A DNA stretch of 64,000 bases, taken from NCBI GenBank assembly GCA_001244265.2, contig CDLV01000012.1, positions 682,001-746,000 of the forward strand. Reading direction: 5' to 3'. This document shows positions 1 through 64,000 of this stretch, in pieces; position 1 is the first letter of the stretch; the number at the start of each line of letters is the position of its first letter. The notes under the pieces were generated by a model, which was not told where the DNA came from, searched no databases, and saw only the letters and a program-made list of their open reading frames with translations. Source of the stretch: Microbotryum violaceum (taxonomy: Eukaryota). The translations under genes and the position numbers were made by a program.

Positions 1-384
1 GGTACCCTTTGCGACGCAACTGCGGTTATGGGACGGGCTCTTGCTCGAAGGAGCGGATTTCTTGATCATCGTGGCGGTGGCGATAATTTGGGCTTTCAGG
101 GGTGAGTGTATATATGCATTGTTGTTAGACGCTATGTTCAACGGAGAATATAAAGCTGAGCTTCACCTCCTTCTCTCCTAGACTCATTCACCTTGCCCTC
201 GGCTTCGTTCGAATCGATCCTATCGACGCTCTCGTCCTACTTTTTCGTCGAGTCGGACGACGGGTTGCTGCGATGGATCCGCAAGACGTTGCGATTGAAG
301 GGCGTGAGACAAAAGATGTGCGACTGGAGGGTCGAGTGGCAAGGTTTTGTCGAAAATGGGTCCGCGGATCGGAGGGTGACGTGA
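1..384 (+). CDS. TBC-domain (Rab-GAP) protein, 3' end only
   Basis: Exon VPFATQLRLWDGLLLEGADFLIIVAVAIIWAFR fits the TBC C-terminal 'lRlWD.ll.eG' helix; GT-AG intron 102-181; last exon ends TGA at 384. Confidence 0.7.
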
Positions 385-577
385 GGTGTGGGGCTCGGAG
401 GCGCACGTCGCGTCGCAAGGAGCCGTCCAGCTCGGTAACCTCTGAACGATGGATATGCTTTCGCAATTTTGTGAATACGAATCTGTTGGAATTTACATAC
501 CTAACGGTGTTCTCACGCCTCCCAATGAACTCTTGCTCTCCGCCCCGAGGTCGACCTGGGATGCCTACCAAATGGGG

Positions 578-876
578 CAGTGCGGACCCTAGAAAGGACG
601 GGCTGTCCGAATAGGACCGATAGGACCCTTCAGCCCAATGTGCGTCTCGAAAAACAGCGATTTTAGGCCGATATCTACATCGGGATAAGGTGTCTGAGGG
701 GTCGATTTGTACCTGTTTCGAGTCGTACACTGGAAGAGCTCGGAGAACATGATATGGAAATGCCCAAAAATCGCTCTCCAGCAGCCAGAAATATGAAAAA
801 TCGCTCCGACGACCCGACACTATATATCGTCGCGTCGAATTTGACAGCCGGCCGCTCGGACCAGCCCGACCGCTCG
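578..876. repeat. Left arm of degenerate inverted repeat / transposon-subterminal-like sequence
   Basis: 631-653 matches the reverse complement of 11613-11635 at 21/23; CGATTTGTAC...GAG[TA]CG motif at 703 is shared with 11559 and 11602. Confidence 0.45.
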
Positions 877-1049
877 TTGGCTATTCTGGTGGTGCTAATT
901 GGAAAACAAAAGAAAGTTTGGCTGAACTGAGAATTGACCTCAGTTCCACTCTATTAATCAGAGTTGCTCTGACCGCTGAGCTACTCAACCAGTGGGAATA
1001 GATGAATATGACGGTGCACCCGAGTCATACCGGCGGTGGTTCTACCACA

Positions 1050-4000
1050 CATTGGGTACTAAATACGGCGCGGACTTGCGACGACCCGCGCTCGGATCCT
1101 CTCTTTCTGCGCCGACTCTCGGAATCGCAGATCGACTTACTCCAGCGACCAATCACCGAGGACGAGGTCGTGGCCGCGATCGGGACGACGCACCCGGGGC
1201 GATTGCCGGGGCCGTTGGGCGTGCCCTACGAACTCTACCGGACCGCACCCAAGGCGTGGGCCAAGGTGCTGACCAAGGCCTACAACGCAATGATAGAGCG
1301 AGGCTCACTCTCTCCCAAGCAGGGCCAAGGACTCGTGCGCCTCATCTTCAAGCGACACAAGGAGAATGCTGATCGCGCCGAACGTTCGTCGTACCGGCCG
1401 ATCACCCTGCGCGAGTGCGATTACAAGATCTTTACCAAGGTCTATGTCGCCCGTTTGAACCAGATTCTACCGGATCTCCTCCCGCCGCAGCAGCACGGAT
1501 TCGTCAAGGACCGCCGATCGGCTGACGCTGCACTACACCTTCGTCTCCTGATCGAGGAAGTTGGCGCGCGCAGGACCGAGTTCCCCGCGGCCGCACTCTT
1601 ATCTCTTGACCAATCGTCCGCCTACGACCTCGTCGAGCATGACTGGATCTTTGCCATCTTTGACGCTCTGGGCGCTCCTGCCACCTTTCTTCGCGTGCTG
1701 AGGATGCTCTACTCGGGTGACTCGACCTCGGCCCGCTACATCATCAATGGGTTCTTGACGGCGCCGGTACGACTGACGTGTGGGCTCGGCCAAGGGGACC
1801 CGGCGTCGTCGTCGGTCTGGGACATCGTGTTTCAGCCGTTTCTGGATGCTCTACACCGTCGAAACATCGCGCTGAATCTCTCCGTACCTGCACTTCATCC
1901 GTACCCACAGAGCCGCGCCATTACATCGCTTGCTTTTGCCGATGACGTTGTCGTCGCCGTCGCGGGCTTGGGGTCACTCAACTTGCTCGATGACCTGGCG
2001 CTCGACTGGAGGCATGCAACGAATGGCCGGCTCAACACGGACAAGACGGTCGTCCTACCGATCGGACGCCGCTGGGACCCGGGGCAACGCCCGCTCGTCG
2101 TCAAGGCCGCAGGCGAGTCGCTCGAGTGGATCGGCCTCCCCTTCGACCCGAGCGGCGACACCGAACTCGCCTACGCGGATCTCATCGAACGCCTCGAGGC
2201 GACGCTGGAAGGGGTTCAGCATCGCTGGCTCACACACCACACCCGTGCCTTTTACGTCAATCGGTACGCCATCCCCAAGATCCTGCACTTCCTTGCAGCC
2301 GACATCCCGCCGCCCGAAGTCGTCAAGAAGCTCGATGACATGCTCGTCGATTTCGTCCGTGGGGGCAAGGGCAGGACCAGCTACGGCAGAGATATCGTGT
2401 TCACAGCCAAGCTCAAGGGGGGACTCGGGGTGATCAGGATGCAGGACGTCGTGGACGCGGTTGCGGCACGGATCTGGGACGTTCTTCTCGGCGGTTCGGG
2501 CGCGATCTGGCAAGGACTTGCGCGCGTGGCACTCCAGCGAGCTCAGTCCGACCTCGACCTGGCCACCGATCTCTGGCCACATCCATCCACTCCCATCCCC
2601 AGCGACCTCCATCCCGATGGCGAGCAGCATTGGGGTTCCGAAACAGCACGACGCGCAGGTCAACCCGAGGACCTTGACCACCGCGAACCTGCTCGCGCTT
2701 CTCACCTTGCTCGGCAGCCTCCACACCCCCATCAGAGGGAGACAGACCATCGACGCGGTTCATATACCTGACTACCTTCGTCTCCAGGGCTACCGAAGGT
2801 GGCGGATCTCTACCGGCGCGAGTTGTATGCGGGTGGGGGTTTCACCTTTGGACGCCGCCGGCGGATGTGCTCGGCGACAACAGCGAGTACGATCGACGCG
2901 GGCTCCCGCAGCGACTGGCAATCGCGGCCTGGTACCGGTTTACTGTCGATCGACACAAGAACACGCCCTTGGCGGTGGCGGTGGCGGCAGGACGGCTCAA
3001 CGTGCCTCCCCGGATCGGCACCAGCGCACCGCTCGAGGCGATTCTCCCCAAGCCCGTGGCCCGCTTCGCAATGGAGCAGCGCCTTCCGGACCCGGTGCTT
3101 CCACAGCAGGCGAGCCAGTACAAGCTGCTGAACATGGCTCGACCGTACACCATCCGTCGCATCCGCCGGGTCCTGAACGCGAAGGCCTTTACCAACACGC
3201 TCGGGCTCAAGGGACCACCGCAGCCGGACGACCTCAGGAGCTTTTGGGAAGGCGGTCAACTCGAAGGCACTGACGGCGAGGGAGAGGGAAGTTTGGTTCA
3301 AGCTGATTCTCCGCTTCACCCCGACGCGCAAGCTGCAACACCAACAGAATCACGACACTTCTCCCGCGTGCCTCGTCTGCGAAGCGCCGGTGGACGACAC
3401 CGACCACTACTTTTTCGGCTACGTTGACTCGCGGAATGTCTGGATCGCGGCAAGGGGCGTGCTCTGCGACGCACTCGGGTGCGACACGATTGAGGACGCC
3501 CAGTACACGACACTGCAACGGCTCTTTGGCCTCCCCAAGCTCAAGGCCAAGCTCAGCGAACAGGAAGGGGCGGGCTGGACGATCGAGATCTTCACGGGGA
3601 TGGTTTTGGAGATGATCAGCAGTGGGAGATGGAGGATGCAGAAGCACGGGACGAGGATGGAAAGCGTGGAGAGGAGGAGGGTGGTACTGGAGGAGAGGAT
3701 GAAGTTGAGGGCGGGAGGAGCAAGGGGCGGGCGAGGGCAGTAGAGGCTGGGTTCGATTTCCCCCCCACCACACCCCACACACACACACCATCACGCTTCA
3801 TCTTCCAACAAAAAGCTGTATACTAAATATCTTGCTTTCATCTTTCATCTATTACAGGTCTGCCTTCGTTGCTCATGGACCGGCTCGCGATTTGAGATTG
3901 ACTCGACGGTGACTCGCGCTCTTTGGCTTCGGGGTTCTGAGTCAAGGGAGGGATCAGCAGACACAGGCAGAAAGTCGGATTTGAGGGGCCAGGGACTGCT

Positions 4001-4412
4001 GAGGTGGAGGTTTTGAGGGGCCTCCACCGCGTCTTGTTGTGACCGAGCATAGACTTGGGACTTCGCGGGTCAGGGTAGCTGCGCAGTCGCTCTCTTGTCT
4101 TTGTCTCGACCGAGTTGGGAAGTGACGGCGGGCTGGGTCTCTTGTCGTTAGTCTATTATTTTGTTACTCTTTCTCTTTCTCTCTCTCTCTTCTTCTCTTT
4201 CTCATCTTCTCTCTCATTCGTCTCCTGGGGGGAGCAACCGCTTGGCTGGGGCACTTGAATCCCAAGTATCGGATTGGTGGACACCGGCCCGTTTCTAGCA
4301 TCTTGCGGGCGGTTTGTGTTATCATCGTCGACTTCCATCTAGTTTTTCCGTAGGCCAATCAGGGGGAACAGGAATTGGAGGCAATATGATGAACAAGTTC
4401 TACAAAAAAAAA
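1050..4412 (+). mobile_element. 5'-truncated non-LTR retrotransposon (L1/Tx1-like LINE), copy A, frameshifted
   Basis: RT motifs [42 protein letters not shown]-terminal CLVC...DHYFF zinc knuckle near 3370-3420; ORF ends about 3743; CT-rich 3' UTR ending in A9 at 4404-4412; start approximate. Confidence 0.9.
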
Positions 4413-4414
4413 CC

Positions 4415-4494
4415 CCATCTAGTTTTTCCGTAGGCCAATCAGGGGGAACAGGAATTGGGGGCAATATGATGAACAAGTTCTACAAAAAAAAAAA
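4415..4494 (+). mobile_element. Ultra-short second copy of the LINE-A 3' terminus (69 bp + A11)
   Basis: 4415-4483 repeats 4335-4403 with one substitution (GGAG vs GGGG) and has its own poly(A). Confidence 0.85.
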
Positions 4495-7400
4495 GGAACA
4501 AACCGGGGGCCAATCTGAAATCACTGGGGGCATATCGACCGATCACACTGCGCGAGACAGCCTACAAGGTCCTCAGCAAGGTCTTGGTGGCGCGACTCAA
4601 TGGGGTGCTCGGCGAGCTTTTGCCGCCGGCGCAACACGGGTTCATGCCATCAAGACGTTCAGCGGACGCGGGAAGTCATCTCACTCTCCTTCTCGAAAAA
4701 CTCCGATCACTCGGTACTGATGTTTTCCCAGAGGGCGCCCTCTTGTCCTTGGATCAGCAGAGCGCGTACGATCGGGTCGATCACGCATGGATCTTCGACG
4801 TCTTCGAGGCCTTTGGCTTTGGTGAGCGTTTCATTTCCCTGCTGCGCGCTCTGTACGATCCCGAGACTCTGGGGGTGCGCTACCTCATCAATGGGTTCCC
4901 CACGGAGTTGGTGCGGTTGCTGTGTGGTCTCGGTCAGGGGGATCCCCTCTCGTGCCCGGTTTGGAACATCACGTTCCAGCCCTTCCTCGACGCCCTCGTT
5001 CGGCGCAGGATCGCGCTCGACCTGCAGAAGGTGTGGCCAGGGGGCCGCGTGCGCAGCTTACGCATCTGGCGTTTGCCGACGATGCTGTGGTGGTGGTGGA
5101 GTCACCGGCGGCATTGTCGAAGCTGCAAACGCTGTCGCAGACGTGGTACGAGGCAACCAACGGGAAGAGCAACACGGACAAGACGCTGGTGCTACCACTC
5201 GGACCGAACTGGCTTCGGGACGAGACTGCGCAGGCGCTGCCAACGGTGCAGGAGGGGGAGAGCTTCAAGTGGTGCGGCTATGCCTTCTTTCGCCACGGTG
5301 ACTCGAAACTGTTTTGGACCCATGTTCTTGACAGGATCAAGGCCAAGACCCGCGCCGCTGGAGACCGGACACTTTCGCCGAGTGGGAAGGTCTTCTATGC
5401 CAACGCTCACATCATCTCGACGGTCCTCCACGTGCTGTCCTTCGACATACCGCTTCAATGGTTCATTAAGGCGGCGGAGACAGCACTTACGGATTTTGTC
5501 TGGGGAGGAGCAGGGCGAAATACCGTCGCTCGCGATTTCGTGTTCCAGGCTCGGGATGGCTTGGGCTTGATTTCGATCGGCGACATCGTTCATTCGGTGG
5601 CGCTTCGATTTTGGGATGCTGTGGCGGGCTCGAACGAGGCGATCTGGGCGCCCCTAGCTCGCGAGAGCTGGAGGTCCCTCGTCGCTGCGACCCGCGATTT
5701 CAGTCCGTGGGGGTTCTTCAGCAGCACGGCTCGGGTCGAGAAGCTGTATCGCGACTCGACGCGCTGGGGGGCAGTCGTTGCAGCGGCCAGGGTCACCTTA
5801 CCAACCATCAAGTCCGAACTCCTTACGCTCCCCGAATTGCTCTCGCTTCCGCCTCGCCTCCCTTCACTCTATGCTGAAGGTGCCAAGCACGCATATGACG
5901 ATGCGGACGCAGTGGCGAAGTTTGCGCAGATCGCGGACCTGTACTGGAGGGACGAAGGGAAGGGCTGGGCTCTGGTTGGTCATCGACGCGGGTTCTGGCA
6001 GCACTATAAGGAACCCGCCCTACAGCACGAGCACGTGTGGTCGCGCGTGGGTCAGTTGCTCAAGGCGAAAGCCTTGCTGCCCAAGACCGCGTTGCGACCT
6101 GCTCGGATACCTCTCAAGGAGGCCCCCGTCCTCGGTGCTTCAACTTCTTTGGGCTCACCCGACCGTTCACTATTCGCAAGCTTCGTCGGCTTGTGAACGT
6201 GGTTCGGTTCCCAGGGAGGGAGGATCGTGTCAAGCGTTTCCGTGATGGGACTTCTCAGAGCCATAGGAAGCGCTTCTGGAGATGGCTTCATGACCGGTTT
6301 GCGTCTGCTGTGGAGCAGGACACCCACTGGCGGCTCATGTACGACGTGACGCCGACGCGCAAGAGGCAGCATACTCAGGGTCATGCCTCTTCGCCGACGT
6401 GTCTGTTCTGCGGCAACGATGCAGCGGTCATCAAGACGGTGTCGCACTACTTCTTCGAGTGCGCGTACTCGACCAGCTTCTGGGGTGGGGTGCTTCGCAT
6501 TCTGTTCGACAAGCTGGGCATCGAGGATACCGACGTCGATCCGTCGACGTTCACTCCGGAGCAGCTGACTATGGGGCTCCCCCTTTTGCGGGGTCGTGGG
6601 AGAACGACCTCGAGATGGATGTGGGTTCGGCTGGCCTGCGCGATCGGCTTCCAGCGGCTGCACCTGCTCCGCTGGCGCGTTCATCAGCGGTTCGAGCTGG
6701 ACAAGGTCGTGGCCCCTCCCTCGCTCCCAGTGCACTCAGAGCGTTCGAGCGAGATTTTCTCTCTCGAGCGGGTTTTGTGCCTGGGGCTCGAGATTGGGAG
6801 GTGTGATGACCAAGTTAAGTCCTTCCTTCCCATTTTCCTCCCTTCTTTTTCGGAGGTCGACTCCTCTTTTAGAAGCTGACTGTCTTGGAACTTGTTGCGC
6901 AGTGGAAGGCTGCGCACCTCTCCCTCTCTCTCTCTACTTTGCGCAGTAGCGGTTTTTTGTTCTTGGATGGATCGGCAAGCCAGGTCGATTGTCTTTGCGT
7001 TGGAGGCTTTGTGAAGTTTTTCCCTCTCCTTTCCCCCCTTTTTCCCTTCCCTTCCTCTTCTCGTTCCTGTTGCTCGGTTGTTGACTACGCTTCAGCCACT
7101 TCTCCTTTTACTCCTAAGCCGTGTGTTGGGTTCCGTTGAATGGTTCGTTCGTTCGCGTTGGTCAAGATCTACGGCATGGCTCGGGAAGGAAGGTCGCTCG
7201 TTTCTGGTCAATATCCTCGCGTCAAGGCGAGGCTCGTTTCGTTGTACTGGATCGCTTTTCTCTCGGCCCCGACGGCTCAACAGCCAGCACTCGAGATTTA
7301 GCCAAGGGAGGACATCAGGCGCTGTCAGGGTGACGAGTAGCTGGGGCTTGGCTGCGGCCTGTTAGTCCCTGGGGACCTCTACCTCCGGCTTCGACCCCCT

Positions 7401-7767
7401 CCCTTGGCCCCTCGGGTGTGTTCCCCTTCTCTCTGTCTTAGTATTCCTGGTTCTCCGTATCCCCAGTTGTAACTTTCTGTATACTCTCCCCCTTCTTTCT
7501 CTAGGCGCTCTTGCCTGGTTTTCGAGTATCTTTGCTCCCGCTCTTGGGACGTGAAGCGGCAGCAGTACTCACCGCCCGTTGGAGTCCGCGTTAGGTGCTC
7601 GGCGGGTTTTGATCTGCGCAGCGCTCTTTGCGCGCAGGGGTTTGACTTTCGCCCAACTGCTTGCCGTCGTTGCTTTATAACCTCCTTTAGCTCTTTTTGT
7701 AGCGGTCCCAGCCAACCCGAAGGATTGCAATTTATGAGCCCCAGTAAAAAAAAAAAAAAAAAAAAAA
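4495..7767 (+). mobile_element. 5'-truncated L1/Tx1-like LINE, copy B, frameshifted
   Basis: Begins inside RT ([25 protein letters not shown]), [28 protein letters not shown]...SHYFFEC zinc knuckle near 6400-6465; long 3' UTR ending in A22 at 7746-7767. Confidence 0.92.
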
Positions 7768-7817
7768 GGGAGCCATGGCGGGCGGACTGGTGCACGGTCA
7801 CATTGACTTCTACTGTG

Positions 7818-8091
7818 CTGTGAATGTGAGGGCTGCATATATCCAGTGGCTTTGACTTTACATAAGTCTACCCCCTTTTTCAAACATTGGTTTCTCGCAG
7901 ATAATCGAATATGTGAAATAAATCGGGACTCTCTCTGTCTTCTCTCTCTTCTCGGTTGTGCCTATCTTCACAACTATATAGGGTTGATGGTTGGGGCTCA
8001 AACTTGTGGAGTCCCATTTTGTCGTTCTGTGAATGTAGTGCTGCATAGATCCAGTGGCTCTGACTTTGCACAAGTCTAAACCCCTGTTCAA
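7818..8091 (+). repeat. Imperfect ~65-bp direct repeat pair in an AT-richer spacer
   Basis: 7818-7883 and 8027-8091 share CTGTGAATGT..GCTGCATA.ATCCAGTGGCT.TGACTTT.CA.AAGTCTA..CCC. Confidence 0.8.
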
Positions 8092-8399
8092 GAAGGATCA
8101 ATAGCCGGAGGCCGCATACCACCAATCCTCGAAAATCGTAACTCTTGTCGAATAATGCGGGATCTCGAGCACGTCGTCTAAGGACAGGTGAGTTTGTGAC
8201 TCTGGAGGGACTGTTTTAGATGACATGTTAACAAGGGCACACACGGAAGTGCACAGAACGTAGGATGGTCGCGACCTGGCACAAGGTGAGGATGGTCAGG
8301 GGCTATCAGGGGCCGCTAATGGCACTTGGCCCATTTAAACCCCAGCGCCTTTCTGTATTCTTGCGGATGGCGTCTTGGTGCGCTTGAAGCGCATTTTTC

Positions 8400-11300
8400 T
8401 TTCATTACATTCGGCTCGCGCGAACTAATGTTTGATCCCGAGTCGCCTCCAAACACTCTTCGTGCCTCTTTCTCTTTCCCGGACCGAGTCACCGACGCCA
8501 CCTTTTATGTGGGTGATTCAAAAGTCCGGGTTGTATCAATATACGCGCCTTCCTCCGACAAGCCAGACAAAAAACGCTTCCTCTCACCCCTCAGCACCGC
8601 CCTCCGACAAGTTGTACGTGACGAACCCTCGCCGCCTGCGCTCCTAGTCGGGGGGACTGGAATTGTGTTGAGTCCCAGCCCCTCGATTCGGAGAACCAAA
8701 ACGGAACGAATTATGGGGGTCAGGAGATGCGCGACCTTGCCACGGCCAACAATCTTTTCGACGCCTATCGGCTCCATCATCCCAAAGGACGAGCCACGAC
8801 GAATCGCTCAGCGCCCGGCACGTGCCGTCGCCTTGACCGCATCTATGTCTCGCCTGATTGGGTCGACCTCTTCCATGATCACAAAATTTGGGCTCCTGTC
8901 CTCAAATCGACGCACTCAATGGTTGTGGCACGGCTCCAAGTGCCGGGCGCAATCGACATCGGTCCGGGCAAATTCAAGCTGGGTTTGCACGTGATCGAGA
9001 GCGACGCGACCTGCGAGTACCTCACCTCCATTGTCCGCACCCTTTACAACAAAGCCCTCCTCCAGACGCCCAACGATCCACCAGCAGCTTGGACGTCCAC
9101 CAAACACCGCCTGCTGCCCGAGCTGCAGGCTCTGGCCCGGACGTTCGCTCGGTTCCGTCGTGGCGGGTCGGAGCAAGAGAGGGCTGACCACTCGCGCTAC
9201 GGCGCGGCCCTGCGGTCCCGCCTCGACCCATCTCTGGCGGGTCCCTCTTCCATCTTCATCCGCCTGCCCAAAGTGCGAGCATCCGACCTGATCCCTTCGC
9301 TCACGGTCAACGATGTTGTTCATTCCGACCCTGATTCGATGCTTGGAGCGGCCAGCGACTACTTCGAGCGGGTCTATGAGGACCGCCCCATCGATGACGC
9401 GGCCCTGAAGGCGATCATCGACGGCCTCGCTTCAACTCGCCTCTCCCCGCGGACTCACTCAAGCTCGAGGAAGCGTACCCGTTGGAGGAGATGACAAAGG
9501 CTCAAGAGGCGTTCCTCTGCGCCGTTGGCCTCGGCCCCAAAGCCCGCCAATGGTACCGAGCGACCTACACCAACCAATCTGCCTCGATCTTCCTCAACGG
9601 TTGGCTCTCTGCCACTTTCGACATCCTGTCGGGCGTTCGGCAAGGTGATCCTTTGGCTCCGTCTCTCTTCGTCCTGGCGATCGAAGGTTTTGCCTGTCAG
9701 ATTCGATTGAGAGTCAAGGGCATCGATATTGCGGGCCTCCAAAACGTTCGCGAACTCCTTTTTGCCGACGACGCTTGCTGCGCACTCCACAACCTCTCGG
9801 ACCTCGACCACCTCAATCGGGCGATCGAGCTTTACGAACGGGCAAGTGCCAGCAAGCTCAGCAACGTCAAATCTTTCCTCTACCCCCTTGGAGCTTTTCG
9901 GGATCGGTCGATCACCCCAGATCTCGGGACCTGGCGTCTCAGCGATTCGCAGTTTCGCTACCTTAGTATTCAGGTCGGGGTGGAGATCGCTGAGGATGCG
10001 GGCTGGGAAGATGTCAAGGCCTTGACCATCGCTCGGATACGCTCGATTCCGATGTACGATCTCCCATATGCAGCCAAGTGTTCGATCATCAACATCTACT
10101 GCTACACAAAGATCTTGTACTACAGCCGATTCCTTCCCGCCCCAAGAGCGTTGTCAAGGAGATCGAGGAGGCCGCCATGCTCGCCATTCACGGTCGAGCT
10201 TCGGATGGTACTCAGCGACGTCCGAAGGTCTCCCGGTCGCGCCTCTGCACCCCTCTTGATCACGGCGGCTTCGGTTTGATTGATCTGCCTCGGCGTCTAG
10301 CAATCGATCACGCGAAGTGGGTCTTCCAGCTCCGGGCCCCGGACGGCTGCTTCACACGCCACCTCTTCGACATCCGCATCCGCCTCCAGGCACCAAACGA
10401 ACCAACCCCTTTCACCTTGTCCAGACCGGCCCCCAACCAGCATCGTTGCCCTTGGATTTGGATCTGGTGGGCTTACTTTTGCCATCCTCCCCAAAGTGGG
10501 ACCATGCGGTGAGAAAAACGACAAAACTTCTTCCTGCTCGTTGGGTCCGATACTTCGAAGCCTGGGCGTTGGTGACCACGCTCAACCCCCGGAACTCTCC
10601 AAGAGCCAGAACCTCGAGCAATGGGCGACGCACGTACTCTACTTCCCAGCGGGCCACGGAATACAACTCTCGGTAAACCCGACGCTTTTTCGAGGGCCCG
10701 ATGGCGAGGTGATGACCCCGTCTTCGTTTGTGAACGCGTCCAAACGCCACCAAGTCTTCATCTTCCCCCTTATCTTCCCCAAGGGACACCAGAAGGTATT
10801 CGATCTGCCTGAGCAACGCTGGAACGCTTGGTGGAAGGCTTTGCGCAAGGTTCGCCGGGTTCACTCGGACGCCGAGGATACCGGCCACCTTCTCTCCCTG
10901 GGGTCCCTCCATCCGGGAAGCCAAGTCGCCTCCCCAACCAGCCCACATCCCAACAATTGATCTACCTCCTGTGTGATGTGCCTCTCGGAAGCACCCGAGT
11001 GCCTGGTTCACCTCGCGGTCGGCTGCCCATTTGCCCGGCGCCTCTGGTCTGCTCTGTGCCCGACCCCCCACCCAGTCTTTGTGGACTTTGTATGCCCGGT
11101 CGTGTCTCGCTCGGAACGTCGACTTGTCGAACTACGAGTCCTCTTCTTTCACTCGATCTGGAAGCTCTGTCGCCGTCGTCGATTCTCGTCGGATCTTTTG
11201 GAACCGATCACCGAAACGGAGTTCGAGGGGCTTCGAGCCTCTATCCAGGAGTCCAAGGGTCGCCTAGTGTCTCTGTAAGACACCAAAGGGGGTTTTAGTG

Positions 11301-11450
11301 GGTATGGTTGATCCTGGTTCAGGGTCAATGAGTCCTACACTACTGGCTTCTGCCAGTGTGCGTAACAGCATTCCCTCCGACTTTTCCGAAGATTTCTAGG
11401 TATTAATATAATTATGCTGTTAATGAAGTCTATCAAATAAATAATAAAAA
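8400..11450 (+). mobile_element. L1/Tx1-like LINE, copy C: APE endonuclease, internally deleted RT and zinc knuckle
   Basis: APE motifs SIYAP, GG(D)WN, LFDAYR, RRLDRIY, STH; RT N-terminal subdomains missing at about 9495; GVRQGDP, LFADD; CVMC...VHLAVGC; stop 11278; A-rich tail about 11436-11450. Confidence 0.9.
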
Positions 11451-11454
11451 TCAT

Positions 11455-11702
11455 ACGCGCTCGGCCATCGGCCGCGCACGGGACGGCCGGCCCCGGCCGG
11501 TGCGAGGTCCAGGTGCATCAGTTTGTACCACATCCTGGACGTACATGATCTGATTTTTCGATTTGTACCTCTTTTGAGTCGCAGTTTGGGTTCGGAGGGT
11601 CCGATTTGTACATTTTCGAGACGCACCTGGGGCTGCGCTTTCCCGGGTCCGGGTCCTGGTCCGATTGTCCGATCGTGTCTCGTACGCGGGCGTTCTGCAC
11701 CG
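11455..11702. repeat. Right arm of degenerate inverted repeat flanking the LINE block
   Basis: Reverse complement reads ...AATCGGACCAGGACCC...CAGCCCCAGGTGCGTCTCGAAAA versus left AATAGGACCGATAGGACCC...CAGCCCAATGTGCGTCTCGAAAA; GC-rich inner segment on both arms. Confidence 0.45.
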
Positions 11703-12042
11703 GTGTCACGGAACTGCTTCACACCGCATTTCACCTCCCTCGCCTCATTCCGACTCGAAGGAGAGACGGTCCTTTGACTCTACTCCTGACTTCGACTGCC
11801 TGAGTCTTGTGGGTCCACCAGTTGCGACTCGGTGTCTCTGCTTCTCGCGATCAGACAGGTCTCACCGCCTCAGAAGACGGAGCGCTCGAGTAACGTTCGA
11901 TCGGCGGTGATCAACTGGCACGCCTCATCACCACCGTACACCTCTCGACCCCAGAAGGCAGCGAATACGTCGAGGCGTACAGCCGGTCTTTTCGATTGAA
12001 CAGCAAGGACCCATAGCTATCGCCCTCGTCGACTCGGATCGG

Positions 12043-14863
12043 ATGTCGACAAGTACCTCGTCTCTCGCGGCGACCGCGACCGCGACCGCGGCGGCTTCTA
12101 CGACTAAACCGGCCAGTTACAAGGTAGGCACACGCGAGCAAAGAGTCTAGTGGAAGGGTCATTGTGCAATTTTCGCTCGGAATGGCCGATGGCTGGCCTG
12201 GGAGGAAGTTTCTTGGCGTTACATAGCGCGTCACGACTCTCGAGCATCACCGAGCCGAACGTGGGGGGGGGGGGGGGGATATTGAAGCAACAGTGACAAC
12301 AGCCGACCGGACAGGGGCTGGCGACCGAGACCGAGGCCGAGGCCGCACCTCTTCAGTGCACAGGGAATACTGATAAGGCTACATTGTCCCGGCTCAGATC
12401 ATCGGTATTTGCTTGGCTGTCGGCAGTGGATTGTTCATCGGAACCAGTCAGTATTGCCCACTGCCTCCCCGCCGCATGCTCCAATGTCTGAGGCAGTTTC
12501 TCGACAACTGACCGTTGGTGGTTTTTCGTACCTAGGCTTTGTCGTCAAGAAAAAGGTATGACCGACCACAGGAACTCGGGATGTCGAGGCGCGCCTCGGG
12601 ACTCACGCTTCATTTGCCATGCTCGGACGTGCAGGGTCTTCTGGCTTCGCAACAAAAGTCGGGCAATGTGGCCGGAGAGGGGCACGCCTACCTCAAGAGT
12701 TGGCTATGGTGGACGGGGATGATACTCAGTCAGTGCGAACGGTTCTATCGCAGCCGTGCGGACGCCCTCTGACGGTCCTCCTTCCTCCGCGAGTTGGCAG
12801 TGATTCTCGGCGAAGTGCTCAACTTTGTCGCCTACGCCTTCACCGAAGCCGTGCTCGTAACCCCACTCGGCGCACTTTCCGTCGTCATCTGTGCGATCCT
12901 GTCGTCCATCTTCCTCAAGGAAAAGCTCACCTTCTTTGGCAAGATCGGCTGCGTTTTGGCGATCCTCGGCGCGACCATCGTCGCTCTCAACGGACCCAAG
13001 GATTCCTCGGCGACGACGATTCCGGTCTTTCAAAAACTGTTCCTTGCCCCCGGGTTCTTGGTGTTCGGTAGTCTCGTTATCGTGGGTCCCTACTCAATGT
13101 TTCGCCGCAATCGCCTGAGTAGTTGTTGATACCTGCGCGCCGCCCGTGCACAGCTCGTCTCCTTGGGCCTCATCTTCTTCGTCGCCCCCAAATACGGCAA
13201 GACGCACATGCTCGTCTACATCACTATTTGCTCACTCATCGGCGGTCTTTCTGTCGCGTGCACATCGGGGCTCGGCGCTTCTATCTTGACCTCGATCCGG
13301 GGCGACAACCAGTTCAAGCACTGGTTCATCTACTTCCTCCTTGGCTTTGTCATCATCACGCTCTTGACCGAAATCAACTATCTCAACGTATGCACGAGTA
13401 CTGATCACGCACCTGGCTGCACTGGAACGAAAGCTAATCCAACGCTTTTGCGCTTTGGGTCTTGCAGAAAGCTCTCGAGCTCTACAATACGGCGTCAGTT
13501 CAGACGGCAGTTCGGTTCTGAGTCTGGACCTGCTGATACTGACCTCTCATCCGGTTGCTTCGACAGGATGGTCACGCCTACTTACTACGTCTTCTTTACG
13601 GGTTGCACCTTGATCACGGCCTCGATTCTCAACCAGGGCTTTGAGGCCTCGCCGGTTGATATCGTGACTGTCGTCATGGGATTCCTCGTCATTTGCTGCG
13701 GTGCGTTCAAATTACAAATGCTCTGATCTTACGACCTGTCCCCTGAACATGCTTTGGTGCGCATCCGCAGGTATCATCTTGCTGCAACTGTCCAAGGTTG
13801 ACCCCGTAGAGGTCGCGGAAAAGCTCGATCGCCGATCGACAATCCTCTTCACCGGTGGTCGGAGTCGCGCCAACACGATGCAAGAAAAGGTGCTTGAAAT
13901 GGAGGAGCCGGGGATGGATGCCTTGCGAGGCTCATTCGGAGCGTTCGGTTCGATCCACCGCGCCGTGAGTGCGAGGAGGTCGATGCGACGCGAGCCGGGC
14001 TTTGATCCGAACGAAGTGAGGCGACGACACGGCGCGCCGGGGGCGATGGGAAGCGGTCCACAACAGTCGGTGCCGATGCGGTCTTACCAATTGTACGATG
14101 CACCCATGCCTTCGGACGCGTTGGACAAGATCTCACTGCACAGTGGCGGTCAGCCTTCGCCGAGCGCGCCCTTTGCTCAGACGGAGCGCGATCGTTCCCC
14201 TTCCATCACGTTCTCGCCGGCCGACAACGTGCACCGATGTGAGTTGCCTCGAGGATGACCTCCTGTAGAAAGGCACAGTGCTGATCCTTGATGAGACCTG
14301 AACTCGCAGACGCTCGCGACCCTCGATCGAAGCAAGGCGCGTCTCACGACGAAGTGACCCTGCAACCGCATGCACACGAGCACCACGGCCGCGTGGACGC
14401 TCCCTCTTCAGCCGACATTGGCACTTCGTCTTTCCTTGGTGCCAGTACTCCGCGCACATCCTCCCCTTCTTCGATTGATCGAATCCGACATGGTTCCTAT
14501 CCTCTCCCGAGTTCTGCCAGCGTCAGCCCGTACCCACCCCGCCTCGAACCCCCACAACTCGACGCGTTGGAACAGCTCATCTCCCCCGCTTCAAAGAATC
14601 GTTTCGGAGTCTCGATGCCCTTCGGTCACCACGACTCGTCTTCCTCTAAGGCTCACGAGAACAATCCGAATCGCTCGAGGGCCGAGACTTTGACGTCGCA
14701 CCGCTCGTTCGAAGCACCCCATGGACCTAAAGATCTCGACCAGGCCGAGTCCAAGAGCTTGGTCAACCATGCTCGAACGGACTCGAAAGCCGATAGCGAA
14801 AGTGATTGCGAAGACGGGTTCGGCTCGAGCATCGAACGTATCGATACGCGGGATCAATTGTAG
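12043..14863 (+). CDS. NIPA-family magnesium transporter (multi-exon)
   Basis: MSTSTSSLAA...SYK|IIGICLAVGSGLFIGTS, GHAYLKSWLWWTGM, GEVLNFVAYAFTEAVLVTPLGALSV, APKYGKTHMLVYITICSLIGGLSV, VTPTYYV. Confidence 0.92.
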
Positions 14864-15038
14864 GAGACGGTCTGGCTATGCTATTTGCACTCCAAAGCAG
14901 GCGGAGACGACCATATTCCGGGTTTCCTTTTTAGATGTACTGTAGCGACTAGGGCTGTTAGAGCAAGTTGTATTTCGTGTCGCCATTATGTAAGAATGAC
15001 GAAATTGGACTTTTACTTTTCAAGTCGAGGTTTTATGA

Positions 15039-17278
15039 TCAAGGCTCGACGCTCTTTTCATACCCGTAACCCCGAGCGATCCCTCCCTCCCGACCCTGTT
15101 CAATCACGGCTGGCGCGTCCATCCCGTAGCGAGGTTCGAGACCTCGGTAGGTACGGTTGGACAAAAAATCACCTGTAGGAGGAGATTGATTCAGCTTTCA
15201 GTCGGGTTGAAAGATCTCATCCATTCCCACGTACCAGCTGCACTACCGAGGACCTGGGCGACGGCGGATGAGGTGTTGCGGATCGACAAGGCGGAAGCCT
15301 GAGCGGTCAAGTCGTCGGCGTCTGTATGTGCAATAAGATCATGTTTGATTAACACCGATCGATACGACCGCTAACAGAAAGAGCGTGAAGGACCCACTTG
15401 TAACCCCCTTGGTGGCGTATCGTTTAGGATGGCGATACTTGCCCGTGGTGCTCGAAAACACCGGCCCTTCCTCATCCTCCTCATCCTTGGTCGGATCGAC
15501 AAAATCCTGCCCAAAGTCGGAAGCGGCCAACAACGTCTCGAAATCAAGCACGTACTTGCCCGTCCAAGGCTTGGACGTCAGCGCCAACTCCAATTCAAAT
15601 GGCGTCACGATCGGTCGTAAAAACTCTTTCGAATCGATCAAGGTGTTTTCGGGACAGGCGACGAGGACGAAGCATTCCACTTCCATGAAATTGGCCAGTT
15701 TAGCGGGATTCAGTTTGCCGACGGCGACGGTATAGGATTTCTTTTGGTGCGACGCGATCAATTCACGCAGGTATTTGATCAGAGGGAGGTACGAAGCTGC
15801 GTTAAGGGGAAGCAAGTTTGAGCTACGTCACTCGTCGTATCTGATCGGAAACTCGAAGGCTATCACTTACCAACTCCGAGGGTACCGATGAGTATGCCAA
15901 TCACGTCGGCGTCCTTGGCCTTTTCGACTGTTGCGTACCGCCTCATCAACATCCGATTTGTCTTGCTGGACTCGAGCCGCGCTTCCCTTGTCCGCGGATC
16001 ATAGGACCATACCTATAGGACATCACCCCACGTCAGCAACGAGGCTTCTTCAAACCGCGGAACTCTCGGACATACTGGACATTTCCCATGAGTCATCAAG
16101 ATATTGTTGAGCGCCAAGCTCTCCCCTCCAATATAAAAGATTGCGCAATCGTCGATCGTCGTCCCCTCGGGCAACTCGTACGCGATCCGCGGCGGTGTCG
16201 GTCGCGTGGGCATCGTTTCGGATGGTACGAGTCCTTCTGGTGTCGGTGCTGGGGCGATATTGGAGACTCCATCGGGTGGAGTCGTGTCGTCGCCGTCGTT
16301 CTCGACCGGTTCCTCTTGCGGAGTCGCCAGAGTCGGTGCCGAGGCAGAGGCCGCCTCGTTATCCGAGTGTACAGGTGATTTTCCCTTTTTATTGATCTTG
16401 TTGGTGCGCCTATCTATCCGGGCCATCGATAGTGGCAAGTTTACCCGAGGCTCGAGTTGGTCAAAGATGAGATCTTTAAGTCGGAAAAAAATGGTCAGCC
16501 CCACATAACTCTGCGCATGATCGCCAGGGCACCAAGCAGTCTCTGGTTACGCACGAGCCTTGTAGGCATAGGCCACGTCGTACATGAGCACGATGGCTTT
16601 GCGATCCTGGTCGAGTGATTCCTTGGAGGTCGAGGCGAGGGAGTTGGCAGCGTGGGAAGGATCGACCGGACGTTTGGTGAGGACGTAGATGACGGGCAGT
16701 CGGAGCGTTCTGGAGGTGCTCATGAGGTGTCAGTAGGTCTGAAACAATCCGGATCGCTCTTGGGGTCTACCCAACTCACGGACAGAGACATGTATGTCCG
16801 TAATGCACGATCAAGTCGGCGTCGACGTGCTGCGCGGCGACCTCATCGACGCAGCAGCTGGCAAGTCGGACGTTAATTGATCAGTCTAGATCCTTCCAGA
16901 ACGGTACAAACTGCACGCGTGTACTTGCCTGCCATAGGTGGTGTCGGCCAAGACGTAGAGCTCGATGTGGGCGTCAAGGCGAGCGCGGAGGAGGTGGTAG
17001 ATCTGCACCGAATCGTGCAGCAGCTCGTCCGGAAATTGCAGAGCGATCTGTGGGTGGAAAATGCACTTAGCTTGCACTACAGATGCGGAGTGCGATGAGC
17101 TGCTCACCCTCTGGTAGCCGCCGTCGACGATCTGGTGCACGGTGTTCTCGACCTCGTAGGCGTCTGACGGCGACTCGAACTCGGAAGCGAACTGCTCCGG
17201 TTCGACGTCGATCGTGTGGGTGATGGCATCCTCGCCCGAGTTGGCGACCGGTGGAGGGGCGCTTTGGTGCTCCGACAT
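15039..17278 (-). CDS. DPH2: Diphthamide biosynthesis protein 2
   Basis: [70 protein letters not shown]-terminal RTYRGLE...EQGR.GIARGY. Confidence 0.93.
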
Positions 17279-17891
17279 GGCCGGCTCTGTAGGCGAGCTT
17301 GGCGAGGTCGGCGGGCTCGGGTGTGGGGTGGCGGAGAGCGAGTGAGCGCCGTCTGCGAACTTCTGCGAAGGGTGCACGCCGAGCCGAACCAAATGGGTCC
17401 GAGCGCAAGCAAATCATCCCCAGCAATCACCAAAAAATCAGGAACCGGTAAAGCTTTGGAGCTTTGGAGCTTTAGAGCCAATCTCACAAAACAGAAGCGG
17501 TCAAATCTTACAAAGAACAACTCGTGCAAGGTACAGAACGATGCAGCGCAAGTCGAGGTTGCCTTTTGTGGACCGCGATTAGTCACGTCGTCATTGGTCC
17601 GCTGAGCTCTGAGGCTGTTATCTCCGAAGCCTTACGCGGTCCACTCGCTCTTCCTCATCGCACACTGAAAGCTCTCATTTCAGCTCCACCATTCTCGCCC
17701 CACTTTCTCGCATTTCACGTCGTACCCTGACCTGTGAGTTGATCGTCCGCCCTCGTGTGGGCCCGGCCTACTCGGTCGACGTGACGGCGCCGGAGGCCAT
17801 GTGCCCCTCCCGTGTCCGAGGACGATCTCAGCTGACCTCGAATCCCTCTTGTGGCGTCTCACCATATTCGCCGTTACATACCCACGCAGCC

Positions 17892-18831
17892 ATGGCCGCC
17901 ACAACGCCCCTCACTCTAGCTCAAGTTATCACCCCCTCTCGTGAAGCATGCAACGCGCTCAAAGTCAACAGCAACTCGTCGCGCAGTACCCGCATGAGCA
18001 AATCATCGCGCAGCCGCACCAACGACGACGACAACTCCTCTTGTTCGGACTTTGTTTCCCCTCCTCCGCGGAACTCGACTGAACAAAGGGAATGGGACCG
18101 CATGTCGACACGTATGAACATGTTCCACACCCACTTCCGACAGACCTTTGCGAACGTTTGGCGAATGAGCGAAAAGGTTTCTCCCGACGAGCTGCAAGAC
18201 TTTCTTGATTACGCCGAAGAATTCGTGAGATCACTCCTTACTCTTGGCGCTCCAGCCGGTTCGACTACGATATTCATTTCGATTTTACTCGCGCAGGTTC
18301 ACCATCTCGAAGGACATCATGGTATTGAAGAACGTTACATTTTTCCCGTGCTCGCCAAGAAGATGCCCGAGTTCCGAGTCGGTCCCCTCTCTGATCGAGG
18401 GATGGTGCGATAATCCATGCTCACCTCTCGCATGCTTTCAATTTGTTACAGGAAGAACACCTCGAGGAGCACGAGCAGATTCACGCCGGCATGGACCGTT
18501 ACCAGGACTACATCCGCGCAGCCAGAGCTACACCCACGGCATTTAGTCCCGAAAAATTGCGCGAGGTCAGTCCCGCAGAACTTTGAAACTCAAGACAATA
18601 CACATATTGAATTATATTTCATCACTGTCACAGATCATGGGCTTGATGGGGCCGATCCTGTTTTACCACCTCGATGCCGAGGTCGAAACTTTGAAGGCCG
18701 ACAACCTGAAACGATGTGAGCTGCCCCCTCTATCACTACGCTGCCACAACGACGTAATCCTAATCTCGTACCGGACGCGGCCTCGGTTCATAGATTATAC
18801 GCTCGACGAAGTACGACGTCTACCCATGTGA
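17892..18831 (+). CDS. Hemerythrin/HHE cation-binding domain protein
   Basis: MNMFHTHFR, HLEGHHGIEERYIFPVLAKKMPEF, EHLEEHEQIHAG, FYHLDAEVETL, YTLDEVRRLPM after splicing. Confidence 0.85.
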
Positions 18832-18967
18832 GCTCGACAGCAAAAGGTGTGATTTGCCTTGCGTAGAAGCAGCCACACGGTATCGCAGATAGCAAAATCA
18901 ATTTCTTGTTACAGCATAGCATGTAGATATTTCCACAACACATAAATAATACCTAATTCTTAGTGAG

Positions 18968-20661
18968 CTACACCTTCACGTCCGTTCCATCGCCCCCTCC
19001 TTCCTCCTCTGGCACCTTGCCCGGAATGACCCCGACGTGATCGTACGCCGTCGACGAGACCTCGATGCCGACCGAGTGCGCATCGTACGCCAAATTCTCC
19101 TGCGACAAGACAGCTCTCAGCTGACCATGCTCGTCCTGAACGTAGACCGGTTGCGGAGCCGCGAGGTAGTAGTTGCCGTCCTCCGCGAGATAGTACTGCT
19201 GGCCCCCGTCGGCGACGGGGAGGAACGCCTCTGCCTCTTCGAGAGGGGACCTCATGAGGTGCTGTTGCTTGCGAGGTCGAGGTGGTCGACTGGACGAGGA
19301 AGTGGTGGACGTCGTGGAATTAGATGGGTTCGAGCGATGTCGGGATCGTTTTGGTTCGGATGGGTGGAGGTTGATTGGCGCGGCGAGGTAGGTCGAAGCT
19401 AGGCGCGGGCTCGCGGCGGGGTGGGAATGCGAGCGTGACGAATTAGATCCGTTCGAAGACGCTGGTGCACGCCCCTCGTAGTAGTAAACACCACTATTTC
19501 CCTCGGTAGCAGCAGCAGCAGCTTCGGCTCGGGCAGCCCGTCGTTGTCGCCGAACTTCTTTACGGGCTTGACGTTCTGCTTCGTCGTGGTCGTCCCGGTA
19601 CGAATCATCGCCGTGTTCTCCGACGACACTTAAGGCGCTCGCGCCCCGGATTCGGTGACCACTCGAAGGCTGAGCAGGGTGGTCGGGGAGATACGAGTCA
19701 GCCGAGGACGAATGGGAGCTCGGCTGGTAATGCCTCTGCCTTCCCGATCGTGGGCTCCGCTCTTCTGTGGGCTCAAGGTCGACCCGGACGGCAGGGGAGA
19801 GCAGCTCGTTCGGGTCGGCGACGACGCCCTGGTCAAAGTCCTGTACGCTCAGTCCAAGTTCACGAGCGCGTCGTCGTGCCCTCCGTCGTTCGCGTCGAGC
19901 GTCGCGTTCTTCGGGTGTCTCATTGTTGTACCTCCCGCGTTCGTCGCTGAGGTTCGTTGCTGTCGATTTGGTCGGCGGTAAGGGTGCATCGATCGGCGGG
20001 TCGACGATTTCTTCCCTAATCTCAAACGCATCCCCATCCCCTTCCCCTTCCATCAACGTTGTGTTGCCTTCCTCCCTCGTGCGTGAGGGGGCGAGCAACC
20101 CTCCCATCGCTTCAAACCTTCCGCTCTCGTCTTCATCCTCGTCGTCGGGCAGTCGTATCCGGCCTGGACCGGACCCCCTCCACCAGCTCTTCAACAGTGT
20201 CCACCGCGACAGGCCCGAGCCCCACGATATCCCCGACCCAGAAATATCACCCCTACAACGCGTCTTGTGCGAGGTGTTCTCGAATTCGAACTCGATCCCG
20301 GATCATCGTCCGTATCGCCAGCGTCATGATTGCGCCGGCGGGTATTGAACTCGTTCCGATCGTGCAACGACAAGAGGTCGGCCTCGCGTCTTGAATCCCT
20401 CTCTTCCTCGTCCTCCCAATCTCGTACGAGAAAGTCGTTCCTCGACATTCGACCCCGTTCAAAAGGTTCGACAGCGCGACCCGTCGGCGGGACGCGTGAA
20501 CGAGGCGTCGACTGAGATGAAGTGGGGGTCTCGTACCATCGTCGATCGCTCTCTAAGGCGCCTTGGTTACGGAGCCCTCGTTCCGAATTGACCAACTGAC
20601 ACGTGGGGAAACAACACGTCATGGCTCGGAGACCATCGCAGACCGAGAAGCTCGCGTCCAT
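18968..20661 (-). CDS. Hypothetical low-complexity protein (frame change near 20200-20270 unresolved)
   Basis: 408-codon ORF 18968-20194 plus upstream ORF with ATG at 20661 and GTCAGT donor; no recognisable domain. Confidence 0.55.
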
Positions 20662-22018
20662 GGGAACAGCTAGCAATACGAAACGTTCCCTCGGGGAATC
20701 GTTCAACGAGAGTTGGAAGGCGTTAGCGACAGCGCGTTGGGTGGTGTCTACTCGTCGGAGTACGACGGGTCAGCAAAGATAAAAGACACGTTAATGAAGC
20801 CTTCGCGAGTTTGAACTGACCACACGTCAATTGACCCCTTGTGAATCTGGGTTTCAACCGTTGGATGGGTGTGGCACGAGGCCAAGCAACTGCCCGACTC
20901 CGTCGTCAGCGCGTGATAAGCCGTTTCCATGAATTCGGCACGGGGCATCGGCTAAAGCTCCGATATCCGGTGCCGGTAAATTCCACTGTACGAAAAAGAT
21001 CAGGCGAACTGAAGTTGCACGAGACCGATGCTTTATGAATAATTTCCACTGGTCTGAACTCGGGGGATCCCACAGATTGGATACTCTCTGCGAGCATTAG
21101 TAGGTCCGAATCCCGCTGTCGCGTCGTCTAAAGAACACAAGCCGCCCCCTTGCGTTCGCTCGGTTCGCGAAAATTGTCCCAGACAGTTTATGCGAGATTT
21201 GGAGTGCAAGATCCAATGAAAACTTACGTAGTTTCGAGTCGGGGCGTGATCCAACAATCAAACAAGACCGATCTAAACTGTAGCCTACCCTAAGACCACA
21301 GCCCCACGAGGTGTGGCACCGAGGTTTCGGTCAAAATTGGCAGCTCGTTCCCTGCAAAGACGAGGGGGAAGGAAAAGGTCGACCGTGTCCAAAATGGCGC
21401 GGCTGGTCGAAACGACGCCCCCGAGCCCGCGTACGGGTCCGCTCATTCTCCCTTCGTCGAACCACGCCTATCAAAACGTAGTGTAAGCCCTCACCACCCC
21501 GTTATCGAGGACTTGGGTTCATTCCAAAAGACAACGATTACGACACGACCTCTACGACTCTACCGGCTTCGACGGGACGGCGGGCGGGAAGGATGCCGTA
21601 GGCCCATCGCTGGGCTGAGAGCTGGAGCTGGGCCATGGTGGGCCAGAGTGCGGGCCACTCCGCAGACTTTTTGTTGGCGCGTGACGAGGGCCCGCGACAC
21701 GCCCTTGCGACGGTCGAAGTGGGAGGGAAGCTATCGACCTGGATCGAATGGTCGGAATCGGAGGTGGATTCGAGGTCCCTGAGAGGGGTTGGGACGGGGA
21801 CGGGCCACGGGCCACGGCTTGCGAGGCTGTTGCTGCGGCGGGTTCGTCGTCGCAGCCACGGCCGGGAAGGGGGATCCGCGACTTGGCTAGCGTCGCGAAG
21901 GAATGCACGCTGGGCCGAGCACGGCCACGAGTCGACACGCACACACATGACCACGCTTCAGCACACGCTTCACCAATCGTCTTGCTGATCATGGTCAATT
22001 CTGAATCCCTACAGTGAG

Positions 22019-22343
22019 ATGCCTTCCAACAAGTCGTTCCGAACCAAGGTCGTGTTGGCGAAAGCCGGCAAAGTGAACCGGTGCGTCCTTGCATGCGTTT
22101 ACATCTTATGTACTGCAACGACTCGATGGCTGACCAGGTCCACCGATTCTTGCTCTCAATTAGACCCATCCCCCAATGGTTCCGTCTCAAGGCTGACACC
22201 AAGCTGCAGTACAACGGTCCGTGAAACCGCGTCCCCTGCCTGTGGTGCGACCCCACCCGCACCCGTGACTGACAGTTGGGCTCCCCTCTTCCTGTCCCAC
22301 AGCCAAGCGCCGCCACTGGCGCAGGACAAAGCTCAACCTCTAA
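22019..22343 (+). CDS. RPL39: 60S ribosomal protein L39 (eL39)
   Basis: Spliced MPSNKSFRTKVVLAKAGKVNR|PIPQWFRLKADTKLQYN|AKRRHWRRTKLNL*; introns 22081-22163 and 22217-22302. Confidence 0.97.
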
Positions 22344-22739
22344 ACGGATCGCTTCTTTCTTTTTCACTCCTGCGATCGGACGAGCAACCCTCAAGAAGCA
22401 AACTTCCCGAATAGCGATTCTATGGATCGTCGAATGATGGTGTGTGCACGGGTGGTCGATTGGAAGACGTGGTAATGGAAGACGGGACGGTTTGGGATAG
22501 AGGGATGAGGAAGCTTTTCTTGTACCGAGACGAAGTACTGCAAAACGAAAACTAGCACCATCGTTCCAGCTATGCCACTGTCGTCCGGATCGGTGTGAGA
22601 ACGGAGGTCTCTCGGCAAGGAATTCAAAGTGAAGAGAGGCTGGGTGTTATACTATGAATGACAACTGTCTGCTGCTGCGAGCTGCATAGGTGGGGGCAAG
22701 TACTACTTTTACATACGGCGGAGCACGTGATGATCGATC

Positions 22740-23356
22740 CTACTCTCCTTTGGCCTGCTGTTCCCTCTTTTCAATCTGCTTGGCCTTTTGTCGTTCCATC
22801 GTCGGTTCAACACCGGCTTCGAACGCCTCGGGGTACTCGAGTCCGACCATTCGCGCTGACTTGCGTGCCTTTTCGTCCTCGGTCATACCCGAAGATGGGT
22901 TGTACCGTTCGACGAGGGCCTGGAGGGGGTCACGGAGCGTAGAAGCAGACGCAGCGTCAGCATCAGCGTACCATTTAAAAGGATAGTGCACCTCCCGGAA
23001 GAACCTAAAATTTCCCTCCGTGTACATACCTTGTGTGACCGATGAGCCTGGAGAAAGATGACCATGTCCTCGACCTGTCGCTCAAACGCCTTGGCCTCTT
23101 TCGAACCCCGGCTCAGCGACTTGGCTTCGTCAAAGATGAGACGCAGGTGTTGTGGGATTGACGCTGATCGTTCGACGCGCGGGTGAATAGACTGAAAAGC
23201 CGGTTGTAACATGACGCAGTAGTGGTGATACATGCCGATGGGAGTTCAATAGGGTCAGCTTGAGCGGTTGAGAGAGCTGAGCCTAGGCCGAGAGGAACTG
23301 ACGTTGGCTACGAATTGGCGTAGTGTGGCGCGGTACATTCGCGGTAAAGTCGCCAT
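22740..23356 (-). CDS. FMC1: Mitochondrial F1-ATPase assembly factor FMC1-like (LYR family)
   Basis: N-terminal MYRATLRQF (LYR-like), FLQAHRSHK|ALVERYNPSSGMTEDEKARKSARMVGLEYP. Confidence 0.8.
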
Positions 23357-23558
23357 CGTGACTGAGCTCGATCGTGGTGGTTAAGTAAGGGGTAGTTGCG
23401 GGACAAGAGACGAGGGAAGCGGAGGGAGACGCTCTCGGGAAATGGTGAAAGTTGGTGATCGGCGGCGCTTGCGAACTTGGACTTGTCCCAAGCGCATGCT
23501 CCACTCTTGTCCTCTTTCATCTTTCTCACGCGACTCGAACCTACCTGAGCTCTCCTAA

Positions 23559-24757
23559 ATGACGACACTCCTGCCCTGGCTGAGTCGAACACTCCTCTCG
23601 GGTCCGACTCGTCGCACGCTGAGCACAAGCTCGCGAGTGTGGAACGCAACCCCGGAATGGGAACAGCTCGTCGGCGGCAGGCAAGGCATCGAGCGACAGC
23701 GCCAAAGCTTCCAGGCCAAGTACCGCGAAGCGCTCGAGAAGAAGGCCCAGCAGGAAGGTATCACCGTGGAGGAACTGAAAAGGCAGAAAGCAGCGTCGCT
23801 CTCCGCCGATCAGGAGAAGGCAAAATTGACAAAGTTGGCCGCTGCCGAGGCATCGACATCCGCGTCGACATCCGCATCGACATCGGCATCCACAACATCA
23901 ACAACACCGAGTACGCAATCACCGAAGGTGAAACCTGCACCGGTCAAGTCGTCGTCCGAGAGCCCGGTCAAGGTGGGTCAGCAGACCCTTCCCTCCGCTC
24001 CTTCTCAACATTTGACGTCACTGACACCATCGTTCCCCCCCATCACACCCACAGCCCTTGGGCGACATCATGGACCTGTCCAAAGCCGCAGCCTTGAATT
24101 CGACCGCTGTCTCGCAACTATGGACGACGTACCATCAGACGAAAGGTTATCTCTCCGCCGCCGTACCCGTCGAGACGTATGAGCGCATGATCAAGCTCGC
24201 CAAGCGGTACCCGTTGTTCGTCCTGCCGCTCGCCCGGGACGTCAGCGTCGGCGAGTCCGAGGCCGACAAGGCGACCGCGACCGAGATGCACTTGATGGTC
24301 AGTTCATTTGCCTCGGATAATGAAACCCACAGCTGACCCTGAGTCCGGACCCCCCTGCGATGCACAGGAATGGGCCCTGCTCCCTCCACCGACGACGGCG
24401 CACACCCCCGTCCCTTCGCCTTCGACCGTACTCTTCACCCCGCTCGCCGAATACAAGGCTCGGCAGGCGTACGCGCAACCGTACCTTATCCTGACACACT
24501 ACACCGATCTCGCTGAATCGCACAAGGTCGTGCTCATGCGCGGCGAGATCACGACCAACGTAGCGCTCGACGCGACGGCGGCGCAGCTCCTGACCGTGCG
24601 CATGCAACTTTTTTACAACAACTCGCTGCACGGCGACGGCCCCAAGGATACAGACCTCGATCGCAAGCGGCTCCAGGTGCTCAAGACGTTCCACGAGACG
24701 CCGAACGAGTTTGATGTCGAGGCCTTGATTCGACTCGCCGAGATCGCAAAGCTGTGA
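23559..24757 (+). CDS. ATP11: Mitochondrial F1-ATPase chaperone ATP11
   Basis: Presequence, KYREALEKKAQQEG, VKPLGDIMDLSK, LWTTYH, AKRYPLFVLPLAR, VLFTPLAEYK, LTHYTDLAESHKVVLMRGEI. Confidence 0.93.
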
Positions 24758-24882
24758 TGCAATGTCAGAGGTTCTCTCCCTTGGCGAGACAATCTATGTG
24801 AAGATGTACCAGTCCAAGAATATCCGGCTCAAAGAGGACTGACAGCTTCCGATCCATGTTACGGTGCCGACCCCCCCACTTG

Positions 24883-25490
24883 CAAGGATCCGCATTACTA
24901 GTAGATCAGATCACCGTCAGATCAGATCAGATCAGATCTGGATGTTTCTAATTCGGCCTTGATTGATCTGATCTTAACCTGATCTGAGCAGATCAATTTG
25001 ATCTGAGACATGACATTGCCTAATTTGGCACATAAAGACGTCTACATGTCTACATGTTGAACTCCTCGTCTTCTTCCTCCACAACCTCATCCTCATCCTC
25101 CTCCTCATCCTCCAGAGTGATCACCTTGCTAGTAAGCCGCCACTTTCTGGAGGAGCTCCCCCCCTTCTATGACTGGACTGGGCCGCATGATCCCTATGAG
25201 AAAGTGTTTGAAATGAGGCAGCACCTGACACTGCAACGAGCGCCCATCAGAGGACCACACCCTGTAGTATTCATGTGGCGCGGGGCCGACACCCAATGCC
25301 GCGGCGGCATTGCCAGATGGCAGATGGCGCGCTCCATTCTCTCTCACTTGTAGTGATCAGCTGAGGTGCGCCGCAGTTGGCGTTTCAAATCACAATGGCA
25401 GCATCCAGGTACCCCCTACTTTTGGAATTTTGTTTCCTCGAGGCTTGATTGATCTGAACTTGATCTGATCTGATTTAATGCGGACCCTTG
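24883..25490. mobile_element. Non-autonomous TIR element (hAT-like MITE 1)
   Basis: 15-bp TIR CAAGGATCCGCATTA / TAATGCGGACCCTTG (1 mismatch); subterminal arrays of AGATC/GATCT at both ends; no exact TSD. Confidence 0.8.
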
Positions 25491-25967
25491 CCCGGGGCCA
25501 CTTGACCCGACAACGCCAGTCACTTCCGTACATGCATGTATGACACAATCAAAGTACCTTGGCCAATCTAGGCCCCATCAGTGCTCTAGTGTCTCCAGAT
25601 GTCCATGCGTGTCCGGATCCGCTTGTTTGTTGGCCATGTCTGACCCCTGTCTTTGCGTAAGGGGCTCGGCGGCGTGTTGGGCCCGCTTCGTGGGGTGGTC
25701 GGGAATCCTTACTGTTGAGGATTCCCTCTACCTGATATGATATGCTACACTCTCCTGTCTGGTCTGAGACAGAAATGGGAGGTGAGAGGTACTGATTAGA
25801 AAAGACGTTTAACCTCTGATTCGGCCAAGCTGAAACTTGAAGCTCGCGCGTGGGTTGACCTTGCGATTCTTAAGGTCGAGCACGGTGGTCTAAAGATCTT
25901 TAGGCTCAGTAACAGATCTTCTTGGTCTCTTACTGAGCTTGCAGTGTGCTACGTCCAGCGACAAGCC

Positions 25968-26339
25968 CTATTGGAAGCAGTTTTGCCGCATTTCCATGAT
26001 TGGAGGTTCGTGGTGCGCCTGGCACAGAAATCTTGAATCATCATAAGTCTTGCAGCATGTATGGTACCATGTTCTTATTGCGGTCTCTACAGATTGACAT
26101 TGTACTTGTCCTGCAACATCAAAATAATACAATTTCGTCATGTGTTGACCAAATATCAAGTGGACGCACAGGTGTGCACGTGTATTGCGGTCGCTCAATG
26201 CGCCCAGTTCCCCCGCCTTTCCTTCCGTCGTGCCAGGTCGGCCTGTCCAAGGCATGGCTTTGTAGCTGGCGATGGCGACTATATTTTCTAATACCACGAT
26301 ACTTCCTGTTTGCCTCGCTCTACTGCGCAAAGACCACAC
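25968..26339 (-). pseudogene. Degenerate fragment resembling a FunK1 fungal kinase N-lobe
   Basis: RAHLCVHLIFGQHMTKLYYFDVAGQVQCQS resembles the FunK1 'R.f...l.g..mrlw.fDrsG...S' motif. Confidence 0.4.
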
Positions 26340-26412
26340 GTGACACGGTCATTGCCGCGTGCAGTGGTTTGAGCCCGATCACTCGTCCAAGCTGAACGAA
26401 ACCCCTAGGATG

Positions 26413-26926
26413 GCCTTGCGACCCCAGCCGAAGCCGAGGCCACGACTGTACACAATGATGGCGGCAGTGGGCCTCTCAACAAACCCCAAGAAGCGAACGG
26501 ACTCTCGACTGAAGGACGAGGTCGAAGGGCTTGTACAGCTGTCGCACGCTTTCGACGCCTATATCAGGTCAGATGACGGCGATCTAGATGTCGAAACGTC
26601 GTAAGATCAGCTGTGAGCTGCCGGAATGGAAGAGAAAGCACGTCGTTGGCGCAGATCTTACCCCGTGTACAACGTCAGCCACAAAGGTTTTGAACCCATC
26701 TTCGGTACCCTACTCGAACTCCTCGCCACTCGGCCGGCGCCGCCAGCTCGTCTAGATCGCCGTCATCTGACCTGACATAGGCGTCGAAGGCGTGCGACAG
26801 CTGGACAAGCCCTTCGACTTCGTCATTCAGTCGAGAGTCCGTTCGCTTCTTGGGGTTTGTTGAGAGGCCCACTGCCGCCATCATTGTGTACAGTCGTGGC
26901 CTCGGCTTCGGCTGGGGTCGCAAGGC
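26413..26926. repeat. 176-bp inverted repeat with 162-bp spacer
   Basis: Arms 26413-26588 and 26751-26926; 5 mismatches counted by eye. Confidence 0.95.
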
Positions 26927-27117
26927 GCGCCCTTGGCACTGTCAGGAGCAGATCAACGATCAACGAAAACGGCCGACGTCAGCGGCGCCTCAAACTCCGT
27001 CCGACCCACGGAACCGAGCTCAAAGCACCACACTGCCCGAGCGACTCACTGGCAGGGTCTGCACGGCAGTGATATAGTCGAATCCTCCTCCGATTTGTGG
27101 CAAAAGACTGCGAACAT
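26675..27117 (-). pseudogene. Zn2Cys6-like zinc-cluster pseudogene
   Basis: Splicing a GT-AG intron 26939-27049 gives CRPCHAKGAPCDPSRSRGHDCTQ then TGA or a 1-nt deletion at the fifth Cys; shifted frame continues MAAVGLSTNPKKRTDSRL.DEVEGL. Confidence 0.4.
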
Positions 27118-27139
27118 GGCAAGATCATTAGTCCGAGTC

Positions 27140-27215
27140 GACCGCGACAATGACTCCGACGATGATCGCAACGATGACCGCGACGATGACCGCGACGTTG
27201 ACCGCGACGATGACT
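27140..27215. repeat. 12-bp minisatellite (GACCGCGACGAT), about 6 imperfect copies
   Basis: Visible tandem units. Confidence 0.8.
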
Positions 27216-28174
27216 AGTCACCGCGAGTTCAGCCTAGCAACAACTGCAAGCAATATTTACTTTTACAGGCAGAGAGTTCGATGGGCCAAGAGCCCAACAG
27301 AACGCTTGCGTTCGAGCGAGCAGAACAGCCAGAACTTGGCTGCCGCTTGAAACTTGTTCGACTTTTGATCGAAACCCCCACATTAAACCCTTACAGGAGG
27401 CAAACACGCGTGCCGGCGTGCGCGCTCAGCGTGATTAGCGGAGTCCGTCTGCGAAATTGTGACTCCACGCTCGCACCGAGCCCAACATCATAGTCTCGGA
27501 GAAGCGATCACACGTCTGGGTGACCCGATCTGGGTGACCCGATGAAGTTGAATTGCTACTCACTTTGCGTGCATGCTGCGAATGGCACACCACCGCACAA
27601 CTTGTGATCTAACGCCGCGCACTCACAGAGAGCTTGAACGATCGGTGCGAAAGCCGTAGGCTGTCGGGGGCGCGTGGACCGGAAGGCGCTTCAGTACGAT
27701 GCGTGCCCACCGGTCGACTTATCTTCCCAAAACATGCGATGGGAAGTTGAACAACCTCTTCATTTCGGCAAGCGCTGCATGATCAGCCGATCCGGCGGCC
27801 TGCGAAAGTGACCTCGCCGCGATGGTGCCCCACGTACATTGCTGCCGGCGAGGATGTCCAGTCAGCCGTCCCATCGCACCTACGGTGGACGGGCGCACAG
27901 CGCGGGGACCGGCCGGTTTGGAGAACAAAAGAGGGGACAGCCACCTCCCTGGTCACTATGGGACAGAGTGGTGCCCAAAGTGCTTTGTGAGATCGATGAC
28001 GCGAGACTCGGAGCCGGTCAGAAAAACGCCAATACTCAGCGGCCTTTCAAAACCCCGGGCGGCCGAAGCGCAGGTGTCTTTGTAGATGTGTCAACAGGCA
28101 ACAGAGCCAAGTATTGCTTGCAAATGCGAAGGTCAAAAAAAAAAAGAGAGAAAGAAAACCCTCGGGACAACATG

Positions 28175-30590
28175 CTACAATTTGTGCGCCGTCGCAGGAG
28201 AAACCTCACGACCCATCTGCTCTTTGTTCGTTTCGTTGCACTGCCGGCGGAGCAGAGCACCCAGATCACCCACCAACCCGTCGTGCGACAATTCGCCTGT
28301 GACCCACTTTGCTCCGAGGATAGCGCTTTCGCCAACACGATCGATCCATGAATGCTCCAGGCCTAGCCCGCAGTACTTGGCGACCGTCCCTACGAGCTCG
28401 GGAGCCTCCTTCCAGAACCCCGTGAACGGTGCAAGGGTGTATTCCAATCCGCTTGACTTCAGTAGAAGGTATTCTTTGGACTCGACGGCGAAGAATTCCT
28501 GATTCCACTCGTACCAAATGCGTTCGACCTCTGGCGACATCCCAATCGGCCCGTCTGGCCCCGTGGGGTGGATGAACAGGACGAAGACGATCGAATAGAC
28601 GAGGGGCTCGATATCGTGCCAGGGCTGGTGGAGAAACTTCGTCTCTTCCGGGTGGTCTTCGACCAGCTCTCGCGCACGGAACGGGAACGAGCCCTGCGGG
28701 GAACCAGACGTCGTCGCGTGTCAATGGTGGAACCGCGGAGCAAAGCCCACCCGCAGACCCAAAATGCGTACCACCTGTTTCCTACGTTCCGCCTCACCCT
28801 CTGGCCCCTCCGTGAATACCGCGGCATCGTAATCGATCAACACGCCCTTGCCATCAGATGCGATCATGAAGTTAGTCGCTGACACATCGCGGTGAATGAT
28901 GCCGAGATGATAAGAGACTGCGCAGGCCTGCAGCAGACGTTCACGTGTCCGCATGGTCAGTCCATCATACGTCCGTGACCCTTCGGAGACACGAAGAACG
29001 TACCTTGAGCTGCACCGAGTATGGCTTTCGTCAAGGCCTTGGTCGAATCGGCGACAGAGATCGGCGCGTAGCACTGCTCGTGGAAAGTCACCTCCAGCGC
29101 CCGCGGCTTGACCCCCCACGCTTCGGCGTCAAGACCCTTGGGGAGGAATCGCGGGACGACGACAAAGTCACTCTCGCGATACACGTCGACGATTTTTGTC
29201 AGCCCTTCGCGGTGTTCGGAGGACGCGTTGGCGATGGTGAGGCGGATCCGATCGTGCTCGTCGCAGCGAGCTTCTTCGACGAAAGAGATCGTCATTGCAC
29301 ACTCGGTGTGCGCAGTCTGACCTTCGCCAATTGCGGAGACGCGATATGCCGAGGTGCGACGTCCGAACATGGAGTTGGACCAGGAAAGCGGCTCAAGAAT
29401 CTGCACGTTGCCAAGCGTAGGAGTCTGCGATAGGTGGTCGCGGAATCGGATCGGCCGAGGGGGGCAACTCCGAGTAAGGGAAGGTGTACGAGGAGGGAAA
29501 GGCGTCGTCGCACAAAGATACGATGATGCCAAGTTCGCGATCGCTCAGGCTAAGCACTCGGGCGAGAATCGTCGACAGGTAACCGTTCTTTTCCGTACAG
29601 TAAATGTCGGGGCTGTAGAACAGACCAAATGGTGTATGGAGGTAGATCACGATCTGGTTGCCATGGACAAAGACACCAAAGGCATGTGATCGAATCGATT
29701 CCGCGGCGAGTACCTCGAGCGACCGTCGAACACGCACGTCGGCGTAGACGAATCTGAATTTTGTGGCGTCGATCGGTCTCTTATTGAATTCGCCAATGGA
29801 AGCGACTTGGGTCCAGCTCGGACGGCCGGTCTTGACGTCCTCGGCGGCCGTTTTACTGTTATCGTCGCCGCTGTTTCGCCAAATGCTCGGGAGGTCCGTA
29901 TTCGCCTCGTAGGCCTCGCGGGTGAGAAGGACGAGATCAGGCATGGCCTCGGGATCATCGAGCTCGCCCTCGTTCTCTTCCGTGAAGCTCACAAACCGGC
30001 CTTTGCTCTTCTACGCACCGCACAGCAAAGGGCAGACAAAGCTCAGAAACGAAGGAATGCGAAGGCGGCGAATGTCGACGGGACCAGCGCCGAACCTAAC
30101 TCACCACGGTCGGGTTACCGCCGTTCCAGACAATTTTGGGGACCATCGTCGTGTCGATGTTCGAGTCCTCTGTAGAAGGCGACAGAAAAAAGTCCCTCAA
30201 ACCCGCCCATTCGATCTCGCGATCCTCGGAAGGGCTGTCGTTGGGCGAGGTGGCGAACGCCCTCAGCCTAGTCACGCGACTAACGGGACGAACGGGGACT
30301 GCCACAGCGTCGCTTCGAGCCGGAGACGACGTTGCTGACGCGGGATTCGACGCTGGTGTTGCTTCGTGGTCGGGCCCATGGATTTTGGCGTCAGGTTGGG
30401 GAGGGGGAGGCGACCAGGTGGCCGAGCCGCGGTGGATGACGATCGCGGGGGCAAGTCGAATATGAACGACGGGTTCGTCGAGGGCGAGCTATCGGTCTCA
30501 CGACTCGCATCGGGGTAGTCGGGAGGCTTTTGCTTTTCAGCAGTGCGTTGGCTTTTGCGATTCTTTCGAAGTTCAGCGTGGGAACCCATG
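28175..30590 (-). pseudogene. FunK1-family fungal protein kinase, frameshifted
   Basis: PDLVLL, SWTQVASIGEF, RSHAFGVFVHGNQIVIY, LSLSDRELG, MFGRRTSAYRV, IIHRDVSATNFM...GVLIDYD spread over several frames. Confidence 0.8.
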
Positions 30591-30905
30591 ATTAAAGAGA
30601 GGTAGGCGAGGGGATGTTGAATGCTGTTCATGACGCAGTAAGCACACCGCCGCTGTCCAAGGAGACGTAACAAGTGGTAACCGCTGTGGCAGCGGGTCGA
30701 ATCGACTCACAAAAGGTAAGGTCACTTGGACGCACACAAGCCAGTGGATTGGCTCAGATCACGGGGTTACGTGCGAGCGACAGCCTCGTAGTGTGCAGCG
30801 ACGAAGCAAGAGGCCTAGCCTCGTCAGGGAGCGTCAGGACACGCCTATGCGTTAGCACGTCTCACGGGACCCGGGAAAGCTCAGCCGAAGGTACGTTTTG
30901 GCGCC

Positions 30906-31381
30906 GTCACTAATAGGTGACAAAAGTCGGACCCTCGGTCACTTATTATTGTCACTGTCACTTATGTCACGAGATTTTCGCCTGTCACCTGTGTCACCAG
31001 CACTCAAATGCTGTCACTAATGCCACTAAGTCCAATATTTGGTCACTAATGTAACTGAATGGAAACAATATTGCACTGACCATTTCAAAACTTAGAGGCG
31101 CGTGGGCCGGAGTCGTGACCCGGCATTTTCGTGTTGGTAAATAGCATTCCGTGGTGGTCATTTACATCCAGGGTCGCCATCAGGTACAAGCAAGTAGACC
31201 GGGTCTAGACCGGTACCTAGTACCTACCTAGGTACTTAGTGACATTAGTGACAACAATCTCTGGAACCCCCCTTGTCACTAATCCGTAATCCTTCTTTTC
31301 TTTTCTGTCTTTTTTCTAATAGATCACTAATTCGTCACTAATGTCACGTCACTAATGTCACCTATTAGTGACCCAGCCCTA
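30906..31381. mobile_element. Non-autonomous TIR element (hAT-like MITE 2), left tip missing
   Basis: Perfect 17-bp inverted repeat GTCACTAATAGGTGACA (30906-30922 / 31356-31372); right end reads TAGGGCTGGG on the minus strand; many GTCACTAA subterminal motifs; AT-rich. Confidence 0.8.
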
Positions 31382-32017
31382 ACGACGACTCTTCTCAGCT
31401 TCAAAATTTAAGTTGCGGAGGTCGGGCTCGGCTCATGCAGTCTGACAGTCGGGTGGTGGAGAGCGAAAGGAGGGCCGCTGGGTTGATGCCACTACAGTGT
31501 CCTTTCGTCGAGCAAACGGTACGCGCTCAAGTGGAACCATGGCTGTAGCCTCGAGAGAGTATAATTCTCCTTAACTCATGCTCGACTCCGCCGGGGACTC
31601 TTAAATTCCGATCGGATCAGTGCGCCGAATTAGACCACGCGCAAGCGGCGCCCCCACCCACGCCTTAGTGTGATATTAGAGTACGACGCGGCGGCCGGAG
31701 GAGGCTCTTCCCATCGCCGTTCGTACTAGCAAGTGTGTGGTCGACCTGTTGCTCTTCACTTTATTGAGTTCGTTCGGCCTCGTCAACACGACTTCGTGCC
31801 TGCTTCGACCGACCTGCGTCGCTTCTCGACTCGCCTCCAGCACCCAGTGCATCAGTGCCAGTGCCAGTGCCAGTGCCAACTCCGAATCCGGCGGTGTCCG
31901 ACTGGATCGACTGGAAGCTACCAGCCTCCTCCAGGCTCCGACGCTGACCGCAGTGAACCACCCTACGCCCTTTACTCGACCCTTGCGGCGACTTCAAAGA
32001 CACAGACGACGTGCAAG

Positions 32018-34839
32018 ATGGCTCCCACGCACATTTTCCACCCTCTAGCAAACCCTGGGCCGGCGGAACGCCACGACAATGGGCTCGCCCTGACGGCGCT
32101 GTTTCGCGAGTCCGGGCCGGGTACGACGATCCTCTTGCTGCCAGCGACGACGTATCCGCTCTACTCGACGGTCGACTTTATCCACCCTCGCACGACGCTC
32201 GCGACGTTGGGCTACCCCGAGTTTCAGACGGGGCAACAGGCCGTGCTTGAAACTCGCAGCGAAAAGGAGGCCGGCGCGATCAACATGTACAACAAGGCCG
32301 AGACGAGTTTGAAGCGCGTCCATCTACGCGGCTGTCGAGGCTGGGGCAGGGGCGTGCCCACGGATGAAGAAAAGGAAAAGTGGAAGAAGGAGGGTCGACT
32401 CGGGTGGATCGAAGGTGGTGGAGCCATGGTGTGGATGGGGGGGCCCGACAGTCACGATTCGCTCGTCGAAGGTGAGCGAGCAAACGCCGAGCGCCGAGCA
32501 AACTCGCCGAGCAGCCCAACTGATTGTTTTGGCTCCGAACTCCTGCACTCCGCACAAGGGTGCCGCCTCGAGGATCCTCGTGGTTGGACCGCCGTAAGCC
32601 TTCATCAGCAGAGACACGTTTTTATTTGGTGCCCAACTGAAATCGACCTCTGCTATTCCCCATCGGCCACTAGGTCCACCTTTGCGATTGGGCACTGCGG
32701 GCCAAGTTGCTCAATAACATTGTCGGTCCCTGCGGTCAGGAAGGTGAGACTCGAATATATCCGAGCTCTTTCAAAGTATTTGCCTTTGACATGTTGTCAT
32801 TCATGTTCAGCACCTGCGGGCCCTTGGGCCGATGGTTTGAGCGTCGCCGGCAAAGATTCTGTCGTTGTGAGTTGCGTGGGCGACTGGGCGACCCTTGACC
32901 AAGTCTCGCACGCACTAACCTGGACCCGTCTGTTCTCCTCAGTCGGGCAACACCATTGTAAGTAACATATATGACTTATTCATCCACACAGCTCATCATT
33001 TTTGACTGCTTTCTGGCCACAGATCGACGCGACGGATGGAGCGATCGTCGTCTTTTGCGCCCCTGGCTCGACCATTTCGGACAACACCATCATCGCCCGT
33101 ACGCGTGACCTGCTCGGAGCGATTAACATGTACGTTCTGATTCTTGCGTGGCGGTGGAAATGCCGGCAAACGTCCCCTGACACTTTAAACACAGGGTCGA
33201 CGATTTTCCGTACAACCGCGACTTTTCCAACACGCGCGTTGTCGGCAACACAATCCGCACCGAGGGGGCGTACATCCGCCTCGCGATTGGGTGCGGGCCG
33301 ACGTGCTGGTCCCCCTGGCAGACGTTTCACCAAATCAACTACGGCGGCTACGTGCAAAACAACTACCTGGGACCGGGGAGGATGGGGTACGGCGTTGCGC
33401 TCTCGGGGACCAAAGACTGGACCGTGCTCGGCAACGTCGTGCTGCCCGACACCAAATTCATCGGCGACGTCGCGAAGGCGTCGGGGAACGCACCGCCATG
33501 CCCCTTTCTCGTGCAGTGGGAAGACCGCGAACGCACGATCAACAGCGACCTCCAAGACGGGTTTCTCCACGGCGAGGCCGTGTACCTCATTGGGATCGAG
33601 GACGGCGCAAGCAAATTCTATAAGTTCGAGGGCGGCCAAGTCCGGCTCGACGCCGAAGGGGTCAGCGCGATGGGTGAAGGCGGGATTGTCGTCAAGGGTG
33701 GTCGGTTGGAGGTCCAACCCGGGGGTGAGCTGGTGATCCGAAAGACCATAGAGGGTCACGAACATGAAGGCAAGGTCGGGCACGGGGCGGTCCTTTGGAG
33801 CAGCGGAGCCCCCTCGTCGCCGCACCACGACCCCGTCCTCTCGTTCGACCTCGACGGCGTGTTCTCCGTGCGAGGCGAGGGCGGCCACGGCGACGTCGTG
33901 TGGAATCCGACGTCGTATCTTCAAACGCACCTCGACAGACTCGCTTTGTTGCCGCCGCTCAAGACGAAACCAGCCCCAGCGGCCCCCGCGGATCCAAATG
34001 TCCCCGATCCCAACAAATGGGCCAGCCACCCTTCGTTCGTACTCCGCGGCCATCAGCCCTTCCTCCAGGTGCGCACTAAGGACGACTACGTCCTCTTCTC
34101 AACGTCATATGAGTACGAGACCACCGAAAATTGGTCCATGCAGGACGGGAAGTGGATCGCTGTTGCCCCACCCCACCTCCGCGGCGTGCAACCCTCTTCC
34201 GATGCCGCCTCGGCTTCAGAGGGCACCTGCGCGGGACCGCCGACGATCCCACCCCGCCCCGAGCAAACGTCGCCAGCCCACGGTCACCACCCCTTCCGGG
34301 CCTTCGTCGAGGATCTCGCCTCCAATCTTGTGCAGGGAACTCGCCCGGGTTCGAACTCGGACCTGCACCCCGGTGGGCGTCCAGCGATCCCACCCCGTCC
34401 CGATGCGACAACGTTGACCAGGCCCGACGGTCCCGTCAAGCCCCTGTTCTTGTTCCTCAACCCCGTCACGGCGCAGCTCACGCTGCACTCGTCCTTTTCC
34501 CCCGCCCATCCCGAGCCAGACCACATTCACTGGGTCGCGCCTCAGAACCCCGTCGAAGGCGGAGTCGACATGTGTTGGGTCGGCTTCCAGTACGATGGCA
34601 ACCTCGTCATTTGTGAGTGTGCGCAGGCACGTCCCGGAACATAATGCCACTCGTACTGACAGTGTCTAACTTCTCCATTCGTGGTTACAGATGCGAAGCG
34701 AGGTGAGGACGTCTCGGTCCCTTGGGCTTCGGGTACGAATGCCGACAAGATGGTGCTCCGAGGCCACGGCGACCCCAACGGACCGGCGCTCGAGTTGCTC
34801 GACAAGCAGGGCAAGATGGTCTGGACCAGTCGGTCGTAG
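32018..34839 (+). CDS. Right-handed beta-helix (pectin-lyase-like) protein with C-terminal bulb-type lectin repeats
   Basis: ADGLSVAGKDSVV.GNTI.DATDGAIVVF..PGSTISDNTI beta-helix repeats; spliced QYDGNLVIY = QxDxNxVxY, plus WASGT and VLWSSG. Confidence 0.7.
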
Positions 34840-35110
34840 ACTTCAGTTTAGCGAGAGTTCTGGTTCCTTGATTGTTACAACAGGTTGGACTACACATACT
34901 GTAAATCACACCAACATGCAAACATACGTACACCCCGTCTTGTTCTTCTTATCGATATGGAAATCATTGCGCCTACGCCTGCTGCTTCTGCTGCTGCTGC
35001 CCCTCCCGGGCGGCGGCGGCGGCGGCTCGCCTTTGCTCGTCTTCCTCTAGCTGGATCCGATGGTGCTCCGCCTCTTCCTCCCTTATCCTATGCTCCGCCG
35101 CGAGCTGCCC

Positions 35111-37095
35111 TTACTTCTCCCGCAACGTATGCTCGTACAACTTGATCGCGGCCGGCAGGTACTTCTTCAAGTTGTCGAGCCGCTGTTCGCCACTAGGGTG
35201 CGTGCGCAGCAGCGCGATATCATCGACGATCTTGCCGTGTTCGCCGCGTTCCTGCACGTCTTGTTCGACCTCGTTCAAGATCTCCCACAGTGTGATCGAA
35301 GCGTGAGTATTAAAGCCTGCGCGGGCCATCAGTTCCAACCCGAGCTCGTCGGCTTCGGTTTTGAGCTTGCGCGAGTACGCCCGTTGGCCGACCTTGCGAT
35401 CAACGAAAGTGAAGAATGCCGAGAGGGCGTCGCCGACCATGGGGAAGCAAAGTGTCAAGGCCCAGCCCGTGCCGTGCAAGATGTCAAAAACGACCCCGCT
35501 ACGTTCCCCGTGGACTTGAGAATCAGCTCCATGCCGCGCCTCGCGGTAGGTCAATGTTGCAGGCCGACTCACGAGAGGGCGAGAAAGCCAAGTTCTTCGA
35601 CCGAATGCCGCTCGGTCAAATGAACACACTCGTGGGCAAGTAGCTGTACAGCCGCCAGCCCATAAATGATCCCGCCCAGCAGGTGCCCCATTCAAGGTCG
35701 TGGTACATACCGCCGCGAGCAAGTTCTCATCGTCTTCAAGGAGGGACAACAGCCCGCTGTATACGAAAAAGTCTTTGGACGACAAAACAAAGGCATTGAT
35801 TTTGGGCAAATCGACTGCAGGGCGGGACGGTATGTCTTCAATACCCTTTATCGTGCCATCGGAAGCCAGGTAACTTACTGCAATACAAATCCCACGTTCC
35901 CTTCTTCATCTTCTTCTCAGGATTCAGGCCTGGAAGAATTGGGCAAGCGGGGTTAGCGGACTGCGGTTGAAAGGCCCTCTTCCGAGACTACGCGAGTACC
36001 TCGGGCACCCATGGCATGTTGGCGACTTCTATCCTCGCACTGGGTACGATCTTGGACCTCTTTGACTCCTTGCTGCCGACCTTGGACCCCATCTCTTCTT
36101 GAAGGTATTGCGCAAACGACAAGGGGGCGTCGTCGTTGAGGGTTTGAACGAGGCGTTCGATCACTCTCCGCACAGGCTCGACGCGTGGGTCTTCGGGTGG
36201 CATGAGCACGCATTGGTCGTTGGAGATGATTTCCTCAACGCTGGTAAATGAAGAATACAGCTCAGCGCGGCTTAAGGAGGTCGGGGTTGCTGAGGGCCGA
36301 GGGCAAGATCTTCACGCACCGAGTGTTGGACCAGGCCAATTCTTCTCTTTCACTCATCAAGAGCAATCTCCACCTCGCCGTCTTGTCGCTTTGGTTCAAC
36401 CCCAGCGCGAGAACGAGACATGTTGCAACCAACGGGATCTGTAGCGGGGGGGGGGGACGAATGGTGCCGAGCGCGCGTGTGTGAGTTCAGGGGGGCCGAA
36501 ATACCTCGGGGATTGCTGACTCCACAACTGCATCAGTTTTATAAGGAACTGACCCCGCCTAACCGCCATGCTCCTCTGGGGAAGCGCTTAAACATGCCCC
36601 AGCGCCATGCCACGGGGAGAAAGATGAGCGACACTCGCACGACCGTCAACAGGGCACTGTGGGGCAGTGAAGACAGGCAGAGCGCAGATTATTTGAGTCC
36701 GACAGCCGAGCTCCCCGGAACGATGAGGAGTAAGTACTAAGGACTGACATCTTGAAAGCAGGAAGTGAGACAAAGATGTCACGGTGCGGTCGAGTCGCAT
36801 GGAACCCCCTAAGTTGCTGGCTCGTGCGGGGCCCCGAGACAGGAGAGCGAGCTGAGTGTATGCGCTGGGCTAGGCCGGACGGAAGCAGCAGCAAAGGCAG
36901 TGGGCGAGTCCACTTTCGACTGTATATTGTTATCGAGTGATGGTAGGTCCTCATTTGTGTGGTGGACGAGCCGAGGCTGGATGCGAAGCGGAAGGCGGTC
37001 CAAGTGGGGAACCCCGGACATCCCGCTTGCAGGTGTGACGGCGACCAGTTGCCGAACTCGATCGCCCACAGCGAACGAGCGCCTGGTCGCAGCAT
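35111..37095 (-). CDS. OMA1: Mitochondrial M48 metallopeptidase OMA1-like
   Basis: Presequence ending RGFHATRPHR; INAFVL, LLAHECVH (HExxH), YSRKLKTEADELGLELMARAGF, LRTHPSGEQR; 3' end may include a further exon. Confidence 0.88.
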
Positions 37096-37424
37096 AGTGC
37101 ACCACGACAGAGCTGAACCCAATGGGTCGAGTGACAACACTCCGCGAGGCACTGCCGCAGTGTATCCCAGGCGCGGTGGTGACGTGAACGAGAGCGAGCG
37201 AGCGAAATAAAGAGAGGGCGGTCAGGAAGCCACACTCGTGTTACCCATTCCGAGTGATCGAGAATCGTGTCAATAAGAGCTAACGATCAAGTGAGTGCGT
37301 GAGAGCCAATTTTAATGCCAAAGCTTCCCATCGTTTACGCAAAAAAGTGGGAAAATAAGACCCCAAGATAGAATGAGGACGTAAAGCAGAGAAGGGGTAA
37401 AAGAGTGGGCAGACGCGTACTTTT

Positions 37425-38822
37425 TTAGGCGGCTGCTCGCATCGCTCGTCGCTGCTTTCCGGTCTGCGCGACGAAACCGGTCTTGATGGACTGCACTGAT
37501 CGTTCCGAGTTACACGACTCGCACTTGATGAAGAAGAGTCGTTCTCGCTTGGTCAAGACCGTGTCGGGTGACTTGCATGTCTTGCACGTCACGTATTCGA
37601 GGATGTACCGACGCAGGACGTTCTCGATTTGCTCTGTGCGCCGACCGAACGAAAAGGTATGAATGAGTACGGGTCAGCATTCTTGCGAGCCTATCATCGC
37701 ATGCAGAGAAAGCACTCACTCTGCTGGAAGCGTCCCTTGATGACCAATCGCCCTGCACCATCGACGGAACCGTTCGTACCCAATTCGGCAAACAGGAACT
37801 GGATCACGTGCTCGGGCTGACGGTGCATGCGCTTGCAAATGTCGGCGACGTTGGCAAAGATGGATCGCTTGTTGCCTTCTCGGAACAGTTGCGGCGGCGG
37901 GATCGTGTACTTTTTCTTGCCCGCCGCTCCCGACAGCGAAGGGTGCGAGGCATACAGCAGTTGATAGAATCGACCGAGGAGCTGGCGGTGGGCAAAGATG
38001 GCTCAGGCACAAGCTTCAGTCAGTGCACGCGTACACGAAAGGTACACCCGCATTCGAAAGAGCCCTCACCTCGGTGTAGGTGTAGTCACGATCCTCCTTG
38101 AGCCATGCCTTTGCAACGGCCGCGGCTTCGGCCTTGGACTGGGGCGCATCCTCTCCCCCCTCTCCGGCGCCGAACGGGTCGTCACCTTCCGGTACGGGCT
38201 CGTCGTCATCGTCGTCGCCGTCGATCTCCTCGCCATCGCTGCCCAACGGCGTCGACGTCTTGCTCGAGTCCTTGAGGATCGATTTTTTGGGTGCGGGCGC
38301 GACTTCCCCTGCGGCCTCGGTCTCGGCCAGCTCCTTCTCGAACGCCTCGAGGTCAAAGTTGGCCTTCTTGGTGCCCTTTTTCTTCTTCTTCTTCAAATCC
38401 GCAAACTCGTCCAGCCCGTCGCCGCCCGAGACAGCCGACGACGACGTGGCGGCGGCTTCCTCGGCGGTTGGTTCCTCAATGATCTCGTTGCCGAGAGCGT
38501 CGACCTTGCGAGCGGTCGGGCCCGAAGCGGTGGCGGCGTCATCTTCGTCGTCCGAGGCGATTCGCACCGACTTCTTCTTCTTCTTCTTAAGGTTGGAGAA
38601 GTCGAGCTCGCCCGCATCGGCGACGTCTGCAGCGGGGGCCGGTGTAGGTTCGTTGTCGACGACGGGGGAGGGGACAGCGGCGGCAGCGGGCTCTTCGACA
38701 GGAGCTGCCGAAGCGGTGGGGGCATCGAGTTCGAGCTCGTCAAAGTTGACCTTTTTGGAGGACTTTTTCTTCTTCTTCATGCCGGCAAAGAGATCGTCGG
38801 TCGTGTTGGATGGGTCTGCCAT
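37425..38822 (-). CDS. SUI3: Translation initiation factor eIF2 beta subunit
   Basis: Three poly-Lys boxes, [37 protein letters not shown]...CESC zinc finger. Confidence 0.97.
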
Positions 38823-39514
38823 GATGGGCGACGTGCGGATTGGAAGCGGGTTGAGGATTGACCAGAGCTGAGCGGCCTGCGGAGGGTCAGAAAAGGAAAC
38901 GAGATGCAACACATGGATCAGCAATTGATACCGAGCAGGGATCACGCATGAGTTGGTGTAGTCGAGTCGGGCTATCGAGGAAGTGGCATCGCAGGCAAAA
39001 CGACACGCGAGCTGGGTGATGGTCGACCTAAGTAACGGCAGTGCTTTGTAGGGAAGCATCGGGCTTGATCCTCGTTCCATCCAAGCAGGAATGTAGTCGT
39101 GCTGTAGTTGAACGCGATTCGGGACCGGCCGCTGCGTCATACGAGACACGGTGATGATCGCACCAAAGCACCATAAATCGTCGAAGGGCCATGTACGCGA
39201 CCCTCATGTACAAAGAGCGCATTGTCGTTCGATCGAGAGGTGGCTAAGCTTACCTCGCAGCTGTCGTGTAGTCGAAGCGTAGGTAGCTTCGCTGTCGGGG
39301 GGGCGGGGCACAGAAAGAGGTAAGCCTGAGCCGGCAGCAGCAGCCACACTGGCGCGGGGCCTTTTTCGTCCGAGTCATGCGGGAGCTCGCGCACGGACCT
39401 CTACGGCGCGCCGTTCCAAGTTCGCACTCGCTTCCAAGGCGTCCTTATCGCTTTGGTCATCATTCCTGCCGCTTCCCGGCGACCACCCCTCATCCCGTAA
39501 CGGAGCTGGTGGAT

Positions 39515-41109
39515 ATGTCGCCCGAGCCAGCGATCGGAGACCAGGTCGTAGTCCCCAGTGCAGGAGCAGGCCCGATCGTCAAGGAGCTCGCCGCCGGCAC
39601 TATCGCAGGTTGGGCCCGTGAGTCTTGTCAGCCGTGCCCGCAACAGCAGCCAGTACAGCACCTTTCTATGCTTCTCCGGGATCAGTCGATAGAGCTGAAA
39701 TGAATGCTTCGCGGGTGATCAGAGGTCATGACGGGTCAACCTGTATGTTTACGCCCCCATCTCCCTCGCGCGATAGGCGGCTCATAAACTTCTCGCTTCG
39801 CTTTCCTAGTTTGACATTGTCAAGGTGCGATTACAGTCCGGCACGCAGTACTCGGGTGCTTTGGAATGTGCCACTCGTATCCTCAAAGATGAGGGTGCCC
39901 TCGCATTCTACAAAGGTTAGGGAGACATTGGCGGAATTCTGAGTCGGTCAAAACCGTGCTGAATTTGCACTCGGTCACTCCTGCCCGTCGACCATTGTCC
40001 ACAGGCACGTTGATGCCATTGGTTGGTATCGGCGCGTGTGTTTCACTTCAGTTCGCGTGTCTACAGGCCGGGAAACGATTTTTTGCGTACGTTCTCACTG
40101 CATACGCGCCGAGCGGCGAACTGGCCCTTGCTGCCTGATCGGCGGCCACGTCAACTTTGCGCTCTGCTCTAACAAAACGCGCAATCCTTCACAAAAGCTC
40201 ACGAAACGTCGGCAAAGTCAACCCAAGCTTGTCACTCGGACAACTGTACTTGGCCGGCGCGTTCGCAGGAGTCGGCAACTCGATCGCTTCGACGCCGGTC
40301 GAACACATCCGTATCCGCCTGCAGACACAGACAACGGCGCTCTACTCGGGCCCCGTTGATGCAATCAGCAAGATCTACCGAACTGACGGGTGATTACAAA
40401 CCAGGATACTGCGCGTGAATTCACGCCATTTGTACTAACGCAGGGCACTTGGGCAGTATTCGAGGGATCTACAAGGGCCAGGGTATTACTTTGCTGCGCG
40501 AGTTCCACGGATACGGCGCCTACTTCCTCGGCTACGAAGCTTTCGTCGAGTACCAATTGCGGTCCAAGAATTTGACCCGCAAGGAGCTGCCGATGGCGAG
40601 CGCCGCGCTGGGGGGTGTGGCGGCAGGTTACGCGATGTGGTTCACGTAGGCTTTCTTTTGAGATCTTCGGCGCCTTGAAGGCACACGATCCTCTGATGCG
40701 TGCGACACATCCTTTCCCTCCAGGACTTACCCGATCGATGTCATCAAGTCGTGCATCCAGACCGATGGCTTTGCCTCTGAAGTCGGGACATCTGCCAAAA
40801 AATACAATGGGTCATGGGATTGCGCGAAGCAGCTTTACAGGGAAGCGGGGCTCAAGGCATTCACCAAGGGCTTGACACCGACATTAATTCGGTAGGTCCG
40901 CTCCCAACATTTCTTCTTTCCTTTTCCGAAGGGTCGAGCTGAACTCACCCGAATGATCTGGCAGTTCCCCCGTCGTCAATGGTCAGCCCCTGTCCCTGGT
41001 CGGATCATCGCTAGCGAGAGTACACGCATCTGACGCCGGCCAACTCTTGCACTTTCTTACAGGCGTCACTTTCTTGGTGTTCGAGCAAGTAATGCAGGTT
41101 ATTGGATAG
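39515..41109 (+). CDS. Mitochondrial carrier (SLC25, YMC1/carnitine-carrier-like)
   Basis: Three signature motifs: QPFDIVKVRLQ, TPVEHIRIRLQ, YPIDVIKSCIQ; also GTLMPLVGIGACVSLQF. Confidence 0.92.
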
Positions 41110-41691
41110 AAGAGGTAGTGGGCGGGATGGCGAGGTGGGGCTTGCCGAGCTATGATATCGTCTGCTCTATGAGGGGGGGGGAGGAGCGGAGAATGTTCGT
41201 CCGGGTCAGAGTTATACCAATAGGATTATTTGTCGTTCGCTAGAGAAGGATAGCCATTTTTTGATGTGATGTGCAACTCGCCTGTCTTGTATTGGATCTG
41301 CCCCGCGGCCTTTCTCGGCCATTTTCTCGCTTAAATGTGAAGCGCGGATCCGAGAGTGGTGTCAGTCCCGACTCCGCTCGGCAATGTGGAGCGACGAGTG
41401 GAGGCTTTAAACTTGCGAAGTAACGCGCGCTCAACTTACTTCGCATCCCTCGCTTCCGTACACACAACTACGCATTCCTCCATCCACTACCAGGGGCACA
41501 GGGACACCCGATCAAACTGTGCCCCTGTCAGTGACCAATTCCAAACGTCGGACCGAGCTCATCACCCCCAAGAAGCGAGCTGCAGCTGGCCGTTCGGAAT
41601 CCCGTCTTCCACCCGTCCACGCTCGGCCGAGCCCCTCCGTTGCGGGTTGCGATCGCGCATCTCCTCGGGCCGTCGCGACTCGTCTCGAATC

Positions 41692-43709
41692 ATGGCCTTG
41701 AATCACGCCGTGGGAGGTACACATGTGGATTATGATGATGCACCCATTCTGAGCCTCGATTCGTCGTCGATGCGAGTGCCTGGGTCACCCTCGGCAAGCG
41801 ATGGCGGCCACACGCCGGTGACGGAAGTGGCGGCGGCCGTACCGGTCGACCACGACAACGACCCTCGGGTCGATCAAATTGCAACATCCGTAACTCTCAC
41901 ACCAACCCTAATCGAGGACTATACAATATGGAGCAAAATAAAAGTTCGGTTGATCTGCATCACTGTCGCCTTTGCTGGTCTCTTCTCTCCGCTCTCGTCC
42001 AACAGCTACTTCCCTGCTCTGCCGACGATCGCCGCGTCGCTTTAGGTGTCCATCAGCAAGGTCAATCTAACCGTGACGATGTTCATGATCTTTCAAGGTC
42101 TCAGCCCTACACTGTGGGCCGCAGTAGGGGACTTCATGGGAAGGAGATCTGTGTACATCGCAACCACAACCCTGTGAGTCGCGTTGGAGAAGAAACGGAG
42201 CAAATTTTCAGCGTCTCAGCTTCTCCCGAAGGCGAGAGGAAGCTAGCTCACCTCGCTCCACACCTCTCTCCGTTCGGTCTTGCGCAGCTATATCTATTCC
42301 AATGTAGGTCTCAGCTTTACCTACCACTACTGGCTGCTGCTCCTCTTGCGTTGCGTGCAGTCGACGGGGTCCGCGTCGGTGGTCGCCCTCGGCTCCGGCA
42401 CGATCGGGGATCTGATTCCTCCGGCCCGACGGGGCGGGTGGATGTCGATCTACAACATCTTTACCATGATCTGACCTTCGATTGGTCCCGTAATCGGCGT
42501 CCTGCTCGCCAACTCGTTCGACTGGCACGCCATTTTTTACTTTCTGGGCCGTGTTCAGCGCCGTCGTCCTCGTCTTGCTCGTCGTCGTGCTTCCCGAGAC
42601 GTTGCGCTCGCTCGTGGGCAACGGCTCGATACCGGCGCGTGGCATCAACAGGTCATGGATTTCAACGATGCAGGAGTGAAAAATTTAAGCCATTACGAAT
42701 GACTCTTCCTCGACCCTCGATCACAATGCGGCGCGGACGCACGCCAAGCCCAAAACCTGGCGCGACATTGACCTTCTCGCCTCGGTTAAGATCATCGCCA
42801 ACGTCGACGTCTTGTGCCTGCTCACCTTCAACTCGATCGTGTACGGTGTATTTTACATGGTCATCACCAGTACTTCGACTATATTTGAGCTCAACTATGG
42901 GCTCTCGGAAGCACAAATCGGGGTGAGTCAGGTCATCATTTTTCACGATCGCGGCCGAACTCCGATTTCAGGTGCAAACGCTAACTCCCGGCTTCTTCTC
43001 GTCGTGCTCAGTTGTGCTATCTGGCGAACGGATGTAAGGCACATACCGACCTTGATCAAAAGTCTGAACGGGTTGACCGAGTCATACTCTAACAGGCGGG
43101 ATGGTTGCCGGAGCGATGATCAACGGTCCGGCTTTGAATCGAGCATACGCCGCGACAAAGCGTGCCCACGACGAGCGGCTACGGGCCAGTGGCATCAAGG
43201 TGCCCGACGTCATCGATCGAAGCGATCTTGGCGTTTTCCCCATCGAACGTGCGCGTTTAAAATCGCTCCCCGGGTCGGTCGCGATTTTCGTCGTCTGCTC
43301 GATCTCGTACGGCTGGTCCCTCCAGCGGATCTGGCCCCTCGCCGTACCCCTAGTCCTGCAATTCTTCATCGGAACGGCCACAATGATCCAATTCAACGCG
43401 ATCACGACGCTCCTCGTCGACCTGTATCCTTTGGCCTCGGCTTCGGCTACGGCATCGAATAATCTGATCCGGTGCCTCGTCGGCGCCGCCGCCACCGCGA
43501 TCGTTAACCCTATGATTCAAGCGATCGGTTCGGGCTGGGCCTTCACCACGGCGGGATTGGTGATCGTTTCAGTGACCCCTCTTTTGTGGGTGGAATGGGA
43601 ATACGGCCAGCGTTTCCGTTCGAGACGACGCGCACGATTGAATGACAAGATTATGGCTCGCGAAGAGCAGAAGAGAAAGGAGCCGGAGGAAAGAAAAGCG
43701 GAACCGTGA
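41692..43709 (+). pseudogene. MFS DHA1/QDR-type drug transporter pseudogene
   Basis: FSPLSSNSYFPALP, MIFQGLSP, GRRSVY, PETLRSLVGNGS, FPIERARL, ASATASNNLIRC; in-frame stops at 42043, 42472, 42677 and 42686 plus a +1 frameshift near 42547. Confidence 0.88.
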
Positions 43710-43976
43710 GCGCTCGCTGCGCGCAATGCATGTAAAATATGTCTAGCCTGTCGCATGCTCGCATCCTGCACCTGGTGGGACTGTATCCTTGGATACTTGG
43801 TGTGGGAGGGAACGCACGATTGAATGCAAAATCAAAATGAAGTCAAGACAAAACGCGAGCGACTAGTGAGAGGGAGAGTGGGGCTACAACAATAAATAAA
43901 CGGCAGTGAAAAGACTGTTTGCACCTAGGTCCGGGATTACTATAAATACAGCGAGACAGGGACGACGACTACTCTT

Positions 43977-46310
43977 TTAGAAATCGCCATGGTAGTGACC
44001 AACTTCGGTCCGGCGAGTTGGAGACTGGCCGAGCGAGGTCGAGTGCCAGCGGTCGGCGTTCCTTTTGAGAAGGGTCGGAGAGGGAGCGAGTCAGCTTTAG
44101 GTTGTGGCGCAAGCGTTGTCCACGCCCGATCGGGCACACTCACCTCCGGAGCTCGAGCGTCACAACTTCGAGGTTCAAGCCCATCGCATGGGCGATATGG
44201 TCCCCGATGTCGGTGTTCTCATGGTTACCGGCGATTCCACTGGCGTTGTGACCGTACGCGTACAGATTCACGTCGACGCCCGAATGGCCCGCCGTACTCC
44301 AGCCGACCTGAGCCCTGCGACTGATCGCATCGGCCAGCAGTCGATTCGCCCGATACGCATCGGTTTGAACGGCGTACACAGCCGCAACTTCGTCTTCGGT
44401 CGCATCCGAGACGCCGACTTGCTCCAACAATTCGCGCACGAACTGTCGGGTCGGGGACGCCGTCTTGGCCAGCAGGGATCCCAGGTAGGACGACGAGTGG
44501 GTCGCGTTCGTGAGGGCGTCGGGATACCAAGCGTACTGTGTGAGGGGCCAAACGAGTTCCGTTAGCAATGGAGACTCAGGGTTGGGTGCGGTCTCAAGCC
44601 ACGTAGCACTGCTCGTACCTCGGGGTAAGCCGTGCCCAACTGCCGCCCCAAAGCCAATCCACCCGTCTCGTGGTCCGAGATCGAGATCAGCAAGGTCGGA
44701 GTATCGTCGTTGGCTTGCTTGACCCACTCCTTCACGAATTGGACTGTCTCGAGGTAAGCGAGCATGTCCGAGACGTGGCCGACCGGATCATTGTTGTGGG
44801 CGGCCATGTCGATGCGCGCACCCTCGATCATCAGGAAGAACCCTTTGGTGTCCTGGTTCGCGAGATACCGCAAAGCGTGCGTCGTCCTGCGGCGAAGGAG
44901 CCCTCGTTAAGTAGTGTTAGCGCGAGGTCACCGGGATGCGGACTCGCGGCGCGCTTACATTTCTTTGAGGCTCGGCTGTTCGTCTGCGAGCACGTCGATT
45001 TGCTGCCGATCGATCTCGTACTCCATATGCTGCAAGCAAAATCCCGCACCTGATCAGCTGGTGTCTATCGCCGCCCCGGCCAAACATGACTACTCACATC
45101 GTGCGAGAAGAGGCCGAGGACGGGGCTGCCATCGTGGTTGCTCTCGTCGTGCCAATTCCGCAAGGCCTTGATCCCGTCCAAGACTGTATAGCCATTCTGC
45201 TGCGCCATTGCCAGCATGTCCTGGCCATCGGTCCGACAGGACGCTGTACCGGTCGAGTTGGGCCTCATGAAGCACATCCCTCCTCCGAGCGCGATATCAA
45301 CAACCTGCCCCTGGGGGCCCTTGCCGACCAAGAAGGCCGCGATCTCGCTCTCGAGATCCCGGTCGACGACGTGGGCGTAGAACGAAGCCGGGGTCGCGTG
45401 GGTGATGCGAGAGGTCGTGACGAGGCCCGTAGCGAAGCCTTGGCGCTTGGCTGCTTCGAGGACGGTGCCACACGGCTCCTGTTGGCTCGGCTCGACGCCA
45501 ATTGCTCCGTTGTACGTCTTAATCGCGCAGGCGAAAGCGGTCGCTCCAGCGGCCGAGTCCGTGATGAGCGATGAGGATGATCGCGTGCGAGAGGAACCAA
45601 CGAGGATCTCGTCGAGCGGCGTCATGCCGTATCGTGGGGTTTTAAACCCGGCGGCGAGGGCGGCCCAAATCGAGGTGTTGAGCGCGTTCGACGGCGCAGC
45701 ACTGGATGATGATGACGTGACGATCGCATCCGACAGATGTTGCAGGTACGTGCGAGCCATCGACGCCGACGCTGGACCCATACCGTCGGAGATCATGAGG
45801 ATGACGTTCATCTTGGGGCCCGAGTGCCCGAAACGAGTGCCGAGCGTGAGGAGCGCGGTCGCGGTCCACGCGATCAAGAGCAACGAGAGTAGTCCCGCAA
45901 CGACGATAAGCCACCTCGATGCTCCCTGCCCAGGACGTGGGTTCAAGACCCGGGCCGCAATGTCTGCACGTGTCGGAACGATGATCCGCGACCTGCCACT
46001 CGCCCCGCGCGACGTCACCGGCTCGGGCAGCTTCTCATCGTAGTGCGATGCCTCGGTCGAACCAAGCTCGTGATCGGCGTCGTCCGAACCGTGCAAGAGT
46101 TGTTCCGTCGGTAATGAATCGACGGAAGCGTTCTCCTGCGCCACGAACGAGGCAAGCTCGTCAGCAGCCACAATCAACTCACCATGCAGTCGAGGACTGA
46201 TGGCAGTGGGCGGGCGCCAGCGGCAGAGCACAGCCCGAGGAAGGAGGCTTCGAGCTACGTACCTCGTCGAGGACGAACTGTATGTCGTCCTTCAAAGTAT
46301 CCACCGTCAT
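43977..46310 (-). CDS. PHO8: Membrane-anchored (vacuolar-type) alkaline phosphatase
   Basis: TM anchor; NVILMISDGMG, TDSAAGATAF, SRITHATPA, FFLMIEGARIDMAAHNND, SDHETGG, GHSGVDV. Confidence 0.95.
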
Positions 46311-46928
46311 TGATGCCCGCGTAGGCTGCGCCGGGTGAGAGAAAGACCACGCGACTCAACTTGCCAACGGCGTGTAACCGCCTCGCACGGACCGTCTCGG
46401 ACCGTGCCACTCGGGCGCTGGGTCAGACTCTTTTGAGTCGACAGCCGCTGAGGAAGCAGATTCCGCTGCCAACCCAGACCACCGAGAGTTGTGAAGAGAA
46501 AAGCGCAAAAGCTTGCCTAGCGAAGTTGACTGCCCAAGACGTTGCTTCTTCGTTGCAGCAATTTCCGAATCGATGAGACAGAGATCGGAGTTGTGCAGGA
46601 GCTTCGAGTATGATTTGCAAAAGCAATGTAGTGACTACGAAGCTAACCGACTGCAGCGTGGTGAAACACGAAGCCGAGTACGTCTAAATCCTGAGGAGCA
46701 AAGAATATGATACAAGTAGGTGGCAGATTATAGAGTTCGGAGGTCGGAGGTCTGAGGGCAAGCCCAAGCAAGTGCCGAAACGGAACGGATCGAGACGGGA
46801 AGCCTCGCGAGTATGTACAGCGAAGTAAACAAGGGTGGGAAATGTCCATGATGGGGGAGCATCAGTGCTCGTGTATGTGTAGGCTACAAGTCGAGGAAGA
46901 AAAGAATCTATGGCGCCTTTTCGGCCTT

Positions 46929-48133
46929 TCAAACGCAAGTGGGTTGGCCGTTGACCGTTCCAGGCGAGGAGCCTCGTGGGCACGCTACGGAGAGTACAGG
47001 CAGATTTGTCGTGGTCAGCCATCTTGCCGATCGGAACAAGATATTCCGGGCCGCGAAGGGAACGTACTGAGACTGCACTGTCCGTAACGGCAACCCGCGG
47101 GGAAGAAGCCGTTGTAAGAGCGAGGACACACAACCCCTTCCTGCAAAAGATGAAAGTAGATACAAGGGATGCACCGTATGGATCAGGAACGGTTCAAACG
47201 GCCTGTCGCGCTGAGCTAAACTCTGCGGAGCACGTCCGAGGACATAAAGTTCCACTCACGCTTCCACAGTTGTTGGGGTCAGAGCCAAAGCTGAGGCACG
47301 AAGTGCCCGATCGGCTCTTGGTGTAGCCACGAGTGAGGCAAGTAAGAGTGCAGGTGCCGTTGGAGCAACCGCTGAGACCGTTCGGGTCTTGGGCGCACGC
47401 GACGTTGTCGCATGTCTCGACGTTTCTGATGCAAAACACGTTGCGGTCGTTGCTCTGTTGCGTGTAGCCGGAAGGACAGGAGATGGTGCAGACTTGGTTG
47501 CACGAGGCCGTGGCGATGGAGGGGTAGGCAACTTTGCCAACGTAAAATGTGCGGCAGAACTCATCGGCGTTGGCCTGACCGCCAACTGTGAATGACAACA
47601 TACGTCGAGCACTCTGCAGGTCAGTGCGGGCACTTGGCGAGCCGATAAACGTGCAAAAGAAAAAGGGAAGATAACGAACCTCGGTTGGGGAAGCACCTCA
47701 TCCTGGGGAGACGGCGCTTGGACAGGGTTGACGCGGAAGTCTCGAAGCTGCGGCGATGGACGCCGAGAGCAGAGTATGCCTCCTCGATGTTGCGCCTGGC
47801 GAGATCATCCTCCGCCAGCTCGGACAGGCCACTTGCGTTCCTGCGAGCGGATCGCTTGGCCCTGGACTTGGCCAAAGCAATACGGAGGGCGGCCTGGCGT
47901 TGCAGCTCGCGCTTATCAAGGCTATAGGGCTGTGCGCCGGAGGATGAGAACGCGTCTGCAGAAGCGGCGTGCGCAGTTAGAGCAGGGCAGAAGTCAGTTA
48001 CTGCAGCCACCCATCATGATACCTGTGAACTACTACAACGAGCCGACACACGACCGAGGAACCTACTGGGAAGGGCAGCCGCAAAGATCGGAGCCGCGAG
48101 GACAGCCGCGGAAAAGAGGTTCAAGAGCAGCAT
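46929..48133 (-). CDS. Secreted cysteine-rich prepro-protein (DPNNCG motif; PriA/Stig1-like)
   Basis: Signal peptide MLLLNLFSAAVLAAPIFAAALP; dibasic-rich pro-region; Cys-rich mature part ending CPRGSSPGTVNGQPTCV*. Confidence 0.75.
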
Positions 48134-50001
48134 ATCGCGATCGTCGAGGGAGATTCAGAGGGGGTTGATGAGCGAGACGGAGAGCTTTCAGTCGCGTCGA
48201 GTCGAAAAAAAATCGATTCGAACTGGTCGAGGACGGAAGTGGTGGGATGAACGGGAAGGTGGTTTGGCAAGAGTATGGGAAAAGGAAGAGAAGGGACGCC
48301 CACGGTCTAAGGGGAGAATGGATCACACCCAAGAGCTTGGCGGCCAAAGCCGGGCCGTCACCCAGATCTCACCCCTGGAGCGAGAAGACGCGAGCGCGCT
48401 GAGCGAGTCCATCCCCGGATCGGTAGGGAGCATCATCGACCACTGACGCGCTGTGGGCATTTTGCACAATTGGCTTTCAGTTTTTGGCATTGTTCCACGA
48501 CCCAGCGGATGATTGGGGCGTGTGTACAGTTCCTGAGCCTCCAAGGGGGCATTTGTGGGCGTGTAAAATCGGGCACCGAAGCGGAAGTGCTGGCAGGCGA
48601 AACTTCCGATCGCGAGCCAGCTATTTGGGGCTCGCAGTCGGACCATCACATGCATCACACGCAAAGTTGGTGCTGCCACAGGGCTTTCACGGAATGACAG
48701 TGATCGTCCGCGTCCGGAACGCGGAGGGACTCCCTAATAATAAACCCTTGGCGGGAAGACGTCTGATGGAGAAGACCCCCGCTTTCCGAGCCCCCGGTAG
48801 AGTGAGTGGGAGTGATGCCGAAGATGCGAAGATGCGAATGATTGCCACAACCGCGCACAACCGTAATGATAAGCGGCTCCGCGCGCCTTCGACGACACCG
48901 AAAGCGGAAGGCGGCCACGCGCGACAAATCCAGCCGCCTTTAGAATCCGCGTGCTCGCCGCTAGCAGTGAGTCGACGCTGTCAAGTTCCAAGTTAGTACC
49001 CCCGCCGTCGCGCCAGGCATGAAGTTCTCTACCCATCATTCGTACCTGGATGGGTACAAACCCAATACAGGTAGTTGATTGGGAACGGTTGCTTACGTTC
49101 CTAACTGGTGTTCGGGAAAGGTTTCATGGTACGTTTACATACTAAGCGCGGCGCATTTTTTCTTGAATGCTTGCAGTGCTTACGTTCAGACTTAGGTGGC
49201 GAAAGTGGTTAGTAGAGCCTCGTCTGATCTTCTGAGAGCTTTCCAAGGGTCGCATTATGCAGGTGACTGTCTCACTGCTGCACGGTGCAGCAGCGTTGAG
49301 TGCGGCGGTGGTTCATTCGGACAAGGATCTAGGGGCAAAGTCATCCTGCTTGGCCTCCACACTACGTTTGACGCCCGAATTTCAATGTGGTCAACCCGAA
49401 ATGTGATGGTCACCTCTGCCTGTCCTAAGATTCCTACTTGTTTGGAAGTCAAGGATGGTCACATTTACCCACTCAAAAAACCTGCGGAGTCCGGGGAGTA
49501 TTCTAGACAAGCAGCCTACACGGCGTGTCGGCCGGTGGGCGCCCGGGCTGAAACACATTTCTGCCTCCGATGGTTAACGGATTGCATGATCGTGAAAGCA
49601 GGTGTGCAGGTAGCTACGAGATCAGGTACCGCTGCAACGTAAACAAAATAAAACATGGGAGGGTGGTGAACCGAAATACCAATGGGATGGGGGAACCCTT
49701 ACCCAGGGTTCAGGTAGATCGAGGATTGCATGGGTGCTAATCGCGATGTGATAGAGGACTGTTCTCAGCTGCCTGTTCTGCGCGCTTCTGCCGTATGCGG
49801 CGTTCGCCAGTCGTCCGATTTCGGGTACCTGGGCTCGCTCTCTCGCTCTCTCTTCCGGAGATCTGCGGATCTTTTGGTTTCGATCACATCGGAGGAAGAG
49901 CTAGCCAGATGGTACCTGCCAAGAGGATCCATCTCGTACGAGCGTCGACTTCGCCTATTACCTGTCGGGTCCGAAACACGCCACTATCTCCTAGCTCCGA
50001 C

Positions 50002-51840
50002 ATGTCCCCCCAAGGCCTCTTATCGAGCCTGCCGGTAATCGACCTATCGTCCTTTCTCGAGGTCGGTGTGGCTGCCGGCGACTCTCACCCCTCCGCGGCA
50101 TCGGACCCGGACCGTACATCCCGGCAAAGTGCGGTAGCTGCGTCAATCCACGCCGCTTGTCGAGACTATGGCTTCTTCTACGTTACCGGCTTCGACTCGG
50201 TGATCAGTCGCGAAGAAAGACAAGGCTCGCTCGCCGTCGCACGCCAGTTCTTTGATCTGCCAGAGCCAATTAAGCAACGCGTGCGGATCGACAAGGGCGG
50301 CGACGGCGCGAGAGGGTGGCAGAAGCTGGGCGAGAACGTCACGCAGTACCAAGGTTAGTCATACAAGCCACCTTCGCGTCGCTTCGGAGGTCTTTCTGGC
50401 CCATGTATTGGGCCTCGGTTGGCGTAGCGCGGGGGTCGACGGAGCAGCTGCGCGGGTGTGACCGCGTGACGTGACCCCCACATAATAGCGATGCAGCCCG
50501 GGGCCTAAACGTCGCAAACTGACTCTTGCTATTCTCCTCGTTCAACATTAGCTGATCACCACGAGGGGTACGATCTCTGTGAGTCTGGCATCTTCCACCT
50601 TCTAGGAGTCACACTTTGACCGCAGTTTACGTTTCTGTTTTAGATCGGCCAGTCAAGAGACCTGATGCGACCAAGCTGCTGCACGGCCACAACCTTTGGC
50701 CCGTCGAGCCCGCCAACTTCCGTCCCACGCTTGAAAGGTGGATCGAAAAGTGTCAGGTCATCGGTATGGCCTTGATGCAAGCCACCGCATTTGGACTGGG
50801 CATGGCCCTCGATAGCGACGAGTGGAAACACCTCCGAGCGTCCGTAGACGAGAGTTTCTGGGTGATGAGGTGAGAGCGGCGGCTGGAGACGTTGTGGGGA
50901 TGCTCCAAGGGCTTGCGACCAACATTCGTGGCCCACATATATACCAACAGATGCATCGGCTATCCTCCTCTTCCCAAGGACGCCAAAGGTGTCTCGTGCG
51001 GTGCTCACAAGGGTCAGTTTCATCAACATATTGAGGTGGAAGCATGATCGCACCTTGTCTGACCTGTTTCATTATCAACAGATTACGGTCAGTGTTGTCC
51101 CTTCTTTCGTCACGGATAGATTCGCTCTACCGCCGCTTTTATTGACCACCTCTACAACGCTCGGAAAATAGGCTGCTACACCCTGCTGCACACCGACTCG
51201 ACTCCCGGGGCCCTGCAAGTCTTCCTGCCTTCGGAACAGGGTGCGAGCGAAGAGAATGGTGTGCGAGGAAGCTGGATCCCAGCTGATCCTATACAAGACG
51301 CCTTTGTGGTGAAGTGAGGCCTCCTGTGTGTTCAGATCGCGCGATGTCGGTGTTGACGTTCCGAAGCGGTTATCGTTTTTTGCACTCTGTGCAGTATTGG
51401 TTCCATGTGGGAGATCTGGAGCGCGGGCCTGTACAAAGCGACAATCCATCGGGTCCTACATAAAAGCCCCAACTATCGCGTCTCGTGAGTCTTGACTTGT
51501 GACGCGTCTTGAATGTTCACAGGTGATTTCGGGGGCTGACATTCCGGGACTGCGCAATTTCTTTCGGACCCCCGGTTGGACACCGAACAGCATTCCCTTC
51601 TTCTTTGAGCCCAACTTTGATGCGGTCATTAAGGTAGGTCTTCAACATTGATCAAGACGGTGGTTGGCGAGGAGTAAAAGCTGATCGTGATCCTACTTGC
51701 AGCCACTCCCTGCGGCGCTCAAGCTGCGTGACGAAGCAGCAGGTGCTCTTAAAGATGGGCCAGAACCGACGGCGCACGCGGATTCCGTCATCTATGGAGA
51801 ATTTTTGCGGAGTAAAGTCGCGGGCAACTTCGCTCCGTGA
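50002..51840 (+). CDS. 2-oxoglutarate/Fe(II) dioxygenase (IPNS/DIOX_N type)
   Basis: LPVIDLS, ACRDYGFFYV, GAHKDYG.YTLL (HxD), ATIHRV, RVSIPFFFEPNFD. Confidence 0.92.
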
Positions 51841-52200
51841 TCGAGCAACGATTATAACGACGCGTTTGTCTCGAACTTTGGTGCGCCTTTCTGTGCCTAC
51901 CTGATCAACCGGATGGCTTCGAGGTGTATTCCGTTGACACCCACCACTTGGCTCTCGTAACTGAACAAAGAGGTGTTCTTGATCTGACGAGCTCGGTCGT
52001 TGATCCTTGAACTAGTGTTAGGTTCCGATTTAGCTGGGGGCTGTGACTCAAAGTTTGGGCATGGTTGAGGTGGAGTGGGGGATCCTCGATAGGTGTTCGT
52101 TGCCGATCCCTTTTGAAGTCTATAGAAGTACACGGTGCCAAGCGGTCCGGTGCGCCTCGTTTCGACAGACCACTCGCAATCCGGCCTTTTGAAATTCCAT

Positions 52201-52252
52201 GGATCCTGCTTGAAGCCCAAAGGAGGGGATCCTGCTTGAAGCCCAACGGAGG
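52201..52252. repeat. 26-bp tandem duplication
   Basis: GGATCCTGCTTGAAGCCCAA[A/C]GGAGG x2. Confidence 0.9.
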
Positions 52253-52922
52253 AGATTGTTGGCTTCAGAGGAATCGAGAGTACGACTGGTGAAGTGGAAG
52301 AGTGGTCGCCGCGCCGTGAATCTGGTCGGCCTCTTTCTAAAGGCTGTCGTGCGGTTCATCACTTTCCACCCCAACATTTCACTGTTCGAAAACCTATACA
52401 TGGCCGATGTTACACCTCTCAAAATGCTGTCAGGGTCATTCTCCCTATCCGTAGTGCAAGTGGGGTTGAGGTCTTTTCCCATAAATCTAGCGCCGGAGGC
52501 CCCAGCTCCGTCCAGCGTCAAAAGGGCGCAACACGTGAGGCCGTGAGGCCTCTCATGGCGGACCTCGTTCGACGAGCCTGGGACCCGCCACGGCTCCTCT
52601 CAGGGAAGACGAGAAAAGGTCGTGTCAAATCTTGAAAAGACGGGGCAGCCGGGCACCGCTGTTTCTCTAGATCGAGCTCATCATCATAGGTGGTCCGAGC
52701 AATCGAATCTAGTGCTAAGTAGTGAAACGGACCGAACAAGATTGCGGATTGCAGAAAAAAACGAAAACTTGAGCGCCAAAGCGGCGAAATTACAGAGACG
52801 CGGCAACAGAGGGAGGAAGGGCGTCGAATCGATCTACAGGGTGCACGGGCCGAGGCCTGAAGGGTAGCCGTAAGCTAGTAGAGTCAGCATCCGCATCTGC
52901 GCACGCGAATTACGGATCGTGC

Positions 52923-54100
52923 TCACTCGGCGACGGGGATGCCGCGTATATGCGTCATCACGCACTGCGAGTAGTGCCACAGCAAGTACTTGGCGTAGGG
53001 AAGGTCGTCGTCGTTGGTGGTGCGAAATCGGCTTCGTTCGAGTACGAGTCCATGGAAGGAGCGGAAGTGCGCGTTGACGGGTTGGAAGAAGTGAACAACG
53101 AATCGGCTGTCCTGTTGAAAGGGGTCCGAAGAGGTTTCGAAGGGGTCCGAGGAGGGCGTGAGGCCGCGAGCAGGTGGTTCGTCAGCGCCAGCAGTCCGAG
53201 ACACGGTCCATGAACACGCCTAGCGTAGATGGAGGGGAGAAGAACCAAACTGACCCCCAACGGGTACAAACCCAGCATGTACTGATCCCACATGGCGTGT
53301 AAATCACGGCTGAGGGTCAGGCCGCAGGCAGGACCATACGGATGGTCCTCGCCAAACTCGGACCAGATCTGCGGGAGCAAGTGAGGGATCGAGAGACGGG
53401 TCGAGTCAGCAGCAGCACCGATTGCGGACCACAGGAATTGAACTCACATCCTGTCGGCTAACCGGGATGATGTGGCAAGCGACGATGAGGGTGGGAGGGA
53501 TTCGGGTGACAAGACAACGTTGGTCGCGTTCGAACAGCGCTGCTCGAAACGGAGGCTGATCCATGCCACACGGGTGAGTGAGTCGTACTCGGTGTCGCAG
53601 AGAAGCAAGGAACACGTGGGTACGGCTCGTTGAGAGCTACAAAACGCGAACCCGCAGCTGCAACCCGGCGTCGACTCGGAGACTTACTTGGCCAGTTGGA
53701 GACGAGCGGCTCGAGGCGCTCATCGTGCTTTCCGAGACGCTGCCGCAGAGGAACGACGGCAGACGGTACTTTCGTTTGCTGATGGGTCCGACGTTGAGGG
53801 TGGGGCCAAGGGGACAAAGAGGTACGCGCCCGGTTGCGGCGTCGTGGACATGTCGATCGGTTCACTGGCCTCGTTGCGCAGGTAGCCGGGTTGCACGACA
53901 GACATTTGCACGATCTCACGGACGCGACGCCAGTCAAGGGTCGGCTCGGAGCTTGTCGGCCAACTGATCGGGATCGTTGCGAGCACCACGGGGGCCGGGT
54001 GCCCGGTCACGGGAGTGGCGGCGGTCACGGTGATGTTCCTCTCGGACGTGCTCCCCTTGTCTCCCCAGAGCTGCAGAAACGATAGATCCGCCTCGTCCAT
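52923..54100 (-). pseudogene. Fungal HNH_2 endonuclease-domain protein with an apparent frameshift
   Basis: SSRSS..Q|PPFRAALFERDQRCLVT...VACHIIP...GLTLSRDLHAMWD...LLWHYSQCV; frame change near 53795-53810. Confidence 0.75.
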
Positions 54101-54354
54101 CAGTGGAACTGCGACCGCGGGCGAACGAAGGGAAGATTCGGTGAGTTCGAGTCGGGCGGGGCCATGGGGGGCCGTGGCGCCTTGGGCAGAAGTGACTGGG
54201 GATGAGAGCGATATTTTGAATTCCAGTTATACAGTCTACAAAAAGAGCCGACCCTTATCGGGCGGGGAGAGGACAAGAAAACGATAGTTACTAATAAAGC
54301 GAGGTAAAGCGACCCGTTGAAAATTAAAGGCCAAATAAACTAATAGGATCAACT

Positions 54355-55838
54355 ATGCGCATGCCGGCGCTCGTTCCTCTTGCTTCTGCGCTTTCAGAAT
54401 CGGCACCTCTCGACGCAATGCAGCCGCAGGCCCGGTCCCACGCATCCACCTCGGGCTCGGGCTCGGGCTCTTCACCGGCCCAGGCAAGGGAAGCTGAGAG
54501 AAACGGTGGCCCGGCTGCGCGTGCTGGCTCTGTAGCGAATGTGCGTCGGGGGTGGCCCGGGGGGGCGGGCGCATCGGCATCGGCATCGGCATCGGCATCG
54601 GCATCGGCATCGGCATCGGCATCGGCATCGGCATCGGCAACGGCATCGGCATTGACATCGGCAACGGCATCGAGCTCGTCCGTGAATGAGGGCGGTCGAG
54701 TCGTGCAACGCAAGTCGCTGAATGCAATTCTGGTCAATACATGCCAGGTCAGTCTTGTGTACCGCTTCTCATCTGCGCGCCGTTAGCCTGATCACTCTCT
54801 CGTGAAACACGACGTCATCGCTGGTCCACGTCTTTGACATTCGACCCCCGTCCATCCCCCCACAGAAAGGCAACCCGGTCGTCACCAATATCCGCAACAC
54901 CCCGTGGGAGTATGGAGATATCAAGGCCGACTACCAGGTCGGCGCAACAACGGGAGTGCTGTATCTCTCGTACGTCTGTCACCTCATCGGCGGCACGGTC
55001 TCGTGTCGTGGTCGATCGTGGCTTACATCACATGACGTCTTGCTAGAAGGAGCGAGCCATCACAGAGCTGTGCGCTGATTGAATGTGCTTGCTCTGTTGA
55101 CAGACTTCGGTACCATCTTTTGCACCCCGAATACATTCACCAACGGATAAAGGGTCTCGCTCAAAGCTACTCGCTCCGTCTCGTGCTCATGCTCTGCGAC
55201 GTGGACAATCACCAAGCCGCCACCAAGGAGCTCACCAAAATATGCATCGTCAATAATCTGACTGTGATCGTGGCATGGTCGTGAGTCTCGCTACCCTCTG
55301 CTTGCCTCGCGAGGTGCTCCGGCCCGTTCGCAAGGACCGAGACTAGGTGGAGCCAAGCTGATGCCCTCCATGTGCGATGATCTGCACAATCCATGTCGGC
55401 AGCACCCAAGAATGTTCGCGCTACCTAGAGCTATACAAGCAGTTTGAGCGCAAGGCACCCGATCTGATCAAGGAGCGTGTCGATGACAGCTACATGTCAC
55501 ATCTGACCTCGGCACTGACTTCGGTCAAAGGTGTGAACAAGACCGATGTGACGACGCTCGCGTCGAATTGTTTGGTAAGCTCGCAGCTAAAGAGTCATCA
55601 CACGCGTATCCTTGATGCTGATGCGCGGCTTGATGGTCGTGGGCAGACTTTTCGCAACATCGTCACGGCCTCGCCCGACGCGCTCGCGGCTCTACCCGGT
55701 CTTGGCGACAAGAAGGTTCGGCGACTGCGAGACGCGTTCGAGGGATCTTTCGTCGTCACCAAGAAGAAGAGGGTAGACCTGATGGAGAAGAAGAGCATCG
55801 CCGATCGCATGGCCGAGAAGGGGCACGCTTTGAACTGA
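54355..55838 (+). CDS. RAD10: Nucleotide excision repair protein ERCC1/Rad10
   Basis: ILVNTCQ|KGNPV, ADYQVG, LYLSLRYHLLHPEYI, IVAWS..ECSRYLE, HhH VKGVNKTD and LPGLGDKK; start codon uncertain. Confidence 0.95.
54571..54672 (+). repeat. Coding hexanucleotide microsatellite (GCATCG)11 plus degenerate tail (Ala-Ser)
   Basis: 11 perfect units 54571-54636. Confidence 0.95.
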
Positions 55839-56129
55839 AGTCGGAGGCAACGAGGGCGAGGCCGAGGACGAGCGTTGTTCAAGGCTGGGACACCGTCTGC
55901 CAAGGTTGTCAATCAGACCGATTTCCTATTTCGCTTTCATCGTCTGTAGTTTGCATATCCTTTCTAACTATGTTGTAACAAAACAAACATGCGCTCTCCC
56001 TCGCACAATCGACAGAAGGATCGAAGCCTGCCGCTACTCACGTGATTTGCCTCCATGTGCGCGCGAGGTGGACTGCGACGAATAGAGAAGTGACGCCGTC
56101 TCCGTCTTGCCTCGCCCTGAGCGAACTCG

Positions 56130-58208
56130 ATGGAGCCAGATCGACAAGACGCATCCACGAGTAAGCTACCCAAAAAGTCTCGCACGCCCAGATGACGCTC
56201 GACACTGCTCGTTGTTGACCGCTCCATCCCTTGTTTCTCCACCGTGCACAGGTCAAGTCCCGCTCCACGCTGGCGCTGCAGGACCGCCGCCGCGCAAAAA
56301 GTCAAAGTGGGACGACGACGATCCAGAGGAGGATGCTCGAGCGTCGCAACAGGCACGCGAGAAGAAACGGCTCAAGAAGCTCGAGCTAGAGGCCAAGCTC
56401 GCTCGCGAGAAGCAACGATCGTCCCAGCAGGGCGGTGGGAAGGGCGGTCTGTCGATCGCACCTCTGAGCGTCAAGGGTGCTGCGATCGCTGCTTCTGGGA
56501 GTGGGAGTGTAGGGAATGGCAAAGGTGCGGATCCGACCAGCAGGAATGGCTCTGAGGCCAGGACGAGGGAGGCAACCCCGGCGGCAGCAGGCGGCGAACG
56601 ACCTTCGCTGGCGACGGTGATCAAGACGAGGCGACCACGAGGCAGAGCAGCGCATCCACCACTGCAGAGTTGTCGATCTGTCTATTGCTACGAGGTGAGT
56701 GCTCTTATGAACGATCTGCAGCTCGAGAACGCTTCTGACGTTGCAAACACTGCGTCTCCCCTCGCATTAGCGGCTGAACGAGATCGAGGAAGGTAGCTAC
56801 GGTATCGTCTTTCGCGCTCGATGCAAGACAACGGGCGACATCGTCGCGCTCAAGAAGCTCAAGATGGACAAGGAGAAGAACGGGTTCCCCATCACCAGTC
56901 TGCGCGAGATCCAAACGCTCATGACCGCCGCCCACGAGTATATCGTGCGGGTGAGGGAAGTGGTCGTCGGCGATACTCTGACCCAGTCAGTCTCGTTCTT
57001 GCTCATCTTTGGTGGATGACGCGATGCGGGTCGCACTAAACTACTCGTCTTGTGTATGTAGAGTCTTTATCGTGATGGACTTTGTCGAACACGATCTCAA
57101 GACGCTTCTGGCGACCATGTCGACCCCGTTCTTGGCATCCGAGATCAAAACCCTCCTGCTGCAACTCTTGTCCGCCATCGCGCTCTGCCACGACAACTGG
57201 ATCATCCACCGCGACCTCAAGACGAGCAACCTCCTCATGAACAATCGAGGTCAGATCAAAGTCGCCGACTTTGGCCTCGCGAGAACGTACGGCGATCCCT
57301 TGGGGGACATGACCCAGCTGGTAGTGACACTCTGGTATCGGTAAGCTTGCATTAAAATCGAGTCGAGCGGCGCAGAAACTGACCGAGAAGGGATCGGAAC
57401 TTGTTGCAGTGCTCCGGAATTACTCTTCGGCGCGACAGAATACACGACTGCGGTCGACATGTGGTCGATTGGATGCATCTTTGGTGAGCTGATTCTGAAG
57501 GAGCCACTTTTGCCGGGCAAGGGAGAGATCGATCAAGTGGCCAAGGTAAGCCAGAATCTGCGGAACCGGGGTCATTTGTCGCATCGGATCAGTTTCTTAC
57601 ATACCATCGGATTCGCAGATCTTCAAGATGTTGGGCCGACCTACGGAGGAGATCTGGCCTGGATTCACGAAGCTGCCGAATGCCAAAAACTTCAATCTAG
57701 CCGCGGCCCAACCGTCAGTCTCGCCTCGAAGGTTTCTTCTCCTGATGTCAACTGAAACCCAACTCGATGACACCATTCCACTTTGCAGATACTCGAATCT
57801 GAGACAGACGTTCAAGTACACGACTGCACACGGCCTCGACCTCATGTCGCGTTTGCTCGCCTACGACCCCGAGAAACGCATCTCGGCCGAGGAGGCGCTT
57901 CGACATCCCTACTTTAGCGAGAGCCCCCTACCGAAGCATAGCGATTTGTTCGCTTCGTTCCCGAGCGTCGCAAATGGGGAAAAGTGAGTGGATTAGTGGC
58001 CTAGGAACGCAAAAGCTGGAGTGAGCAACGTGGGGTCTGACCGTTCTCCCTCCGCTGTTCAACGGTCTACAGGAAACAGATGTTCGCTTCGCCTTCTGCT
58101 CCTTCGAGGGCCGCCGAGTGAGTAGCCGCCGAATACAATTGCTTCAGCAAGTTCTGACCACTCGCTGACGAAACGTACCGGTTGCGCAGCCAATACGATT
58201 TCGTTTAG
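56130..58208 (+). CDS. CDK11: Cyclin-dependent kinase CDK11 (PITSLRE)
   Basis: [49 protein letters not shown]. Confidence 0.95.
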
Positions 58209-58460
58209 GCCCATCGTCAGGGCTGCTTGGGGTTGGGTTCGGAGGCATGATGTTGTGTAATAAAAGTAATAATATGTCTTCTGCCAAAGATATCATGCCC
58301 AAGTCCCGCAAGGGCCGTAGGAATATAGCGAATATTTTATCGTGTCATGCAGGCCGAACAGACTATCCCCTCGCGGGCATAGCTTACAGGTCTCAACAGA
58401 GTTTGCTTACACAAGCGCAACATACAGAACTATGTAAATACGATGCTCAGCGCGGACTGC

Positions 58461-60233
58461 TCAACTGGGAGGGGTGAAAGAGAACACAGAGCCCAGAACA
58501 TCGCCTAGCCTGGCCAGCTTCGAATTGCGACCGACGAACATGCTCGCCGCCGAAAAGCCGGCCCCACCGCCACTGACCATCGTCAAAGGTCTCCCTCGTG
58601 GAACCCTCCCTAAAACCTTGAACACGCCTTCGACCTCTTCGTCCGAATCAATCATGACGGCTTCGTCGTGGTTGGTCCCCATCGCCGCAGCAATTTGCTC
58701 CCCTTCCGACTCGTCGAGGTACTCGCCGACCATCTGCACCGCACCCTTTTTGGACGATCCTTCGCGATTCTTCTTCTCCTTGCCTTCTCCCGATCCCTTC
58801 TTCTTCTTCTTTTTGGGGTTGGCGACGGCGACCGGAACGACCTCGGGTTCCCCTGTTGCGCTTGTCCCTGTTGCTGCCTCGACGCTGCCCTCTGCACCTG
58901 GCCCGACGCGCGCTTGTACCGGTTTGTCGTTTTTGAAGTTGGGCTTGTTGGCTCTTTGCCACTCGTGGAGAAGGACATCGTAGGGTTGTGATCGGTGCGG
59001 TACCGAACGCTTGGCGCCCATCGAGTGGGTCTTGCACGTGAGCGAGCGCAGGCACTGCAGGCCCTTGTCGTTGATGACACCACATTGCCGATCGACGTCT
59101 ACTGGACCGCCTGTGAGGGTTTAATTGTGTGATCAGCATCTTGGGAGCTTGTTGATCAGGATACGGATTCGTACTAACCTGCACGAGAGGCTTTGGCCTT
59201 CGCGGCGGCGGCAGCGGCGGCGGCGGTACTTGCTCCGTTGTTGTTGCTGCTTGGCCCTACCGACGGCGATCTTGCCTCGTTACCCTTGAGCACAAACGAC
59301 GTCTTCTTCTTCGGGTTGGGTGCTGCCGATTTCGGATCCTCGGGGGTCGTCGAAGCCGAGGGGCCGGCACCGCCAGCGGATCCACCACCTAGCACGATGA
59401 CGAGCCCGCCTGCTTTTGGCTTCTTGGCTGATGACGACGAGGAGGTAGGTGCATCTGATACCAGGGCAAGGCAGTGTCCCCAAGTTAGTTTCTTGGGAGA
59501 AAGGGGGGATCTCAGGAGCCAAGTGGGGGAGAAGGACTGCTCCAAGTCACGTGTAGACTGACCTTCGGCGGCTCGTTTCATGGTTTCGCGACGTCGGATC
59601 TCGGCACAGTTGACTGCAGGGAAGATTTTGGTGAAGTCACAGGTCAGTCTCGGAAGGACCGCACCGTAGAAGAGGAGGTGGTGCGTCGTGTCAACCGCCA
59701 CGGACCACCTCGAATGGGTCGCGTGACGTGTTGATGCGACCCCGTGGCTTTGCATTGGGGCGAGGACGGGCGAGCAGCAAAATACCTTTGTGGTGTTCGA
59801 GTGCGCCTTGAAGTATGGGCTTGGCACAGTCGGGGCAGGCGATGATGTTGTTGGCGTCGAGGAGCGGCAGCAACTGCGCGGAGAGCTGGGTCGTGTCGCC
59901 GTTCGAGTTGGGGTCAGCCCGTAGGGCTGCTCGGCGGTCATTGGGGTTAATCATGGTGTCAGCGAGTGGATTCTCGCACCCGAGGATGGTGAGCGATCTC
60001 TCCTACTGACCTTGTCGAATCTTGGCCCACTGATCTCCTTGATTGGGGTCGGCCGCACCGGTGTCGGCCGCACCGGTGTCGTCAGGGGCTACGTTCTGTT
60101 GCGAATGGTGACCTGCACCCGAGGCGGCGGCGGCGTTATTCTTGATCGGCGTGTTGTTGGTGTTGTTGTCGTGGAGGTGGGAGGCTGAGGCTGAGGCGGG
60201 AACGTCGCCAATGTCTCGTAGTTTGAGTTTCAT
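58461..60233 (-). CDS. SGF73: SAGA deubiquitinase-module subunit Sgf73/Ataxin-7
   Basis: N-terminal CPDCAKPIL...EHH..C zinc finger; SCA7 domain [35 protein letters not shown]. Confidence 0.92.
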
Positions 60234-60627
60234 GCACAGCACCAAATGCGGCCACGGGCGGCTGTTGGCGCGGGCTTGACTGGACTACCTATCGACCCGA
60301 CTGGTAGAGTGCGGAGGCCAACGGGGAGCAGAAGGCAAGAATGGCGTCAGGACGATCGAGACAATTCGGCGGCCGATCTAATGCTTGATCCGCGATCCAT
60401 AAGGAGTGATTTGGGTGGGAGTAATGCGTTGCGCTAATACCCTGCGCGCGCGCATGGAGAATCTCAGGTCCCGCCCGAATGGGGCGGTCGGTTGTCAGTC
60501 CGGTGCTGCAGGGCTTGCTTGTCGTCGTGCCCGTGTCCGGTCCGAGGTAGAGCCCTACACAGCCCCAACGCATCGTCGTCCCCGGTGTAGTCGGTCCGTA
60601 CGTGCCAGTCTCGGTGGTCAAGTAGCC

Positions 60628-63600
60628 ATGTAAGTGCGCCACCTCGGTCCTGTTCCAGGATGGCGCTGCCTCTCCGTCACTGCACTCGGATCGTGGTGGA
60701 TCGGTGGTGTTCCGCCCGACGCCCGCGCTGACCGACGACCGCGTGCTGACGCCCGTATGGTATGATGCCGCATCGACGACAGGAACAAGACGGTCGCGTT
60801 GGCTACCAAGCCCAAGAGGGCTGCCCCTAAAGCCAAGGTCAGCTACACCTCCACCTGCACTTGTCGCCCGGCCCTCATACTTTCTGGCCTCGATCGGTCA
60901 CCATGCGCCCGTCGACCGTGTGGGACGGAGCGCAGCTCGTCGATCACGGGCTGAGTAAGTCCGCCTTGCGGAGTACGATGGCCTTCCCGTGCCCGCCTAC
61001 TTGGCCCGGAATGAGTCCTTGCCCTATTCTGGAACCGTACGAACCGTAGGATCGGTCTCAGGACATTTGGCTCGACCGGGACCGAGATCAATCCCGCCCC
61101 TCGCCCCCGCGCTAGGCCTCGCCCTTCTCCACCGGGGACTCGGGACTCGGCATCATGTTGACCCTTCACCTGCTCGCTGTGGAGCTCAAACAATGAACTG
61201 CTGACTCATAAAGAGTGCCGTTTTCTTTTCTCTCTCACCTCCAACAGTACATCGACCCGATCGTCCAGTCAACTTTCAACCAGGATGGCTCGATCCAAGA
61301 GATTGTCCGAGCACTCTCGACTCGACTCCGCGATTCCAATACGACCGTAAGTATGCGCTCCAGCTGGCCAAAGCTTGTGCAACCACATTACTCCAGAGAC
61401 ACTCACACCAGACCCACCGTTGGCTTCCAGGTCGCGTTCAAGGCGCTGCTCGTGCTGCACCAGATGATGCGGTCCGGAGCGCTCGAACCGACGTTCTCCT
61501 ACCTCGCCTCGTCCTCGGTCACGTCACAGCTCTCGTTCCACGAAGCGCCCAACATCTCGGCGTACGGCCAGTACCTTGCTTGCCGCATCAAATCTTATGC
61601 GAACCTCAACCGGGACGTCATCCGCGACAAAGCCGATCGTCGCTCCATGAGCCGCCTTCGGACCCTGACCGTCGAGGGGGGGTTATTGAGAGAAACGAGA
61701 GAGGTCCAGCGCATGATTGCCACCTTGGTCGAAAGCAAGGTGAGTCGATTTCGAAGAGACTCTATTCGAATATCACTGATCTTGAGATGCTCTGCTGCAG
61801 TTTTACGCCGATGACATCGACGACGATGTCTCGATGACTGCGCTGCGCCTCCTCGTCAAGGATCTGCTGGTGCTCTTCACCGCCGTCAACGAAGGCGTCA
61901 TCAATGTTCTCGGTGGGAGAACACAGCTTATAAGTTGTTTATTCCACTCAACTGACGTTGATAATGACTGCGCCTGAACAGAGCATTACTTTGAGATGAG
62001 CCATGTCGACGCCACGACTGCGCTCAAGATTTACAAGACCTTCTGCCGAGACACCGAAAAGGTTGTCGCATACCTTGGGATCGCCAAGAAGCTGCAGCAC
62101 GTTACCAACATCCCCATTCCCAATCTTAAACATGTGCGTGTGGGGTGTTTTAGCTTTGAAGATGAGCAGAAATTCGGAGACTGACTCGCCCCCATGTCTC
62201 CGTACCAGGCCCCGGTGTCTCTAGTCTCGTCCCTGGAGGAGTACCTCAACGACCCCAACTTTGAGCACAACCGAGAAGAGTACAAGGAGAACAAGCGGAT
62301 AGCTGATGGAAAACCTAGATGTGGGTTCTGCCTCGGACTTGCCGATTAGAAGAGCTCAATGCTGAGACGAGGCCGATTGTGCTCTTTCCAGCTTCGTCCA
62401 AAGCGCCTGCGACGTCGGCACCATCCGCCGCCACCGCATCCACGTCCGCACCTGCACCCTCTGCTTCGACTTCGTCTGCCACACCATCCTTGAACGAGGC
62501 ACCAAAAGCCCCCACGTCCTTCACCGACTTTTTCGAGTCGATCGAGCAATCGCAAACGGCCATGTTCGACCCTTCGACGGGCTCACCGACGCTCAGCTAT
62601 TTCCAGCAACAGGCTGTATTCAACCCCTTCGTGCAGAACCAAATGACGGGCATGCAATCGCCCTTCGGCATGGTTCAACCGCAGATGACGGGCTTTCCCG
62701 CGCCGAACCCTTTCATGCAACCTCAGTTGACGGGTTTCGTGCAGCCTCAGATGACGGGCTACGTCCAGCCGCAGATGACGGGCATGGCGCCAAATCCGTT
62801 CCGACAGAGCATGATGCCGACAGGACAATCGCCATTTGGAGCGTTCGCTGGTGGACAACCCCAATCTCAAATAATGCAACAGCAAGCAACGGGCATGCCC
62901 TTCACGGCCCAGGGTGGATCGGGGTTCCTTCATCCGCAAGCGACAGGCGCTGGTCCCTTTGGCAACGGGACTCGACCCATGAGTACTATCACGTCGCAGG
63001 CAACCGGCAGTCCGTTCGGTAACACGGTCCAGCCCGCATCGCCCTTCATGTCGCAAGCCCCGGCGACCCCTTCGTCCCCTTTTGCTCCTCCACAACGAGT
63101 GGCTTCGCCTTTCGGCAACGGCGTGTCCTCGCCGTTCAACTCAACCTCCTCGGCACCCGCCACGGCGCCTCTGCAAGCTCAAAAAACAGGAACCCGGAAT
63201 CCGTTCGCCCCCGCTCCGGGCTCCGTCCCTTCACCCAAACAGCCCCAAGGTCCGAGCATGAATCAGCTTGCGTACAATGCCTTTAACCAGTCGCAGCAAG
63301 CCCAGGCCCAACAGCAACATGAGCAGCAGCAGCAGCAGCCACAAGCACAGCAAAATCAACAGAGCGGGTTCGCCAATGGTACAAATGGATCAGCCTTCCA
63401 ATCATCGCAACCTCCGAGCTCATTTTCGACTGTATTCGGCAACGCGCCGTCAAACCCGACACCATCGGCCCTGACCCCGGTCAAGACGGGCGTGATGGGC
63501 AATGTTGCTTCCGAGTTCGCCTCCTCTTCCTCACCCTTCGGCGCTTCGAGCGGTCAAAATGCGTCCGGAAGCACGTCAACCACCCAATTCTCTTCTTCGT

Positions 63601-64000
63601 CTGGCTTCAGCCCCATCTCGACTTCAAACCTGACACCGTTCTCGACCTTTCCTTCCACTTCGGGTCTTCAATCCCCTTCTTCACCGCTGACCTCGCAGCC
63701 CACCGGCTTCGGAGGCTCCACGATGCGCGCCTTCCAACCCACTTCGACCTTTGGCAACGACCTCGCTAAAGAATTTAGCGGGGCCTCATCGGCACCTTTC
63801 CAATCCCAATCGCAAACCGGGAATGGTTCCTCCAACTTCTCGACGTCGAACCAGAACCAGAATCAATTCGGAACGAACTCGACCGGTCGTGCCTCCTCTT
63901 TCGCCACCTCGAACTCTTCATCTTCTGCAATGGCCCCGATCCAAACCCAATCGACGGGATTTAACCCCTTCAGGGGGTCGACACTACCGCCACTTAACTC
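60628..64000 (+). CDS. ANTH-domain clathrin adaptor (AP180/Yap1801-like), runs off the window
   Basis: MNKTVALATKPKRAAPKAK|YIDPI, VAFKALLVLHQMMR, GLLRETR, LLVKDLL, NEGVINVLEHYFEMS; C-terminal QMTG repeats and NPF motifs. Confidence 0.93.

Follow-up and report, generated by a model that had tools for sequence, protein, structure and literature searches.

Between the 3' end of a TBC/RabGAP gene (hereafter TBC) and a NIPA-type magnesium transporter gene (NIPA), the 64-kb stretch of Microbotryum DNA analysed here (the window) contains a gap of ~11.7 kb (385-12043, from TBC stop to NIPA start) that lacks genes and is filled with retroelements in a single orientation. Is such a block a chromosomal structure, a preferred landing site for several retroelement families, or an ordinary accumulation of transposable elements (TEs)? 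An earlier sequence-only reading of the window had proposed a LINE-built regional centromere or heterochromatin block, or else a strong insertion hotspot shared by several LINE families. Our analysis indicates that the block is very probably an ordinary TE nest, located in the spacer between two anciently adjacent Microbotryum genes, rather than a chromosomal organelle.

The composition announced by that reading, namely three LINE copies and one mini-copy, all on the + strand between TBC and NIPA, was recovered from reverse transcriptase (RT) ORFs, poly(A) tails, and a duplication (Table 1). Three + strand ORFs, 1002-2771 (E = 1.5e-21, 77.5 bits), 4584-5570 (E = 3.7e-08, 33.8 bits), and 9482-10279 (E = 1.3e-07, 31.9 bits), match the RT domain RVT_1 with scores that exceed the Pfam cut-off, and + strand poly(A) runs are located at 4404-4412, 4484-4494, and 7746-7767. 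The mini-copy (4415-4492) is 98.7% identical to 4335-4412, with a period of 80, and each of the two ends in poly(A). The three LINEs are indeed different, as protein identity is 42-58% between copies 1 and 2 and about 20% between copies 3 and 1, and DNA-level similarity between them amounts to a single 140-nt match (71%). LINE material spans 1057-11455, within a repetitive block of about 660-11588 whose limits are contig break points of the public sequencing runs X5 and X10; in the strains of these two runs the block is seen at its outer edges only, short-read contigs stopping at 659 and resuming at 11634 (X5) or 11589 (X10). The remaining 52 kb are free of LINEs, as had been claimed: tblastn searches with the ORFs of the block and 38 LINE proteins gave matches only within 1059-10159. 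The tight gene packing stated for the rest of the window was checked roughly: stop-free frames of 150 aa or more cover 62% of 12044-64000, the largest gap being 3.0 kb, and only two of ten long ORFs gave a Pfam match.

Table 1. Features of the block and its borders (window coordinates)
Feature	Position	Strand	Description
TBC/RabGAP gene, 3' end	1-384	+	Last two exons (one to about 100, the other 181-381) separated by an intron; stop at 382-384
Spacer 3' of TBC	385-659		Single-copy; X5 and X10 contigs (depth 5.7 and 25.9, respectively) span 1-659 and end there
Repeat R, left part	660-893		Older low-copy repeat; elsewhere continues directly into 7818 onwards; short repeated motif
Multi-copy tRNA-like element, 3' part	894-1056	-	Resumes at 7771-7817
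tRNA-like sequence	919-990	-	Rfam RF00005, 42.3 bits (gathering 29), E = 1.7e-07; TTA at anticodon position
LINE1	1057-4412	+	5'-truncated, frameshifted non-LTR retrotransposon: RT, zf-RVT, 3' UTR, A9 tail
Mini-copy	4413-4494	+	CC, then last 78 nt of LINE1, then A11 tail
LINE2	4495-7767	+	Second family; copy 5'-truncated and frameshifted, with RT, zf-RVT, and A22 tail
GGG (also at 1054-1056), then tRNA-like element, 5' part	7768-7817	-	From sequence and contigs
Repeat R, right part	7818-8430		Internal 69-nt direct repeat, 7815-7883 / 8024-8091, 84%
LINE3	8431-11455	+	Third family, distant from the others; copy 5'-truncated and frameshifted, with RT, A-rich tail, weak endonuclease C-terminus, weak zf-RVT
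Repeat remnant	11456-11588		Short motif common to 693-727; X10 single-copy contig begins at 11589
Single-copy region 5' of NIPA	11589-12043		X10 contig 11589-15000; X5 contig 11634-12204
NIPA-type magnesium transporter gene	12044-14860	+	Several exons; Pfam Mg_trans_NIPA PF05653, E = 1.4e-26

All three copies are non-LTR (LINE) retrotransposons: their RTs are of non-LTR type, their 3' ends are A-rich or poly(A), and they are 5'-truncated to varying extents. Among solved relatives, human L1 ORF2p is closest to the RTs of LINE1 and LINE3, followed by R2. The zf-RVT domain of LINE2 lies at 6037-6879 on the + strand. The apurinic-type endonuclease domain (Exo_endo_phos), which precedes the RT in APE-type LINEs, is missing from LINE1 and LINE2 because both are 5'-truncated; LINE3 retains a trace of it (E = 0.012, below cut-off), together with a faint zf-RVT match (E = 0.17), and P0009, a relative of the LINE family, scores 30.8 bits for Exo_endo_phos.

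All three copies are dead, being 5'-truncated and frameshifted. LINE1 matches only aa 137-1015 of protein P0001, spread over three frames, and LINE2 only aa 413-1004 of P0012 from M. saponariae, with 95-96% identity over aa 413-912 and merely 39% between 6714-7337 and aa 909-1004. Other copies extend 5' of 1066 for LINE1 (run contigs), of 4496 for LINE2, and of 8431 for LINE3 (with poly(A) after 11441). Relative to collapsed repeat contigs, the window carries at least four single-base indels in LINE1 (2612, 2631, 2792, and 3246), at least two in LINE2 (6123 and 6725), and at least five in LINE3 (8649, 9444, 10139, 10488, and 10585). The families themselves are abundant and young. In public runs, they reach a k-mer depth about 23-39 times the flank value; in run X5, which equals the window at every one of 3,951 compared flank bases, LINE contig depth is 132-227 versus 5.8 for the flanks, and the contigs aligned to the window differ from it by 0.4-1.8%. 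Among 38 database relatives of LINE1, 25 are Microbotryum proteins, distributed on four contigs in M. silenes-dioicae and five in M. intermedium. The annotations of M. silenes-dioicae, M. intermedium, and M. saponariae include close LINE relatives, at 88-98% identity, as unnamed proteins. LINEs of the same element class are found in another species of the genus, M. lychnidis-dioicae, with 392 copies making up 0.93% of a 26.1-Mb assembly (Perlin 2015, PMC4469406, Table 2).

The flanking genes are identified as follows. TBC proteins with PF00566 match window positions 2-178, and P0159 matches the TBC exons with 100% identity over 33 aa and 98.5% over 67 aa, the match ending at 381. Comparison with named orthologues places NIPA exons within 12395-14860, the ATG at 12044 being read from the sequence, and P0040 of M. 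silenes-dioicae is 100% identical to the last 183 aa of NIPA (14312-14860). The window belongs to an anther-smut fungus of the genus Microbotryum that is closely related to M. silenes-dioicae. The locus tags of TBC and NIPA follow directly on each other in five of the seven comparable outgroup yeasts (Microbotryomycetes), which means that no annotated gene lies between them and says nothing on gap length in these outgroups. Judging from this gene order, the two genes are ancestral neighbours.

Synteny of TBC and NIPA in relatives had been named as a check on the centromere hypothesis, and the consecutive tags in these outgroups count against it, even if a syntenic centromere could likewise have conserved genes on its flanks. 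A regional centromere or a piece of one, made of truncated retroelements in the style of Cryptococcus deuterogattii, would also be gene-free and composed of such elements, and 11.7 kb is within the short basidiomycete range (mean of about 14 kb in C. deuterogattii and predicted size of about 12 kb in U. maydis; PMC5866544). The block thus shares with the Cryptococcus centromeres described by Yadav et al. 2018 (PMC5866544) ORF-free truncated retroelements, conserved flanking genes, and a size near the C. deuterogattii mean. However, the latter are made of the LTR elements Tcn1-6, which are more than 95% centromere-restricted (PMC5866544), whereas the block, known from sequence alone, consists of non-LTR elements whose families have tens of copies, with annotated relatives on four to five contigs per species; the LINE copy number of M. 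lychnidis-dioicae is likewise well above its chromosome number (Perlin 2015, PMC4469406). In Microbotryum, centromeres have been predicted from centromere-specific tandem repeats (Badouin 2015) and gene-poor regions, and assemblies often break there (PMC5962589, PMC5967549, bioRxiv 2021.10.29.466223); the criterion given in this literature is a gene density below 0.25 in 1-kb steps, over the largest such stretch on the contig. Our block resembles these predicted centromeres in being gene-poor and TE-bearing, but it has no array of the published marker type, is gene-free over 11.7 kb only, was assembled through, and is immediately adjoined on both sides by single-copy genes, in ORF-dense DNA. 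TRF (minimum score 40) found only three copies of a 24-nt unit in the 64-kb window and, within the block, only the 80-nt x2 duplication, and it is on this TRF result that the lack of a centromeric repeat is judged. A search for telomere repeats found none.

Base composition is that of genic DNA: GC content is 0.578 in the block versus 0.571 in the rest of the window, the CpG observed/expected ratio 1.04 versus 1.13, and the normalised RIP-like index -0.30 versus -0.36, both below 0. These values, along with the absence of a tandem array and the outgroup gene order, lead us to consider a centromere at this locus highly improbable. They also bear on the heterochromatin block of the sequence-only reading, which finds neither CpG depletion nor RIP-like excess to sustain it. 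A related proposal is that of a heterochromatin island, or single-strand source of small RNAs, in which co-oriented fragments read through from the upstream gene feed silencing. All fragments do lie on the strand of both flanking genes, and their source families are abundant and look active; yet the shared orientation is not significant (by simple arithmetic, p = 0.25 for three independent insertions), and read-through from TBC would yield sense, not antisense, RNA, which counts against a small-RNA source. We give this proposal next to no credence.

How, then, did the pile form? LINE-1-type insertions are often 5'-truncated, or "dead on arrival", and new LINE or SINE copies enter the poly(A) tails of older ones. 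The block resembles this pattern in its poly(A) tails, 5' truncation, A-rich duplication around LINE2, and head-to-tail stacking in one orientation, as well as in its APE-type relatives and RTs nearest to L1 ORF2p, a likeness that does not imply any clade label (L1, Tx1, or Tad1). It departs from it in that its LINEs belong to fungal families with a C-terminal zf-RVT. The flanking duplications also differ. LINE2 has A(n)GG on both flanks (AAAAAAGG at 4489 and again at 7762), whereas LINE1 has a duplication of at most 3 bp (GGG), and no target-site duplication is recognisable for LINE3, the longest word common to both of its flanks being 5 nt.

A single insertion site, 1056|7771, holds LINE1, the mini-copy, and LINE2, and GGG stands on either side of it (1054-1056 and 7768-7770). 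An X10 contig passes from 1056 straight into the 15 letters found at window 7771-7785, and this joint represents the empty site. Repeat R is also found uninterrupted, with joints 893->7818, 891->7818, 885->7818, and 804->7821 seen in X5 and X10 contigs whose depth is close to single-copy. The A(n)GG on both sides of LINE2 fits an insertion into the LINE1 poly(A) tail, and the shared insertion point is best explained by re-targeting of the A-rich tail. From this observed anatomy, we infer the following order of events. A single-copy spacer of about 730 bp (385-659 plus 11589-12043) would already have carried repeat R and a ~210-bp multi-copy tRNA-like element. Three non-LTR families would then have inserted via target-primed reverse transcription, each copy being 5'-truncated and dead on arrival, with frameshifts coming later: LINE1 66 bp upstream of the tRNA-like sequence, an 80-nt mini-copy of the LINE1 3' end at the LINE1 A-tail, LINE2 at or beside that same tail, and LINE3 660 bp further on, within repeat R. 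Placement at the tail of LINE1 would give the mini-copy and LINE2 the same direction as LINE1. In the alternative order, LINE2 came first and LINE1 afterwards at the same GGG, which would need two families to use identical nucleotides independently. As for the clustering itself, at least three LINE copies in 11.7 kb has a Poisson p of about 7e-4, or 1-2 such bins per genome under uniform scatter, a figure that uses 392 LINE copies per 26.1 Mb and assumes an M. lychnidis-dioicae-like LINE content in the species of the window. Most likely, the block has no function for the cell.

The tRNA-like element has a depth at position 938 of about 15 (X5) to 80 (X10) times that of the flanks, and the three insertions fall at one nucleotide-level site just upstream of it. 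The tRNA-like sequence was missed by whole-window scans and by ARAGORN at default settings, which calls a "tRNA-Stop" at 919-990 only at a threshold giving 65 calls in the window. Position 33 is A instead of U and the anticodon reads TTA; the sequence is probably not a working tRNA. T-runs (900-918) come after it on its own strand. At T-loop position 54 (window 938, + strand), the G of the window copy is replaced by T in every aligned contig of the four runs, so that the T-loop of the family consensus starts canonically. For Microbotryum, the genus that carries this multi-copy element, neither SINEs nor tRNA-bearing TRIMs are on record: 0 SINEs are listed by Perlin 2015 (PMC4469406), and Helenus, a tRNA-bearing TRIM, is not reported there by Kojima 2024 (PMC10886601). 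Its copy number and suppressor-type anticodon recall Helenus pseudo-tRNAs (PMC10886601), but a search around the tRNA-like piece found no LTR pair, PBS, or PPT, unlike in Helenus.

The insertion hotspot of the sequence-only reading can be assessed against these data. Only local re-use of one site, by LINE1, the mini-copy, and LINE2, is supported; A-tail re-targeting best explains the shared point, and a landing pad common to several families is not required. Such a landing pad would imply that several LINE families recognise the unannotated, multi-copy Pol III-type tRNA-like element or its bound factors and insert at a set distance upstream (~66 bp), head-to-head, A-tail re-use not being the cause. 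Dictyostelium TRE5 elements are LINEs targeted to tRNA genes, with recurrent insertion at a fixed distance upstream of many of them. The block resembles them, at one locus only, in that a retroelement faces a Pol III-type tRNA-like sequence head-to-head from its upstream side. Several observations agree with targeting: a single point, 66 bp upstream of the tRNA-like 5' end, received LINE1, the mini-copy, and LINE2; the LINE 5' end faces that end; T-runs trail the tRNA-like sequence; and the T-loop start of the family consensus is canonical. Independent use of the same GGG by two families, if LINE2 came first, would agree with it too. However, the case concerns a single locus, LINE3 lies 660 bp off with no neighbouring tRNA-like sequence (none in Rfam scans of 7700-8500 and 11250-12060), the tRNA-like sequence is rejected by ARAGORN at default settings, and A-tail insertion is simpler, the mini-copy showing tail re-use at this very locus. 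We thus consider homing to the tRNA-like element unlikely; if true, it would represent tRNA-gene-style LINE targeting, TRE5-like, in a basidiomycete.

As an ordinary TE nest, the block would show how dead LINE copies can stack up, all facing the same way, within a compact fungal genome. It is at the same time a warning that a stretch which is gene-free, retroelement-filled, and co-oriented is insufficient for calling a centromere.

The gap between the TBC/RabGAP and NIPA magnesium-transporter genes holds three LINEs and a mini-copy on the + strand, as the sequence-only reading had stated, and all RT-bearing frames confirm this orientation; only the limits needed refinement (see table). From the TBC stop codon and the NIPA start codon, the latter read directly in the sequence at 12044, the gap spans 385-12043 (11,659 bp). 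Over 183 aa, the last NIPA exon (14312-14860) shows 100% identity to P0040 of M. silenes-dioicae, and about 16 G stand in a row at 12265-12280, either in the first intron of this gene or in its 5' region. As Pfam matched only two of ten long ORFs beyond the LINE-filled block (an alkaline phosphatase and a weak hemerythrin), gene packing there is known roughly, not as a proper annotation.

Features of the TBC-NIPA interval, in window coordinates
Feature	Position	Strand	Detail
TBC/RabGAP gene, 3' end	2-100 + 181-381		Match to last 100 residues of TBC proteins
TBC/RabGAP stop codon	382-384		
tRNA-like sequence	919-990	-	Rfam tRNA 42.3 bits, E 1.7e-07; core of ~210-bp piece 894-1056 + 7771-7817
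LINE1	1057-4412	+	Match to aa 137-1015 of P0001 (relative, 1015 aa), spread over three frames; A9 end
Mini-copy	4413-4494	+	Directly after LINE1; CC, last 78 nt of LINE1 repeated (98.7% identity), A11
LINE2	4495-7767	+	95-96% identity to P0012 (M. saponariae) aa 413-912; A22 end
LINE3	8431-11455	+	RVT_1 31.9 bits; A-rich tail
NIPA magnesium-transporter gene	12395-14860		Exons matched by named orthologues; Pfam E 1.4e-26
LINE1 single-base indels vs repeat contigs	2612, 2631, 2792, 3246		
LINE2 single-base indels vs repeat contigs	6123, 6725		
LINE3 single-base indels vs repeat contigs	8649, 9444, 10139, 10488, 10585		

The three LINEs show nearly no DNA similarity to one another, and protein identity is 42-58% between LINE1 and LINE2 and about 20% between LINE3 and LINE1; on these sequence comparisons, they are three separate families. 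Family relatives carry Exo_endo_phos, RVT_1 and zf-RVT domains, LINE3 itself gives weak matches to an endonuclease C-terminus (E 0.012) and to zf-RVT (E 0.17), and the nearest solved structure to both RTs tested is human LINE-1 ORF2p. The final stretch of LINE2 shares only 39% identity with aa 909-1004 of P0012. The window comes from a Microbotryum (anther-smut fungus), and the longest RT ORF has 38 database relatives, 25 of them Microbotryum proteins (best 98% identity, M. silenes-dioicae). In the named Microbotryum species, the locus tags of all 25 LINE1 relatives lie away from that of the species' own NIPA gene, which hints weakly that these species lack the block or that it is unannotated in them. 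When the 64-kb window was searched by tblastn with the block ORFs and 38 LINE proteins, matches were confined to 1059-10159, in agreement with the earlier statement that no LINE was found in the other 52 kb. In addition, the alignment of P0012 to LINE2, at 95-96% identity, leaps from 5569 to 6268 with one residue between; the M. saponariae gene model thus seems to splice out about 700 nt of LINE (5570-6267) as an 'intron', which would be an artefact of annotation in a gene call derived from a TE.

Part of window 1-10000 is contained in 20 of 24 listed public sequencing runs (8 studies), four of which (X5, X10, X15, and X17, all short-read contigs) were compared with the window. Single-copy contigs end at 659 in X5 and X10 and restart at 11634 and 11589, respectively, so that 660-11588 is repetitive in both organisms; among the 15 joints listed of 29, none bridges the whole block (~659 to ~11589). 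Depth reaches 132-227 in LINE contigs of X5 (flanks, 5.8) and 485-1181 in those of X10 (flanks, 27), which points roughly to tens of copies of each family, contig depth not being a copy number. No RNA run was among those listed; X15 and X17 are only presumed to be RNA, and their LINE cover is therefore uninformative on expression. Contigs diverge from the window by 0.4-1.8%, and other LINE copies extend 5' past 1066, 4496, and 8431, which indicates that all three window LINEs are 5'-truncated. As X5 is identical to the window, without gaps, across the 3,951 flank bases compared, the LINE indels in the table (at least four, two, and five in LINE1, LINE2, and LINE3) are probably true frameshifts rather than assembly errors.

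Run contigs also document the nesting. One X10 contig runs up to 1056 and continues with 15 letters unique in the window to 7771-7785. Taken as one unit, LINE1, the mini-copy, and LINE2 have this junction as their empty site, which GGG borders on both sides (1054-1056 and 7768-7770). Of the insertion hotspot previously suggested, local re-use of one site is thereby upheld, and nothing beyond that. LINE2 is flanked on both sides by AAAAAAGG (at 4489 and 7762); no clear target-site duplication was found at LINE3. Other joints, in contigs at single-copy depth, pass from 893 (variants 891, 885, and 804) to 7818, showing that 660-893 and the sequence from 7818 onwards form one older low-copy repeat (R), into which 894-1056 + 7771-7817 is a further insertion. 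R contains a 69-nt direct repeat (7815-7883 and 8024-8091, 84% identity, 209 bp apart), and 8111-8270 is skipped by single-copy-depth contigs in three runs; R thus differs from copy to copy. An LTR pair or TRIM was rejected for R, which has no long direct repeats, only motifs of 23-53 nt. Near the outer edges of the block, the motif CGATTTGTAC..TTTYGAG.CG occurs at 631-667, 693-727, 11549-11584, and 11598-11635 (one inverted, three direct), and may represent terminal or subterminal repeats of R or a common regulatory motif.

The block had also been proposed to be a regional centromere or heterochromatin, which our data do not support. In the cited parts of four studies (PMC5962589, PMC5967549, bioRxiv 2021.10.29.466223, bioRxiv 2022.08.03.502670), Microbotryum centromeres are predicted via centromere-specific tandem repeats, in regions that are gene-poor, repeat-rich, and prone to assembly breaks. 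Neither a tandem array (TRF) nor a telomere repeat was found in the window, and composition is close to that of the rest of the window: GC is 0.578 in the block vs 0.571, CpG observed/expected 1.04 vs 1.13, and the RIP-like index (computed with a formula from the literature) -0.30 vs -0.36, with 10.9-kb windows of the rest ranging from -0.41 to -0.32. In the proposed check of synteny, TBC and NIPA locus tags are consecutive in five of the seven outgroup genomes listing both (R. nylandii, R. ruineniae, Rhodotorula pacifica, R. dairenensis, and S. blumeae), and not in R. poonsookiae and S. salmonicolor. The two genes are thus an old pair, which does not imply a short gap, and the conserved adjacency speaks against a centromere, although conserved flanking genes are also a feature of syntenic centromeres. 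Block size alone is compatible with short basidiomycete centromeres (~14 kb on average in C. deuterogattii and a predicted ~12 kb in U. maydis, in the cited part of PMC5866544), but overall we regard a centromere here as very improbable. A subtelomere was likewise rejected, TTAGGG x3 being absent from the window with two mismatches allowed.

The ~210-bp insertion in R is missing from other copies of R, and k-mer depth of this tRNA-like element exceeds that of the flanks ~15x (X5) to 80x (X10). Its tRNA-like core is followed just 3', on its own strand, by T-runs. Given a TTA anticodon, an A at position 33, and rejection by ARAGORN at default settings, it is unlikely to function as a tRNA. Whole-window scans with Rfam and ARAGORN returned no tRNA; only an Rfam scan of 380-1200 detected it, and Rfam found no tRNA-like sequence at 7700-8500 or 11250-12060. 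That a 42-bit match was missed in 64 kb under both gathering and E-value thresholds and detected in 821 nt reflects Rfam speed filters, which conceal such atypical matches in long inputs. As the cited part of Perlin 2015 (PMC4469406) gives 0 SINEs for M. lychnidis-dioicae, and that of Kojima 2024 (PMC10886601) no tRNA-bearing TRIM in Microbotryum, the piece may represent a Pol III-type mobile element not yet annotated.

The single-copy spacer between TBC and NIPA is only ~730 bp, which is normal given that coding sequences lie 1,181 bp apart on average in M. lychnidis-dioicae (from the cited part of Perlin 2015, PMC4469406). R and the tRNA-like element would have been present first. LINE1 would then have entered via target-primed reverse transcription, and its A-tail would have drawn in the mini-copy and LINE2, producing a head-to-tail stack in a single orientation, while LINE3 would be an independent insertion 660 bp away. 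We infer the order from LINE1 to LINE2; the reverse may also apply, with both elements inserting at the same GGG. A single orientation would arise from three independent events with p = 0.25, and the 392 LINE copies in 26.1 Mb given for M. lychnidis-dioicae in the same source would, if scattered uniformly, already place three or more copies in one or two bins of 11.7 kb per genome. The block is an ordinary TE nest of an already-known kind, in which only the multi-copy tRNA-like element and the common insertion site 66 bp upstream of the tRNA-like sequence merit a further look.
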